Assembly: GCA_963827655.1 (NCBI GenBank)
Contig: CAWHCF010000044.1
Location: 32,001-96,000, forward strand
Origin: an uncultured Acidobacteriota bacterium
GTDB lineage: Bacteria; Acidobacteriota; UBA6911
Direction of reading: 5' to 3'
Length of the DNA: 64,000 nucleotides
The notes under the pieces are model-generated. The model searched no databases. It saw only the letters and a program-made list of their open reading frames with translations, and was not told the DNA's origin. Shown one piece after another: positions 1 to 64,000 of the stretch. The translations under genes were made by a program, and so were the position numbers. The stretch's first letter is position 1. Every line of letters starts with the position of its first letter.

Positions 1-529
1 CCGCGGTTTGCCGGCCAAACCAGGCGGAAAAGAGATGGATGTCTACCGCTCCCAGAGCGTGGGACACGTGATCGAGTGCGAAGGAGGTTATATCGCCGGC
101 ACCACCGCCTATGACAATCAGGGTAAGGAGATCAAGAAGTTCACCGGCAGCGAGCGGGAAGCTCACTTCGAAAACTTCATTAAAGCAGTCCGCAGCCGCA
201 AGCCGTCAGACCTCAACGCTCCCATCCTCGAGGGGCACCTCTCGAGCGCACTCTGCCACACGGGCAACATCTCGTATCAGCTCGGCAAGCAGACCAGCCC
301 CGAGGAGATTCAAGATGCCCTCAAGGCCGACAAGGCGGCGTGCGAGACACTCGAACGTTTTACCGCGCACCTTGCGACACACGGCATCGACCTGAAGAGC
401 ACAAAGCCAACTTTTGGCCCGCATCTCAAGATGGATCCCAAGACGGAGCGATTCATCGGCAATGACAAAGCTAACCAGCTTCTCACCCAGGAATATCGCA
501 AGCCGTTCGTGGTAACAGAGAAAGTCTGA
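1..529 (+). CDS. Gfo/Idh/MocA-family oxidoreductase, C-terminal part (5' truncated by window)
   Basis: Open frame to stop at 529; C-terminal motifs HFENFIKAVRSRK, GHLSSALCHTGNISY and EYRKPF are typical of this family. Confidence 0.8.
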   Translation, partial: RGLPAKPGGKEMDVYRSQSVGHVIECEGGYIAGTTAYDNQGKEIKKFTGSEREAHFENFIKAVRSRKPSDLNAPILEGHLSSALCHTGNISYQLGKQTSPEEIQDALKADKAACETLERFTAHLATHGIDLKSTKPTFGPHLKMDPKTERFIGNDKANQLLTQEYRKPFVVTEKV

Positions 530-551
530 CCCCGACGATACTCTCAGGTTG

Positions 552-597
552 AACGCGGAGAACGCGAAACAATCCTTCATACAGCGTTCTCCGCGTT
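552..597. repeat. Inverted 9-nt-period repeat forming a hairpin after the oxidoreductase stop
   Basis: AACGCGGAGAACGC ... GCGTTCTCCGCGTT, perfect inverted pair. Confidence 0.7.
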
Positions 598-712
598 CGG
601 CCGGTTCCCGAAAAGATTGGTTTCAACCACCCGCGCAGCTAAAGGCGCGCTCTTGTGTGCGCAAGCTCTCGATTGACCGGGAGCCTTTTGGCTTGTGTGG
701 CGCGAGTCATCA

Positions 713-914
713 GAGACTGTTGCAAAACTCGCCCGCTTCGTGTGCGGACGGGCTATCAAGCCCGTCCGGCCCCCGATTGGCACCAACGATCTCTTTAAGC
801 GGCAAATCATTCCGATCGCAGTATTTGCGACGGGCCTGATAGCCCGTCGCCACATGTGCTCGGACAAATATCTGAGCCGATCTACAGGGGAGCGCCGAGT
901 TTTGCAACGGTCTC
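713..914. mobile_element. MITE (non-autonomous, IS1182-like ends) with an internal inverted REP-like pair
   Basis: 19-bp TIRs GAGACTGTTGCAAAACTCG (713-731) and CGAGTTTTGCAACGGTCTC (896-914), 1 mismatch; ATCA duplicated at 709-712 and 915-918; no transposase ORF. Confidence 0.8.
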
Positions 915-1014
915 ATCAGACCCGTGGCTCGAGTTTGCGACATTTTGCGGGCCGTCCGATCTCGCCAGTATGAGCATCTTGCCGACCGGAAATACCGACT
1001 CGTGACCCAAACAC

Positions 1015-1704
1015 CTAGTCTTCGGATAGCGCCACACGGAAGCCATAGTCGGTGTAACGGAACGTTGGATCAAGCGAGCTGCGCGCGGAGCAGCGCGTCA
1101 CTTTTATTTGATGCCGCCAGGAGCCGCCGCGCGATGCCTTTCGCCGGCCCGATGGAGGACCTTGGGGATTCGATCTAGGGCTTGCCCGGTAATAATCCTT
1201 TCCATACCAATCCAGGCACCATTCGTGAACGTTGTCAGCCAGATTGCAGAGGCCGAATGCATTGGCCGGCCCACCCACCAATTCGGGACCTCCTTCTAAC
1301 CATCGACGGCCATACTCGCCAGTATCACGCTCAGCAGTTTCGCCCCACGGGTATGCCGTCGTTGTGCCTCCTCTGCAGGCCAGCTCCCTTTCAGCTTCAG
1401 TCGGCAGCCGGTAGCGCTTTCCCTGTTGCCGGCTCAGCCATTCGCAGTAGGCCGCGGCTTCGAACCAGTTGACCGCCACGACGGGCTGATCCGGGTGATT
1501 GAAGCGAGGGTCGTTCCAGCAGACAGGAGCGGCAATGCCACTCTCCCTGAGAAAGAGCGCGTATTCCCGATTGGTAACCGCGCAACGACCCAGATAGAAG
1601 GGAGCGAGTTCGACCGTGTGCGGCGGAGCCTCGTCCTCTTGCCCCGCGTCGCTTCCCATAACGAACGTTCCTCCCGGAACAAGAATCAGCAAGAGGGGCT
1701 CCAT
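1015..1704 (-). CDS. Formylglycine-generating-enzyme (FGE/SUMF1) domain protein
   Basis: PGGTFVMGS, PVVAVNW, RLPTEAERE, NVHEWC, RGGSW and GFR motifs. Confidence 0.9.
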   Translation of the reverse strand: MEPLLLILVPGGTFVMGSDAGQEDEAPPHTVELAPFYLGRCAVTNREYALFLRESGIAAPVCWNDPRFNHPDQPVVAVNWFEAAAYCEWLSRQQGKRYRLPTEAERELACRGGTTTAYPWGETAERDTGEYGRRWLEGGPELVGGPANAFGLCNLADNVHEWCLDWYGKDYYRASPRSNPQGPPSGRRKASRGGSWRHQIKVTRCSARSSLDPTFRYTDYGFRVALSED

Positions 1705-1999
1705 CGGTCAATCCTGATCGGACCGTCGTTTTCTCTTTCGGCCAGGCCGGTACGCCAAAAGCAGGAATATTCTGCCGGCCTTTATTGCTCATCAACTAAT
1801 CACCAATCGAATTAGAACATTACAACATCCAGGCGTCTTCGCGCTTAAGCCTGAAACGCGAAGCTCCTCCAATCGGTTTCTCCCGTGATCGCAATATGAT
1901 AAGATTCTTGCTCTTATCGCGACGGCCCGGCAGGGTACGACGAGGCGTCGAAGACGTTGGTTACGGATGCAATCGGGAATACATCAGGAGGATAGAACG

Positions 2000-2434
2000 A
2001 TGATTAAAACTGCAAAGACAGCTGCTCTCGGCTTCTTACTTACCGCGCTGGCACTGGTGAACTTTCAGGCTTTCAGCCAGGATGACAAGGCTCCCAAGGA
2101 TATTCAAACAAAGAAAAACCCCGTAGCCTCATCGGATGCGGTGCTCGCTAAAGCCAAAGCCAATTATGAAGAGAACTGTTTGATGTGCCACGGCGAGACC
2201 GGCAAGGGGGATGGACCGATGGCCAGTATGTTGAAAGAGAGACCGGCCGACATTTCAGACGCCAAGATCCTGGCTGAGGTAACGGACGGTGAAATCTTCT
2301 GGATCATCACCAAAGGGAAAAAACCGATGCCCCCCTTTGAAACCAAGCTCTCCGAGGAAGACCGCTGGAGTCTGGTTCACCTGATGCGAACCATGTCGAA
2401 AACTAAACCAAATACCAACCCCAAGTCCCAATAG
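2000..2434 (+). CDS. Exported monoheme cytochrome c
   Basis: Signal peptide, CLMCH heme motif, distal Met in KPMP; AGGAGG RBS before ATG 2000. Confidence 0.9.
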   Translation: MIKTAKTAALGFLLTALALVNFQAFSQDDKAPKDIQTKKNPVASSDAVLAKAKANYEENCLMCHGETGKGDGPMASMLKERPADISDAKILAEVTDGEIFWIITKGKKPMPPFETKLSEEDRWSLVHLMRTMSKTKPNTNPKSQ

Positions 2435-2548
2435 CAAGCTTCGGGCACCCGCCTGTGGAGCCCACCCGCCTCCGACCGCCCGGCATGAGCGGCTGCGGCA
2501 CTTTGTGTCGCAGCCGGGAAGATTACCTTACCAACGGCGCCAAATAGC

Positions 2549-3397
2549 ATGGCCTGGTTCAAGAAGGAAAAGAGTCCGCTGGCCGTCACACGGGAAGAGG
2601 ATAAGACCGTCCGGACCGAAGGTCTTTTCACCAAATGCGAGAACTGCCGGGGAATTATCTGGAAGAAAGACCTTGAAGCTAACGACCAGGTTTGTCCAAA
2701 GTGTAATCACCATTTCAAAATCGGCGCGCTTGCGCGCCTGGGTCTGTTGTTTGACGAGGGGTCATTCCAGACTTTTGACGAGGACCTGGTTTCCCCCGAT
2801 CCGCTCCGGTTCATCGATCGCCAGCCTTATGCTCAGAAACTGGAATCTGCGCGGCGCGCCACGAACTTGAACGACGCCGTCGTGAATGCCCAGGGAAAGC
2901 TGGGCGGACGGCTTACTTTGATCTCGGCCATGGAATATGGCTTCATCGGCGGTTCGATGGGATCAGTCGTCGGAGAGATGATTACTCTCTCGGTCGAAAA
3001 GGCCGCGCATGAAAGAATTCCCCTTATTGTGGTGTCAGCGTCCGGAGGTGCGCGCATGCACGAAGGGACCCTGTCACTGATGCAAATGGGAAAAGTCAGC
3101 GCCGCCCTGGGCCGCCTTGACGATGCGCGCGTCCCTTTCATCTCGGTTCTGACCAATCCAACCACCGGTGGTGTCACGGCCAGCTATGCCATGCTGGGAG
3201 ACCTCAACATCGCCGAACCAGGAGCTCTTATCGGCTTCGCCGGACCCCGAGTCATCGAGCAAACGATACGACAAAAACTCCCCAAGGGATTTCAGCGCTC
3301 CGAATTTCTTTTGGAGCACGGAATGCTGGATGCGATCGTAGACCGCCGCGACCTTCGCAACTATCTGATTAACTCGCTCGACTTCTTCCTTTCCTGA
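2549..3397 (+). CDS. accD: Acetyl-CoA carboxylase carboxyltransferase beta subunit
   Basis: CENC/CPKC zinc finger, GGSMGSVVGE, SGGARM, PTTGGV, FAGPRVIEQT. Confidence 0.97.
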   Translation: MAWFKKEKSPLAVTREEDKTVRTEGLFTKCENCRGIIWKKDLEANDQVCPKCNHHFKIGALARLGLLFDEGSFQTFDEDLVSPDPLRFIDRQPYAQKLESARRATNLNDAVVNAQGKLGGRLTLISAMEYGFIGGSMGSVVGEMITLSVEKAAHERIPLIVVSASGGARMHEGTLSLMQMGKVSAALGRLDDARVPFISVLTNPTTGGVTASYAMLGDLNIAEPGALIGFAGPRVIEQTIRQKLPKGFQRSEFLLEHGMLDAIVDRRDLRNYLINSLDFFLS

Positions 3398-3402
3398 AAT
3401 AA

Positions 3403-4818
3403 GTGAACTACAGAGAGTCCCTCGACTTCCTCTATAGCCGGGGGAACGAAGTTAAGGACATTCACCTGGGGCTGATTCGTATCAGGACTCTGATGCGAGA
3501 GCTGGGGAATCCGCACGACCAATTTGCCGTCCTGCATATTGCCGGCACCAACGGGAAAGGGAGCGTTGCCGCGATGGCCGAGTCGATCCTGAGGCACACC
3601 GGCCGGCGAACCGGACTCTTTACCTCACCCCATCTTCGAAGGATCGAGGAACGCATTCGGGTGAACGGTCGCGAGATCTCGCCGCGCGCTCTTGCCCGGC
3701 TGGTTTCACGGGTTCGCTCGAAAGAAGAGGCGCTGCTTCGAGAACAGCGGATCGATCACCGGCTCACCTTCTTCGAGCTGGTGACTGCCTGCGCGTTTCT
3801 GCACTTCTCCGAGACCAGGGTGCAGATCGCCGTGACTGAAGTGGGCCTGGGCGGCCGTCTCGATGCCACCAACATCGTCTCCCCGCGGGCCTGCGTGATC
3901 ACCGGAATCTCTTACGATCATCAGAACCTGCTGGGGAAAACCCTGGGAGCGATCGCGCGAGAGAAGGCCGGCATCGTAAAACCTGGGGTTCCGGTTGTTT
4001 CGGGATGCACTCAGCCGGACGCGATACGGGTTCTTCGGAAGCAAGCAGACCGCGCAGGAGCGCCGATTCTGGAGATCGACCGGCAGTGCGCCATCCGCAT
4101 CACCGGGAAGCGGCAGGGGCATTACTCCATGGATTTTGAGACCCCGCGTTCCATCTACCGCAACTTGAGACTCTCACTGGCGGGTCGTTTTCAGGCGCGC
4201 AACGCTGCGCTTGCTATCGCGGCCGTCGAAGCCCTCGTAGACGGCCCGGCCAGCCGGAACGCGGTTCGGCGCGGCCTCGCAACCACTCGGTGGCCCGGAA
4301 GGCTTGATGAATATCGGGCCCAGCGCCGCACTCTGCTCGACGGCGCGCACAATCCCGAAGCGGTCCAATTGCTGCGCGATCACCTCGAGCAGGAAAATAT
4401 CGACCCGGTGTATCTCGTGTTCGGCGCCATGAGCGACAAAAATCTCAGCCGGATGGGGAAGCTACTCTTCCCTATCGCGCGCAGCATTCATCTTGCGCGC
4501 ATCTCAAATCCTCGATCGGCAGAGCCGCGCGTTATCGCCGCGCTGCACAGGCAGTTCCGTTCGCGCATCCACTTGCACGCAAACGCCCGATCGGCCCTGC
4601 AGGCGGCGTGGAAGGAGTGCCCACGGGATGGGATCGTGGTCGTCACCGGCTCGCTTTACCTTCTTGGAGAAGTGCTCCCACTGGTAGAAGCCGCCGTAAA
4701 GCAACGAAAGAAACTGCCAGGTTCACGGGCGACTTCGCGTCTTCGCGGATTCACTCAAGACTCAGGAGAAAGTCGCCGGAGTTCACCGCCTTTCCTTCTT
4801 CAACGCCGATCTCTTTAA
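3403..4818 (+). CDS. folC: Folylpolyglutamate synthase/dihydrofolate synthase
   Basis: HIAGTNGKGS, FTSPHL, EVGLGGRLDATN, LDGAHN, VTGSLYL; conserved accD-folC order. Confidence 0.96.
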   Translation: MNYRESLDFLYSRGNEVKDIHLGLIRIRTLMRELGNPHDQFAVLHIAGTNGKGSVAAMAESILRHTGRRTGLFTSPHLRRIEERIRVNGREISPRALARLVSRVRSKEEALLREQRIDHRLTFFELVTACAFLHFSETRVQIAVTEVGLGGRLDATNIVSPRACVITGISYDHQNLLGKTLGAIAREKAGIVKPGVPVVSGCTQPDAIRVLRKQADRAGAPILEIDRQCAIRITGKRQGHYSMDFETPRSIYRNLRLSLAGRFQARNAALAIAAVEALVDGPASRNAVRRGLATTRWPGRLDEYRAQRRTLLDGAHNPEAVQLLRDHLEQENIDPVYLVFGAMSDKNLSRMGKLLFPIARSIHLARISNPRSAEPRVIAALHRQFRSRIHLHANARSALQAAWKECPRDGIVVVTGSLYLLGEVLPLVEAAVKQRKKLPGSRATSRLRGFTQDSGESRRSSPPFLLQRRSL

Positions 4819-5248
4819 CTACTCCACTCTTCGGAGCCCGGATTTCGTTCTGCATTTTCATGGCTTCTATGACCACCAGGCCCTGATCCAACGCGACCTC
4901 GTCTCCGACTTTGCATAACAGGCGGATTACTTTTCCGGGCATCTCGGCGACCATGCGCTGGAGACCGGAAACCCCGACTTCGCCGCGACCTCCCGCGCCG
5001 ATGCGCCGGTGATCGGCGATCCGCAGCCGAAAGACTCCTTGTCGCGTGCTGACCGAACAGCCGTCGTCGGAAAGCTCAACGAAGATGTCGTATACCCGCC
5101 CGTCTATTATGAGTGAATAGTTCCCGTTCTGAAGTTTGACGTAGTCACACGGAACTTCACGGCCGTCCAGCAGCACCTTGCCGACTCCGAAAGCGCCCTT
5201 CAGCTCAACCGGAATGCGTTGTTCGCCGCAGAATATTTCGAGCAACAT
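4751..5248 (-). CDS. Biotin carboxyl carrier (biotin/lipoyl attachment) protein
   Basis: EAMKMQNEI biotinylation motif; MPGKVI. Confidence 0.93.
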   Translation of the reverse strand: MLLEIFCGEQRIPVELKGAFGVGKVLLDGREVPCDYVKLQNGNYSLIIDGRVYDIFVELSDDGCSVSTRQGVFRLRIADHRRIGAGGRGEVGVSGLQRMVAEMPGKVIRLLCKVGDEVALDQGLVVIEAMKMQNEIRAPKSGVVKEIGVEEGKAVNSGDFLLSLE

Positions 5249-5282
5249 CTCCCCAAGCCACAGTTCTAAGCGTCTTCGTGAC

Positions 5283-6809
5283 TTAACGCGAAGCCCGCCA
5301 CTTTTTCCCTGAGACGCCGCCGACGGGCCTGGAATTCATTTTCCAGCGGTTGTTCCGGAGCGGCCTGACGATCGATGGCGGAGCGGATGAGCGATCGCGG
5401 TACGCAAGGGCCGCCGCCACCACCGCGGCGTCGGGAACCTCTGCCGGCTGATCTGTGGTATTCGACTCGCGCTGCATGAACTCTTCGATGAAATGGGTCG
5501 AAAGCCGTCCCGCCTCAAACTCAGGATCCGAGAGGATCCGGTCGAAGAACCGCAGATTCGTCTTGATCCCGCCTATCTGGTATTCACCGATGGCGCGCTT
5601 CATTCGTTCTATAGCCTGGGGCCGGTCGGCGCCGAAGGTTATGAGCTTGGCGATCAGCGGATCATAGTAGAAGGGCACCTCCCATCCTTCATAGACCCCG
5701 GAGTCGACTCGCACCCAAGGTCCCTGCGGCTCTAGCAACCGCTGAATGACGCCAGGAGATGGAAAGAACTTGTTATCGGGGTCCTCTGCGTATATTCGGC
5801 ATTCAAGGGCCCAACCCCGGAGTCGAACATCTCGCTGGCGCAAGGTCAGTCGTTCGCCGGCAGCAATCCGGAATTGTTCCCGGACCAGGTCGAGGCCGGT
5901 CACCATTTCGGTCACCGGATGCTCGACCTGAAGCCGCGTATTCATCTCCAGAAAGTAGAAATTCTTGTCTTCGTCCAGCAGAAACTCCACGGTCCCTGCG
6001 TTTTCGTAGTTTGCCGCGCGAACCACCTTGAGGGCCGCTTTTCCCATCCGCCGCCGCAGGTCGTCGTCGAGCGCCGGACTCGGAGACTCCTCGATCACTT
6101 TCTGGTGGCGCCTTTGTATCGAACACTCCCGCTCTCCGAGATAGATTGAATTTCCATAGCGGTCTGCCAGGACTTGAATCTCGACGTGCCTGGGACGCGC
6201 GACGAACTTCTCGAGATACAACGCCGGGTCGCTAAAGGCGCGGAGAGCCTCGGATGCAGCAGCTTCAAACGAGGCCGCCATCCGCGACTCGGTCTCGACC
6301 AGGCGCATTCCCTTGCCGCCCCCGCCTGCTGCCGCCTTCAACATGACAGGGTAGCCGATAGCGCGCGCTTCCACGATCGCTTCCTGGGGGGAATCGAGCG
6401 GCCTGTGTGTCCCCGGAACAATGGGAACCCCCTGCTGCAAGAGGGCCGAGCGCGCCTGAGTCTTGTTGCCCATGAGCCGTATAGAATCGGCCGAAGGACC
6501 AATCATCGGGATTCCCGCAGCCGCGCATGCCTCGGCAAACCGCGGATTTTCCGAGAGAAAGCCATAACCCGGATGAATGGCATCAGCGCCGCAGCGCTGC
6601 GCCGCTTTCAGTATGTTCTCGAACACCAGATAACTTTCCGAGGAAGGCGGAGCGCCCACAAGGTAGGCTTCGTCCGCCATTCGAACATGGAGCGCGCCCC
6701 GATCCGCCTCCGAATAAATGGCAATGGGCGAAATTCCCAGGTCGCGGCAGGCACGCGCAATACGCACTGCGATCTCGCCTCGATTGGCAATCAGCACCTT
6801 GCGAAACAT
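5283..6809 (-). CDS. accC: Acetyl/propionyl-CoA carboxylase biotin carboxylase subunit
   Basis: KVLIANRGEIA, HPGYGFLSEN, GGGGKGMR, EMNTRLQVEHPVTE. Confidence 0.95.
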   Translation of the reverse strand: MFRKVLIANRGEIAVRIARACRDLGISPIAIYSEADRGALHVRMADEAYLVGAPPSSESYLVFENILKAAQRCGADAIHPGYGFLSENPRFAEACAAAGIPMIGPSADSIRLMGNKTQARSALLQQGVPIVPGTHRPLDSPQEAIVEARAIGYPVMLKAAAGGGGKGMRLVETESRMAASFEAAASEALRAFSDPALYLEKFVARPRHVEIQVLADRYGNSIYLGERECSIQRRHQKVIEESPSPALDDDLRRRMGKAALKVVRAANYENAGTVEFLLDEDKNFYFLEMNTRLQVEHPVTEMVTGLDLVREQFRIAAGERLTLRQRDVRLRGWALECRIYAEDPDNKFFPSPGVIQRLLEPQGPWVRVDSGVYEGWEVPFYYDPLIAKLITFGADRPQAIERMKRAIGEYQIGGIKTNLRFFDRILSDPEFEAGRLSTHFIEEFMQRESNTTDQPAEVPDAAVVAAALAYRDRSSAPPSIVRPLRNNRWKMNSRPVGGVSGKKWRASR

Positions 6810-6968
6810 AATGGGTTACCCAGTATAGAAGCGAACGGACGATTTCACCACAAGGACGCAGCTATCAGCAAACAGCTGTCAGGGTCAGCCTTGGAGTCAT
6901 CGAGGTAAAACGAATGCGTACGTCTCCGAGCTGATGGGCTGACAGCTGACCGCTTACCGCCGGCTGGT

Positions 6969-8519
6969 TTAGAGCGGGATATTGCCGTGCTTGCGCGCCG
7001 GATTGGTATCGCGCTTGTTCTCCAGCATACTCAAGCCGGTGATCAATTTTTTCCGGGTAAGACGCGGCTCGATAATCTCATCGACAAAACCACGCTGGGC
7101 TGCGATGTAGGGAGAGGCAAATTTGGCGCGAAACTCTTTCACCTTCTGAGCCCGAAACTCCGCCGGGTCCGGAGCCGCCCGTAGCTCGTTCCGGTATAGA
7201 ATGTTCACCGCACCCTCCGGACCCATGACTGCAATCTCGGCGGTCGGATAAGCATAGTTAAGGTCGGTCCGGATGTGCTTCGAGGCCATCACGCAATAGG
7301 CCCCGCCATAGGCTTTCCGGGTGATTACAGTTATCTTGGGGACGGTCGCCTCGGCATAGGCATAGAGCAGTTTCGCCCCGTGCTTGATGATGCCGCCAAA
7401 CTCCTGCGCCGTTCCCGGCAGGAACCCTGGAACGTCCTCAAACGTGATAATCGGAATATTAAACGCGTCGCAAAAGCGCACAAACCGCGCTCCCTTGACC
7501 GAGGCCGCGATATCGAGCGTGCCGGCAAGGATGGCTGGCTGGTTGGCGACAATTCCTACGGGACGGCCGTCGAGCCGCGCGAAACCTACGACCAGGTTCC
7601 GAGCGTAATGCTTTTGAACCTCGAAGAAGTAGTGCTTGTCGACGACGATCTTGATGATTTCTTTAATGTCGTAAGGCTGATCCGGCTCCACGGGGACCAT
7701 CCCATTCAACTCTTCATTCTCGCGATCCCGTGAATCAGACGTAGGCCGGACGGGAGGATCCTCCATGTTGTTGCTGGGAAGGAACGACAGCAATTCGCGA
7801 ATCGTGGCCAGACACTCACGGTCATCCGTGACCGCGAAATGCGCCACGCCGCTGGTCGCATTGTGAGTCATCGCTCCACCCAGGTCGTTCATAGTCACTT
7901 CTTCATGCGTGACCGTCTTGATTACGTCGGGACCGGTGACAAACATGTAGCTCGAGCCCACTACCATCAAAACGAAATCCGTAATGGCAGGCGAGTAGAC
8001 GGCGCCGCCGGCGCAAGGTCCCATGATGGCCGAGATCTGAGGGACGACACCGCTGGCCAGCGTGTTTCGGAGAAAGATATCCGCGTAACCGCCGAGACTC
8101 ACCACCCCTTCCTGAATGCGGGCCCCGCCCGAGTCATTGAGACCTATGATCGGAGCGCCCACTTTCATGGCCATGTCCATGACCTTGCAGATCTTTTCGG
8201 CATAGGTCTCACTCAGACTTCCTCCGAAAACTGTGAAGTCCTGCGCGAAAACGTAAGTCAGGCGGCCGTCGATTCGTCCGTAGCCGGTTACAACCCCGTC
8301 CCCCGGAATTTTCTGAGCCGGCATGCCGAAATCAGAACAGCGATGCTCGACGAATTTGTCCATCTCCTCGAATGACCCCTCATCCAGGAGAAAGTGAATT
8401 CGTTCTCTCGCGGTTAATTTGGATGCGTCGTGCTGGCGTTTCTGCCTTTCGGGTCCGCCCCCCTCTTCGGCCCGCCGATGGAGTGATTCAAGTTCAGCCA
8501 GCTTCTGTGCAATATCCAT
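6969..8519 (-). CDS. pccB: Acyl-CoA (propionyl/methylmalonyl-CoA) carboxyltransferase beta subunit
   Basis: [40 protein letters not shown]-terminal KHGNIPL. Confidence 0.92.
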
Positions 8520-8577
8520 GGGAACAGTAGGTAGGCGGTAGGCAGGAGCAGCAGTAAACAGTGAGCGGCGGTTCTGC

Positions 8578-9240
8578 TTACCGCCTGCTGCCTACTGCAT
8601 CTGCCATTTTCTCCCAATCCTTGAGGAATCGCTCCAGCCCGATGTCCGTGAGCGGATGCTTCAGCAGCTGCTCCAGGACTTTATAAGGCATGGTGGCTAC
8701 GTGGGCCCCAAGTATGGCGGCTTCGCGAACGTGCAGCGGGTTGCGGCAGCTCGCCACCAGAATCTGTGTCTTGAACTGGTAATTGCGAAAAACCTGAACC
8801 AGATCGGCAATCAGACTCATACCAACCTGGCTGATGTCATCAAACCTTCCTACGAATGGAGAGACGTACGTCGCCCCGAGCCGCGCCGCGATCAAGGCCT
8901 GATTCACCGTGAAGCACAGAGTGACATTCGTATTAATACCTTCGCTCGATAGCTGCTTGAGCGCCTTCATCCCTTCCTTGATCATCGGCACCTTTACCAC
9001 GATATTCTGGTGCACCTTCGCCAGGTCGTAGGCTTCCCGAAGAATTCCCGCGCAATCCGTGCTCACAACCTCAGCGCTGATTGGACCATCTACGAGCCTG
9101 GTGATTTCGCGCAGGACATCCTTAAAATCGCGCCCCTCCTTGGCAACCAGTGATGGATTGGTCGTGACGCCGTCGATCATGCCGTACTCCGCGGCGTCTC
9201 TGATTTCTTCAATGTTCGCTGTATCCAAGAAGAATTTCAT
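8578..9240 (-). CDS. tal: Transaldolase (TalC/FSA family)
   Basis: [14 protein letters not shown], Schiff-base Lys in VVKVP; Glu in SAEV and Phe in SPFVGR favour transaldolase over FSA. Confidence 0.9.
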
Positions 9241-9341
9241 GGTTCCCTTCCTCTCTTTTCAAAGATCATACGTGTCAGGCCTTGAAAATTCAATTTCTCG
9301 TGGTAATCCGACGTGCACAAGATCGACCCCAGATTGAATCT

Positions 9342-10412
9342 TCAGGGCCTGACATGTATTTTCGCGGGCATTCCCTCATTCCCGTTGCCGTCGACCGCGG
9401 CTACGTCGTACTCATAGCTCTTGCCTGATTGCACGGTCTCGTCACGATAGCTCAGGGTTGTGATCAGACTGCTCTGGAGCGCAACACGATCACCGGCGCC
9501 TACCTCCTGGCGATGGATCTTATAGCCCGAAACGTCGGTTTCAGCCGGAGCCGCCCAGAGCAGGATTACCACGCCCGACTCGACCACGGCATCAAGCTGG
9601 ACCGGCTTCCCGGGAGGAAACGTATCTCGGGTTACAATCCTGACCGGCTTCGAACGGGCGCTTTCTGCGTAAGGATTCTCGGTGCTGGTTATCACGCTGA
9701 CTGCGTAGTGATAGGTCTTGTCAAACTGAAAATTCCGGTCTTCGAACTCCGGCGCCTGAAGCAGCTCTTTGTTCAGAGGAACATCAGGCAATGGCTGGGA
9801 TTCTTCCGTACGGTAGACGTTGTATCCCGCAATCCCGGGCGGTCGAGTGCCATCGACGTTTTCGGCCGGAGGGGTCCAGTTCAACCGCACCATATCCTGA
9901 GCAGGAGTCAACCGCAGATCAGCTGGCGCTGCCGGGACAGCGATGGGCGCCAGGTTGACTTGATTGCTGAATCCAGCCGTCTCATTCCTCTTGTTAACGA
10001 ATCGCACGGCATAGTAGAAGCGAAGTGAACGATCGCCGGCGGCCAAGTCGTCTTGAAACACCAGGGTTCCGTCTCGGGCGTAGCCGTCGAACTTGTCCGG
10101 CGGAATCCGGAGCAGAAGCTCGGCGCGTCCGAGAAACTCCTCATCGCTCCACTGACGTGGACCATCGGTTCGTTCTTGCGTCAAGCGAAACACCTCCACT
10201 GCCCCAGGATTAGTAAAAGGGGAACCGTCGGTGTTCGAGACCGGCATCGACACGGTAAGCATGGCCTTGTCGGAGTATTGGCGCACCTGGAGATCGGCCG
10301 GAGGCTTCGGGACTTGCACTCGAGGAGGTTGAGGGTCGCCGGTCTTCGCGCATCCAACGAACAATACCGGAAAGACGAGCACAAGCACAGCGGGGAGACG
10401 CACGGGGGACAT
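9342..10412 (-). CDS. Lipoprotein with fibronectin type III-like repeats
   Basis: Lipobox FVGC followed by AKTGDPQPP; W...GYNVYR...Y.YAV FN3 patterns; abuts hslU stop. Confidence 0.8.
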   Translation of the reverse strand: MSPVRLPAVLVLVFPVLFVGCAKTGDPQPPRVQVPKPPADLQVRQYSDKAMLTVSMPVSNTDGSPFTNPGAVEVFRLTQERTDGPRQWSDEEFLGRAELLLRIPPDKFDGYARDGTLVFQDDLAAGDRSLRFYYAVRFVNKRNETAGFSNQVNLAPIAVPAAPADLRLTPAQDMVRLNWTPPAENVDGTRPPGIAGYNVYRTEESQPLPDVPLNKELLQAPEFEDRNFQFDKTYHYAVSVITSTENPYAESARSKPVRIVTRDTFPPGKPVQLDAVVESGVVILLWAAPAETDVSGYKIHRQEVGAGDRVALQSSLITTLSYRDETVQSGKSYEYDVAAVDGNGNEGMPAKIHVRP

Positions 10413-11818
10413 TACAGAATGTACCGGCTCAGATCCTTGTCCTTCACGATCTCCCCAAGGCGGTCTCGCACGTATCCAGCATCGATTCGCACGGCTTTCC
10501 TTTTGAGTTCCATTCCCTGGAACGAGACGTCTTCCAGAAGCGCTTCCATGATGGTGTGGAGCCGGCGGGCGCCGATGTTTTCGGCGTTGTGGTTGACCAG
10601 GCAGGCCAGGCTGGCGATCTCTCGAATGGCATCCTCGGTAAAGCGAAGCCTTATCCCCTCGGTCTCCATCAAAGCCGTGTATTGCTTGATGAGGGCATTC
10701 TTGGGCTCTTTCAGTATTCGGACAAAGTCGTCCTCACCCAAGGTCTTCATCTCCACCCTGATAGGAAACCGCCCCTGGATTTCCGGAATGAGGTCCGAGG
10801 GCTTTGAGACGTGAAAGGCTCCGGCGGCGATAAAGAGGATATGATCCGTTCGCAACATTCCGTACCTGGTGTTGACGTTCGTGCCCTCGACGATCGGGAG
10901 AATGTCTCGCTGCACCCCTTCACGGCTTACATCAGGCCCGTGGCCCGACTCGCGTCCCGCAATCTTGTCGATCTCGTCGAGAAAAATGATTCCGTTCTGC
11001 TCTACTCGCTCCAGGGCTAAACGCGCTACCTGATCCATGTCGACCAATTTCTGTTCTTCTTCCTGAACGATGTATTCGGCCGCCTCGTCGACCCGCATCC
11101 GTCGCTTCTTGGGTTTTCCTTCCATCAGTCCCGCCAGGAGGTCACGCATGTTGAACTGCAGTTCTTCGAGGCTCGACCCTTCGAATACCTGCAAGGAGAG
11201 CGGGCTCATCGTGTGTTCCCGAACTTCCAGTTCGACCAGGCGGTGGTCCAGCTTGCCTGTCCTCAACTGCCGTCGTAGTTTCTCGCGCATCCGCTCCACG
11301 CGACCCAGTTCCCTGCCGTCGTCTTCCGGCGTACTGTCGTCGGGAACCGGCTGCAGGCTGGGCAGCAATAGATCGAGCAGACGTTCTTCGCCGTTTTGCT
11401 CCGCCTTTTCTTCAATCTCGGCTACTTTCTCGATCCGAACCATATCGACCGCAATCTCAACCAGGTCGCGCACCATGGATTCCACGTCCCGGCCGACGTA
11501 ACCAACTTCAGTAAATTTCGTAGCCTCGACTTTGAGGAAGGGGGAGTTTGCCAGGCGAGCCAAACGCCGCGCGATTTCGGTCTTTCCTACTCCGGTCGGA
11601 CCGATCATGATGATGTTCTTGGGCGCGATTTCTTCGGCCATCTCGTCATCGAGTTTTTGGCGGCGGATGCGGTTGCGCAGCGCAATGGCCACCGCCTTTT
11701 TCGCCCCCCGCTGTCCCACGACATACTTGTCCAGTTCGGCGACTATCTCGCGCGGCAGCATCTCGTCGAGCCCCCGCGTGTTCGCGGGCCGGCGTCGTGC
11801 AGCTTCAAGTATTCTCAT
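10412..11818 (-). CDS. hslU: ATP-dependent protease ATPase subunit HslU
   Basis: [40 protein letters not shown]-terminus; start moved to ATG 11818 because the upstream 25 codons are repeat-derived. Confidence 0.96.
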
Positions 11819-11905
11819 GCCTTGATTGCGGATTCCCGATTGCTGATTGCGGACTGAAACCGGTGACTCCGTTTCGGTCAACCGCAAATTCAATCGGCTA
11901 TCGGA

Positions 11906-12451
11906 TTATAGTTCTTCGACCACTATCTCGCCATTCGTATAAATACAGATTTCGCTCGCCACCCTGAGAGCTTCGAGAGCAACCTTCTTGGCTGGAAGTT
12001 TCGTGTGCCGGAGGAGGGCGCGCGCCGCAGCAAGGGCGTAAGTTCCCCCGGAGCCAACGGCCAGAACACCGTCGTCGGGCTCGATGACGTCGCCCGTCCC
12101 TGAAAGGAGATAAGTGGACCTGCCGTCGGTTGCCAGCAAGAACGCCTCAAGATGGCGCAATGCCCGATCGGTTCGCCATTCCTGAGCCAGGTCGACGGCG
12201 GCACGGTTCAGATTGCCTTGAAACTGCTCGAGCTTTGCCTCGAAGCGGGAGAAAAGAGCAAAGGCGTCCGCGGTAGCTCCAGCGAAACCCACGAGAATTC
12301 GATCGTTGTACATGCGGCGTATTTTTTTGGCACTCTGCTTGACGACAGTATCGCCCATGGTAACCTGACCGTCTCCGGCCATGGCAGTCTGGTTCCCACG
12401 CCGGACCAGCAGTACCGTGGTTCCTCGAAAAGGCGATGCCAACTTGATCAT
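11906..12451 (-). CDS. hslV: ATP-dependent protease peptidase subunit HslV
   Basis: GTT catalytic Thr after a short propeptide, [25 protein letters not shown]; GAGG RBS before ATG 12451. Confidence 0.96.
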
Positions 12452-12594
12452 AACCTCATTGACAATCTGCTGAGTACAAATCCACAAATGAAGACGCGGG
12501 CACGCTCAATTGTTGATTGTCCATTGCCAATTGTCAATTCGCGTGAATCAGGTTGTACCGCAGCCACGCTTTCAGTAAGCTAGCTCGCTCTTCT

Positions 12595-13758
12595 ATGAAC
12601 TTTCTTCAATACCTTAGTTGCCCAAAGTGCTCGACGCGGTTTACCGGAGGAGTGGTTCACACTCTCTGCCGCTGCGGTTCTCCGCTTCTGGTCGAGTACG
12701 ATCTGGAACGGGCGCGCCAGAGTTTCGCTCGCTCATCCCTCAACGGTAGATCCGCAACCATGTGGCGCTATGCCGAACTGCTCCCGGTTCAGAATGACAC
12801 GAACATCGTATCCCTGGGCGAGGGATTCACGCCTCTCATTGCGACCGCTCGCCTGGGGAGAGCGCTCGGTTTACCGCATCTCTACATTAAAGACGAATCG
12901 ACCAATCCCACCGGATCCTTCAAGGCCCGGGGACTCAGCGCCGCGGTCAGTATGGCGAAAGAGTTGGGGTTGAAGAAGCTGGCCATTCCGTCGGCAGGAA
13001 ACGCCGCTGGAGCCATGGCAGCCTATGCCGCCCACGCCGGCCTCCAGTCTTACATATTCATGCCAGCCGATACTCCCCGGGCGAATATCCGCGAAGCTGA
13101 GGTCTTCGGGGCGCAGGTAAATCTGGTTAACGGCCTCATATCCGACTGCGGCAGAATTGTAGGAGAGCGCAAGGATCAAGAAGGCTGGTTCGACCTCTCC
13201 ACACTCAAAGAGCCTTATCGAATCGAAGGCAAGAAAACGATGGGCTATGAGCTGGCGGAACAGCTGGGGTGGGAACTGCCGGACGTGATTCTTTATCCGA
13301 CCGGCGGCGGGACCGGGCTGATCGGAATGTGGAAAGCGTTCCGGGAAATGGAAACGCTCGGCTGGATTGGTTCCAGCCGTCCCCGAATGGTAACGGTCCA
13401 GTCCGCAGGCTGCGCTCCATTGGTGCGCGCTTTTCACAATAACGAGACCAGCGCCGCGTTCTGGAACGACGCCCGGACCATCGCTTCGGGTCTCCGGGTG
13501 CCTCGCGCGATCGGCGATTTCCTCATCCTGCAGGCGTTGCGCGAAAGCCATGGCACGGCCGTCGCAGTAGAGGATAGCGAACTGGTTGATGCGATGAAGT
13601 TGTGCGGCAGGCTCGAAGGTCTTTTTCTCTGTCCTGAAGGCGCCGCCTGTCTACCGGCTTTGAGGAAACTGGTCGAGGCGGGCTGGGTCGGCGCTGACGA
13701 GAAGGTCGTGGTATTCAACACCGGCACGGGACTGAAATACCTGGAGGTGTTCGATTGA
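12595..13758 (+). CDS. thrC: Threonine synthase (PLP fold II)
   Basis: N-terminal CxxC..CxC, SLGEGFTPL, NPTGSFKARG, SAGNA, EGKKTMGYE, PTGGG, TGTGLK. Confidence 0.85.
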   Translation: MNFLQYLSCPKCSTRFTGGVVHTLCRCGSPLLVEYDLERARQSFARSSLNGRSATMWRYAELLPVQNDTNIVSLGEGFTPLIATARLGRALGLPHLYIKDESTNPTGSFKARGLSAAVSMAKELGLKKLAIPSAGNAAGAMAAYAAHAGLQSYIFMPADTPRANIREAEVFGAQVNLVNGLISDCGRIVGERKDQEGWFDLSTLKEPYRIEGKKTMGYELAEQLGWELPDVILYPTGGGTGLIGMWKAFREMETLGWIGSSRPRMVTVQSAGCAPLVRAFHNNETSAAFWNDARTIASGLRVPRAIGDFLILQALRESHGTAVAVEDSELVDAMKLCGRLEGLFLCPEGAACLPALRKLVEAGWVGADEKVVVFNTGTGLKYLEVFD

Positions 13759-14969
13759 CTGTCCGTTTGTATTATGAAGACTCCTACCTGACCCGGTTTT
13801 CCGCCAACGTAATCGATCTCTTTCCGTCGAACGCCCAGACGGCCGTCGTTCTGGACCAAACTGCCTTCTACCCTACTTCCGGCGGGCAGCCTTATGACAC
13901 GGGAGTTCTCGGCACCTCGCGGGTGATTAAGGTTGAAGAGGACGATTCAGGCAGGGTAACACACATCCTGGATTCACCCCTTCCTCTCGGCCCTACCAGC
14001 GGTCTCATCGACTGGAGCCGCCGATTCGATCACATGCAGCAGCACACGGGCCAGCACATTCTCTCCCAGGCCTTCGTCCAGGTAGCCCAGCTGCCTACCA
14101 TATCGTTTCATTTGGGAACCGACACCTCGACCATTGACCTGGAACAACCAGTCGCGTCGAACTCGTTAATCCAGGAGGTTGAGGAACTTGCTTCACGCAT
14201 CGTCTTCGAAGATCGGCCCGTGCATACTCTGACTGTTGGAGCCGGCGATCTCGCGGCCCTGGGAGTCCGCAAGGAGTCTCAACGTACCGGCGATATTCGG
14301 GTGATCGATGTGGAAGGGTTCGATCGCTCGCCCTGTGGCGGCACCCATGTCCGCCGCTCGGGAGAGATCGGGTTGGTGTCAATCCTGGGCCACGAACGGT
14401 ACAAAGGAGGAACTCGGGTGGAGTTTGCCTGTGGGGGAAGAGCGCTGAGGATCCTGCGTACCGACCACGGAATATTGAAAGCTCTGGGAAACCTTTATTC
14501 CGGAAAGCTGGAGGACCTTCATCGTCTCGCGACCAAGGTTTTGGAGGAACGGTCGCAACTGGGCCGGGAGAATTCGAGGTTGCGGGAAGAACTGCTCGAC
14601 TTCGAAGCGCGTGAGCTGCTGCTGGCAGCGAGAAAAATCAGCGGCCTTCTCATCGTGCGCAAAAGTTTCACCAACCGGGACCTGGAAAGCTTGAAGATCC
14701 TGGCGCAAAGGCTCGCTGCGCGGGGAGGCGTGCTTGCCCTTCTTGCCTTGATCAATGACACAGGTCAGGTCGTCGTGGCACGCAGCCGCGACATTGCTGG
14801 AGACTGCGGCGATGCGGTAAAGAAGACGGCGGCCAGGCTAGGGGGGCGCGGCGGCGGCAGGCCCGAGCTGGCGCAAGCCGGAGGATTACCGGCCGAGGGG
14901 CTGGAAGATTGGTTGCAGAGCGTCGAAGACTATTTCATACATCCCGCAGGGAAGGAAACCTCGCACTGA
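13755..14969 (+). CDS. Alanyl-tRNA editing protein (AlaX-type with C-terminal DHHA1)
   Basis: TAFYPTSGGQPYD, HMQQHTGQH, PCGGTH, GGRGGGRP; TTG start overlaps thrC stop. Confidence 0.9.
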   Translation: MTVRLYYEDSYLTRFSANVIDLFPSNAQTAVVLDQTAFYPTSGGQPYDTGVLGTSRVIKVEEDDSGRVTHILDSPLPLGPTSGLIDWSRRFDHMQQHTGQHILSQAFVQVAQLPTISFHLGTDTSTIDLEQPVASNSLIQEVEELASRIVFEDRPVHTLTVGAGDLAALGVRKESQRTGDIRVIDVEGFDRSPCGGTHVRRSGEIGLVSILGHERYKGGTRVEFACGGRALRILRTDHGILKALGNLYSGKLEDLHRLATKVLEERSQLGRENSRLREELLDFEARELLLAARKISGLLIVRKSFTNRDLESLKILAQRLAARGGVLALLALINDTGQVVVARSRDIAGDCGDAVKKTAARLGGRGGGRPELAQAGGLPAEGLEDWLQSVEDYFIHPAGKETSH

Positions 14970-14982
14970 CGCGGGAACGCAA

Positions 14983-15609
14983 TCAATCTCTCAGGGGCGG
15001 CCCCGGCCCGCGAGTGCCAAGCATCTCGAGCTTCAGAACGCGCCAGTCATCGCGAAAGTCAGGCGAGTCCAGGTTAATACGATTCACTTTTAGCGACAGA
15101 TTCTCGAAGTCGAAACTTGCCAGAGGAACCAGCCTGAAGTCCTCTTCGCCGATACGGACTGTAACCCCCAGGAGTTCTCGCTCATCAGCAAATTCTCCTT
15201 GCAATCGGACTCCGAAAGAGGATCTCGGCCGCATCCTGAGCGAAGGGACAGTAACCGGTTCTTTGGGGTCTCCTGTATCTATGATGAAAAACTTGCCTGG
15301 AATCTTGCGATTCTCCAGTGTCAACCGAATCTGCTTGGCTTGAAGGTTCTGGTCCTTATCGACCATCGAAATGAAGTTGAAGAGCAAAACGCCTGGCTTG
15401 ACCACCTCGACTGTGAAAATGTACTCGCGATCCACGAAGGCAAGATAGGCGCTTTTTTCGAGAGGCGCAGCTTTGGCCTTGTCCTCGACCTTGACCTGGG
15501 TAGAAGCCTGGTTGTAAGGATGGAAGAATCCGCAGAGCAAGCCGGCCAGAACCGCGATGCGGTGGGTTGATTTCATATCTGTCTTCTTTGCGTCGGTATT
15601 TGATACCAT
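14983..15609 (-). CDS. Hypothetical exported protein
   Basis: 208-aa ORF with N-terminal hydrophobic segment; start may be at the second Met (~15576); no family recognised. Confidence 0.7.
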   Translation of the reverse strand: MVSNTDAKKTDMKSTHRIAVLAGLLCGFFHPYNQASTQVKVEDKAKAAPLEKSAYLAFVDREYIFTVEVVKPGVLLFNFISMVDKDQNLQAKQIRLTLENRKIPGKFFIIDTGDPKEPVTVPSLRMRPRSSFGVRLQGEFADERELLGVTVRIGEEDFRLVPLASFDFENLSLKVNRINLDSPDFRDDWRVLKLEMLGTRGPGPPLRD

Positions 15610-15828
15610 AGGCGCCGCGCGGCGTGAAGCCTGGATCGTGGCAAAGTTTCACGCCAAGAACCTGACGCACCCGTGAGGCCGCAACCAGAGTGCTCTTAGT
15701 GTTTCTTCGTGGCTTCGTGGTTAGAGCTGTCTAACAAATACCTCTAAGACTCAAAGACACAAAGAAACACAAGAATCATCGCAAAAAAACAAGAAGTTAC
15801 GACCCAGTAATACAAGGATAAAATCCTC

Positions 15829-16449
15829 CTGAGAAATATCACTCCCTTCATTCTCGCCGCCGGCGAGTCGTCGAGAATCGGGTTTCCCAAGGCTTTATTG
15901 CCTCTTGGTCATCGCACTTTTCTGACCTGCATCCTCGACACTCTGGAGGAACTTGATCTTGCTGAGCCCTGCGTGATCCTGGGATCGCATGCGGAGCGGA
16001 TTCGACCGCAGCTCCTTGATCGCCGCGCGCGCGTGGTCATTAACCCTGACCCAGGTCAGGGTCAGCTTTCCTCGATCAAACTTGCTCTGGAGCGGATCGA
16101 GGCGAGTTGCTCCGCGTGCTTGATATGGCCTGTAGACCAACCCGGTGTACCAGGCACAGTCGTACGCGATCTGATCCAGCTTTTTGAGAGTACGGCTTCC
16201 AAGATTGTCCTTCCAGTCTATCAAGACAGGAGAGGACATCCGGCGTTATTCAGCAGATCCTTGTTTGCCGAGCTGCTCGACACGCCGCTGAATGAGGGGG
16301 CGCGCGCGGTCGTGCTGGGTCACCGCAATGAGATTGGGCTCGTACAGACGACTGAGCCCGCCACAGTCCTCGACATCGACACAGCGGAGGATTACCGCCG
16401 CCTGACGGGGGAAACGCTGGAATCAGCGATCAAGCGAAGCAGGCAGTAG
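15829..16449 (+). CDS. MocA/YgfJ-like nucleotidyltransferase family protein
   Basis: In-frame ILAAGESSRIGFPKALL lies upstream of the ORF-track start; also GQLSSI, PVDQP, GHPALF, DIDTAEDY; start probably CTG 15829. Confidence 0.88.
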   Translation: MRNITPFILAAGESSRIGFPKALLPLGHRTFLTCILDTLEELDLAEPCVILGSHAERIRPQLLDRRARVVINPDPGQGQLSSIKLALERIEASCSACLIWPVDQPGVPGTVVRDLIQLFESTASKIVLPVYQDRRGHPALFSRSLFAELLDTPLNEGARAVVLGHRNEIGLVQTTEPATVLDIDTAEDYRRLTGETLESAIKRSRQ

Positions 16450-16663
16450 GCGGTGGGCGGTGTCGGGCGGGAGATGGATATTAAGCTCGTGAAACTACAA
16501 CGCCAGGAAACGGGCATCCCCGGAGGCGTGGAAATGAAAAGCCGAAATCAGACCTGTTCCGGTTCAGCTGGAAATGGAGAAGCGTTCCCCTGTTAAGATA
16601 ATGGAGGATTACTTCCGGATGGCCGACGGCCCGGAAGTATTACAGGTCAAGGAGCAGAGAGCC

Positions 16664-17224
16664 GTGACCACGCGCCAACACAAGGTCGACACCCAACTCG
16701 GCCGAGCCGCAGTCCAGATCTTTGCCGCCAATGATCGCATGAACCAGATTCTTATCGAACATCTTGACCCTACCGCGTGGAGAGCCAAACCGCCCGGCAA
16801 GGTCCGCACCATTGCGGCGATCTTCACCCACATGCACAATGTCCGCTCCAAGTGGGTCCGGCTTACAGCTCCGCACTTGAAGGTTCCACGACAGCTCAAC
16901 CGCGCGCACTGCACGCCGCAGCAGGCCCGTGCGGGATTGGCCGAGAGCGCCGCACGCTGCGCGGAGATGCTCGCCGAAGCGCTCGGCGGTTGTGGGGGCC
17001 GCGTCGAGAAGTTTCGCAGAGACGGCTGGGCTCCGCCTTGGCCGGTTGGTCTGGAAATGCTGTGCTACATGCTTTCTCATGAAGCCCACCATCGCGGGCA
17101 GGTGTGTATGCTCGCGCATCAGCTCGGATTCCCGTTGCCGAAAGAGGGGGCGTACCGGATCTGGAATTGGGAAAAGCTGTGGAAAGAGTGCGGATCGCCT
17201 GGCGGCCCCGGCTACGATTCTTAA
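16664..17224 (+). CDS. DinB-family protein
   Basis: IFTHMHNVR and HEAHHRGQ metal-binding His motifs; AAGGAG before GTG 16664. Confidence 0.88.
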   Translation: MTTRQHKVDTQLGRAAVQIFAANDRMNQILIEHLDPTAWRAKPPGKVRTIAAIFTHMHNVRSKWVRLTAPHLKVPRQLNRAHCTPQQARAGLAESAARCAEMLAEALGGCGGRVEKFRRDGWAPPWPVGLEMLCYMLSHEAHHRGQVCMLAHQLGFPLPKEGAYRIWNWEKLWKECGSPGGPGYDS

Positions 17225-17227
17225 GGA

Positions 17228-17348
17228 ATGGCTGATAGCTGACGATCAGACTTATTTAGAAGAAGACGCAATACGCAAGCTAATGGACCTGGCGGTGAAG
17301 TTAACCAACAGACTCGTTGCTTCCCTGTCTCAGCGGCAAAGTCTCTGA
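17228..17348 (+). pseudogene. Possible C-terminal remnant of a four-helix-bundle (23S-IVP/Avd-like) gene
   Basis: Frame reads LIADDQTYLEEDAIRKLMDLAVKLTNRLVASL*, resembling the IAxDxxYL...LNGLIxSL C-terminus of that family. Confidence 0.45.
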
Positions 17349-17361
17349 ATATCCGGGGAGC

Positions 17362-19026
17362 CTACTGCCTGCCACCTACTGCCCACTGCTCTTCTTCGCT
17401 TTGTCCCTGTCCAAGCGCCAAAACCCCTGAATATCCAGGCACCGTACTGCCTATTGCCTTCTGCCTACTGCCTACTGCTTCCTCTGGCAGGTTCGATTTC
17501 TTCAAGCCCTGAGCCAGCGAGCAGAATCCCGTGAAAAAGTATCCGAACTGAAAGAGAAAGAGAAATGGTACCACGCCATAAATACCAAGCTGGATCGCAT
17601 AGAAGTTGACGCAGGTAAAGTAAACGCCCATCGCAATTTCAATCAACGGTATAACGCCGACCTCAGCCCGATACTTCTTGTTCCTCCACTCTCCTTTAAC
17701 TCCTTCAACGGAGAACTTCGGCGTTCGAATGAAAGGGCTCTTGATCCCGAAGGCTCCTTCCAGAACCGCCTTGGCAACTGACACGCTCATGCCGATTCCG
17801 ACCGCAATCAGGCCCGGCAAGTAGAGAATCCTCTTATACCAGTCCCGGTGCAGTACCTTCTGTGAAGTCAGGTAAAAAGTCGAGACGCTGCTGAAAGAGA
17901 GCAGGAATAGTGGCAAGTCGACCGTCAGCAGCTCAAACCAGCCTTGATTGAAACGGATAATCAAAGCTGGAAAGAGGATAAACGACAAGACCAGCATGAG
18001 CGGATAGCAAATGTTGCCAGTAAGGTGATACCACGCCTCAAGCTTCTCACCGGCGCTAAGATCGCTCTTCAGGATTCGAAGAAGCACCTTCTTACACGTC
18101 TGCATAGCGCCTTTCGCCCAACGGCACTGCTGCGACTTGAAAGAGTTCATCTCCACAGGCAATTCCGCGGGAACCGTCAGGTCAGGAAGGAAAACAAATT
18201 TCCACCCTTTTATCTGGGCGCGGTAGCTAAGGTCGAGGTCCTCCGTAAGGGTGTCGTGCTCCCACCCGCCGGCATCATCAATCGTCTTTCTGCGAATTAT
18301 TCCCGCTGTTCCGTTGAAATTAAAGAAGCGGCCACTTACGAAGCGCGTAAAACTCTCCAGCATGAAGTGACCGTCCAGAAAGATAGCCTGGGTCCTGGTA
18401 AGAAACGAATACTCCCGGTTCAAGTGCTCCCAGCGCCCCTGGACCATGCCGATTCTGGGATCAGTAAAGTGGTGTATCGCTCTCTGAAGAAAATCCGGCT
18501 CGGGCACGAAATCCGCGTCGAAGATAGCGATGAAGTCGCCTTTGGCGCTGCGAAGGCCATTCTCGAGGGCTCCGGCCTTGAAGCCGTTTCGATTGGAGCG
18601 ATGGATGTAATGAATATCGAGGCCGAGGTTGCGCCATCGCTCCACCGCATTGCGCGCCACTACCTGGGTCTCATCGGTGGAGTCGTCGAGCACCTGGATC
18701 TCAAGGCGGTTTCTCGGATAATCAAATGCGCAAGCCGCATCAATCACCCGTTCCATCACATACATTTCGTTGTACGAAGGGATTTGTACCGTGACTCGAG
18801 GGAGTTCAGTGAACTGTTCTTTGACCACCGCGACATTTTTGCGGTAGCGGTGAAAGAAGTACACCATGATGTAGCGGTGAAGCCCGTAAAAGGCCAAGAT
18901 TGCCAGAATCACAAAGTAGGCAAGAGCGATTGCAAAGTCGAAGCTCTCCATGTGGTACAGGTAAGAAATATTCCCTGTCCTCACGAACTTTTCGTAATCC
19001 GAAATCCCGGGCCTCCAAAACTCCAT
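17362..19026 (-). CDS. GT2 processive glycosyltransferase (cellulose synthase-like, CslA/C type)
   Basis: DDSTD, GFKAGAL, FDADF, TEDLDLS, QQCRW motifs; multiple TM segments. Confidence 0.92.
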   Translation of the reverse strand: MEFWRPGISDYEKFVRTGNISYLYHMESFDFAIALAYFVILAILAFYGLHRYIMVYFFHRYRKNVAVVKEQFTELPRVTVQIPSYNEMYVMERVIDAACAFDYPRNRLEIQVLDDSTDETQVVARNAVERWRNLGLDIHYIHRSNRNGFKAGALENGLRSAKGDFIAIFDADFVPEPDFLQRAIHHFTDPRIGMVQGRWEHLNREYSFLTRTQAIFLDGHFMLESFTRFVSGRFFNFNGTAGIIRRKTIDDAGGWEHDTLTEDLDLSYRAQIKGWKFVFLPDLTVPAELPVEMNSFKSQQCRWAKGAMQTCKKVLLRILKSDLSAGEKLEAWYHLTGNICYPLMLVLSFILFPALIIRFNQGWFELLTVDLPLFLLSFSSVSTFYLTSQKVLHRDWYKRILYLPGLIAVGIGMSVSVAKAVLEGAFGIKSPFIRTPKFSVEGVKGEWRNKKYRAEVGVIPLIEIAMGVYFTCVNFYAIQLGIYGVVPFLFLFQFGYFFTGFCSLAQGLKKSNLPEEAVGSRQKAIGSTVPGYSGVLALGQGQSEEEQWAVGGRQ

Positions 19027-19306
19027 GATTCCCTCGCCCGAGGAGTATGGAGAAATAATGTTCGCGGGTTGTCACTTCCCTGTACGAAATTGTCCGTGAT
19101 TGTAATCAATTGTATTACGAGGGGTTATTCGATTTACGATTTACGATTGACGATTGTAACAACCGAGTCGTTGGTTGAGCTCAATCGCCAATCTTCAATC
19201 AATCGTGAAGGACGTCTTTGCCCAGACTCGACCGTCGCAGTCGCCGTAAGCCGCGGGCTTCAGACCACGGTTTCTATGATGAAAGCCTCAAAACCGCAAT
19301 CCAGTA

Positions 19307-20510
19307 TCAGGCACGGGTTGTCTGGCGCAGCAAAACGCGCGAGCGATAGAGCCACTGCCGGTTCTCTTTCTTAAAAAAACGGGGATTGGCCCGAGCCTGT
19401 TCCAGGACAGTGTTCAGCTGGGAGCGCATTTCCTCGTCCTGAGAGAGCTTCTGGAAAGTTATCGCAAGCCAGTATCTCCCCTCGGGATCCGAGTTCCGCT
19501 TCTCGAGAAAAAACTGGAGGAACTCTTTCGCTTTCTCGAACTGGCCGTTGTGAAGGTACGCCTTACCAACATCCCGAAAAATATCTCCCAGCCGATAGTT
19601 GGGGGCCAGCCGATAGGTTTCCTCATACTGTTCCAGAGCGCTGGGCCAGTCTCCTTTCGCCTCGAACACCCGACCCAGGTAATAGTGGTAATCCGGATCC
19701 CGAGAATCGATTCTCAAAGCGTTCTCGAAGTATCTCTGGGCGGCATCAAGGTTGTCGCGCTTGAGATGAATCAAACCGAGCTGATGATGGGCATCCGCAT
19801 CTTGCGGATTGAGAGTCAGGCCGTGAAGGCGCTCTTGAAAATTCCGCACCCCAACCCTCGCGGCAACAAGACTGCGAGAACGCTGAAATAATAGATAAAG
19901 AAGCGGAACCAGCACGAAGAGCGGAAGAGCGAACAAGAACATCGTGAGCAAGTAGAATGCGGGGAGAGTGAACCAGCTCAGAACGAAAACTCCAAGCGCC
20001 ACCACAGGTGAAACATAATTAAGCTCTTTGACGGCCCAGACGGTATAGATCGCCGACGAGCAACCCGACCCCGAGTAAACCTGTGCCGATTTCGAAGACA
20101 CCCAGCGCCAGGAAATGCGGCGGAACCCAATGCAACGGGGTCGCTATGGCAAACAGGATTCCCCAGAGCGGGAAAAGCGTCGAAACGTGAGCCCGGTATT
20201 CGTCACGGGAAAACGAAAGCCCGAGCCCATCGCCGGCGAATGCATTACTCAGCGAGATCACGGCGGGAACATAAACCACCGATAGGAACAACAGAGCCTG
20301 GATCAGATTAGTCGCGAAGATCGAGTGAAGCAGGCTGCCTTTTTCGGCCGGGCCCAATTCTGCATGGACCGCGTTGCGCGCCAGGACGAAAGCCAGAAAA
20401 CCGCAGCCTAGAATTGAACAGGCCGGCAACAGCGCCTGCCGGGCGGCCAGCGCTCGCAGGCCACGCGAGCGGAATGCCAGCATTGCCATGAGATCCCGCA
20501 GGAAGTTCAT
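19307..20510 (-). CDS. Multi-TM membrane protein with C-terminal TPRs; one frameshift near 20052
   Basis: ORF 20019-20510 (TM helices) joins ORF 19307-20101 (TM+TPR) if one base is removed (...LLVAIYTVWAV...); ATGA overlap with the response regulator stop. Confidence 0.75.
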
Positions 20511-21187
20511 GGGCTGAGTTTGTATCCCACGCCATAGATCGTCAAGATGTGCTTGGGATTCTTGTAGTCCTCTTCAATCTTCTTGCGGAGCTTGACAATG
20601 AAATTATCCACCGTTCGGTTCGTGGGATACTTCTCGGTGCCCCAAACCTTGTCGAGAATCTCGTCTCTCGAAACCGGCTGGTTGGCGTTGGCATAAAGCA
20701 GCTTGAACAGCTCCACCTCGTAGTGAGAGAGCGAATGCTGTCTCTTGTTGCGGCTGACCGTGAAGTGCTTCACGTCGACCAGGCAGGAACCTATTCGAAC
20801 GACTTCCAGATCCTGGGCGTACTGTCCGGTGCGCCGGAGAATTGCCTTCACTCGGGCAAGAAGCTCGCCGACGCTAAAAGGCTTGGTCATATAGTCGTCG
20901 GCTCCCACCTCCAGACCCCGGATCTTGTCGTAATCCTGAGCTTTTGCCGTAAGCATGATGATCGGAGTGTTGAATTTCTGTCGCCGGATTTCCTCGCAGA
21001 TCTGATAGCCATTAATGTCCGGCAGCATCAGATCGAGAATGATGCAATCAGGCTCCTTCCGAGTCAGGAACTGCAATCCCTCTTTTCCGGTTCCCGCAGT
21101 AACCACATCGTAACCCTCGAACTCGAGAATATCCCTGAGCCCGCGAGCCATCTCCTGCTCGTCTTCTACAATCAAGATCCGTTGCAT
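20507..21187 (-). CDS. OmpR/PhoB-family response regulator
   Basis: ILIVEDE, LDLMLP, MLTAK, GADDYMTKPF, RTVDNFIVKLRKKIE, GVGYK. Confidence 0.95.
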   Translation of the reverse strand: MQRILIVEDEQEMARGLRDILEFEGYDVVTAGTGKEGLQFLTRKEPDCIILDLMLPDINGYQICEEIRRQKFNTPIIMLTAKAQDYDKIRGLEVGADDYMTKPFSVGELLARVKAILRRTGQYAQDLEVVRIGSCLVDVKHFTVSRNKRQHSLSHYEVELFKLLYANANQPVSRDEILDKVWGTEKYPTNRTVDNFIVKLRKKIEEDYKNPKHILTIYGVGYKLSP

Positions 21188-21294
21188 AGTAAGCTCGTTA
21201 AGCGGAGCGTTACTCGAATTTCGTTCGCCTCAAAGCAAGAAGCCGGGATCCAGAATCTCCGGCAACTTACTTCTGGTTCCCGGCTTCCGGTCAG

Positions 21295-22863
21295 CTAGGC
21301 TGAGACCCCTGCGGGGGCCTCGCGTATCGGAATCCGCAGCGTAAAGGTGCTCCCGTGTCCAGGTTCACTTTCGACCAGGACTTCCCCTCCGTGCATCTCT
21401 GCCACGTGCTTGGTAATCGCGAGACCGATGCCGCTTCCCCTGGTTTTCAGGACGGCGGCGTTGCTACCCCGGTAGAATTTCTCAAAAATCCTCTGCTGCT
21501 CGCTCCCCGGTATTCCCAAACCTTGATCCGCAACCGAGAGATCTATATAGCCATCATTCTTAATCACGCTCACGGTTATCTGCTTGTGATCCTCCGAATA
21601 CTTCACTGAATTATCGAGAAGGTTGAAGAACGCGAGGGTCAGGGAGTGGGCATCGGCCAGAGTCTCCGGCAGCGGATCTTCGAGCCGGCTCACGAGCTGG
21701 AATCCATCCTTCTGAATCCGGTAGCGGTAGGTCTCCAGTTCCCGCTTGACCAGATCGGCAATGTTGATTTTCTCGAAGTGTCTTGTCTGCGCCCCCCGCT
21801 CGAGCCGCGCGAAGTCCAGCAGATTGTTGATCAAACGGCTCATCCGATCGCTCTCTTTGTAGATGATCCGATAGTACTCAAGTTTGGATTCGTCATTCTT
21901 GACTCTGCCGGTGGTCAGAATCTCGCTGAACATCCGAATCAGAGCCAGGGGCGTCTTCAATTCATGGCTGACATTACCTATGAAGTCCGCCTTCAGCTGT
22001 ATGAGCTGCCGCTCTCGACGAACCACAAAATAAATGATCACCAGACTCAAAAAGATCAGAGAAATACTCATGATGATGAAAAAGAAATTGGTCCGTCGCT
22101 GCACTCGCGCGACCCTCTCCATCTCCGAGTAGTTGCGGGGAACCACCTGAAGCAGCCATTTGTAGAAGGTGCTGGGAAAGCGCGATTCGTGGAAGTACTT
22201 GACCCGGTCCAAGGGCGGGCCCGACACTCCATTGTTTTCATAGTCCACGACGCTGACGTAATACACGGAACGAAGATCTTTGAGGTACCTGTCGAGCAGA
22301 GCAAGGATCTTGCCGTGATTCATTTGAAAGCAGACCAGGATCTTCTCGCCGCGCCGGTTCTCCTTGATCACGTAGGAAGCGAAGAAGTAGTCTTCTCGAC
22401 GTTCTTTATGCAGGTGATTGGTCTCGTCGGGGCGGAGGCGGTCCAGATTCAGCTCCCTGGTCTTGAAACTCCGCATGAATGCGGAATAGAGATCCTTGAT
22501 CCCGGGGCTCCAGGCGGGATACAGAAGATTTCCGTTCAGCGAAAGGAACCAGACCTGGTCGACGCCTAAATCGGCTTTCTTGATCGCGTCGTTCACCTCC
22601 CGCCAGCGTGACTGGTCGTTCACGTCAGCCATGTTATAGAGGCTGCGGTCGTTGTCGATGATCTTCTGCTCGATGCGATCGACTTCCCTTTCCACCAGCT
22701 TGACATTGCTTCGTATCAGGCTGTCTTCCACAACATTTTCCCTGCCAACGGTGTACTTGTAGCTGAGGATGGTCAAGGTTGCCGTAGAAGCGCCGATCGC
22801 AACGATTGCGATCATAACTGCGGTCCGGTTGTAGAAAACGGGTGTCTTCATCGAGGGCGTCAT
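21295..22863 (-). CDS. Sensor histidine kinase
   Basis: Two TM segments flanking a periplasmic domain; [35 protein letters not shown]. Confidence 0.95.
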
Positions 22864-23034
22864 TTTAACTTATTTAGTTCTTCGTGTCTTCGTGCTAAGT
22901 GGGCCGACCATCACTCCACCACCAAACCCGGGATGCGAAATGCCACCGGTACAAGCTTGTTTACAGTGCCGACAGCAGATTGATAGAGTGAATTTTTGCT
23001 GTCGGGACGCAATGAACTTTACCGAGAGGGCTTT

Positions 23035-23802
23035 ATGCAGATCCAAGGCAGTACGTTCTTGATTAGCGGCGGCAGCTCAGGTCTGGGCGCCGCCTGTGTT
23101 CGCACCCTCGCACGATCGGGAGCTCGCGTAGTAATCGCCGACCTGAACAGTGCCGGGGGAGAAGCGCTGGCTGTGGAATTTGGTCCAGAGGTCCATTTCG
23201 TTCAGACCGAGATCACGGATGAAGCAAGCGTGCAAAATGCCGTTGACACTGCAGTGCAGGGATTCGGCCCTCTCCGAGGTGTCGTCAACTGCGCGGGAAT
23301 CGGAAATGCCGAACGAGTGATAGGCAAGACCGGGCCGCATTCCTTGAACACGTTCTCCAAGGTCATTAGCGTAAATCTTATCGGAACTTTCAACGTGCTT
23401 CGTCTAGCCGCTGCAGCTATATCGCGAGCCGAACCTCGAACGGGCGGCGAGCGCGGCGTCATCATCAACACCGCCTCGGCCGCAGCCTTTGACGGTCAGA
23501 TCGGTCAGGCGGCCTACTCCGCGTCAAAAGGCGGGATTGTTTCCATGGCCCTTCCAATCGCGCGCGAACTGGCGCGGTTCGGAATCCGGGTCGTGACCAT
23601 CGCGCCTGGAATCTTCGACACTCCCCTCCTGGCTAAACTTCCGGAGCCGGCCAAGCGGTCTCTGGGAGAACAGGTTCCTTTCCCTCGACGTCTCGGACGC
23701 CCCGAGGAATTCGCCGTCCTCGTCGCGCATATCATTGAGAACGAAATGCTCAACGCCGAGGTGATCCGCCTTGACGGTGCGCTGCGCATGGCTGAGAAGT
23801 AG
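23035..23802 (+). CDS. SDR 3-hydroxyacyl-CoA dehydrogenase (HSD10-like)
   Basis: [37 protein letters not shown]. Confidence 0.92.
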
Positions 23803-23889
23803 CAGTAGGCAGCAGGCGGAAAAGTTTCCCTGATCTGGTTTCCTGGTGTTACGGCGGTAGAACCACAATCCGCATTCTGAAATTCGCAA

Positions 23890-24124
23890 TGGGAAGGGGT
23901 GGGAGGCCCGAATCTGACGACCGGGCCTCATCTTCACAGCAGGCTTAAGGTAGGAGCGGTCCCGCTCAACGTGACCGCTTTCAATGGTGGGTTTTTTGCT
24001 CGCGCTTCGTTAAAAAATGTTATCAGTGCAACCTTCGCCAAAAGGATCACCCGAGTGAAGAGTAATCTCTTAACTCCAGAATAAAACCCCTACGGTTTAC
24101 AGGGATGCTTGACGTGCCGCGCGT
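23890..24124 (-). ncRNA. Candidate sigma54-dependent small RNA
   Basis: Lies downstream of a -24/-12 motif in a convergent intergenic region; two strong 3' hairpins (AGCGGTC..GACCGCT and GAGGCCCG..CGGGCCTC); no ORF with a good RBS. Confidence 0.45.
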
Positions 24125-24135
24125 AATAAATATAC

Positions 24136-24150
24136 GCATCACGCATGCCA
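24136..24150 (-). promoter_or_regulatory. Sigma54 (-24/-12) promoter-like motif
   Basis: Minus strand TGGCATGCGTGATGC has GG-N10-GC spacing; IHF-like AATCAAGGGTTTT at 24235-24247 and AT-rich TGT..ACA elements at ~24319-24348 lie upstream. Confidence 0.6.
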
Positions 24151-24493
24151 ATGACGGCGGTGGGCCAAGTTTTGGTGCAGGACTGATCTTTTTTGATGAA
24201 CGACAGGGCAGGTTCAAAGCCCGGGCGAAGTCAGAATCAAGGGTTTTCACTGTTGAGATGACGTGACTTACGGAGAATCACGCGTCGAACGCAGGACCAG
24301 TGTCGCGAAAGCTTGATCATGTGAATTTTTAACAAAGAGTTAACACAAGATCGTCACTTCACAACGAAAGTGAGTCGAAAAAGTTCAAGGAAGCGGGGAA
24401 ACTTTCCCGGCATTGCCTCAGAGTCCGCTCACCTTCCGATTGGTCAGGCAAGATAGAGACAGGATGCCGGGACGAAGAGTTCGAATGACTCTA

Positions 24494-25428
24494 CTAACCC
24501 ATTCTCCGCCGCTGCAACTCGTCGAAGGTGACGGCGAGAACTATCACGGAGCCAATGATGATCTGCTGAAGGAATGGGGAAACACCCAGCAAGTTACACC
24601 CATTGCTGAGAAGGCCCATGATCAGAGAACCGACAATCGTCCCGGGGACAGAGCCCTGGCCACCGTTCAAGCTGCCGCCCCCAATCACGACAGCCGCAAT
24701 TACGCGCAGTTCATATCCCTCACCCGCAGTCGGCTGCCCGGTGACCAGCCTGGCGGCCTCAATCATTCCAGCCCATCCGGTCAAGGCACCCCCCAACGCA
24801 TAGACCACGAGGGTGTATTTCCCAAGGGGTATTCCTGAACAGCGCGCCGCCTCGGAGTTACTGCCAATGGCATAGCTGTAGCGTCCCAATCTTGTGTACT
24901 TCAGAATGAAATGAACCAGTACGGCGACTGTGAGCAAGAACAACATCGGTACCGGAATAACTCCCAGCACGCTACCCGTAGCGAGGACGCCGAAATCGCG
25001 GGTTAAGTTTGCCACGGGAATTCCTCCGGTCAGGATCAGTGTCAGGCCGCGATAGATACCCATGGTCCCGAGGGTTGCGATAAATGGAGGGATCTTCAGA
25101 GCGGTGATTGCGGCGCCATTGGTAAACCCGCAGACTGTGCCGACTAGTATCGCTCCCACAAGCGCAAGAGCTGTCGGAAGTTGAGAAGCAATAAGCATAG
25201 CCCCGCAAACACCGGCTAGTCCCACAATAGAACCGACCGACAGATCGATACCTCCCGAAGCGATTACGACCGTCATGCCGATCGCCATGATTGTGATCAC
25301 GGTGGTCTGGCGTACGACGGAGGACAGGTTATTTACGGTCAAAAAATAAGGAGAAGCTAGCGAGAGCGACAGGAATAGAACTGTGAGACTGATATAAGGA
25401 ATAAACCGCTTAAGGGTTTCTCGGCCCA
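24494..25428 (-). CDS. Sugar ABC transporter permease (RbsC-like)
   Basis: GGIDLSVG, IPPFIATLG, AIGSNSEAA, IAAVVIGG; start at MGRETLKRF. Confidence 0.93.
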
Positions 25429-25643
25429 TGACCCTGACTTGCGTAAAAAGAGAGACCAGCCCTGTTTTCGAAGCAAGATTTCCCACTCGTGGATTCCTGC
25501 TCCCTTGGAAAGCATCCACCGGAGAGCTTCCACGCCAGGAACCGCGCCGGCAACCCACGCGCATGACGCGCAGGCGGGCGCGAACGAAGCCGTTGTGCCT
25601 TCCTGTCCGGCTCTTTGATTCCGACCGCGGAGAGATCTCCGGT

Positions 25644-27134
25644 CTATTGCACCAGGGCTGCATGCCGCATGATTTCTTCCTGGCTGGTGCGCTGCGTTTC
25701 CAATTCAGCCACAAACTCGCCGCGGCGCATAACTGCAATCCGATGGCTCATTCCCAGAAGCTCCAGCAGATCGGAAGAAATCATCAGGATCGCCCCTCCC
25801 CCGCCCACAATGTCTTTCATCAGCTTGTAGATTTCGGCACGAGCTCCGAGATCGACCCCCTGGGTGGGTTCATCGAGAATAAGAACACCGGAGCCGGCGA
25901 ACAGCCAGCGTGCAATGAGAGCCTTCTGCTGGTTTCCTCCACTGAGGCGGTAGACCGGTTCACTCTCCGAGCGCGCCCGAATATCAAGCTTCCGGATGAG
26001 GCTTCGGCAGGCGCGCGCTTCATCCTTCAACCTCAGAACGAAGCCCCGCTCCACTCTCTCCAACGCTGCGATGGATATATTGTGGACGAGTGACAAGTGC
26101 GGGAAGAGGCTGGTGATTTTACGATCCTCTGTCAGATAGGCGAGACCGGCCTCGATCGCGTCCCCGCTACTTCTGAAAGCTACCTCGCGGCCGCGCAATA
26201 GAACGGAACCTTGGTCAGGAGGGTCCAGTCCAAAGATGCCCTGAGCCAGAGCGGTTCGTCCGGCGCCCACCAAACCCGCCAACCCCAACACTTCCCCTCG
26301 ACGTAAGAAGAACGAAATGTTGCGATATTTGCTTCCTTTACTCAGGCCCCGAACTTCCAGCGCTGTATCGTCGGTGGGGGCGGCGCGCGGAGGGTAGAGA
26401 TCCTTTATTTCGCGACCCACCATGTAGCGAACAATATCCATGGCGGTGACCGCGGCGAATTCGCCTGAAAAGACGCGGCGCCCGTCACGAAGAATCGTGA
26501 CGCGGTCGGCGATTCGAGGAAGCTCCTCCATTCGGTGCGAAATGTAGACCACGGCCATGCCACGGTTTCTGAGATCGCGGATTATGCGAAACAGCTCTTC
26601 GCTCTCGGCCTGAGATAGCATCGAGGTAGGCTCGTCCATGACCACGACCCTGGTAGCAACCGTCAGGGCTCGGGCGATTTCGACCATTTGTTTCTCCGCC
26701 GTCGTGAGGCGGACGACTCGGACGGACGGGTCCAGTGAAAAGCCGTGGCGGCGAAGCGTTTCCCGGGCCGCTCGAGTCATTTCGTTATTCTTGAGAATTC
26801 CCAAACGCCCGGTCGGTTCGGTTCCCAGATAGATATTTTCGGCCACGGTGAGGTGCGGCGCGAGGGTATGCTCCTGAAAAATCATGCTGATTCCGGCCCG
26901 GCGCGCGTCGTGGGGTTGTGAGATATGGATTTCCTGGCCGAGCATTCGCATGGAGCCGCCGTCGCGGGAGTAGACACCATTCAGGATCTTCATCAGTGTC
27001 GATTTACCCGCCCCGTTCTCTCCCACGAGCGCGTGGACTTCGCCTGGCTGCAGTGTCAGCTCAACATCATCGAGAACGAGATTCCCGCCGAATGATTTCC
27101 GGATTCCTTTCATCTCGAGAAGGGGGGCTGGCAT
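25644..27134 (-). CDS. Sugar ABC transporter ATP-binding protein (RbsA/MglA-like)
   Basis: GENGAGKST, MDEPT, YISHR, LSGGNQQK. Confidence 0.95.
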   Translation of the reverse strand: MPAPLLEMKGIRKSFGGNLVLDDVELTLQPGEVHALVGENGAGKSTLMKILNGVYSRDGGSMRMLGQEIHISQPHDARRAGISMIFQEHTLAPHLTVAENIYLGTEPTGRLGILKNNEMTRAARETLRRHGFSLDPSVRVVRLTTAEKQMVEIARALTVATRVVVMDEPTSMLSQAESEELFRIIRDLRNRGMAVVYISHRMEELPRIADRVTILRDGRRVFSGEFAAVTAMDIVRYMVGREIKDLYPPRAAPTDDTALEVRGLSKGSKYRNISFFLRRGEVLGLAGLVGAGRTALAQGIFGLDPPDQGSVLLRGREVAFRSSGDAIEAGLAYLTEDRKITSLFPHLSLVHNISIAALERVERGFVLRLKDEARACRSLIRKLDIRARSESEPVYRLSGGNQQKALIARWLFAGSGVLILDEPTQGVDLGARAEIYKLMKDIVGGGGAILMISSDLLELLGMSHRIAVMRRGEFVAELETQRTSQEEIMRHAALVQ

Positions 27135-27145
27135 ATATTTCCGGG

Positions 27146-28153
27146 CTATTTCAGGTACTTCTCGATGGGTGGATTCACCAGTTCCTGGATGGGCGGGTCA
27201 TTCAGGTTGGCGGACGTAACGACAGTGGCGCCAGTATCAATGCGCTTCTCGGGAGTGCGTCCTCGAAGCTGATCTACCAGGGTCTTGACCGCCAGATATC
27301 CCATGCGAAAGGGATTCTGAACCACCAGCGAGTCGATCGAACCCGACTGCAAATCCTGGATGAGCGTGGCTGAAGTGTCGAACCCGACAATCTTGAGCCT
27401 GCCGGCGACCCCTTTGGATTTTGCCGCTTGAACCGCCCCTAGTGTCCCCGATTCGTTGCTGCAAAAGATTCCCGAGAGGTTGGGGTGCGCGGTAAGAATG
27501 TCTTCGGCTACCGCCAGCCCTTTCGCCCGGTCAGACATGCCATATTGAAACTCCACGATCTGCAGCAATGGGAATCTTGACGCGACTGTCTGCCGGAAAC
27601 CGTTTTCCCGTTCGGTGGTGGAGACGCTTCCTGGAATTGTCCCTATCATTGCGATTTCACCACCGCCGGGCAGGATCTCTCCCATGCGCTCGGCTGCTAA
27701 AATGCCGCCCCTATGGTTATCGGTCGAGACGTAACTCAGGTACTTGGTCGACTGAATTCCCGAGTCAAAGATGGTCACCAGGATACGCTCCTGAGCGGCG
27801 CGCTCGACAATGGGTACAAGAGATTCGCCGTGCGATGGGGCTAGCGCAATACCGTCAACGCGCTGGTTGACAAAGTCTTCGACGATGCTGATCTGGCGCG
27901 AGAAATCAATCTCGGAAGCCGGGCCGTTCCACCGTATCTCAGCGCCAAATTCCTGGCCTGCGGCTCTCGCTCCTGCGTGAACCGTCTGCCAAAAGACATG
28001 GGCTTGTCCCTTCGGCACGACCGCAATTACGAGCTGATCCCTTTGCTTACAGGCTGCTCCGGCAATCAATGCCACTGGCAATGCGAAATGAAGTAGAACT
28101 CTGGCCACACGCATCCAAGACCTCTTCCTGCCAGGATTTTTTCTCATGGACAC
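27146..28153 (-). CDS. Sugar ABC transporter substrate-binding lipoprotein
   Basis: Lipobox-like GAAC, VVPKG..HVFW, VSTDN, IVGFD, VQNPFRMGY. Confidence 0.92.
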   Translation of the reverse strand: MSMRKNPGRKRSWMRVARVLLHFALPVALIAGAACKQRDQLVIAVVPKGQAHVFWQTVHAGARAAGQEFGAEIRWNGPASEIDFSRQISIVEDFVNQRVDGIALAPSHGESLVPIVERAAQERILVTIFDSGIQSTKYLSYVSTDNHRGGILAAERMGEILPGGGEIAMIGTIPGSVSTTERENGFRQTVASRFPLLQIVEFQYGMSDRAKGLAVAEDILTAHPNLSGIFCSNESGTLGAVQAAKSKGVAGRLKIVGFDTSATLIQDLQSGSIDSLVVQNPFRMGYLAVKTLVDQLRGRTPEKRIDTGATVVTSANLNDPPIQELVNPPIEKYLK

Positions 28154-28340
28154 GATGGAAATAGTGACACCGGCACCTTTTCTTTCGGCCCTGAAAAATC
28201 CCGCGCACCCCGCAAAGTCTGCCGTGAAAAAAAGCTCCTGTCACCCTATTTCCCCAAAGAACCTTGCGTTAAGGTTCCCAACCATGTGAAATTAGCGCCA
28301 TGCAAAAAAGGACAATGGTTCATCGCGGGCGGAGAGAAGC

Positions 28341-29240
28341 ATGAGACCTGAAGGCGCTCTGGTCGCCATGGCGACGCCGTTACGCGAGAATGGAGCGATA
28401 CATCGCCAAACGCTTCGCCAAATGGTCGATTTCCTGATCGAGCGCGGTGTGGACGGGATTTTCGCCGCGAGCACAGTCGGGGAGTTTGTCCATCTTACGG
28501 CGCCGCAGCGCCACGAGCTGGTCAGCCTGGCGGTTGAGTACGCCGATGGCCGCGTACCGGTGCTGGCTGGCGCCGGCGATGTCACCGCCGCCCGCGTGGT
28601 TGAGCATTGCCGTGAGTTCAAGAAGGCCGGAGCTTCTTTCGCCACGGTGTTGCCGCCGTATTACTATGTAATAAGCCAGGAGGATCTCGTCGCTCACTAC
28701 CAGAGAATCGCCGATTCGATCGACATTCCTCTGGTCGTTTACCACATCCCCCAGTTCTCAAATCGAATGAGCGTTACGACCATGCTCAAGATAATCAAGA
28801 GCTGCGGGGCCGTGGCCTTGAAGAACAGCAATACCGATGTGGCTGAAATGATGGTGCTGCTTAATGAATTGCGGAGCACCACCGTCAGCTACCTGGTAGG
28901 ACCCGACGAGTTGATATTTACGGGACTGGAGCTGGGAGCAAGCGGCTGCATGTCCGGACTCACCGGGATCATCCCGGAAGGCGTCCGGGCAATGATCGAC
29001 GCCTTTCGAACCGGCAATGTGGAGTTTGCCAGGAAAATACAGTATGCCTTTCTGGAACTCCTGCAGCTGGCGTCGGATATTCCCTTTCCCCTGTCATACA
29101 GGGTTCTGATGACAACTCGCGGGTTCGACATGGGACCGCCCGTCCAGGCTCACTCGGCTGCTACCCTGAAGAAAGCTGAGCAACGAAGAACACCCCTGGC
29201 TCGCAAGATCGAAAGCATCCTCAAGACGCTGAGCGCCTAG
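28341..29240 (+). CDS. Dihydrodipicolinate synthase/NAL-family aldolase
   Basis: AMATP, STVGE, GRVPVLAG, PPYY, YHIP, Schiff-base Lys in ALKNS; divergent from the ABC operon. Confidence 0.88.
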   Translation: MRPEGALVAMATPLRENGAIHRQTLRQMVDFLIERGVDGIFAASTVGEFVHLTAPQRHELVSLAVEYADGRVPVLAGAGDVTAARVVEHCREFKKAGASFATVLPPYYYVISQEDLVAHYQRIADSIDIPLVVYHIPQFSNRMSVTTMLKIIKSCGAVALKNSNTDVAEMMVLLNELRSTTVSYLVGPDELIFTGLELGASGCMSGLTGIIPEGVRAMIDAFRTGNVEFARKIQYAFLELLQLASDIPFPLSYRVLMTTRGFDMGPPVQAHSAATLKKAEQRRTPLARKIESILKTLSA

Positions 29241-29335
29241 GAGAGACAGGAGAGTATCCGATAAGATGCTTCGCGTAGCAGAAACCAACCTCTTAAGACG
29301 CGAAGACTCGAAGAAAGGCTAAGAACCTCTAGCGG

Positions 29336-31855
<2,520 letters not shown>

Positions 31856-31938
31856 CTCGACCTCAGCAAATCTTGGAGCTAAAGAGAAACACGTGCAGAC
31901 TGCCGGCTCCGACGTTCGGGAATCAGCCTGCCAATACC

Positions 31939-32172
31939 TTACCGACGACGGATCACGCGCGTCACCAGAAAGAAGCGGTAAAAACCATAGGCCAGGAACA
32001 AAGCTCCGGTGACCAGCACAATCTCACTGTGCAAAACCTTCCAATACTGGTAGATAAGGAACGCCCCTCCCACTACGTAAAGGAGGGAGGGAACCTGCTG
32101 CAACCAAATCAACCAAACTCTGGCGGGCTTGCCTCTTTCAGAAGAATCCTTTTCTCGAAGGCGAAGCGCCAT
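31939..32172 (-). CDS. Small two-TM membrane protein
   Basis: 77 aa, two hydrophobic segments, basic C-terminus; co-oriented with hppA. Confidence 0.6.
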   Translation of the reverse strand: MALRLREKDSSERGKPARVWLIWLQQVPSLLYVVGGAFLIYQYWKVLHSEIVLVTGALFLAYGFYRFFLVTRVIRRR

Positions 32173-32436
32173 ACGCTTGCTCGAAGGCCCGCAATTCTCG
32201 ACAGCTTTCTACAGCGCCAGCAGATCCAGGCTTTTTTGTTGACGAACGCCGACTGACTGCTCCTAACGGCAAGCTTTGAGTCGGAGATTATACTCTCTGG
32301 ATTTCGCGAAATGAATACCAAAACCAGGGTGTTTTATCCCGGGTGTTTTCGCGTCACTCGTCGGCGCTTCCTCGCTTTTTTAGCACTCTTCTAAGTCCTT
32401 CTTCATTAGTGTCTTTGTGGTTAGCGCAAATCACGT

Positions 32437-32979
32437 CTAGGGTGCGAAAACCAGGCGGCAGACGACGACCGCAGCAATGAAACTCACGAGATCAGCAAAC
32501 AGGCCCGCAAGAACCGCGTGTCGTGGCCTCTTGATCCCAACGGCCCCGAAGTAGACCGCCAGAACATAGAAGGTGGTTTCGGTACTGCCGTAGATGGAAG
32601 CCGCGAGGCGAGCGATGAAGGAATCAGGACCGTGCGTCTTCACCAGTTCGGTCACAATCCCAAGCGAACCGCTCCCTGAAAGTGCCCGCATGATGCCCAG
32701 CGGAAGGATTTCCGCAGGTATCCCAACGCGCGCCAGCATCGGGTCAAGCCAGTTCGCCAGCAGATCGATACCTCCCGCTCCACGAAGCATCCCCACGGCA
32801 ACGAGGATTGCCACCAGGTACGGAATGATTCGCACTCCGACTTGAAAGCCTTCCTTTGCCCCCTCGACGAAACTTTCGTAAACCTTCACGCCGCGGGCAG
32901 CGCCGTAGAGAGGAATCCCGATCAGGAACACGGGTATCGCCCATATTGAAATCAGGTTAATGACGCTCTGGACCATCAA
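32437..32979 (-). CDS. spmB: Spore maturation protein B-like (Gate domain)
   Basis: VKVYESFVEGAKEG, LSGSGS, HGPDS, GSTETTFYVLAVYFG. Confidence 0.93.
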   Translation of the reverse strand: MMVQSVINLISIWAIPVFLIGIPLYGAARGVKVYESFVEGAKEGFQVGVRIIPYLVAILVAVGMLRGAGGIDLLANWLDPMLARVGIPAEILPLGIMRALSGSGSLGIVTELVKTHGPDSFIARLAASIYGSTETTFYVLAVYFGAVGIKRPRHAVLAGLFADLVSFIAAVVVCRLVFAP

Positions 32980-33110
32980 TCAACCCCTCCGCCCAAGTCC
33001 AGCCGGAAAGTCCCCGCGAGATTGATTCCTCTCGGCGAGATCGCCGGCCGGATAGCAGGAACAAGCAGACAAGAACAAGAGGATCGAGGCTCCCTCCTGC
33101 TCCACGCTCC

Positions 33111-33725
33111 TCATCTGTCATGGGTCCGTTGCGCTTCCTCGACGGAAAAGATCGGGAGCTTCTCGAGCATCTTTGCCGCCGACAGACCGAAAACCAGCGA
33201 AATCGCGGTCGCGGCAAATGTGGTGCCGATGATGGCGGTCGGGTCCGTCGAGCCTGCCGACGCCATCAAGCTAACCATCGACGCGGGAATCAGTTGCACG
33301 CCGGCCGTGTTGACCGTGAGAAACATGCACATGGCGTTGGTGGCGACCCCCGGTTTCGGGTTGAGCGATTCCAGGTCTTCCATGGCCTTAAGCCCGAGAG
33401 GGGTAGCCGCATTGTTCAATCCCAGCATGTTCGCGGAGATATTCATCAGCATGCTTCCCATCGCGGGGTGATCACGGGGCACATCGGGGAAGAGCCAGCG
33501 CATAACCGGAGCAATAAGCTTCGCCAGGAGCTTGATCAAGCCGGCATCTTCGGCAATCTTCATGATTCCCAGCCAAAGCGCCATGACTCCAATCAGACCG
33601 ATGGCAATGGTGACCGAATTTCCCGCCGAATCGATGGCCCCCTTGGTCACGGCTTCTATTTTCCCGTTGATTCCCCCCAGTATGACTGCAAGAATAACCA
33701 GGCCAAGCCAGATGTAGTTGAGCAC
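33111..33725 (-). CDS. spmA: Spore maturation protein A-like (nucleoside recognition domain)
   Basis: MLNYIW, WLGIMKIAE, LFPDVP..HPA, ANMLGLNNAATPLGLKAM. Confidence 0.93.
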   Translation of the reverse strand: MLNYIWLGLVILAVILGGINGKIEAVTKGAIDSAGNSVTIAIGLIGVMALWLGIMKIAEDAGLIKLLAKLIAPVMRWLFPDVPRDHPAMGSMLMNISANMLGLNNAATPLGLKAMEDLESLNPKPGVATNAMCMFLTVNTAGVQLIPASMVSLMASAGSTDPTAIIGTTFAATAISLVFGLSAAKMLEKLPIFSVEEAQRTHDR

Positions 33726-33853
33726 GATTCAGCCTCTGGAAGCAGCGCTTCCGCAAAACCCTTGAGATCCTGAGGGCGTATTGGGCCGCCGGAACGAATG
33801 TGTGCCACTATAAAAGCGCCCCCTTCTCCGCGTCAACGAATTAACTGATTTCT

Positions 33854-34788
33854 ATGGACATCCCACGGGTCCATCCGGGGGCCTTACACCCGGGAGATGC
33901 CATCGGAATCGTAGCACCCGCCGGACCGATAACATCTCGAGACGCGCTCGACCAGAGGTATTGCTACGCTCGAGCGCCTTGGATTCCGCACCCGATTTGA
34001 CGAAAGAATCTTTGACTCGTGGAGGTATCTGGCCGGCGATGACGCATCACGCGCCGGGGAGATCATGAGGTATTTCGACGATCCCGAAATCCGAGCGATC
34101 ATTTCGCTTCGCGGAGGATTTGGCTGTTCAAGGTTGATTCCCTTATTGGATGAGGGGCGGCTGCGCTCTCGGTGCAAGATCTTTATGGGGTTCAGTGATC
34201 TGACCACTCTGCATCTTTACTTTCGGCGGCGATTTGGATGGGTCACGATTCACGGACCGATGGCTACTTCGGCAGTATTGGGTGACCTTGAGGGGACCCA
34301 GGAAGACCACATTATTCGACTCTGGACTGATTCGACTTATCGTCCGGTGTTCTCCTTCCCCCAGCTCGAGACCTGGCACTCCGGAGTAGGCGAAGGAGAA
34401 CTCATTGGTGGCTGCCTCTCCCTGGTAGTAGCGAGTCTAGGGACGCCTTACGAGATACAAGACTGAGGGAAAAATCCTCTTTCTGGAGGATCTGGGCGAG
34501 CCACCCTACCGGATCGACCGCATGCTGACACAGCTCCGGCTGGCGGGAAAGTTTACCAAGCTCCAGGGAATCATTCTCGGGACCTTCAGCGAATGTGAAC
34601 CATTGACGGAGGGCTACACACTCGAGGAGACCCTGAGGGAAGGGCTCGCAGAGCTGGAACTCCCGATTTTAGGCAAGTTTCCCGCCGGACATGGCCGCGA
34701 AAACTGGGCAATTCCATTAGGGGTCACGGTCCGGCTCGACGCCGGAAAGCGAAGGATCGAATTCCTGGAATCCGCCGTCGAGACGTAA
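33854..34788 (+). pseudogene. LD-carboxypeptidase (S66 family) with two +1 frameshifts (~33953 and ~34460); possibly intact in vivo
   Basis: GDAIGIVAPAG (frame 1), RGGFG and GFSDLT (frame 2), LFLED..PYRIDRML and GHG (frame 3); removing one base at each site restores a full protein. Confidence 0.88.
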
Positions 34789-34985
34789 AGGGCATTCATC
34801 AGAGACGGCTCAACAACAGGAAGAAAACTCCAGGCCGTTCAATCGCACGTGCCGTAAGAATGAACTTTACACCGTCCAAAAGAGTTGCTAGACTACGCCT
34901 TCAGCCTCCTCCGAATTGTGGACACGGTGATTGCAGTCTGCAACGTCTAATTAACCAGTTTGAAACCATTTACGGCGATTGCCCC

Positions 34986-35717
34986 ATGAACCTGCGAGCT
35001 TCATTGGCGAGAGTGCAAAATCTTGGCGGTCGTTTCTACCTCCAGCTTGCAAAGCACTTCGATCAGAATACTCTCATTCGAGACACCTGGGTCGAGATGG
35101 CCGATGATTTCCAGAACCAGGTTTCCAGCCTCAAGGAATTGCGGCCGCTGTTCTGGAGGCAACTACAAACAGAGGAAAAGACGCTCCTTACGGTAACCAA
35201 GGCAACCTCTGATCTGCTGCGGACCGAAATAGCAACTCCACCGTCGGAGTGGTCGCTTCAGGCCTGCTTCGCACGCACCCTGGGGTTTGAGGAGCCGATT
35301 ATCATCAAGCTTTATGCCCCATTGCTGTACCGGCTTCGGAGAGCAGGGACCGATCATGCCCTGGACTTCTACATCATGGTCAACGCGCACGTTACGCGAC
35401 TCACACGGCTGATCCAGCTTTTCTCCGGTGATCCGGCCCTGATTGAACGCTGCTCAGCCTTGTTTCACGGTTTCGAGCGGGCAGCCCAGGGGCCTCCGCC
35501 CGAGCCTGTCATAGCCAGGAAGAAAACCCGACTGAAAAAGGCGGCCGCTCGGCGCCATCGCCTCTCTCCCGTGAAGAGAGCGCCGAAGAGGCTTCTCAGG
35601 ACGCACAAGACAGTCAAGCCAAGACGTCCGCTGGCGAAGCGATCCAAAGTTGTCGCCAAACGATCCAAACCTCTGGTTAAAAACCTGAACCTCCGCCGAC
35701 GGCGGGTGCGCCGCTGA
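34986..35717 (+). CDS. Hypothetical helical protein with a very basic K/R-rich C-terminal tail
   Basis: Long ORF with ~70-aa K/R-rich tail ending LRRRRVRR; start uncertain (34860 or 34986). Confidence 0.7.
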   Translation: MNLRASLARVQNLGGRFYLQLAKHFDQNTLIRDTWVEMADDFQNQVSSLKELRPLFWRQLQTEEKTLLTVTKATSDLLRTEIATPPSEWSLQACFARTLGFEEPIIIKLYAPLLYRLRRAGTDHALDFYIMVNAHVTRLTRLIQLFSGDPALIERCSALFHGFERAAQGPPPEPVIARKKTRLKKAAARRHRLSPVKRAPKRLLRTHKTVKPRRPLAKRSKVVAKRSKPLVKNLNLRRRRVRR

Positions 35718-35797
35718 TAGCCTAGAACCCTTCTTATCGACAAAATTCTTAGTGTTTCTTCGCGTCCTCGCGTCTTAGGGGCATTTGTTTCCCATCC

Positions 35798-35914
35798 AAC
35801 CACGAAGACACGAAGACGCTAAGGTTCGTTCGGGGACTTCGCCCCGAACGAAAGGCCCCTTGTGAACGACAACATGTTGGTTTGAACGTTCACTAAGCGC
35901 CTAAGAACGCGAAG
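35798..35914 (+). repeat. Structured dispersed repeat, copy 1
   Basis: Near-identical to 52319-52438; hairpin TTCGTTCGGGG-ACTTCG-CCCCGAACGAA and second stem GTGAACG..CGTTCAC. Confidence 0.85.
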
Positions 35915-36024
35915 AGGCCATCCCTTAACGCGGGTTGATTTTCGGTCTCGCGTTACTCATACTTACCCGACTGTCCCTCACGCAGGGTGGGAGCAGTCAA
36001 TTGATCTTTTTAGGAGGTTTCATC

Positions 36025-37596
36025 TTGCTCAAAGAGCCTACTCCGGGCTGGCCAAATCCGGACGAACTGCGCAGAGACATGGAGGAGTTTTTCAGCAGGA
36101 AGTATGGAGATAAGGTTCGCCTGGGTGTGCTCAGCACCCAGCCAGACCAGGCGCGGACAGCAGACGAAGGTACCGAGCCTGAAGAAGCTCCCCTCGACCT
36201 GCAATTCGAATATCTCCCCCGCGATATCAAGAACTATCTCGACCGGTTCGTCATCCAGCAGGACAACGCCAAGAAAGTCCTCGCAACGGCGATATGTGAT
36301 CACTACAACCACATCAAGCGCTGTTCTGATCGAGGCGAATGCCGGGAAGAATACTCGAAACAGAACATCATCATGCTCGGGCCTACCGGCGTCGGGAAGA
36401 CTTACCTGGTCCGTAAAGTCGCGGATCTGATCGGAGTGCCTTTCGTAAAAGGGGACGCGACCAAGTTTTCCGAGACTGGATACGTCGGCGGGGACGTCGA
36501 AGATCTAGTGCGGGAGCTCGTCCATAAGGCTGACGGGAACATCCGGCTGGCCGAATACGGGATTATCTACCTGGACGAGGTAGACAAGATCGCCGCACCC
36601 TCAAATTTCATGGGACGCGACGTCAGTGGCGGCGGGGTACAGCGCGGTCTCTTGAAGCTAATGGAGGAAACTGAAGTAAGTCTGCGCACTCCGTTCGATC
36701 TGACCTCCCAGCTGCAGGCTGCCATGGAGTTTCAGAGCAAGGGGAAGGTGAGCCGGTCGGTGATCAATACCCGGCACATTCTGTTTATCGTAAGCGGAGC
36801 CTTCACCGGACTCTCCGAAATCGTTCGCAAGCGCATGGGTATGCGCAGCATCGGATTTCGCGCCGGGTGGGCGGCGGCACCCAAGAATGAAGACTATCTT
36901 CCGTTTGCCAAAAGCTCGGATTTTATTGACTTCGGCTTTGAGTCGGAATTCGTCGGCCGCTTGCCGGTGGTTGTCAGCTGCGCTGAACTGGAGATCGAGG
37001 ACCTGTTCCAGATTCTGAAGCATTCGGAGGGGTCGATCATGCGTCAATATGTCCAGGCTTTCGAGGCGTACGGGATCGAACTTAGCCTCTCCGACGAAGG
37101 CTTGCACCGCCTTGCCGAGAAGGCTTACCTCGAGCGCACCGGGGCTCGGGGACTCGTGGGCGTCTGCGAACGGACGTTCCGCGAGTTCAAATACCGGCTG
37201 CCGCATTCAGGAGTGCGAAAAATTGCGCTTACGGCGGACATGGTCGACTCGCCCAGTCAGGTTCTGGAAAGGCTCGTGGCGGAATCCAGGACGGACCAGC
37301 GGGCGAATCTGGTTCAGGCGGCGCAGGAAATCATGGCCCACTGGTCAAAGCGCTTCAGCATTGAAATAGAACTCTCGCCCGAAGCGGCCGAGTTGCTTGC
37401 GGAGAAGGCGCTCGACAGCGACCGGAAGCTCGAAGATGTGTTCGCCGAGACTTTCAAGAATTATGAGCACGGTCTGAAGCTCATCCGCAAGACTCGCGAA
37501 ATGCACCGCTTCGACATCACTCCCGATGTGATTCGTGATCCGGATGGCACTCTCGACCGCTGGATTCGGGCCTACTACATCAATTCGCCCAGCTAA
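36025..37596 (+). CDS. ClpX-like AAA+ ATPase lacking the N-terminal zinc finger, with a C-terminal extension
   Basis: [30 protein letters not shown] loop, GARGL; AGGAGG before TTG 36025. Confidence 0.88.
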   Translation: MLKEPTPGWPNPDELRRDMEEFFSRKYGDKVRLGVLSTQPDQARTADEGTEPEEAPLDLQFEYLPRDIKNYLDRFVIQQDNAKKVLATAICDHYNHIKRCSDRGECREEYSKQNIIMLGPTGVGKTYLVRKVADLIGVPFVKGDATKFSETGYVGGDVEDLVRELVHKADGNIRLAEYGIIYLDEVDKIAAPSNFMGRDVSGGGVQRGLLKLMEETEVSLRTPFDLTSQLQAAMEFQSKGKVSRSVINTRHILFIVSGAFTGLSEIVRKRMGMRSIGFRAGWAAAPKNEDYLPFAKSSDFIDFGFESEFVGRLPVVVSCAELEIEDLFQILKHSEGSIMRQYVQAFEAYGIELSLSDEGLHRLAEKAYLERTGARGLVGVCERTFREFKYRLPHSGVRKIALTADMVDSPSQVLERLVAESRTDQRANLVQAAQEIMAHWSKRFSIEIELSPEAAELLAEKALDSDRKLEDVFAETFKNYEHGLKLIRKTREMHRFDITPDVIRDPDGTLDRWIRAYYINSPS

Positions 37597-37668
37597 GTAC
37601 CTGCTGTTTGCAATTACGGTGGCGTATTTTGGCAGTTGAGGCTTTAAAAGAAGAGCCGACAGAGACTA

Positions 37669-37755
37669 GGCCCGGCCGAAAGGCCGGGATTAGATGTGCA
37701 TTCAGAAGAGCGCCGAAGGCGCGACACAGCCGTAGTACCGGACCTTCGGACCTCG
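37669..37755. repeat. REP-like palindrome cluster between convergent genes
   Basis: CCCGGCC-GAAA-GGCCGGG, GCGCC-GAA-GGCGC and a degenerate inverted partner GTACCGGACCTTCGGACCT. Confidence 0.6.
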
Positions 37756-37820
37756 TGTCAGGGGCGTCTTGAAAACCCCGCCCCCATCGCTTCGCCTGCC
37801 TACTTTCCCCTCAGCACTTT

Positions 37821-38837
37821 TTACTTTTCACTCTCCAGGTACAGCCGACCCTGGTACGTCTCGCGCGCGGCAAGTGTTCTCTCGATGTCGTACTGGATCT
37901 CGGCTTTAGTCTTGCCCCAGTGCGGGGCTAGGAGTTGATCTTCCGGCGCCAACCCGAAGAGCCGCTCGAGGCGCATGGCGGGATTTAACGCCTCGAGGAA
38001 CTCTACCACGAGATCCAGATACTCACGATAGCCCAGCACCGGAAACGGTTGGCTTTGGTATTCCCTCCCCAAGGCTGTGTGCCTGACGATGTGCAAGTGA
38101 TGCAGCTTCAAGAAATCGATGCCCAAGGCGGAAATAACCGGCGCCATAGCCAGAATCTCCTCCCGGCGCTCCCAGGGAAACCCGAGAATGAGGTGGGTAC
38201 AAAGATAGATTCCCCGATTGCGGGTTCGAGTGACCGCATCGAGCCAGCACCTGTAGTCGTGCCCCCGATTGATCCGAGCGAGCGTTCGATCGTAAATCGA
38301 TTCCAGACCGTATTCGAGAGTTACGAAGTATCTCCTCGAGAGCTCTTCAAACCAAGCCAGTTTCGCGTCATCGACACAGTCGGGACGGGTCCCGACGGAC
38401 AGACCGACGACTTCCGGATGATCAAGCGCCGACTCGTACATCGGCACGAGCCGTTCGAGCGGAGCGTAGGTATTTGTAAAGGGCTGAAAGTAAACAATAA
38501 ACTTCCGGGCGCGGTATCGGCGCCGCAAGTAGTCGATTCCATTCTCCACCTGCTCCCGGATAGGCTTCAATCTGTTGACCGCTTCGGGACGAAAGGAGTC
38601 GTTGTTGCAGTAGGTGCAGCCTCCTACGGCCACCGTTCCATCTCTATTGGGACAGGTAAAACCGCCGTCGACGATCACTTTATAAACGCGGCAGCCGAAC
38701 TTCTCTCTCAGGAAGGGGCCGTATGCGTTGTAGCGGGCGCCGCGGGCGAACGGCCCATGGCCGGGGACAATCGCTGGGAGCACCGCCTCGTCAACAATTC
38801 CTGCCATAACTTCAACAGTATAATCGGGTCTTGGCAA
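37821..38837 (-). CDS. TIGR01212/YhcC-family radical SAM protein
   Basis: GFTCPNRDG..GGCTYC, YFQPFTNTY, GTRPDC, NRGHD; start codon uncertain. Confidence 0.92.
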   Translation of the reverse strand: MPRPDYTVEVMAGIVDEAVLPAIVPGHGPFARGARYNAYGPFLREKFGCRVYKVIVDGGFTCPNRDGTVAVGGCTYCNNDSFRPEAVNRLKPIREQVENGIDYLRRRYRARKFIVYFQPFTNTYAPLERLVPMYESALDHPEVVGLSVGTRPDCVDDAKLAWFEELSRRYFVTLEYGLESIYDRTLARINRGHDYRCWLDAVTRTRNRGIYLCTHLILGFPWERREEILAMAPVISALGIDFLKLHHLHIVRHTALGREYQSQPFPVLGYREYLDLVVEFLEALNPAMRLERLFGLAPEDQLLAPHWGKTKAEIQYDIERTLAARETYQGRLYLESEK

Positions 38838-38908
38838 AGGTTCCTGCTGTTTCTTCGTATCTTCTTGTCCTAGTTACGGGAAACGCCAGAGAAGAGCCGA
38901 GATGATTC

Positions 38909-39958
38909 TCAGCCAGGCACAGGCACTCCCAGCCGGTCGGCCAGCGTCTTGAGCTGTTTCCAGTTCCCGTCGTCGATTGGAATTCCGTTCCTGCTGCGCT
39001 CCGCAAGAGCGCGCCGTTCAGGATCACCCGGCAGCAGTATTTCTTTTACATTTTCGGCGGTCGGGCAGCTGCGAATGTACGAAGCCACTCCCGTGACCTC
39101 GTGCAGAAAGTGTTCTATCCCGCCGAAGTGTGACGGATCCAGCAGAACAAAAACGGCATCATTGCCCAGAGGGGGCTCCGGGTTGGGGCGGGAGCACCAT
39201 CCGCCCGACAGTCCGCCGGCGAGCATGTCGATGACCAGGCCAAGCCCAAAGCCCTTGTACGCTTGATCTCCCCCCATGGGGAGGAGCGAACCCGGAGGAT
39301 CGCCATAGAGCTGATTCGGGTCGATGGTAGGCTTGCCATCCGGGTCGAGCAACCAGCCAGGCGGACAGCTCTTGCCGGCGATGCGATAACCGCGGACTTT
39401 TCCCTCTGCGACGGCGGAGGTGCCAAAATCCAGCACGATAGGCTCGGCCGACGTGGGTACGCCGATGCAAAGCGGATTGGTCCCGAGTACAGGGCGCTTC
39501 CCCCCCGGGGGAGCCACCCGCTGGGCGGCGCCGTGGGTGTTGACCACCGCGATTGTCACCAGACCCGCGGCCGCCCCGATCTCGCCGTACTCTCCCACGC
39601 GGCCAATGTGGCCACTGCGTCTCAGCGTGCCGCAGCCCACACCCGTCTCCTTGGCCTTAGGCACAAGCCGCGTCAGCAACCGCTGTGCCTGAACCTGCCC
39701 GAAGCCCCAGCCTCCGTCGCAAGCCAGTACCGAAGCCGTTTCCCTAAGGACTTCAAGCTCCACTCCCGGATGCATCCGCCCCTCGCGCACGAATTCCACG
39801 TAATAAGGAATTCGCATCACGCCGTGCGAGTCATGACCGCGCAGGTTGGCGCCAATAAGGCTGCGCGCGACAACCGCCGCCTCCGCAGCGGATGCTCCTC
39901 CTGAGATCAGGAGCGCTCCAGCGAATTCTTCGAGCTCCCGAGATCGAATGATAGGCAT
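38909..39958 (-). CDS. Ldh_2-family (type-2 malate/L-lactate dehydrogenase-like) oxidoreductase
   Basis: RGHDSHG, HIGRVG, GTNP, GEGK-like AEGKV, YKGFGL, LPGDPE. Confidence 0.92.
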   Translation of the reverse strand: MPIIRSRELEEFAGALLISGGASAAEAAVVARSLIGANLRGHDSHGVMRIPYYVEFVREGRMHPGVELEVLRETASVLACDGGWGFGQVQAQRLLTRLVPKAKETGVGCGTLRRSGHIGRVGEYGEIGAAAGLVTIAVVNTHGAAQRVAPPGGKRPVLGTNPLCIGVPTSAEPIVLDFGTSAVAEGKVRGYRIAGKSCPPGWLLDPDGKPTIDPNQLYGDPPGSLLPMGGDQAYKGFGLGLVIDMLAGGLSGGWCSRPNPEPPLGNDAVFVLLDPSHFGGIEHFLHEVTGVASYIRSCPTAENVKEILLPGDPERRALAERSRNGIPIDDGNWKQLKTLADRLGVPVPG

Positions 39959-40056
39959 AATGGCTCCACTGTCTACTGCCTACTGGTATTCTAAAGCACC
40001 GGCACCTATAATGAGCCCCGTTTCACCCCTGCGCAGGCCAGCCAACATAGGAGAAA

Positions 40057-41271
40057 ATGATGGAACGACTGTCCGGACTCCTGGGCATTGTGGCAATCCT
40101 GGGGATCGCTTATCTTTTTTCCACCAATCGAAGAGCGATCCGGCCGAAGACTATAGTCTGGGGGCTGAGCCTGCAATTTGTTATTGGGGTTCTGGTGCTG
40201 CGAACCGCTGCAGGACAGAAAACCTTCCACTGGATCGGAGATAAGATTAACCAACTGCTGTCATTTGCCAAGGCCGGATCCTCTCTTGTATTCGGCGAAC
40301 TAGGCACGCCGGGCAACACGGTTGCGATTTTTGCGTTCCAGGTTTTGCCGACGATCATTTTCATCGCGGCTCTCTTTGCCATTCTCTATCACTTTGGCGT
40401 CATGCAGATCGTCGTCCTGGCGTTCGCCAAGGTCATGACGCGTCTGATGGGGGCGAGCGGCGCCGAGTCGCTCAATGTCGCTGCCAGTATCTTCATGGGA
40501 CAGACCGAAGCACCCCTCACGATACGTCCCTTCCTTTCGGCGATGACCCGCTCAGAGCTCATGACCGTCATGACCAGCGGCATGGCCCATATTTCGGGCG
40601 GAATCATGGCCGCTTACATCGCCTTCGGAGTCGAGGCGCGGCATCTCCTGACCGCCGTTATCATGACCGCGCCGGGAACAATCTTGATGGCGAAGATGTT
40701 CGTTCCGGAAACCGAAGAACCCAAGACAGCCGGCGACGTGAGATTAAGAATCGAAAGGACAGATGTCAACGTCATCGATGCGGCTGCCCGCGGGACGGGA
40801 GAGGGGCTGATGCTGGCGTTGAATGTGGGCGCCATGCTGATCGCCTTCCTGGCGCTGATTGCGCTGGTGAACGCACTCCTTGGCGTCATCCCGCTCGGAG
40901 AAGGCCGGAAACTGAGCCTCGAACTGATCTTCGGTTACGCAGCCGCCCCGCTCGCCTGGCTCATGGGCGTCCCCTGGAGAGACTGTTTCCCGGTTGGAAA
41001 TCTGCTCGGAACTCGCCTGGTTCTCAACGAGCTGATCGCGTATTCCCAGCTCGGATCGATGAAGGAGACTCTCGATCCTCGTTCATTTGTGATCGCAACC
41101 TTCGCCCTCTGCGGCTTTGCCAACTTCAGTTCGATCGGGATCCAGCTCGGCGGCATTGGCTCGCTGGCTCCGGACCGGAAGCATGACCTGGCGCGGCTGG
41201 GCTTTCGCGCCGTAGCAGCAGGGACGCTGGCCAATTATTTATCCGCATCCATTGCAGGAATCCTTCTCTGA
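40057..41271 (+). CDS. Concentrative nucleoside transporter (NupC/CNT family)
   Basis: FAFQVLPTIIF, IFMGQTEAPL, LNELIAY, FALCGFANFSS. Confidence 0.95.
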   Translation: MMERLSGLLGIVAILGIAYLFSTNRRAIRPKTIVWGLSLQFVIGVLVLRTAAGQKTFHWIGDKINQLLSFAKAGSSLVFGELGTPGNTVAIFAFQVLPTIIFIAALFAILYHFGVMQIVVLAFAKVMTRLMGASGAESLNVAASIFMGQTEAPLTIRPFLSAMTRSELMTVMTSGMAHISGGIMAAYIAFGVEARHLLTAVIMTAPGTILMAKMFVPETEEPKTAGDVRLRIERTDVNVIDAAARGTGEGLMLALNVGAMLIAFLALIALVNALLGVIPLGEGRKLSLELIFGYAAAPLAWLMGVPWRDCFPVGNLLGTRLVLNELIAYSQLGSMKETLDPRSFVIATFALCGFANFSSIGIQLGGIGSLAPDRKHDLARLGFRAVAAGTLANYLSASIAGILL

Positions 41272-41296
41272 TGCTTCTGGCGCCTTGGCGGTGAAG

Positions 41297-42709
41297 CTAG
41301 GTCGTGACCGGCGGATGGTACGGAAGCGTCTGAGCAAGAAGCCAGCAAAGTATCAGGACGATCGGGATATGAAACAAGAGCTGGAGAATTGAATACCCGG
41401 CAAGATCTCTCGCGCGCACATTGAGGATTCCCATGAGCGGCAGCATCCAGAATGGGTTGACCAGGTTTGGCAGCGCTTCGGCGGCATTGTAGATCTGTAC
41501 CACCCATCCCAAATGCACCTGCCAGGCATTGGCTGCCGACATCACGTACGGAGCTTCGATGACCCATTTGGCGCCGCCTGAAGGAATGAACATGCCAAGA
41601 ATCGCGGAGTAGACTGCAACGACGAGCGGCAGGGTACTCTTGGAGGTAACTCGGACGAAGAGATTCGACAGTGCGGTCGCGATCGACGTCTTGGAAATGA
41701 GCCCGAAGATTCCAGCGTAGAACGGGTACTGGATCAAAACTCCAGCGGTGGCGGGGACGGATTTGGCCACCGCCTTCAAGAATGATCTCGGCCGGCCGTG
41801 CAGCAAAAGCCCCAGGGTCAAAAAGGTGAAGTTGAAGTTGTTCAGATCCAGTACGGCGACGGGTCCTTTCTCTCGAAGCTGGATCACGAGAAAGGCAAGC
41901 ATGATGGCGGAAATCAGCAGGGTCATTATCGGGCTGTTATCCAGTCGTTCGCCCGGAGTCTTAGGCGCTTCCTGTTCGATGACGAAAGGCTCGAAATGCG
42001 CCCCCATTTTCCCGGCGGTTCTCGCCTGGTCGGGGTGAGGGCAAGAAAAATAAGCGACGGCGACCGATGCGATAATCAAGATGACCGCCATGAGCAGGCT
42101 TTGCCAAAGGAATATAGTCTGGGATAGCGGGATTACTCCCGTGATCGGCAAAAGAGCCGGCGGGATCGAAGATTCGGTGGCCTGCAACAAGGCGGCGGAT
42201 GACGACAGACCGAGAGCCCACACGCTGCCCACGCCGAGGTAGGCTGCGGCTCCGATGGCCCGGTAATCTGTGCCGGGGATTCGCCTGGTGGTTTCCCTTA
42301 CGAGCAGCCCGGTGAAAATCAGCGACATCCCCCACGACACCATCGAGGTGATCATTGAAAAGAACGCGACAAAGGCCACGGCGCCGCGCGGCGTTTTCGG
42401 CACCGACGCCAGCCTCTCGATGAGCCAGGCACAAGGGGGAGAGCTTGCGACCACGAAGCCGCCGATAATGATGAGCGCCATCTGCATGGTGAACGGGAGA
42501 AGCACCCAGAAACCATTGCCGAATTCGGAAATAAGCTTTACTGGACCTTCGCCGAGCGCCAGCCCTGCGGCAAACACTACAATGACCCCGGCCAGCGCAA
42601 AGACAAACGCGTCGGGGAAGTATCGTTCGCACACATCCGCGATTGCCATCCCCGCGCGCGCTAGCGGAGGGTCTTGCGCGCGGCCCGATCGAACAGGTGA
42701 CTTTGCCAT
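41297..42709 (-). CDS. Short-chain fatty acid transporter (AtoE family)
   Basis: FPDAFVFA, FTMQMAL, GLSSSA, IPSGG, NPFWMLP; start uncertain (42709 or 42649). Confidence 0.9.
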   Translation of the reverse strand: MAKSPVRSGRAQDPPLARAGMAIADVCERYFPDAFVFALAGVIVVFAAGLALGEGPVKLISEFGNGFWVLLPFTMQMALIIIGGFVVASSPPCAWLIERLASVPKTPRGAVAFVAFFSMITSMVSWGMSLIFTGLLVRETTRRIPGTDYRAIGAAAYLGVGSVWALGLSSSAALLQATESSIPPALLPITGVIPLSQTIFLWQSLLMAVILIIASVAVAYFSCPHPDQARTAGKMGAHFEPFVIEQEAPKTPGERLDNSPIMTLLISAIMLAFLVIQLREKGPVAVLDLNNFNFTFLTLGLLLHGRPRSFLKAVAKSVPATAGVLIQYPFYAGIFGLISKTSIATALSNLFVRVTSKSTLPLVVAVYSAILGMFIPSGGAKWVIEAPYVMSAANAWQVHLGWVVQIYNAAEALPNLVNPFWMLPLMGILNVRARDLAGYSILQLLFHIPIVLILCWLLAQTLPYHPPVTT

Positions 42710-42819
42710 GAGTGGGCCAGTATAAGAAGTCGGAAGACCGACGGCAACCGCCAGGATCATTCAGGCTATTTTGCCTGCCGGCGTCTTCGTGCCAACCGTT
42801 AGCTCTCGTGAGGTGAAAA

Positions 42820-44259
42820 GTGTTGAGATACGTCGCATCAGCGCTGATCGTTTTCGCGTTCGCGCAGAAAACTCCCTACGACCTGGTGGTCCAGGGCGGG
42901 CGCGTCATGGATCCGCAAAGCGGTTTGGATGCTGTCCGCAACATCGGAATTACGGGCGGAACCATCGCCATAGTCTCGAGCGAACCGCTGAATGGTGCGA
43001 GGCTGCTCGATGCCTCCGGACTCGTCGTAGCACCGGGATTCGTCGACCTCCATTCCCATGGGCAGGATCAGGAAAACTACCGGCTCAAGGCGCTGGATGG
43101 AGTGACCACGGCTCTCGAGCTCGAGATCGGCGTTCCGGACGTGGGGAAATTCCTGGCCGAGAGACGAGGAAAGGCTCTGATTCATTTCGGGGCGACAGCG
43201 AGCCACCCCTTCGCTCGGGTCAAGGCCTTCGGCGCGGCACTGCCTTCCGGGGCTATTGTTCCGCCTTCGAGTTCAGCCACTGAAACGGCCGCGACGGATG
43301 ACCAGCTGCAACTGATGAAGGACCGTCTGCGGAAAGAGCTGGATGCGGGAGCGCTCGGCATCGGCATGGGAATAGCCTACACCCCAGGGGCGACACGCCT
43401 TGAGGTGATTGAGATATTTCGCCTGGCGGCGCAGAGAGGAGTTCCGGTATTCGCTCACGTGCGAGGCGCGGGTAGAATCGAGCCTGGCTCCAGCATCGAA
43501 GCAATATCCGAAGTTATCGCGGCGGCAGCCATAAGCGGCGCGTCGCTTCATGTCGTTCACATCAATAGCTCCGGGCTGAAGGACGCTCCGGAATGCCTCA
43601 AGCTCATCGAAGGAGCGCGGGCTCGTGGGCTCGACGTAACAACCGAAGCCTATCCTTATATCGCCGGCATGACGGCCATCAACTCGGCAATTTTCAATCC
43701 CGGATGGCGCGAGAAGTTCGGCATCGACTACAAAGACTTGCAACTCGTGGAAACCGGTGAGCGGCTTGCGAAGGAAAGCTTCGACCGCCTTCATGCCGCG
43801 ACCGAACCCAAGCTGGTTCTCATGTTCGTGAACACGGACGAAATGGTCGATTTCGTCATTCCTCATCCGCTGGTCATGATCGCCAGCGACGGCCACATCG
43901 AAAAGGGGAAAGGTCATCCGCGCGGGGCCGGAACATACGCCCGCATACTCGCGCGCTACGTTCGCCAACAGCAGCGGCTCACTCTGATGGACGCACTACG
44001 AAAAATGTCACTGATGCCCGCGCAGCGGTTGGAGGTTTCAGCGCCGGCGGCCCGAAGGAAAGGGCGAATCCAGGTAGGGGCAGACGCCGATATCGTCGTC
44101 TTTGATCCACGCACAATTACCGACCGCGCCACTTACGAATCACCTTCGATGCCCAGCGCGGGTATGCGATACGTTCTGGTATCGGGTACGGTGGTGGTAA
44201 ACGAAGGAAGGCTGGCGGACAATGTCGCGCCCGGGCAGCCGCTAGGTGTCAGGCCCTGA
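42820..44259 (+). CDS. Exported amidohydrolase (D-aminoacylase/D-glutamate deacylase-like)
   Basis: Signal peptide, APGFVDLHSH, DGVTT, EAYPY, ASDG, HPRGAGT, GADADIVVFD. Confidence 0.9.
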   Translation: MLRYVASALIVFAFAQKTPYDLVVQGGRVMDPQSGLDAVRNIGITGGTIAIVSSEPLNGARLLDASGLVVAPGFVDLHSHGQDQENYRLKALDGVTTALELEIGVPDVGKFLAERRGKALIHFGATASHPFARVKAFGAALPSGAIVPPSSSATETAATDDQLQLMKDRLRKELDAGALGIGMGIAYTPGATRLEVIEIFRLAAQRGVPVFAHVRGAGRIEPGSSIEAISEVIAAAAISGASLHVVHINSSGLKDAPECLKLIEGARARGLDVTTEAYPYIAGMTAINSAIFNPGWREKFGIDYKDLQLVETGERLAKESFDRLHAATEPKLVLMFVNTDEMVDFVIPHPLVMIASDGHIEKGKGHPRGAGTYARILARYVRQQQRLTLMDALRKMSLMPAQRLEVSAPAARRKGRIQVGADADIVVFDPRTITDRATYESPSMPSAGMRYVLVSGTVVVNEGRLADNVAPGQPLGVRP

Positions 44260-44274
44260 AAAGGCCTGACACCT
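44244..44274. terminator. 12-bp stem hairpin between convergent genes (possible bidirectional terminator or REP)
   Basis: AGGTGTCAGGCC-CTGAAAA-GGCCTGACACCT; no U-tract. Confidence 0.5.
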
Positions 44275-44284
44275 GGCGCATTGA

Positions 44285-44464
44285 TCATATCTTGATTCGA
44301 TTGTCGTCTTTGGGACAGACCCAGTACATTCCACCCGGAGTGTCACGGTACTTCATGACTCTGGTCGCGACCATCGACGTCCCGCAATTCGGACAAGGAT
44401 GCTCGTAACGAAAACCTTTGTCGCCCAGGCTCGCGCGCGCGGTCTTGGAAATCTTCTCCGCCAT
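44285..44464 (-). CDS. Small zinc-ribbon-like protein (59 aa, not in the ORF track)
   Basis: MAEKISKTARASLGDKGFRYEHPCPNCGTSMVATRVMKYRDTPGGMYWVCPKDDNRIKI*; purine-rich RBS GGGAGGGAAGGA; CPNC and CPKD knuckles. Confidence 0.8.
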   Translation of the reverse strand: MAEKISKTARASLGDKGFRYEHPCPNCGTSMVATRVMKYRDTPGGMYWVCPKDDNRIKI

Positions 44465-44728
44465 ATTCCTTCCCTCCCTTCTCTTAAAATGGCAAAAAAA
44501 TCGGGAATTATACGTGGCTCGGACAACAAATCAAGGAATATTTCACATCTCTTCGCAATCCTCAGCGTTTTCGCAACTTGGCGCCCTGTCCGCGGACCCA
44601 AACCTCAGGTCAATTTTCTCTTGCTCAACGAAAACTCCCGGGATACAAGTACCTTCTCTATCGTTAAAACTGATCACGATTCCCTATTTTGGAGGGGCTT
44701 GCCAGTATCGAAACCCGCGACCATTGCG

Positions 44729-45535
44729 ATGATACGCCAATACTCGACTCTGAACATGGAACCCTGCCCCACCAATGGATTCGTGAACAGGGTGACAAAA
44801 AGGATCTCCTGGAACCTATTGAACCGTTTGGTCAAAGGGAAAAAGCTGAAGGTACGCATGTTTTCAGGTGACTCTTTCTTCGTCCGGGTCGGCGATCAGA
44901 TCAGCCGGGGGATCTTCTGTCAGGGTTGCCACGAGCCGCAGTTGACCTCCCTTCTTCTGCCCTTCCTCGGCCCAGGTATGACAGCCTTCGACATCGGTGC
45001 GAATATCGGTTACTACACACTCCTGATGGCGCGAAGGGTGGGCCCGGCAGGGATGGTTCACTCCTTCGAGATCAACGAGAATGTCCTCGACCTGCTGGAA
45101 GAGAACATCCGGTTGGCAAAGGTTGGAAACGTCAAGATTGCCCGGCGGGCCGTGGCCAGGACCAGCGGACAGATGGAGTTTTTCGTGCCTCGTCCAGGGG
45201 ATGAGGCCGAGGGTAGTCTCAAGAAAAGCCAGCGCTATGAAGCGGCGAAGACCGTAAAAGTATCCAGCGTCTCCCTGGACGAGTATGTCGAGGAGCACAA
45301 AATCAAAAGAGTCCACTTTATCAAGATTGACGTGGAGGGCGCCGAATACGAAGCCTTTGAAGGAGCCAGGAATCTGCTCTCGTCGAATAACAAGCCCGTT
45401 ATCATGTTCGAGGCGCTGGATACAGCGTGTATGAACTTCGGAGTGAATTGGCTCGACGTCGTCGAGAAGGTGAAGAGCTTCGGTTACCGAATCCATCAGG
45501 CTGATGCAGCCAACTACTTTGCGACGCCTGAATGA
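44729..45535 (+). CDS. FkbM-family methyltransferase
   Basis: FDIGANIGYY, HSFE, FIKIDVEGAE; start uncertain (44699 or 44729). Confidence 0.9.
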   Translation: MIRQYSTLNMEPCPTNGFVNRVTKRISWNLLNRLVKGKKLKVRMFSGDSFFVRVGDQISRGIFCQGCHEPQLTSLLLPFLGPGMTAFDIGANIGYYTLLMARRVGPAGMVHSFEINENVLDLLEENIRLAKVGNVKIARRAVARTSGQMEFFVPRPGDEAEGSLKKSQRYEAAKTVKVSSVSLDEYVEEHKIKRVHFIKIDVEGAEYEAFEGARNLLSSNNKPVIMFEALDTACMNFGVNWLDVVEKVKSFGYRIHQADAANYFATPE

Positions 45536-45550
45536 CACGCATCGCGGTTC

Positions 45551-48500
45551 TCAGGGAAGCTCTATCCTGGCGTCGTTGTGTAGTGGTGAGGACGCCGGCA
45601 TCGAATCGGGTCCCAGAGGAATCTCGACCGATTCGCCCGTGCGAGCCAGAAGCAAATATGCCGATTTAACCTTCAGGCCAAGAGCCCGAAGCGCTTTTTC
45701 ATACGCCTGGACCTGGCCGGAGTACCGCTGGCTGAAGGAACCGCGCCTCTCGTTCACTTCGGCCGGAATGATATCGGTTTTATAATCGACGATTACCCAT
45801 TCACCCCCCTCTTCAAACAGGAGATCGACTTTCCCGGACTCAATCGGCGCAAGCTCTCCAGGCGCCCCCAAAGGGCGGACGAATGGAAGTTCCCGAATTA
45901 CCTTGCCGGGCGAATTCTTGACCCGGCGAACGCGCGCCATCAACTCGGAATCGTAGCTGTTTCGAACCATCTCTTCCAGAAGCCGGGCCTCACTCCGCCC
46001 CAGATTGTGGCGTCGCGCGGCTGCGCGACTCGATTCGGCGATACTTGCGACCTGGCAAAAATCCAGCGCGTCCATGGCCTGATGAAAGGCCAGCCCTAAA
46101 CGAATCGCGCGGCCACGGGCGGTTTCAGCCAGGTTCGCCGCATCCGGGTCATCCGCTGCCGCTTGAAAGCCGCTGGGAGCGCGAATATCCCTGGAGCGGG
46201 GCGTCTGGTCTCTTAACCGGATGACCTCCGCGTATTCGCGACGGAGTCGTTCTGTTATATCGTCCGGCGCAGGTGAGCCGGCAGGTCTCGCTACCTCCAC
46301 CGGCACATCGAGAATGCCGGTGTCGAGCACCTGCACCAATCCATCCGTGAGGGAAAGTTCCTTCAATCGTTCCCAAATCGGGCTCAGCCGGGACCTGCGC
46401 CACTCGTGGACCCATTTCTTCTCATGCTCAGCCCATCTCCACCCCGTGTGGGTGGAGACGACCAGGTGGTCGCGCGCGCGTGTTAACGCGACGTACAGGA
46501 GCCTGATCAATTCTGCGTTCTCTCGTTTTCTGTCCCACTCCTGAAGCTGGCGCCAGCCGGCGGACTGCAGTTTCGACTCTCTGGAGCCGGCAGTCACCGC
46601 GTAAGTCTTCTGCTGGTGGGGATCCGCCAGAAAAGATTTCTGTCCGGGGTTTCTGGCGCCCCCGAGACCGGCGGCAATAACGATCGGGAAATCGAGTCCC
46701 TTCGCTTTATGAATGGTAAGGATCCGGACCGAGTCGCTCCGCTCTTCCATGATGCGGCTCTCGCTCTCGGCCAATTCCTCCTTGTCCAGTACCCCGAGCA
46801 GTTCGATGACCTGAGAGAAAGTCGTTTCCGTCTGGAGCCGTCGCAGCTCCCGAACCAGCTTACCGAGGTTGGCCAGCGACTGTAGCCCGCCCCAACGGGC
46901 CGCGAGCACCTCGCGAGCGCCGGTCTCGCGCAAAAGAGTTTCCAGGATCGCCGAAGCCGGCCTCTCGTGTCGCTGTTGATGGAGCTCGCGCAGAATCCGG
47001 AAGGGATGGTGCAGGCGAGAGCCGGCGGGAATTTCGTTGCGGTAGTCGAACGTGATTCCCTGCGTTCGACTCCTGAGCAAATCCTCGTCTGACAGGCCGA
47101 AGAATATCGATCGAAGAGATCCATAGACCGCCACGCGGTCATTGGGATTAGCCACGGCGCGCAGAACGGTTGTGGCCGACGAAACTTCGCTTCGAGCATA
47201 GTAATATTTCCCGCCTTCGAGGACATAAGGTATTTCCGCCTGCCGTAGCGCTTCCTCGAGGACATCCACGCGCGAAAGGACGGGAAGCAGAATGGCAATG
47301 TCTTCGTAGTTCGGAACGCGCCGGGATTCAGGCCGTGAAGATGACCGTTCGGCGACCAGCCATTTCTCGCTCCCCCGAATCTGTCGCACCAGCGCAACCA
47401 GACGCCGTGCTTCCCGGGCGATGAAGTCGCCCGCCGGGAAAGCCTGGTTGCGTTGATCGACTGGATCGGGCAAGAGATGGACCGATGACAAACCGGGTTC
47501 GTGGAGCCTGGCCGCGGATCCGAAGGCCAGGTATTCCGGCTGGTAACGGCCATCCTCCGGCTTTTTCATAACGCCCGCGAAAAGCGCGTCCACGAAGCGA
47601 AGAATCGAGGGTACGGAACGGAAGTTCGTGGTCAGCTGCACTTGCTCCAACCCGCGCGCGGCGATTCTCTCTGTATCAAAAAGGTTGAGGTAGTTCTCGA
47701 TGTCGGCGCCGCGGAAACGATAAATCGACTGTTTGGGATCTCCTACAAGGAAGAGGCGGCCAGGAGCGGGCTGGAGCTTCTCAATGTCGGTCTCTGTCAG
47801 ATCCGGCGAAGAAAGAAGCAGTACGATCTCCGCTTGGATCGGATCCGTATCCTGGAACTCATCCACGAGAATAGTGGCGAACTTCTTCTGAAAATCATGC
47901 CGGACAGCGGGGCTTCTTGCGAGCAAGTCGCGAGCCGCCAGCAACTGGTCGTCAAAATCAAGCAGACCTTCGCTCCGCTTCTGCCCCTTCCATTCCGGAA
48001 GGAAGTCGCCGGCTAGCCAGAGCAACAACTCGTGCAGTAGCCGCTGCGCCGCCATTGAAGAAGCTTCGGTCGAAAAATCCTCGCATCTCTTCAAGAAGGA
48101 TCGCACGCTTTCAAGTGTCTGGCTTCCACCCTTCCAGTTCTCGCGCGATCCGGCTGAGGCAGATCTTCTCGGAAAAACGCTGTATTCGGTCGATCCGTCC
48201 AGCCACGACGCGATCTGGTTGAGGTTGTCCGCTAACCTGTCTCTGCGATCAAGGACCAGCCGGGAATACTTTCGCGCCTCGGATGCCAGATCCAGCCGGC
48301 GCCGTCGTGCTTCTTCGTCTGTCATCGGAGCCTGCAGATCCAGCTTCTCGATAACCGCTGCCTGGAACCTCAGATTCCGGGCCAGCTCGCGGAGAGTATC
48401 CAGTCCCAAACCCGCTCGCAGGGCTCGTTCAAGCGGACCGCGGCGCTCCTTGATCGCACGATCGAGCCAGGCCTCCCAGACTCGCCTGAAAAAGAGCTCC

Positions 48501-48904
48501 GCGTGCGCATCGTCGAGCGCCGTAAACTGCGGATCCAGACCTGCCTCGACAGGTCTTTCCTTCAGCAACGCCACTGCAAACGCGTGGATGGTCGAGATGG
48601 CGGCCGACTCCAAATCGTGAAGGGCGGCCGATGCCCGTGTCCCCTCGACGCCAGAGCGGCAAGACAATTCTTCGAATCGTTGTCGAAGCCTGATTTTCAT
48701 CTCGCCGGCGGCTTTCTCAGTAAAGGTGATGGCGGCGATGTTGCGCAGGCTTATGGGCCGACCCTGCGGTCCCTCCTTCAAGACAAGATTAAGAATCCGC
48801 TCGATAAGGATCGCGGTCTTGCCGGTTCCGGCAGAAGCTTCGACGGCAAAGGATCGACCGGTCTCCGTGGCAGCTCGGGCCCGGTGCTGAGAATCGTCTG
48901 TCAT
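45551..48904 (-). CDS. addA: AddA-like UvrD helicase with C-terminal PD-(D/E)XK nuclease
   Basis: EASAGTGKT, TFTEKAA, VDEFQD, GDPKQSIYRFRGAD, TIHKAKGL, LYVALTRA, GKVDLL..IVDYKT. Confidence 0.9.
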   Translation of the reverse strand: MTDDSQHRARAATETGRSFAVEASAGTGKTAILIERILNLVLKEGPQGRPISLRNIAAITFTEKAAGEMKIRLRQRFEELSCRSGVEGTRASAALHDLESAAISTIHAFAVALLKERPVEAGLDPQFTALDDAHAELFFRRVWEAWLDRAIKERRGPLERALRAGLGLDTLRELARNLRFQAAVIEKLDLQAPMTDEEARRRRLDLASEARKYSRLVLDRRDRLADNLNQIASWLDGSTEYSVFPRRSASAGSRENWKGGSQTLESVRSFLKRCEDFSTEASSMAAQRLLHELLLWLAGDFLPEWKGQKRSEGLLDFDDQLLAARDLLARSPAVRHDFQKKFATILVDEFQDTDPIQAEIVLLLSSPDLTETDIEKLQPAPGRLFLVGDPKQSIYRFRGADIENYLNLFDTERIAARGLEQVQLTTNFRSVPSILRFVDALFAGVMKKPEDGRYQPEYLAFGSAARLHEPGLSSVHLLPDPVDQRNQAFPAGDFIAREARRLVALVRQIRGSEKWLVAERSSSRPESRRVPNYEDIAILLPVLSRVDVLEEALRQAEIPYVLEGGKYYYARSEVSSATTVLRAVANPNDRVAVYGSLRSIFFGLSDEDLLRSRTQGITFDYRNEIPAGSRLHHPFRILRELHQQRHERPASAILETLLRETGAREVLAARWGGLQSLANLGKLVRELRRLQTETTFSQVIELLGVLDKEELAESESRIMEERSDSVRILTIHKAKGLDFPIVIAAGLGGARNPGQKSFLADPHQQKTYAVTAGSRESKLQSAGWRQLQEWDRKRENAELIRLLYVALTRARDHLVVSTHTGWRWAEHEKKWVHEWRRSRLSPIWERLKELSLTDGLVQVLDTGILDVPVEVARPAGSPAPDDITERLRREYAEVIRLRDQTPRSRDIRAPSGFQAAADDPDAANLAETARGRAIRLGLAFHQAMDALDFCQVASIAESSRAAARRHNLGRSEARLLEEMVRNSYDSELMARVRRVKNSPGKVIRELPFVRPLGAPGELAPIESGKVDLLFEEGGEWVIVDYKTDIIPAEVNERRGSFSQRYSGQVQAYEKALRALGLKVKSAYLLLARTGESVEIPLGPDSMPASSPLHNDARIELP

Positions 48905-51900
48905 TCGTCGGGCTCCATGGCCCCGGCGGTTTCCCCGATCCGGCTATGGCGAAGCACTGCGGGGTCCGCCGCTTTCCTTTCCTCCCGCTGGATCCGCTCC
49001 TTGGAACATACGGTGAGGTAATCACAATATTCGCAATGTCCCTGGGGGTGGACGCTTCCCCGCGTCCGCGGAAAGAAAATACCGTTTTCAATCCCGTCTC
49101 CAATGGTCTCGAGAATGCCGGGAAGATGGTCGACACCTTTCACAAGCTCCTGGGGGTCGAAGGAACAAGAAACAGTTCTTCCGTCCCTCGGCTGGAGATG
49201 GAGGAACTCTCCCTGAACACTTGAAACACCGGAAAGTTCCGGAAGTCCGGAGAGTGCGGCGCGATAAACGGCGAGCTGCATTTTCTCGCCAGCCATAAGA
49301 GAGATTCGTTCCTTTCCTTCCATGGTCTTCGGAAGGACGCCGACCTTGTAATCGAGCACACGCGCCCGAGTCCCATCAGCAGACAGGTCGATCCGGTCGA
49401 TCCTGCCGCGAAAATCAAAGGTGTGCCGTCCAGCGACTACGCGGTAAGCAGGTAATTGAGCCTTTGGCAACTGTCCGAATGTTAGCTCGACGTAGGCGGG
49501 CGCAAGCCCTTCGTGTGATCGGTTGATTTCAAATGCCAGCCAGTTGCGAAGCATCGCGAAGAGAAAATCGAGCTCCACTTGCCACAGCAGTTCCGGAATA
49601 CCCGGCGGCCGCGCGCTCTCCAACCGGCTGCGCGCCTCGGAGGCCAGGCGGATTTGAAGCTCTTCCATGGAGTGTTTAACCAGGGATTCTCTTGCAAAGC
49701 GCTCCAGTATTTCGTGAATGACCTCGCCGCGAACCAGCGGGTCGATGCTCTCGCCGGTCTGACCTCCTCCCACGGTTCAAGTTGAATGACCCGGCGAAGA
49801 AAAAACAAGTACGGGCACTTTGCGTATTCTTCCAGGCGGCTGGCCGAGACCTGGCCGGCCGAGGTTCCGACTCGCCCGGCTATCCAGCGCAGGAGTTCAG
49901 GGTGACGAATACGTCCATCGAACCGGGTCAGCCTCTTCTCCCAGCGCGCGCGGCTGTAAGCGATCGGACCGGCCATTCGTAACGGGTCCGCCCGCAGCAG
50001 CCGGTACAGGACTCTTTGGGGTCGTGGCTGGTCGAGCAGCAGGCGAAGCCTTACTTCTGCCTCATCAACGGCTATATCGTCGCCGCCGGGTGCGGGACGG
50101 TCCAGACGTACGGAGCGAAAGCCGGGGATATTCTCCTGCGTGAGATCCCGATAACTGACGGGTCGCCCTCGAGCCGCAGCTACTGCTCGCAGGAAGAAGG
50201 TCGATGGCAGTCGCTCGCGATCCGTATTCTCTTCCAGGCGCGAGGACATGAGCACCAAACGTTTCTCGGCCGACCGCACGGCCATATCGAAGAGCAGCTT
50301 TTCCTCTTCGCTTCGCTCCCACTTGATCGGAAGTCTCGGCGTGAGCCTCGACCGTTCTTCGTCGAAAAGCAGCGGATCCTGCCTCAACTTCGACGGGAAT
50401 CTTCCTTCTTCCAGTCCCGGGATAATGACCAGGGGAAAACGGAGGCCACGCGATGCGGCCAGCGAGAGAATATTGACGCCGCTGCGCTGAAAGCTGCCGT
50501 GCGGAAGGGAAAGCGAGTTGAGCGTATCCTTCAAGACACTCACCAGCCGGGCGCGTCCGACCTTCTGCTCGACTCGTGCGGTTTCGGCCACTTCGCCGAG
50601 GGAGGCCAGGTTATCGAGTGCGTTCGAAAAGACCAACCAGTCGCGTGACAGCCCGAGAAGCGGCTGCAGGCGCCGCTCGAGAAAATCGGCCCAGTCTTGC
50701 CAGGAGAGTAAGTCGGGCCATTGAACAGCAGCTTGTCTGAGGGCCGTCCACCCGGAGCGGAGCGCCTGGGCGTCGTGCAGGCGGGTCCGCGCCTGAGAGA
50801 CCAAAAGGCGAAACTCACTCGCGCGTTCTTCCGGCTGATCGGTCACCAGGGCCTCCGCCCGGAGCAGCGCGCGTCGAGCATCGAGGACCAATTCCTCAGT
50901 ACCGTCATCCCAGGACTGAATTCCCGCAAGGAAGCCGGGATGATTGGTCATCGCTCGCCACGCGGCCGCATTCCAGTTGTCCGGGGCGTCCTCCGGCAAG
51001 CATGCACTCACTAACTCGACTGTCTGGAGGATCGACTGGCGCGAAAAGGATTCTGATGCCAGGGAGGCAATCGCCAAAACGGCGCGTCCCAAAACCCGCT
51101 CGCCGAAAGCACGGCCGCCATGAATGTAATAGGGTATGCCGCGCAGTTGGAAGGCCTCTGTAAGAATGGGCGCGTCCTCATTCAAATGCCTGAGAAGGAT
51201 CGCGCTCTCGTGAAAGCCGGCGATCTCACCTTCACGAACGGCTCGAAGAATCTCGCGCACGACCTCGATCGCAGCGCGCGATTCCCCTGGAACTGAAACG
51301 AAAGCAAAGCTTCCATCGGACGCAGGACCCGGCGTCCGGATCTCCGCCGATGGCGTGCGGCCCGAAAGATCCTCAGATGAACGCCCAGCAGATGCGCTCG
51401 ACATCCAGATCCGGTCGGCCAAGACTCCGAGGCCTCTGCTTGCATTCTTATGGAACACGGGCTCGGGATTGACTCCCAATTCTTTCGAACGTGACTCGAC
51501 GAAGGGGCGCGCAAAGGCGGACGCGGCCTGGTTCAGGTAGGGAATGAAGTAGACAAGCTCCAGGACATCCCTCAGACTGCCGAGTAAGTCCGACTGCCGT
51601 CCGGTCACATCGTAGATTCCATAGATGAGAAGACTCTGGGTCTGAAGAACCTCGCTGGCCCTGACGCTCTCCGCTATGGCCCAGGAGAAATCGTCATCCA
51701 CGTCGCAGAACAGACTCAAACGCTCGTAAAAGCGCTGGAAAAGTTCTGCCAGTGCTTCGAGTTGTTGCTTTCGGTCGCCTGGGAGACTCGGCCACTGACG
51801 CAGCTTCAGGAAGAAATCCTGCGGGGTGACGCCGGCGTCGCGTAGATCACGGAAAGTATCCAGAACCGAGTTCCTAAACCCCGGGTACTTCGAGACTGCG

Positions 51901-52229
51901 GCGAACGGGGCCGGCGCGTGTTGCTCGAGGATCGCGTCCAGAATCAGAGCCGCGCCGAGAAAAGGAAGTCTCGGTTTTCTCGACACTGCCGCGCGAGCCC
52001 GCCCGAGACGCGTCGCGAGGTCAAGAAAATTATAGAACCGGATGTTGGCTGCAGGCCCTCGTTGCTCGGCGAGTCGGTAGTTGAGGTAGGACGAAAGGGC
52101 ATTGGAACCCACCAGTATGCAGACCGGAACCAGTGGACCTTCTCTTTGAAGCCTCGATATTTCGTCGAAGAGTCGCACTTCAAGCGCGGCAAGCGTCCCC
52201 GTATAAATGCGATGAACCATCACTCGCAT
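48901..52229 (-). CDS. addB: AddB-like inactive helicase plus Fe-S PD-(D/E)XK nuclease; frameshift near 49762
   Basis: ORF 49482-52229 (RGLRF, SASRLEEYAKCPY) continues in ORF 48901-49773 (RGRIDRID, DYK, CEYCDYLTVC); ATGA overlap with addA. Confidence 0.82.
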
Positions 52230-52318
52230 TTAAACACAACGGCAGGAGGAAACAAGGTTACATTCTTAACGTTTGTTCGTGTCTTTGCGTCTTCGGGGTT
52301 GGTTTGTGTTCAGGCATT

Positions 52319-52438
52319 AACCACAAAGACTCGAAGACACTAAGGTTCGTTCGGGGGACTTCGCCCCGAACGAAAGGCTCTTGCGAACGACAACACGTTG
52401 GTTTGAACGTTTTCGCTGAGCGCCCAAGACACGCGAAG
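52319..52438 (+). repeat. Structured dispersed repeat, copy 2
   Basis: Near-identical to 35798-35914. Confidence 0.85.
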
Positions 52439-52486
52439 CATCTTGTGGTAATTTTCTATGTCTCATTGAACCTTGAGGGTCCGACT

Positions 52487-54320
52487 ATGATCTCTCCTTG
52501 GCGCCTTTTCCGGATTTTCTGTTGCCTGCTCGTCTTTTTTCTATCGAGCTTCGCAGCCTCACCCAGATTCCAATCCGAACCTTACCTTCAACACGTCAAG
52601 TACCTGGCAAGCGACGAGCTCAAGGGTCGTGGAAACGGAACGCCGGAGTTGGAACGCGCCGCTGAATACATCGCACAGCAATACCTCGCCGCCGGTCTCC
52701 AGCCGGCAGGGGACAACGGCACTTTTTTCCAAAGCTTTCAACTCACGACGGGAAGCCGTCTCGGACCAAACAACCGGCTCACGCTCTTCGCCGGGCACGA
52801 ATCCTTCGAGGCGGCCCTGCAGCGGGATTTCGTGCCCATCGTAATCGGCGAGAGGACCACCGTAAAGGGCGAGGTGGTTTTTGCCGGGTACGGAATCACG
52901 GCGGAAGAGCACAACTACGACGACTACAAGAACCTGGACGTGACCGACAAGATAGTCCTGGCGCTGGCTCACGAACCGCGCGAAAACGAAGCCGGCACTC
53001 CGTTTAATGGTCAGGAGCCCACCCTGCACGGGCACGACAATACCAAGGCGCTCAATGCAAAATTCAGGGGCGCTCTCGCTCTCCTGATTGTGCAAGATCC
53101 AGCCAACCACTCGAGCGAGTCAGTCGATCTTCCGGATCCCAGTGGGTCTCAAGGCAACGACCTGGGAATTTGCGTTCTTCGAATCTCGTCCAGTCTGGCC
53201 CGGCGATTGCTGGAGGCAGATAAGAAGGACCTTTTGGACCTTCAGAAGAGCATTGACAGGAATCTGGCTCCCCAAAGTTTTTCGCTCAGCGGAGCAGCCG
53301 TGAGCCTGGAAGTCGACGTGGTCCGGGTGCGAAGCGAAGTGCGCAACGTAGTCGGGCTCCTGCCGGGACTGGACCCTGCGCTCGCCGACGAAACCGTCGT
53401 GCTTGGAGCTCACTACGACCACCTCGGACTGGGGGGGCGCGACTCGATGGTACCTAAACTCGTCGGCCAGATTCACAACGGGGCTGACGACAACGCCAGC
53501 GGCACCGCCGGAGTATTGGAATTGGCCGCTGCCCTCTCCAGGGACAATTCGGCGCGGAGGCGATCCTATTTGTTCATGGCCTTCGCGGGGGAAGAGCTTG
53601 GACTGCATGGCTCGGCCCATTGGACCAACCATCCGACCAGGACTTTGAAGAAGGTTGTCGCCATGCTCAACATGGACATGATCGGGCGCAGCCGCGGCAA
53701 TCAGATTACGCTGGGCGGGATTGGTACTTCACCGCTGTTTCCCGAACTGGTAAAAGACTCGGCAGCCCAGTCCGGCATTGAAGTTAGGACCTCTCAGAGC
53801 GGATACGGCAGCAGCGATCACACCTCGTTTTACGTAAAGGACGTTCCTGTCCTGTTCTTTTTTTCAGGATTGCACAGCGACTACCATCGCCCCACAGATG
53901 ACTGGGAAAAGATCAATGCGCCCGGCGCTATCAGGATCTTAGAGATGGTTTACCAGATCGCCACGCGTCTCAATATTGCGCAGTCGCGGCCGCAATTCAC
54001 CAAAGTTGATGAGCCGGTGACGACCGGCTCCACGCGGGGGCGGCGGCACGGGCTACGGCGCGTACTTCGGTTCTATCCCGGATATGACTGATGAGGTCAA
54101 AGGAGTTCGATTCGTAGACATCCGACCCAACAGCCCCGCCGCAAAGGCCGGCCTAAAGGCGAACGACACGCTGGTAAGGTTCGCCGGGATGGAGATCAAG
54201 AACCTTCAGGATTTCACGTACATGCTGCGCACACATAAGCCGGGAGAGCTGGTCGAGGTTACGGTTGTGCGCGACGGCAAGCCTTTGACCGTCGAGGTAA
54301 GGTTAGAGGTCAGGCGATAG
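52487..54320 (+). CDS. Exported M28 aminopeptidase with PA and C-terminal PDZ domains; +1 frameshift in a G run near 54036-54040
   Basis: GAHYDHLG, GADDNASG, GEELG, NMDM, SDH, DYH; removing one G gives GGGTGYGAYFGSIPDM joining the PDZ ORF 54084-54320. Confidence 0.9.
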
Positions 54321-55157
54321 TTGTTGGATGCGTTCAAGACAGTCCAGGCTTCGATCCAACGTCACCCGCTGAGCGGGGTCGAGGCTGAACTCGATGACCT
54401 CTTGCAAGCCCTGGGGTCCCAGGATCGCCGGAGCGCAGAGAAAGAGGGCGCGCGCGCCATACTTGCCTCGCGACCACACGTAGCAGGAATGCACCGCTCC
54501 TCTCTTCCGGAGCAGGTCTCTAAGAACATTCACGGCCGCGGTGGCAAGATTACGGGGTCCAGGAAGGGATCGCGTGGTCACTTCTGCGGCGACCCGCCTC
54601 AGCTGCGGTGGTGACAGGAATCTGTCCAGGGATTGACCCGCCAGACTGGCAAACACCAGGTATAAACCCTCCCGCGGCGGCGCGCCCAAGAGAGATGCCG
54701 AGACATCCTGGTGAGAGCACCGCAACGCCTGAGCAAAATGATGCCGCCAGGTGGACGCCAGCGCTTCAGGAAACGTCGCCACAATTCTCTCGGGAGCGAA
54801 GCCCGCGGCCCGGGCGGCCGCCATCAGGCGCGCCGGGTCATTGATTGCCAGGAGTACTACCGCATTCCCGGCCCTGTCGCCGAGCGATCGAAAGAGCGCG
54901 CCCGCCTCATCGAACGAGCCGTCCATGTTCGCGATCAAGACGTAGCTCGAATCCACGACCTCCGCCACTTTCTGTGAACCGCGGATCCGCGTCTCTGCTT
55001 TCAGAACTGGATTGGCCTGCATAAGATCGAGTGCCTTCCCTTCTGCAGTCCCAGGCTCGGGATCGACCAGTAAGATCTCACCCGGCCAGTCCGTGTCGGC
55101 CAATTTTTGGGCGATCGTGGTTCCGAGCTCGTTGCATCCGACAATCGATAGTTTCAT
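54303..55157 (-). CDS. Degenerate malate/lactate dehydrogenase-like protein
   Basis: KLSIVG, ILLVD, GKALDLMQA, GKYG..LFL..PAILG match the MDH fold; catalytic motifs absent. Confidence 0.8.
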   Translation of the reverse strand: MKLSIVGCNELGTTIAQKLADTDWPGEILLVDPEPGTAEGKALDLMQANPVLKAETRIRGSQKVAEVVDSSYVLIANMDGSFDEAGALFRSLGDRAGNAVVLLAINDPARLMAAARAAGFAPERIVATFPEALASTWRHHFAQALRCSHQDVSASLLGAPPREGLYLVFASLAGQSLDRFLSPPQLRRVAAEVTTRSLPGPRNLATAAVNVLRDLLRKRGAVHSCYVWSRGKYGARALFLCAPAILGPQGLQEVIEFSLDPAQRVTLDRSLDCLERIQQLSPDL

Positions 55158-55354
55158 TGGAGACGTCAGCTCTTAGTTTCCAGAGGTTTTTGCCTGGCAG
55201 TTGACGCGCAAAGACCAGAGCGGTCACTAATGCGACGATACCAGGAAACCAGAAACCGTTGTCGACAAGAGTACTTGTTCGCCCAAACCTTTGATGATAA
55301 AATCTGCACTGTCAACCCAAAATCCCGAACACCTTGCCGCCGGATGAGTTTGAG

Positions 55355-55840
55355 ATGGAGCAAAAAGACTATCTTGGTTTAGCTTACGACCTGTTTGAGG
55401 AAGCCTACGAGCACCAGATGGACGGAGACCTCGAGACCGCGATCCAGCTTTATCGCCGGTCGATAGAGACTTACCCCACGGCCGAAGCCCACACTTTCCT
55501 CGGTTGGACCTACAGCTTTCAGGGAAAACTTGACGACGCGATCGCCGAATGCAAGAAAGCGATCGAGATCGATCCAGATTTCGGGAATCCCTATAACGAC
55601 ATCGGAGCCTATCTCATCGAAAAGGCGCAATACCAGGAGGCTATCCCCTGGCTGATGAAAGCCGCTTCGGCCAAGCGTTACGACAACTATCATTTTGCTC
55701 ACTACAATCTGGGTCGCGTCTATGCCGCGATGGACCTTTTCACGAAAGCGCGCCAAGAATTTGAGAGGGCGCTGGAGATCCATTCAGGTTATGTCATGGC
55801 CGAGGAGGCCCTGAAGACGGTCAAGAGAAGCATCCACTAG
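55355..55840 (+). CDS. Tetratricopeptide repeat protein
   Basis: PTAEAHTFLGW, AIEIDPDFGNPYNDIG and HYNLG repeats. Confidence 0.9.
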   Translation: MEQKDYLGLAYDLFEEAYEHQMDGDLETAIQLYRRSIETYPTAEAHTFLGWTYSFQGKLDDAIAECKKAIEIDPDFGNPYNDIGAYLIEKAQYQEAIPWLMKAASAKRYDNYHFAHYNLGRVYAAMDLFTKARQEFERALEIHSGYVMAEEALKTVKRSIH

Positions 55841-55894
55841 CGTTAGAAGTCTCTGGCGGCCCGGCGGGCCGCCGAGGCGTGTAGCTCCGACCGC

Positions 55895-56302
55895 ATGACT
55901 GAAGTTTCCCACCATCGTATTGCCGTAGCCATCATCGAGCAAGAGGGTAAATTCCTGATTACGCAGCGCAAGAGTGAAGGTCCTTTTGCAGGCTTCTGGG
56001 AACTCCCCGGCGGTAAGTGCCACGCCGGGGAAGATCCTGCCGATTGTGTGGTCCGCGAAGTCCTGGAGGAGACCGGCCTGGTCGTGGCTCCCGGAGCACG
56101 CGCCTGCGTGATCGAACACGCCTATTCCGAATGCACCGTCGAGATTCATGCTTATTTTTGCCGCATCCGGCAAGGAACTCCCAGCTGCTTCGCCTCGCAG
56201 GCCTCCGCCTGGATCGGCTGGGATGAAATTGAGCATTACAATTTTCCTGCGGCCAACCGCCTGCTCTTTGCCCAGGCATCGAATTTGCGCCCAAAGCCTT
56301 GA
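55895..56302 (+). CDS. MutT-like NUDIX (d)NTP pyrophosphohydrolase
   Basis: WELPGGK..GE....VVREVLEETG Nudix box; FPAAN. Confidence 0.92.
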   Translation: MTEVSHHRIAVAIIEQEGKFLITQRKSEGPFAGFWELPGGKCHAGEDPADCVVREVLEETGLVVAPGARACVIEHAYSECTVEIHAYFCRIRQGTPSCFASQASAWIGWDEIEHYNFPAANRLLFAQASNLRPKP

Positions 56303-56369
56303 AACTAAAGTTCCTGGAGACCTTTCGCATTGCGGCGTTTGGTCTCCCGACAGTAGTGGCCTGTCTCGC

Positions 56370-57080
56370 TTATGAGCCCAGGGTCAGGCAAAGCTCTTCG
56401 AGGTTTCGCACTCGAAATCCGTCCGTCCAGCCAGGATACCTCTCTTGACGGTCGACCAGGAAGGCTGAGAGCCCGGCTCGCCGGGCGCCCTCAACATCTT
56501 CCTCCAGAGAATCTCCTGCGTGTACCGCGTGTGAACCTGAGACCTGCATGGCTTTGAGCCCCTCGTGAAATATGGCAGCGCTCGGTTTAGCGGCACCTGC
56601 CCGGCTGGAAACCGTGACCCGGTCGAAAAAAGAATTCAGGTCGAGAACCGACAGCACATCGTGAAGACGAGAGTCGAAATTCGAAACTATACCCAGCCGA
56701 TACCCCCGACGTCGCAGTCTCTCCAGGCTCGCTCGAGTGTCGGGAAAAAGGTGCCATGCTTCGCCCTTCCTGAAAAATTCAAAGATCTCTTCGAAATACT
56801 GCTCGAACGCTGATTCGGGCATTCTACTCTTCAGCGTCTTTCGCATGACCTCCTTCCACCAAAGGCGTTCTGCTCCGCAAGCCTCACTTTCATTGAGACC
56901 AGGGAAGGCCAGAGGGGGCGCGGTTTTGAAAGCCTCGACGAAAGCGCTATCGATTTCTCGGGGATCGAGCGAGCAGCCATGACGCAGCCCGAAGCGGCTG
57001 TAGATTTGTCCCACTGAACCGCGGACCTCGAACAACGTCCCACCGGCGTCGAGAAAAACAACTTCGATATCACCCGTCAT
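56370..57080 (-). CDS. HAD-IA family hydrolase (REG-2/HDHD3-like)
   Basis: FLDAGGTL, VSNFD, AKP, HAGDS..EDVEGA. Confidence 0.92.
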   Translation of the reverse strand: MTGDIEVVFLDAGGTLFEVRGSVGQIYSRFGLRHGCSLDPREIDSAFVEAFKTAPPLAFPGLNESEACGAERLWWKEVMRKTLKSRMPESAFEQYFEEIFEFFRKGEAWHLFPDTRASLERLRRRGYRLGIVSNFDSRLHDVLSVLDLNSFFDRVTVSSRAGAAKPSAAIFHEGLKAMQVSGSHAVHAGDSLEEDVEGARRAGLSAFLVDRQERYPGWTDGFRVRNLEELCLTLGS

Positions 57081-57499
57081 TCGCTTCGTCAGCCCCGCCG
57101 TCTCTGTACCACACAATTCAGTTCGATGAAATCCCCGCCTGCGATTTCTGGCTCTCTCGCTTAGTATTTCGGGACTTCGTTTCCAACCCTGGGCTCCGCG
57201 TAACTGACTGAAGATAAAATGATGTAACTCGACGGGCTGGTACTTTCCAATTGACTTTCAGATGCCCGCGGGAGCATGATCGAGCCGTATTCTGGGGGGT
57301 CAAGAACCTCGGCAGGAACCGAAGCAAATCATTAGGACGAGACGGTGATATCGAAGTACGCAGGCTGCAACTAAGGCCCACGTAATTTTGCGGCTGAGCA
57401 ATCTCGCGTTGAGCTCGGATTCTTGAGATTCAAATGAGCGCCGAGCAGGCATAGCTGGGGAGCGACTGCCGGAACGGCCTTAGTTTTCAGGTACAGGCA

Positions 57500-58030
57500 A
57501 TGAGCCCGTCAAGCCATGGCTTCCTGGTGATGGACGCCTCGCTCAAGCTGATTTATGCCAATGCTGAAGCCATCCATATCTTGGTCTACCCGGAAAATCC
57601 TCAAAAGGTAAAGTCGCTAGACAGCCTTCTCGCCGAGAAGATCCGAACAGTCCTCCTCAAGCAACCGTCGTCACCGAAGGCCGGCTTCGTCGCCGAGCTC
57701 AGGTCGGGAAGGAGGCGCTACCTGTGTCGCGCATTTTCTCTTAATCCTTACTCGAAGAATCCTGGTGGCCAGGAAAGTCTGGCCATTCAGTTCGAACGAA
57801 CCCGTCAAGTGACCTTGAACGGTTCCCAGATTGCCGAGAGATTCAACTTGACCCCGCGGGAACAACAGACGCTCGAATACCTGATCCAGGGGCTGACCAG
57901 TAAGGAAATTGCAGACCGAATGCATATCAGCGTCAATACAGTGAAAGCCTTTCTCAGGCTGATCATGGTGAAAATGGGGGTCACGACCCGATCGGGAATC
58001 GTTGGCATGCTGTTCGAGGTCAGACCATAG
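57500..58030 (+). CDS. LuxR-type HTH regulator with N-terminal PAS-like region
   Basis: LTPREQQ..GLTSKEIADRMHISVNTVK; N-terminal D..LKLIYANAEA. Confidence 0.9.
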   Translation: MSPSSHGFLVMDASLKLIYANAEAIHILVYPENPQKVKSLDSLLAEKIRTVLLKQPSSPKAGFVAELRSGRRRYLCRAFSLNPYSKNPGGQESLAIQFERTRQVTLNGSQIAERFNLTPREQQTLEYLIQGLTSKEIADRMHISVNTVKAFLRLIMVKMGVTTRSGIVGMLFEVRP

Positions 58031-58120
58031 GGCGGCCGTCTCGGTTCTCTGGAAGCATGGGTCTGTAGTCAGTTCGAACTAATTCCTTTGGAGAATAGCA
58101 TTCAAGCATAAAGGGGATTA

Positions 58121-58447
58121 TTGTCGCGGCCGATGAAGCCCCAGCAAGATCCGGACAGGCGCCAACACGCCCGGTACCCTCTAACGCGAGACCTGAAGAT
58201 CCAGGTACTTCCTTTGCTCCGCTCCTCGAGTAAAAAGCGAGTGGAGATTCAGGGCCGGGTTCAAAACATTGGCGCCGGGGGCTTATGCCTTACCACCAGC
58301 CAGCCTCTTGAGGTCTACCGTCCCGTTTTGTGCGACATCCCTCTTTCTGCGGTCCCCGTCAAAATCCCGATCCTTATGCAGGTCCGCTGGGCTGTGAAGA
58401 GCTCAACCGGTGATCGTTTCAGAGTCGGCCTCCAGTTCCTTCTTTGA
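58121..58447 (+). CDS. Stand-alone PilZ domain protein
   Basis: RRQHAR (RxxxR) and NIGAGG (D/NxSxxG-like) motifs, VRW, GLQF. Confidence 0.85.
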   Translation: MSRPMKPQQDPDRRQHARYPLTRDLKIQVLPLLRSSSKKRVEIQGRVQNIGAGGLCLTTSQPLEVYRPVLCDIPLSAVPVKIPILMQVRWAVKSSTGDRFRVGLQFLL

Positions 58448-59423
58448 TCACGTTGGCGCTATAGAACAGGTGTCTGTTATGAAAGGGTTGATTCAGCGGG
58501 TGCGCAGCCGGAGAGAGTATCTAACCCGAATGGACTAACCCGCCAGGCTAATTCCTCCGGAGAGTTGAAATGTTCGGGGATGTGTCCGACTATAACGCAA
58601 TACGCTTGATGATTAGTCGAGCACGACCCCGCTCAACAACGCCGTGAGGAAGGGGCATGAGGGTGCGAGACGCTGGAATTATTTAGACGATGGTTTTTGC
58701 ATCAGGGAACTTGATTTATTCACTTGACGACGTAAGGGCAAGGTTGTTGTAATAAAGCACCCTCTCATCGCGCTGCCCTTGGGCAGCCTAATGCCCTGAA
58801 TAAACCTGCTGGAGTTTTTCGCTCCGATCGTGCGGCTTTGAGGCCCGCCGTTTCGCATACCTAAAGGCACCATGTACGAGATCATTTTCTCCAGATCTAC
58901 GCGCGGCTCCTGTTCGTACTGGTCCGGTAGGGGCCAAGAAAACCATCGAGACGAGACCTGGGGGCTACAAGCGCGATCTGAAGCTCGGCCCAAAGAATTG
59001 ACCGATGGTGAAACGTCCGGCATGGCACCTGGCACAATGAACACAGAACCAGTAGCCGGCGGTTTGCGGTGGGATAGATCTCGGACTCTGGCGTTTTTTT
59101 TGCTTCCATCGATGGTAGCCCGTGCAAGAAAAAAGAAAATTGCAACTCGCGGAACGTTGGTGAATCAGCTTTACGGACTTTGAAGTTTTTCGTTTCCATC
59201 GTTGGTGATGCGCAGTAAAAGGAACTTGAAACCATTGGTGTGTTATTGAATCAAGTTCCTCGATTCTCACTCGCTTCTGGTGTTTATTGGTTGGGTAAGA
59301 GGAATCCGGCCGCAGGGCGGATTTTCTCAGCCGACCGGGGCGAAAAGAGCTAAGATAGGGGATGGCGCGATGCCACACTTCATGTGGCTACTGGTAAAAG
59401 CGGAGCGCTGTCACCAAGATATC

Positions 59424-59458
59424 GAGTCTGCCTATGGGACTCAAAGGGCGGTAGTGCC
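59424..59458 (+). promoter_or_regulatory. ops/JUMPstart-like element
   Basis: Hairpin GAGTC-N9-GACTC followed by AAAGGGCGGTAGTG; GGCGGTAG at 59447-59454, ~90 nt before the NusG paralog. Confidence 0.65.
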
Positions 59459-59542
59459 TACTCCGGAACGGCAGTCGAGTTTGGTCCTTAGGTCGGAAAA
59501 CAAAGAAAGGGCGGGGTTTTGCGTCCTTATGAAGGGGTTGCA

Positions 59543-60145
59543 ATGAACGCGCTCGTAAGCGGTTCCTGGTACGCCTTGCGAATCAAATCGCGTCACGAAA
59601 GGATCGTGGCCGCGGCCCTGAACGGCAAGGGATACGAGGTATTTTTACCGCTTTATCGAGACCGGCGCCGCTGGTCCGACCGCATGAAAGAGGTCGAACT
59701 CCCCCTGTTCCCGGGTTATTTGTTCTGCCGGTTTGATGCGATGAAGCGCCTCCCCATTCTCATGACCCCGGGAATTGTTCAGCTCGTCGGAGTGGGGAAA
59801 AGCCCGCATCCAATTGAAGAGACAGAAATTACTGCCATCCAGTCCATCGTGATTTCGAGGCTCAACGCGCAGCCCTGGCCCTATTTACAGGTCGGGCAAA
59901 AAGTCCGCATTGAGCAGGGACCACTTACCGGCCTGGAGGGAATCCTAATTGCTTTGAAAAAAACGCATCGCCTTGTCGTCTCGGTTACGCTTCTCCAGCG
60001 TTCCGTTGCGGTGGAGGTGGATCATGATTGGGCGAGCCCAGTTTTGCCTGACCAGCCAGGGCGGGGAAAGGTTGCAGCTTCGGCTGCGACACATGTCGCC
60101 ACCAGTAACGCGGTGTGGGCTTCGCCTGAGACAATGATACGGTAG
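59543..60145 (+). CDS. NusG paralog (UpxY/RfaH/LoaP-like transcription antiterminator)
   Basis: WYAL..KSRHE, FLPL, WSDRMK, PLFPGYLF, KOW motif GQKVRIEQGPLTGLEG. Confidence 0.93.
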   Translation: MNALVSGSWYALRIKSRHERIVAAALNGKGYEVFLPLYRDRRRWSDRMKEVELPLFPGYLFCRFDAMKRLPILMTPGIVQLVGVGKSPHPIEETEITAIQSIVISRLNAQPWPYLQVGQKVRIEQGPLTGLEGILIALKKTHRLVVSVTLLQRSVAVEVDHDWASPVLPDQPGRGKVAASAATHVATSNAVWASPETMIR

Positions 60146-60189
60146 GCAAGTGCCTGCCACTTTTTACCTGGTACTTTTGAGGAAGAGTT

Positions 60190-61239
60190 ATGAGGATCGC
60201 GAAGTTGAGTAGCCTGCTGGTTTTTGTGCCCCTACTGGGCCTTACCCTGGGCTTAGCCTTTCAGCAAAGGGTTTCCGAGATCAAGCCTGAGCCCCAGCAA
60301 CCGGTACCCCAGCAAGCGGTAACCGAGACCAAGCCTGAGAACGCGCCTGCGGCGATGAAAGTCGAGAATCGCAAGTACATCCTGGGACCCGACGACGACA
60401 TCACTATCCAGGCGTTAGATGCTGATGAGATTTCCAACAAGCCCGTCCGCATCGACACCAGCGGAAATATCAATCTACCGCTGGTAGGGCGACTGCGCGC
60501 GGCCGGTCTCACGGTCGAGCAGCTCGAAGCTGAGATTGCGGCACGTCTCCGCACCTATATCCAGCAGCCGCATGTGGCGATCAGCGTCACCAACTTTCGC
60601 AGCCAGCCCGTGTCGGTGCTCGGAGCGGTGCGCAGCCCTGGAATTCACCAGCTCCAGGGACGAAAGACCTTGTTCGAGATTCTTTCCATGGCCGGGGGTC
60701 TTGCGTCGGAAGCGGGACACAGTGTAAAGATCACCCGCCAGATGGAGTGGGGACCCATTCCCCTCCCCTCCGCCACAACGGATCCTACAGGGAAGTTCAG
60801 CATCGCTGAAGTCAAGCTGAGGGCGATTCTGGAAGCCAGGAATCCTGAAGAGAATATCCTGATCCAGCCTCACGATATTATTTCGGTCCCGCGCGCCGAA
60901 CTGGTCTACGTGGTCGGGCAGGTTCGCAGACCCGGTGGGTTTGTCCTGAACGACCGTCAGAGCATTTCAATCCTCCAAGCTCTGGCGATGGCCGACGGGT
61001 TGACCAATATTTCGTCTGCAAAGAATGCCAGGATCATTCGCTCCACTGTCGGCGAGAATCGCGTCGAGATTCCGGTCAACCTGAAGTCGATTTTCGAGGG
61101 CAAATCGTCGGACGTTGCTCTGAAGGCGGATGATATTCTCTTCATTCCCACCAACGTGGCAAAGGGAGTATTCTTCAGCACCATTCAGACGGCAATTTCG
61201 GCTGCCACGTCCGCAGTCATCTACGGCGGTATGTACTGA
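60190..61239 (+). CDS. Polysaccharide export protein (Wza/SLBB family)
   Basis: YILGPDD, G.INLPLVG, V.G.V..PG SLBB repeats; signal peptide. Confidence 0.92.
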   Translation: MRIAKLSSLLVFVPLLGLTLGLAFQQRVSEIKPEPQQPVPQQAVTETKPENAPAAMKVENRKYILGPDDDITIQALDADEISNKPVRIDTSGNINLPLVGRLRAAGLTVEQLEAEIAARLRTYIQQPHVAISVTNFRSQPVSVLGAVRSPGIHQLQGRKTLFEILSMAGGLASEAGHSVKITRQMEWGPIPLPSATTDPTGKFSIAEVKLRAILEARNPEENILIQPHDIISVPRAELVYVVGQVRRPGGFVLNDRQSISILQALAMADGLTNISSAKNARIIRSTVGENRVEIPVNLKSIFEGKSSDVALKADDILFIPTNVAKGVFFSTIQTAISAATSAVIYGGMY

Positions 61240-61368
61240 TATTGATCGCTCAATGCTCCCTGTGACGACGGCTCATCCAACTCTCAAGGAAGGCTTCGCG
61301 ACGGAGCTTTCGATTCCAACTGAGGCAAGGTTCTAAAAACGGTACCCAGTGCAGGCAAGGAATTTTTC

Positions 61369-63693
61369 ATGAAATATCTTAAGCAGCTTCCAGGTAGTCA
61401 GACTCAAGAGATTGCTGTGCGCCATGTTGAGCCACAGCCCGCCCCCTATTATCCCCCGCAGCTCAATCGGGGCGATGCGGGTTTCACCGACGATTTCAGC
61501 CGCTGGCTGGAATACTGGCAGATCGTCCGGCGACACAAGGCCGTTGTGGTGCTACTGGCTCTGTTGGGTGGTGTGGGCGCGTTTCTTTACACGCTCTACC
61601 AGACGCCGGTTTATCGGGCCTATGCCACCCTGGAACTTCAGGGAATCCAGGAGCCCTTCCAGAGTGTTCGATTGTTGAATGAGGGGAATCCCTACGTTCA
61701 GACCCAGATCAAGCACCTGGAAAGCCGTACCCTTCGCCAGCGGGTCACTTCCAAAATGAAACCGCCGGAAGGACCGGTGGTTTCCTTTGCGGATCCCCTC
61801 CGGAGATTGCGCACGTCTCTCGGTCTCCCCGCACCCTCGGGAATACCCGGATGGAAGGAAGCGGTCGGGATGGCCGCGGGAAGCGTGAGAGTACTGGCCG
61901 AACATGATAGCCAGGTCGTCACCCTCCAGTGCGACTCGACCGACGCCAAGGTCGCCGCCGATTACATCAATCTGTTGGCCGAAGAATATATCGAGCAGAC
62001 TTCGGAAGAACGCTGGAAGACCTACCAGAGTACCGGCGATTGGCTTACTCGCGCCCAGGCAGAACTGAAGAAGAAGCTCGAGGATTCAGAGAACGAGCTG
62101 GCCGACTACGCGCGCGCTGAAAATCTGCTGTTTACTTCGGAAACACAGAGCGTAGCCGAAGAGAAGCTAAAGCAACTACAGGGAGAACTCGCCCGAGCCG
62201 CAGCCGATCGTATCGGCCGGCAGTCTCAGTACGAGACTACAGTCTCGAGTCAACCGGAGGCTTTGCCTGCGGTGCTTGATCACGGTCCTATCAGTCATTA
62301 CCAGATGCAACTCGCGGACCTCAATCGGCAAATGGCCGAATTGACCTCAGCTTTGACGCCGGACCACCCCAAGGTTAAGCGGCTGCAGGCTCAGATCGAC
62401 GAGGTGCGGGCAGGTCAAAAAAGGGAGCAGGGTAACATTCTCAGGCGTATTCGAATCGAATACGATACTGCCTTACGCCGTGAGAAGCAGCTCGAGAATG
62501 ACTTCGCGCGTCAGTCCAGAATAATCGAAGAGCAGGGAGAAAAGCTGATCCGTTACAAGATCCTCAAACGCGAGGTCGACAGCAACAGGCAGCTCTACGA
62601 GGCCACGCTGCAAAAGGGGAAGGAAGCCAGTATTGCTTCGGCACTCCAGGCCAGCAACGCCCAGGTGATCGATTCTGCGACTCCGCCAGGACTACCCTAT
62701 AAACCGAGCCTTCCTCTACACTCGGCTTTCGGCCTGGTTTGCGGTTTATTCTCCGGTGTTTTGTTGGCTTTCGTGCTCGAGCGCTCGAATGCCAGCATCC
62801 AGATGCCGGGTTTTCTGCCCTTCTACCTCAATGTGCGAGAGCTGGGAGTTATTCCTTCCGCGAAAGCGGATCCCGAAATGCGCCACTTGAGCAAGAAGTG
62901 GCAGCCGTTCGCCCTCCTCGGATCGAGCAAGCGCGACGCCGGAGCCCCCGGAAATGGCAAAGATCCTCGACGGGACGATGCCGAGTCCGTGGAACTCGTT
63001 ACCTGGACGCGGAAGCCGTCGCTTATGGCGGAATCGTTCAGGGCCACGATGGCGTCGATCCTGTTCTCGGGGCAGAATGGAAACCGGCCTCAGATCATCA
63101 TTCTCACCAGCCCGTCCCCCAAAGACGGGAAGAGCACCATCATCAGCAACCTGGCCATCGCCATGGCCGAGATCAATCGACGCGTGTTGCTCATCGACGC
63201 CGACATGAGAATACCCCGGCTCCACAAGATCTTCGACATCACCAATAGCTGGGGGCTGAGCGATGTGCTCTACGATCGGATTCCGATTGAGGACTACCCC
63301 GAAGAATCAATCGTGCGCAAGACCCAGATTCCCAATCTCAGCCTTTTGCCCAGCGGCCCGCGTCGCGTGAGCATTTCAAGCCTGCTCTATTCTCACCGGA
63401 TGGCAGAGCTGCTGTTCCGATTCAGGAGGGACTTTGAAACCATCCTGATTGACACGGCTCCCATGCTACAGATCTCCGACGCGCGCGTCCTGGCTCGCCT
63501 GTCCGACGGCGTCATCCTGGTATGCCGCGCCGGGCACACCACACGTGACGTGGCGATCGCGGGCATCAACTGTTTTGAAGAGGACGGCACGCCTGTGCTC
63601 GGCACGATTCTGAACAACTGGGATCCCAACGTCACAGGCTACAAGGCCTATTCCGCCTACTCCGAGTATTGTCGCAGCTCGCAAGCCTCTTAG
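61369..63693 (+). CDS. Polysaccharide co-polymerase/tyrosine autokinase (Wzc-like)
   Basis: Two TMs, coiled coil, SPSPKDGKS Walker A, DADMR, DTAP, C-terminal Tyr cluster GYKAYSAYSEY. Confidence 0.93.
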   Translation: MKYLKQLPGSQTQEIAVRHVEPQPAPYYPPQLNRGDAGFTDDFSRWLEYWQIVRRHKAVVVLLALLGGVGAFLYTLYQTPVYRAYATLELQGIQEPFQSVRLLNEGNPYVQTQIKHLESRTLRQRVTSKMKPPEGPVVSFADPLRRLRTSLGLPAPSGIPGWKEAVGMAAGSVRVLAEHDSQVVTLQCDSTDAKVAADYINLLAEEYIEQTSEERWKTYQSTGDWLTRAQAELKKKLEDSENELADYARAENLLFTSETQSVAEEKLKQLQGELARAAADRIGRQSQYETTVSSQPEALPAVLDHGPISHYQMQLADLNRQMAELTSALTPDHPKVKRLQAQIDEVRAGQKREQGNILRRIRIEYDTALRREKQLENDFARQSRIIEEQGEKLIRYKILKREVDSNRQLYEATLQKGKEASIASALQASNAQVIDSATPPGLPYKPSLPLHSAFGLVCGLFSGVLLAFVLERSNASIQMPGFLPFYLNVRELGVIPSAKADPEMRHLSKKWQPFALLGSSKRDAGAPGNGKDPRRDDAESVELVTWTRKPSLMAESFRATMASILFSGQNGNRPQIIILTSPSPKDGKSTIISNLAIAMAEINRRVLLIDADMRIPRLHKIFDITNSWGLSDVLYDRIPIEDYPEESIVRKTQIPNLSLLPSGPRRVSISSLLYSHRMAELLFRFRRDFETILIDTAPMLQISDARVLARLSDGVILVCRAGHTTRDVAIAGINCFEEDGTPVLGTILNNWDPNVTGYKAYSAYSEYCRSSQAS

Positions 63694-63803
63694 CGAGCCC
63701 TCCAGGTGTCTTCGCGTCTCGGCGGTGGATGTTTTTGTTGCCCCACCCCGAAGACGCGAAGGCGCACATGAAACGCGAAGCGACATTTTAAGGCGAAGCA
63801 CTC

Positions 63804-64000
63804 GTGACCACCAGCATCCTCGGAATCTCGGGCTACTACCACGACTCCGCCGCCGCCCTGATAAGCGACGGTGAAATCATTGCGGCAGCTCAAGAGGAAC
63901 GTTTTACCCGGCTCAAGGGGGACCCGCGGTTTCCTGGCAACGCAATAGCTTATTGCCTTGCCGAGGCCAACATCGATTCGTCAGAGCTTGACTACGTCGT
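63804..64000 (+). CDS. Carbamoyltransferase (NodU/CmcH family), 5' part
   Basis: MTTSILGISGYYHDSAAAL..DGEIIAAAQEERFTR; runs off the window end. Confidence 0.9.
   Translation, partial: MTTSILGISGYYHDSAAALISDGEIIAAAQEERFTRLKGDPRFPGNAIAYCLAEANIDSSELDYV

Follow-up and report, generated by a model that had tools for sequence, protein, structure and literature searches.

A previously uncatalogued small RNA gene of soil Acidobacteria behind a predicted σ54 promoter

A gap between convergent genes and its conserved RNA

The window, that is, the whole stretch of DNA analysed here, comprises 64,000 nucleotides from an uncultured Acidobacteriota bacterium. At positions 23803-24493 it contains a gap of 691 bp flanked by two convergent genes: a short-chain dehydrogenase gene on the left (22996..23802, plus strand) and an ABC permease gene on the right (24494..25738, minus strand). 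The latter closes a sugar-type ABC transporter operon, whose genes for an ABC ATPase and for a periplasmic binding protein of the sugar type lie beyond it. Gene calls and domain matches agree with a preliminary description of the locus, which had placed a convergent-gene gap beside a sugar ABC operon, and all of the features that it listed were located in the sequence where it had put them. A histidine kinase gene (HisKA, HATPase_c; 21295-22863, minus strand) lies about 1 kb past the 3′ end of the RNA described below.

Comparison with related genomes supports the conclusion that this gap holds a real, previously uncatalogued small RNA (sRNA) gene of soil Acidobacteria, encoded on the minus strand. 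When the 691-nt gap was compared by BLAST with 61 related genomes, positions 23898-24010 alone, which span both hairpins described below and a neighbouring stretch, were matched, in three genomes of the same family; the other ~480 nt, promoter motif included, found no match at that sensitivity. A covariance model (R1) delimits the conserved core at 23893..24015 on the minus strand (110.7 bits) and detects the element in 31 of the 51 genomes of one Acidobacteriota family, representing 6 of its 11 genera. Up to six copies per genome are present in genus g2, and one in the genome of the window. Outside the family, R1 gave marginal matches only, in 3 of 86 other genomes of the class (E 3e-4 to 8e-4). 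An exact-pattern scan of genome contigs returned 78 loci, among them five strong members, all in Acidobacteriota/Acidobacteria records, and one weak member (16.5 bits); the remaining loci were rejected as chance matches in G+C-rich genomes. Four further members (L166, L155, L179 and L151) were recovered from the 36 loci of a metagenome scan. Just outside the RNA, positions 23862-23890 gave matches of 28-29 nt at 93% identity in G051 and G047, two genomes of another family, with E values of about 1e-4 to 6e-4 that may be due to chance.

No Rfam 15 family matched in the 64-kb window at gathering thresholds, which leaves the candidate RNA uncatalogued. With E values up to 10, the region 23700-24600 showed chance-level matches only, and a search of the loci of eight relatives returned nothing matching the RNA.

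The preliminary description had proposed a structured, gene-free transcript of the minus strand that ends in two stable hairpins. Folding 23895-24124 as a single sequence gave no information for either strand (z -1.03 and -0.99). For nine homologues, the RNAalifold consensus reaches -35.5 kcal/mol on the minus strand as compared with -13.8 kcal/mol on the plus strand. The minus-strand fold is rich in G-U pairs, and the same pairs read A-C on the plus strand; because of these pairs in the stems, we assign the RNA to the minus strand. In an alignment of 31 members, which was fitted to the covariance model and with which independent MAFFT and RNAalifold runs agree, 94.9% of the pair cells are standard and 11 of the 17 pairs have changed on both sides. 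None of 500 shuffles reached the observed values, and when the partners were displaced by 1-3 columns, no more than 56% paired. The two hairpins (23955-23979 and 23903-29) proved to be conserved and covarying, and the consensus fold, the G-U pairs and the comparison with relatives bear out the proposed transcript.

These data also speak to a very improbable reading, according to which the conserved segment is a 3′ untranslated region or terminator of the dehydrogenase gene on the plus strand, formed by the hairpins and the T run at 23991-23996. A terminator-like site followed by T6 is indeed called at 23975-23990 on the plus strand, and one RNA contig (23664-24018) joins the end of the dehydrogenase gene and the core. 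However, the minus-strand G-U pairs would become C-A pairs, the plus-strand consensus fold is weak, and in relatives the element is found beside unrelated genes in both orientations. The plus-strand hairpin and T6 (23975-23996) are the complement of the AAAAAACCCACC tract of the sRNA and could also end the dehydrogenase transcript.

The only reading frame, as the first inspection had noted, is a 38-codon GTG frame at 23934..24050 on the minus strand. We give hardly any credence to the idea that the transcript encodes a 38-residue peptide starting from the GTG at 24050: the frame is open, but it has no Pfam match, its start region upstream of the core is not conserved, and it overlaps an RNA whose core hairpin loops differ in length among homologues. 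We judge it to be non-coding.

Predicted promoter and candidate enhancer

Promoters recognized by σ54 carry GG at -24 and GC at -12, with 10 bases between, in the context TGGCAC-N5-TTGC. An orphan promoter of this type had been pointed out in the gap, where the GG-N10-GC motif TGGCATGCGTGATGC is found at 24150..24136 on the minus strand. The complete -24/-12 element, TGGCATGCGTGATGCG (24135..24150, minus strand), agrees with 9 of the 12 consensus positions. Within the window this motif is not above chance when taken alone: TGGCAYN6TGC has one match where 1.01 are expected from shuffles. Sites scoring at least 9/12 are expected 0.09 times per 420 nt, which we counted against the promoter.

Conservation argues for the promoter. 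The motif TGGCA[CT]N6TGC occurs no more than 700 nt upstream of the RNA, on the RNA strand, at all eight loci outside genera g2 and g9, a count that includes the window, from whose own site the strict motif was defined, and that corresponds to about five independent lineages because L166 is near-identical to the window and G009 and G014 share a genus. These loci (the window, L166, G010, G009, G014, G002, L155 and L179) each provide at least 391 nt of upstream sequence; L151, with 52 nt, was left out of the count. The strict motif is expected by chance about 0.005 times per locus, and it was found on none of 35 opposite strands, at none of 24 g2 loci and at neither of two g9 loci. In genera g10, g11 and g3, the RNA strand has a canonical σ54 motif ahead of the hairpin array. 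On this strand, G014 and G009 carry TGGCACCGAACGTGCT within otherwise divergent flanks, G002 carries TGGCACGAAACCTGCA, and the metagenome members L155 and L179 carry TGGCATGCCACATGCT and TGGCACGCGATATGCT, respectively. The G010 site, TGGCACGGATGATGCT, is homologous to that of the window, and site and flank together resemble the window's TGGCATGCGTGATGCG-TATAT. In L166, a 96%-identical relative, the site is identical to that of the window, and in strain X1 the element is unchanged among the differences listed. The genome encodes RpoN (PF04552, 196 bits) and at least 11 full-length enhancer-binding proteins (PF00158, 11 matches above 220 bits). The proposed σ54 promoter is borne out by its conservation in relatives, not by its frequency in the window. 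The RNA appears to be switched on by RpoN, probably together with stress genes.

This mode of control is not family-wide, because g2, the largest genus, lacks the motif and has a σ70-like promoter instead. Another conserved unit stands in front of the RNA at 22 of the 31 family loci, all of them from g2; it consists of ATGrGTAyTTCTACyCAT, 8 nt, AATGrGTAyTTGCaCGAATTG, about 17 nt and a TTTAAT-like element. It includes a 7-4-7 palindrome (ATGrGTA-N4-TACyCAT) and a second half-site box fused to a TTGnnn -35 element. From this architecture we read the unit as two putative operator-like boxes with a σ70-type -35/-10 pair; it looks like a dedicated transcription-factor operator that would stand in place of the σ54 promoter. 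A profile of the g2-type promoter (nhmmer, 22 sequences) gave no credible match in the window (lowest E 0.29, at another place) and no match in its genome. In g2 (L026, L030, L034 and 19 further loci) the unit is located about 150-350 nt upstream of the core. The two g9 loci, L045 and L047, are weak members (35-48 bits) with GCGCGACCCUGC in place of GCGCGAGC, and neither has a σ54 motif. They lie ~375 nt (L045) and ~490 nt (L047) downstream of an apparent LuxR-type response-regulator gene and have the box CTGGATTTCrCGGGATTG in common, at about -290.

Upstream of the σ54 element, an IHF-like site and TGT..ACA dyads had been described as further promoter parts. The IHF-like site AATCAAGGGTTTT is present at 24235..24247 (plus strand), between the promoter and the palindrome discussed below, and agrees with the IHF consensus WATCAANNNNTTR at 12 of 13 positions. 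It is nevertheless weak: WATCAANNNNTT has two matches in the window versus 2.44 expected, and the 3′ TT of the site is not kept in L166. An AATCAA sequence occurs ~100 nt upstream of the G002 promoter, in both paralogous regions of that genome. The dyads, at ~24319-24348, are likewise present, but they have suffered one substitution and a 1-nt deletion in L166, and no counterpart was seen upstream of the RNA in the other genera compared.

A more likely enhancer is the palindrome GGGGAAACTTTCCCGG at 24395..24410 (core GGGAAA-N-TTTCCC), which lies ~245-260 nt ahead of the -24 element and is a candidate upstream activating site where an enhancer-binding protein would bind. The strict palindrome has only seven sites in the 8.18-Mb genome. 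In five of the eight loci (the window, G010, G002, L155 and L179), GGGAA(A)-N-(T)TTCCC is positioned 190-260 nt before the -24 element; G009 and G014 carry a one-mismatch variant, the palindrome of L166 is unchanged but cut by the contig end, and that of strain X1 is unchanged among the differences listed.

Two further palindromes of the genome, on contig C49, are located 140 and 90 nt upstream of σ54 motifs scoring 10 and 11 of 12, respectively. The distance from palindrome to promoter is 246 nt in the window as opposed to 90-140 nt at these two operons, a difference that we counted against the assignment. The operon at C49:222211 (G000:C49:222211-224650; L127 6209-8633) encodes DUF5670, DUF3309, DUF2383, ferritin/Dps-like and YflT proteins, of which those of DUF5670 and DUF3309 are small membrane proteins. 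At C49:228095 (225100-228095; L127 9179-12110), the genes encode a DUF883-like protein (sub-threshold), Holin-X, DUF3618 and a weakly YtxH-like protein. Judging from their families, we take the products to be putative stress or stationary-phase proteins, and the two operons, each with palindrome and σ54 motif, to represent a candidate σ54 stress regulon. In four relatives, 6 of 15 palindromes have a site scoring at least 10 within 420 nt as compared with 0.41 expected, an expectation taken from the background of the window's genome; one of the six is the sRNA locus of G002. Because the same palindrome precedes the σ54 promoters of the stress operons, the RNA may represent the riboregulatory arm of this regulon. 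A paralogous region with palindrome, AATCAA box and σ54 motif is present in G002 (L144, G002:C23); no sRNA follows it there, and it leads to a ribosome-binding site and a 90-codon frame without Pfam match.

The transcript and its probable mode of action

From 5′ to 3′, the family consensus comprises CGAAGCGCGAGCAA, an A/C-rich linker, a 9-bp hairpin, an unpaired stretch and a G+C-rich hairpin. The best conserved stretch is CGAAGCGCGAGCAA (23996..24009, minus strand), which is unchanged in eight of the first nine homologues and shows single-base variants in a minority of the 31. A 2-bp stem capped by a GCGA tetraloop could form here; this helix (helix 1) never varies and is therefore neither supported nor refuted by covariation. 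Hairpin P2 (23955..23979, minus strand) contains nine pairs, seven of them with compensatory changes, and 98.2% of its cells are paired. It is followed by the conserved unpaired stretch CUCCUACCUUAAGCCUGCUGUGAAG (23932..23956, minus strand; family consensus UCCCGCC...AACCUGCUGCGAAC), a C/U-rich sequence that we infer to be a candidate base-pairing seed. The 3′ hairpin P3 (23903..23929, minus strand) is G+C-rich, covaries and is the putative terminator stem. The U run that follows P3 in most relatives is absent in the genome of the window (CCCACCCCUUCC).

Between promoter and core lies a predicted 5′ leader (24016..24124, minus strand), whose start is deduced from the promoter geometry. It contains a hairpin at 24106..24086 and the decayed counterpart of a hairpin that has a G-rich loop in relatives. 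In the relatives, one to four hairpins precede the core; the stem sequences vary from species to species without loss of pairing, the loops contain a conserved G-rich GAGUUAGGGGGGGACC on the RNA strand, and the G-loop hairpin is positioned 8-15 nt upstream of the core. A pairwise alignment of the window leader with that of G010 reveals little in common besides promoter and core. An intramolecular helix between GGAG/UUAAG of the leader and CUCC/CUUAAG of the core was considered and rejected, because the order of the segments forbids one antiparallel helix. In the G002 copy (L044 / L136), a segment of ~450 nt splits the G-loop hairpin from the RNA core. It is flanked by a 19-nt direct repeat, contains an open frame of ~80 codons, and may be an insertion or a dual-function variant.

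In close relatives, the part predicted to be promoter and transcript differs less than the sequence upstream of it. The comparison with L166 yields 20 differences for the 256 nt preceding the promoter versus 6 for the 251 nt from promoter to terminator, and the leader (24020-24108) shows no substitutions over 85 nt. The DNA contig of strain X1 has, among the differences listed, ~25 in 24028-24493, none in 24115-24160 and two in the core.

Expression was followed through assembled metatranscriptome contigs, which carry no information on strand or level. RNA-library contigs from three studies cover the core. Those of two studies stop at 24016 and 24018 with no loose ends, where a DNA contig continues, and the RNA contig of a relative (two differences over 23898-24034) runs upstream into different sequence with a G run. 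These ends give a weak hint of an RNA boundary at 24016-24018, ~106 nt past the start predicted at 24124. Positions 24035-24417 have no RNA-contig cover (X12, X17, X18), and missing cover is not evidence of absence. A terminator-like hairpin with UUUUAUU (24106..24086) directly follows the predicted start, which we counted against it. As a weak hint, the ends at 24016-24018 fit a processed 5′ end in an A/U-rich stretch better than a start at 24124; since this is the sole hinted boundary, the ~120-nt core may be a processed form.

The same ends could be explained by an adjacent promoter, for example the extended -10-like sequence TGATAACAT at 24025..24017, from which the core would be transcribed if the σ54 motif were inactive or irrelevant. 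The agreement of two independent studies on the boundary, a weak hint in itself, and the chance-level frequency of the σ54 motif within the window are in line with this explanation, which we regard as rather improbable. Transcription from TGATAACAT would start at ~24010, yet the contigs reach 6-8 nt further, and a simple σ70 scan found no site in 23500-24800. Relatives have the G-loop hairpin, and no promoter, 8-15 nt upstream of the core. The invariance of the leader (24020-24108) relative to L166 and the conservation of the σ54 motif across genera count against it as well.

We consider it probable that the gene specifies a trans-acting sRNA, transcribed by RpoN from 24150..24136 after activation through the palindrome, that acts as a base-pairing regulator. 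According to this model, RpoN polymerase would transcribe the sRNA from the -24/-12 element at 24150..24136, here and in sister genera, and an enhancer-binding protein on the palindrome at 24395-24410 would activate the promoter. The primary transcript, roughly 225 nt long, would begin at ~24124, end with the hairpin at 23929..23903 and probably be trimmed to the ~120-nt core with a 5′ end near 24017. The unpaired C/U-rich stretch would most likely pair with G-rich ribosome-binding regions of target mRNAs. Identity and regulation of the RNA are well supported, whereas its function as a base-pairing regulator is what we infer; this function is favoured because of the multi-copy habit of the family, the conserved unpaired C/U-rich stretch and the terminal hairpin. 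For Hfq, the genome gave a sub-threshold Sm-like match only (22.9 bits, cut-off 27 bits), and the window RNA has no U tail.

A sponge role had also been put forward in the preliminary description. That the same RNA, made from the same promoter, acts by protein sequestration seems unlikely to us. Such a function would suit the relatives, in which the number of hairpin repeats varies and the loops stay conserved, and it might explain why the core is conserved beyond what a simple seed needs. On the other hand, the window copy lacks the G run (the loop motif GGYCCCCCCCTA has no match in its genome) and its hairpin has decayed, several g2 copies are without the G-loop hairpin, and no CsrA gene that would support such a role was found (PF02599, no match in the 90%-complete genome).

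Regulatory setting and comparison with known systems

In several relatives, the RNA is neighboured by phosphorelay genes. The enhancer-promoter-RNA unit of G010, G014, G009 and L155 has, divergently upstream of it, an Hpt gene and then one or two stand-alone receiver genes; in L179 a receiver gene takes this position. None of these neighbouring receiver proteins has an AAA+ domain. In the genome of the window, the best-matching homologue fuses Hpt and receiver and is encoded on a different contig (C6), and the gene has neither palindrome nor σ54 motif there.

A tentative and, in our view, rather doubtful extension of the model would make the RNA the post-transcriptional output of an undescribed σ54 general-stress circuit, in which a phosphorelay (Hpt/receiver) would signal to an enhancer-binding protein on GGGAAA-N-TTTCCC and thereby to the stress operons and the sRNA. 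If true, this circuit would switch the operons for Dps/ferritin-like, YflT, DUF3309 and DUF883/Holin-X proteins together with the sRNA, a LuxU-LuxO-Qrr-like design reused for stress or dormancy. The variable-number modules with G-rich loops would then confer a sponge-like activity as well.

Acidobacteriota rank among the most abundant bacteria of soils. To our knowledge, gene regulation in this phylum is almost unexplored and none of its sRNAs has been characterised; the literature listings searched contained no paper joining Acidobacteriota, sRNAs and σ54. The locus provides a new, well-supported family of sRNAs together with its covariance model, a testable promoter/enhancer grammar with a small candidate stress-protein regulon, and a natural replacement of promoters (σ54 versus σ70-like) inside one RNA family. 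Together these would allow regulation in uncultured soil bacteria to be read from metagenomes and metatranscriptomes.

The sRNA family is new; the regulatory kind, a σ54-driven sRNA, is already known. In Vibrio, qrr1 lies beside luxO-luxU. The Qrr RNAs of this genus depend on σ54 and LuxO (10.1101/2021.07.01.450815). Like Qrr1-5, the family described here consists of short, often multi-copy sRNAs with a σ54 promoter, and as at qrr1, Hpt or receiver genes divergently adjoin the RNA in five relatives. Unlike Qrr, it belongs to a different phylum, has a different sequence and fold and no Rfam match, its adjoining receivers are without AAA+, and the Hpt-receiver gene of the window's genome lies elsewhere (C6).

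Repeated stem-loop modules are also known from NrsZ. This sRNA of Pseudomonas aeruginosa is σ54-dependent and processed (PMC4253122). NrsZ depends on NtrC and nitrogen, whereas the enhancer here points to stress-type operons, and the two RNAs have no sequence relation. GlmY and GlmZ of the Enterobacteriaceae have σ54 promoters, and their promoter type varies between related species (PMC3045617), just as it differs between g2 and the other genera in the present family. In contrast to GlmY/GlmZ, which act via RapZ and glmS, our family has a different structure and no Rfam match.

CsrB, RsmY and RsmZ carry repeated hairpins with GGA loops, and CrcZ has A-rich repeats. The hairpins repeated in tandem in the relatives, which vary in number and share a conserved loop motif, resemble these RNAs. 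Unlike in the Csr/Rsm sponges, the loops of the relatives are G7 and not ANGGA, CsrA was not found, and the copy in the window is without a G run.

Two non-coding RNA motifs of Acidobacteria, Acido-1 (RF01686) and Acido-Lenti-1 (RF01687), have been described (PMC2864571) and, as far as that report shows, these alone represent the phylum in Rfam. The RNA of the window differs from both, in that neither model matches the window. A sub-threshold match to Acido-Lenti-1 (24.3 bits, threshold 37 bits) is located at 1908-1953 on the minus strand of L005, ~300 nt from the RNA of G010.
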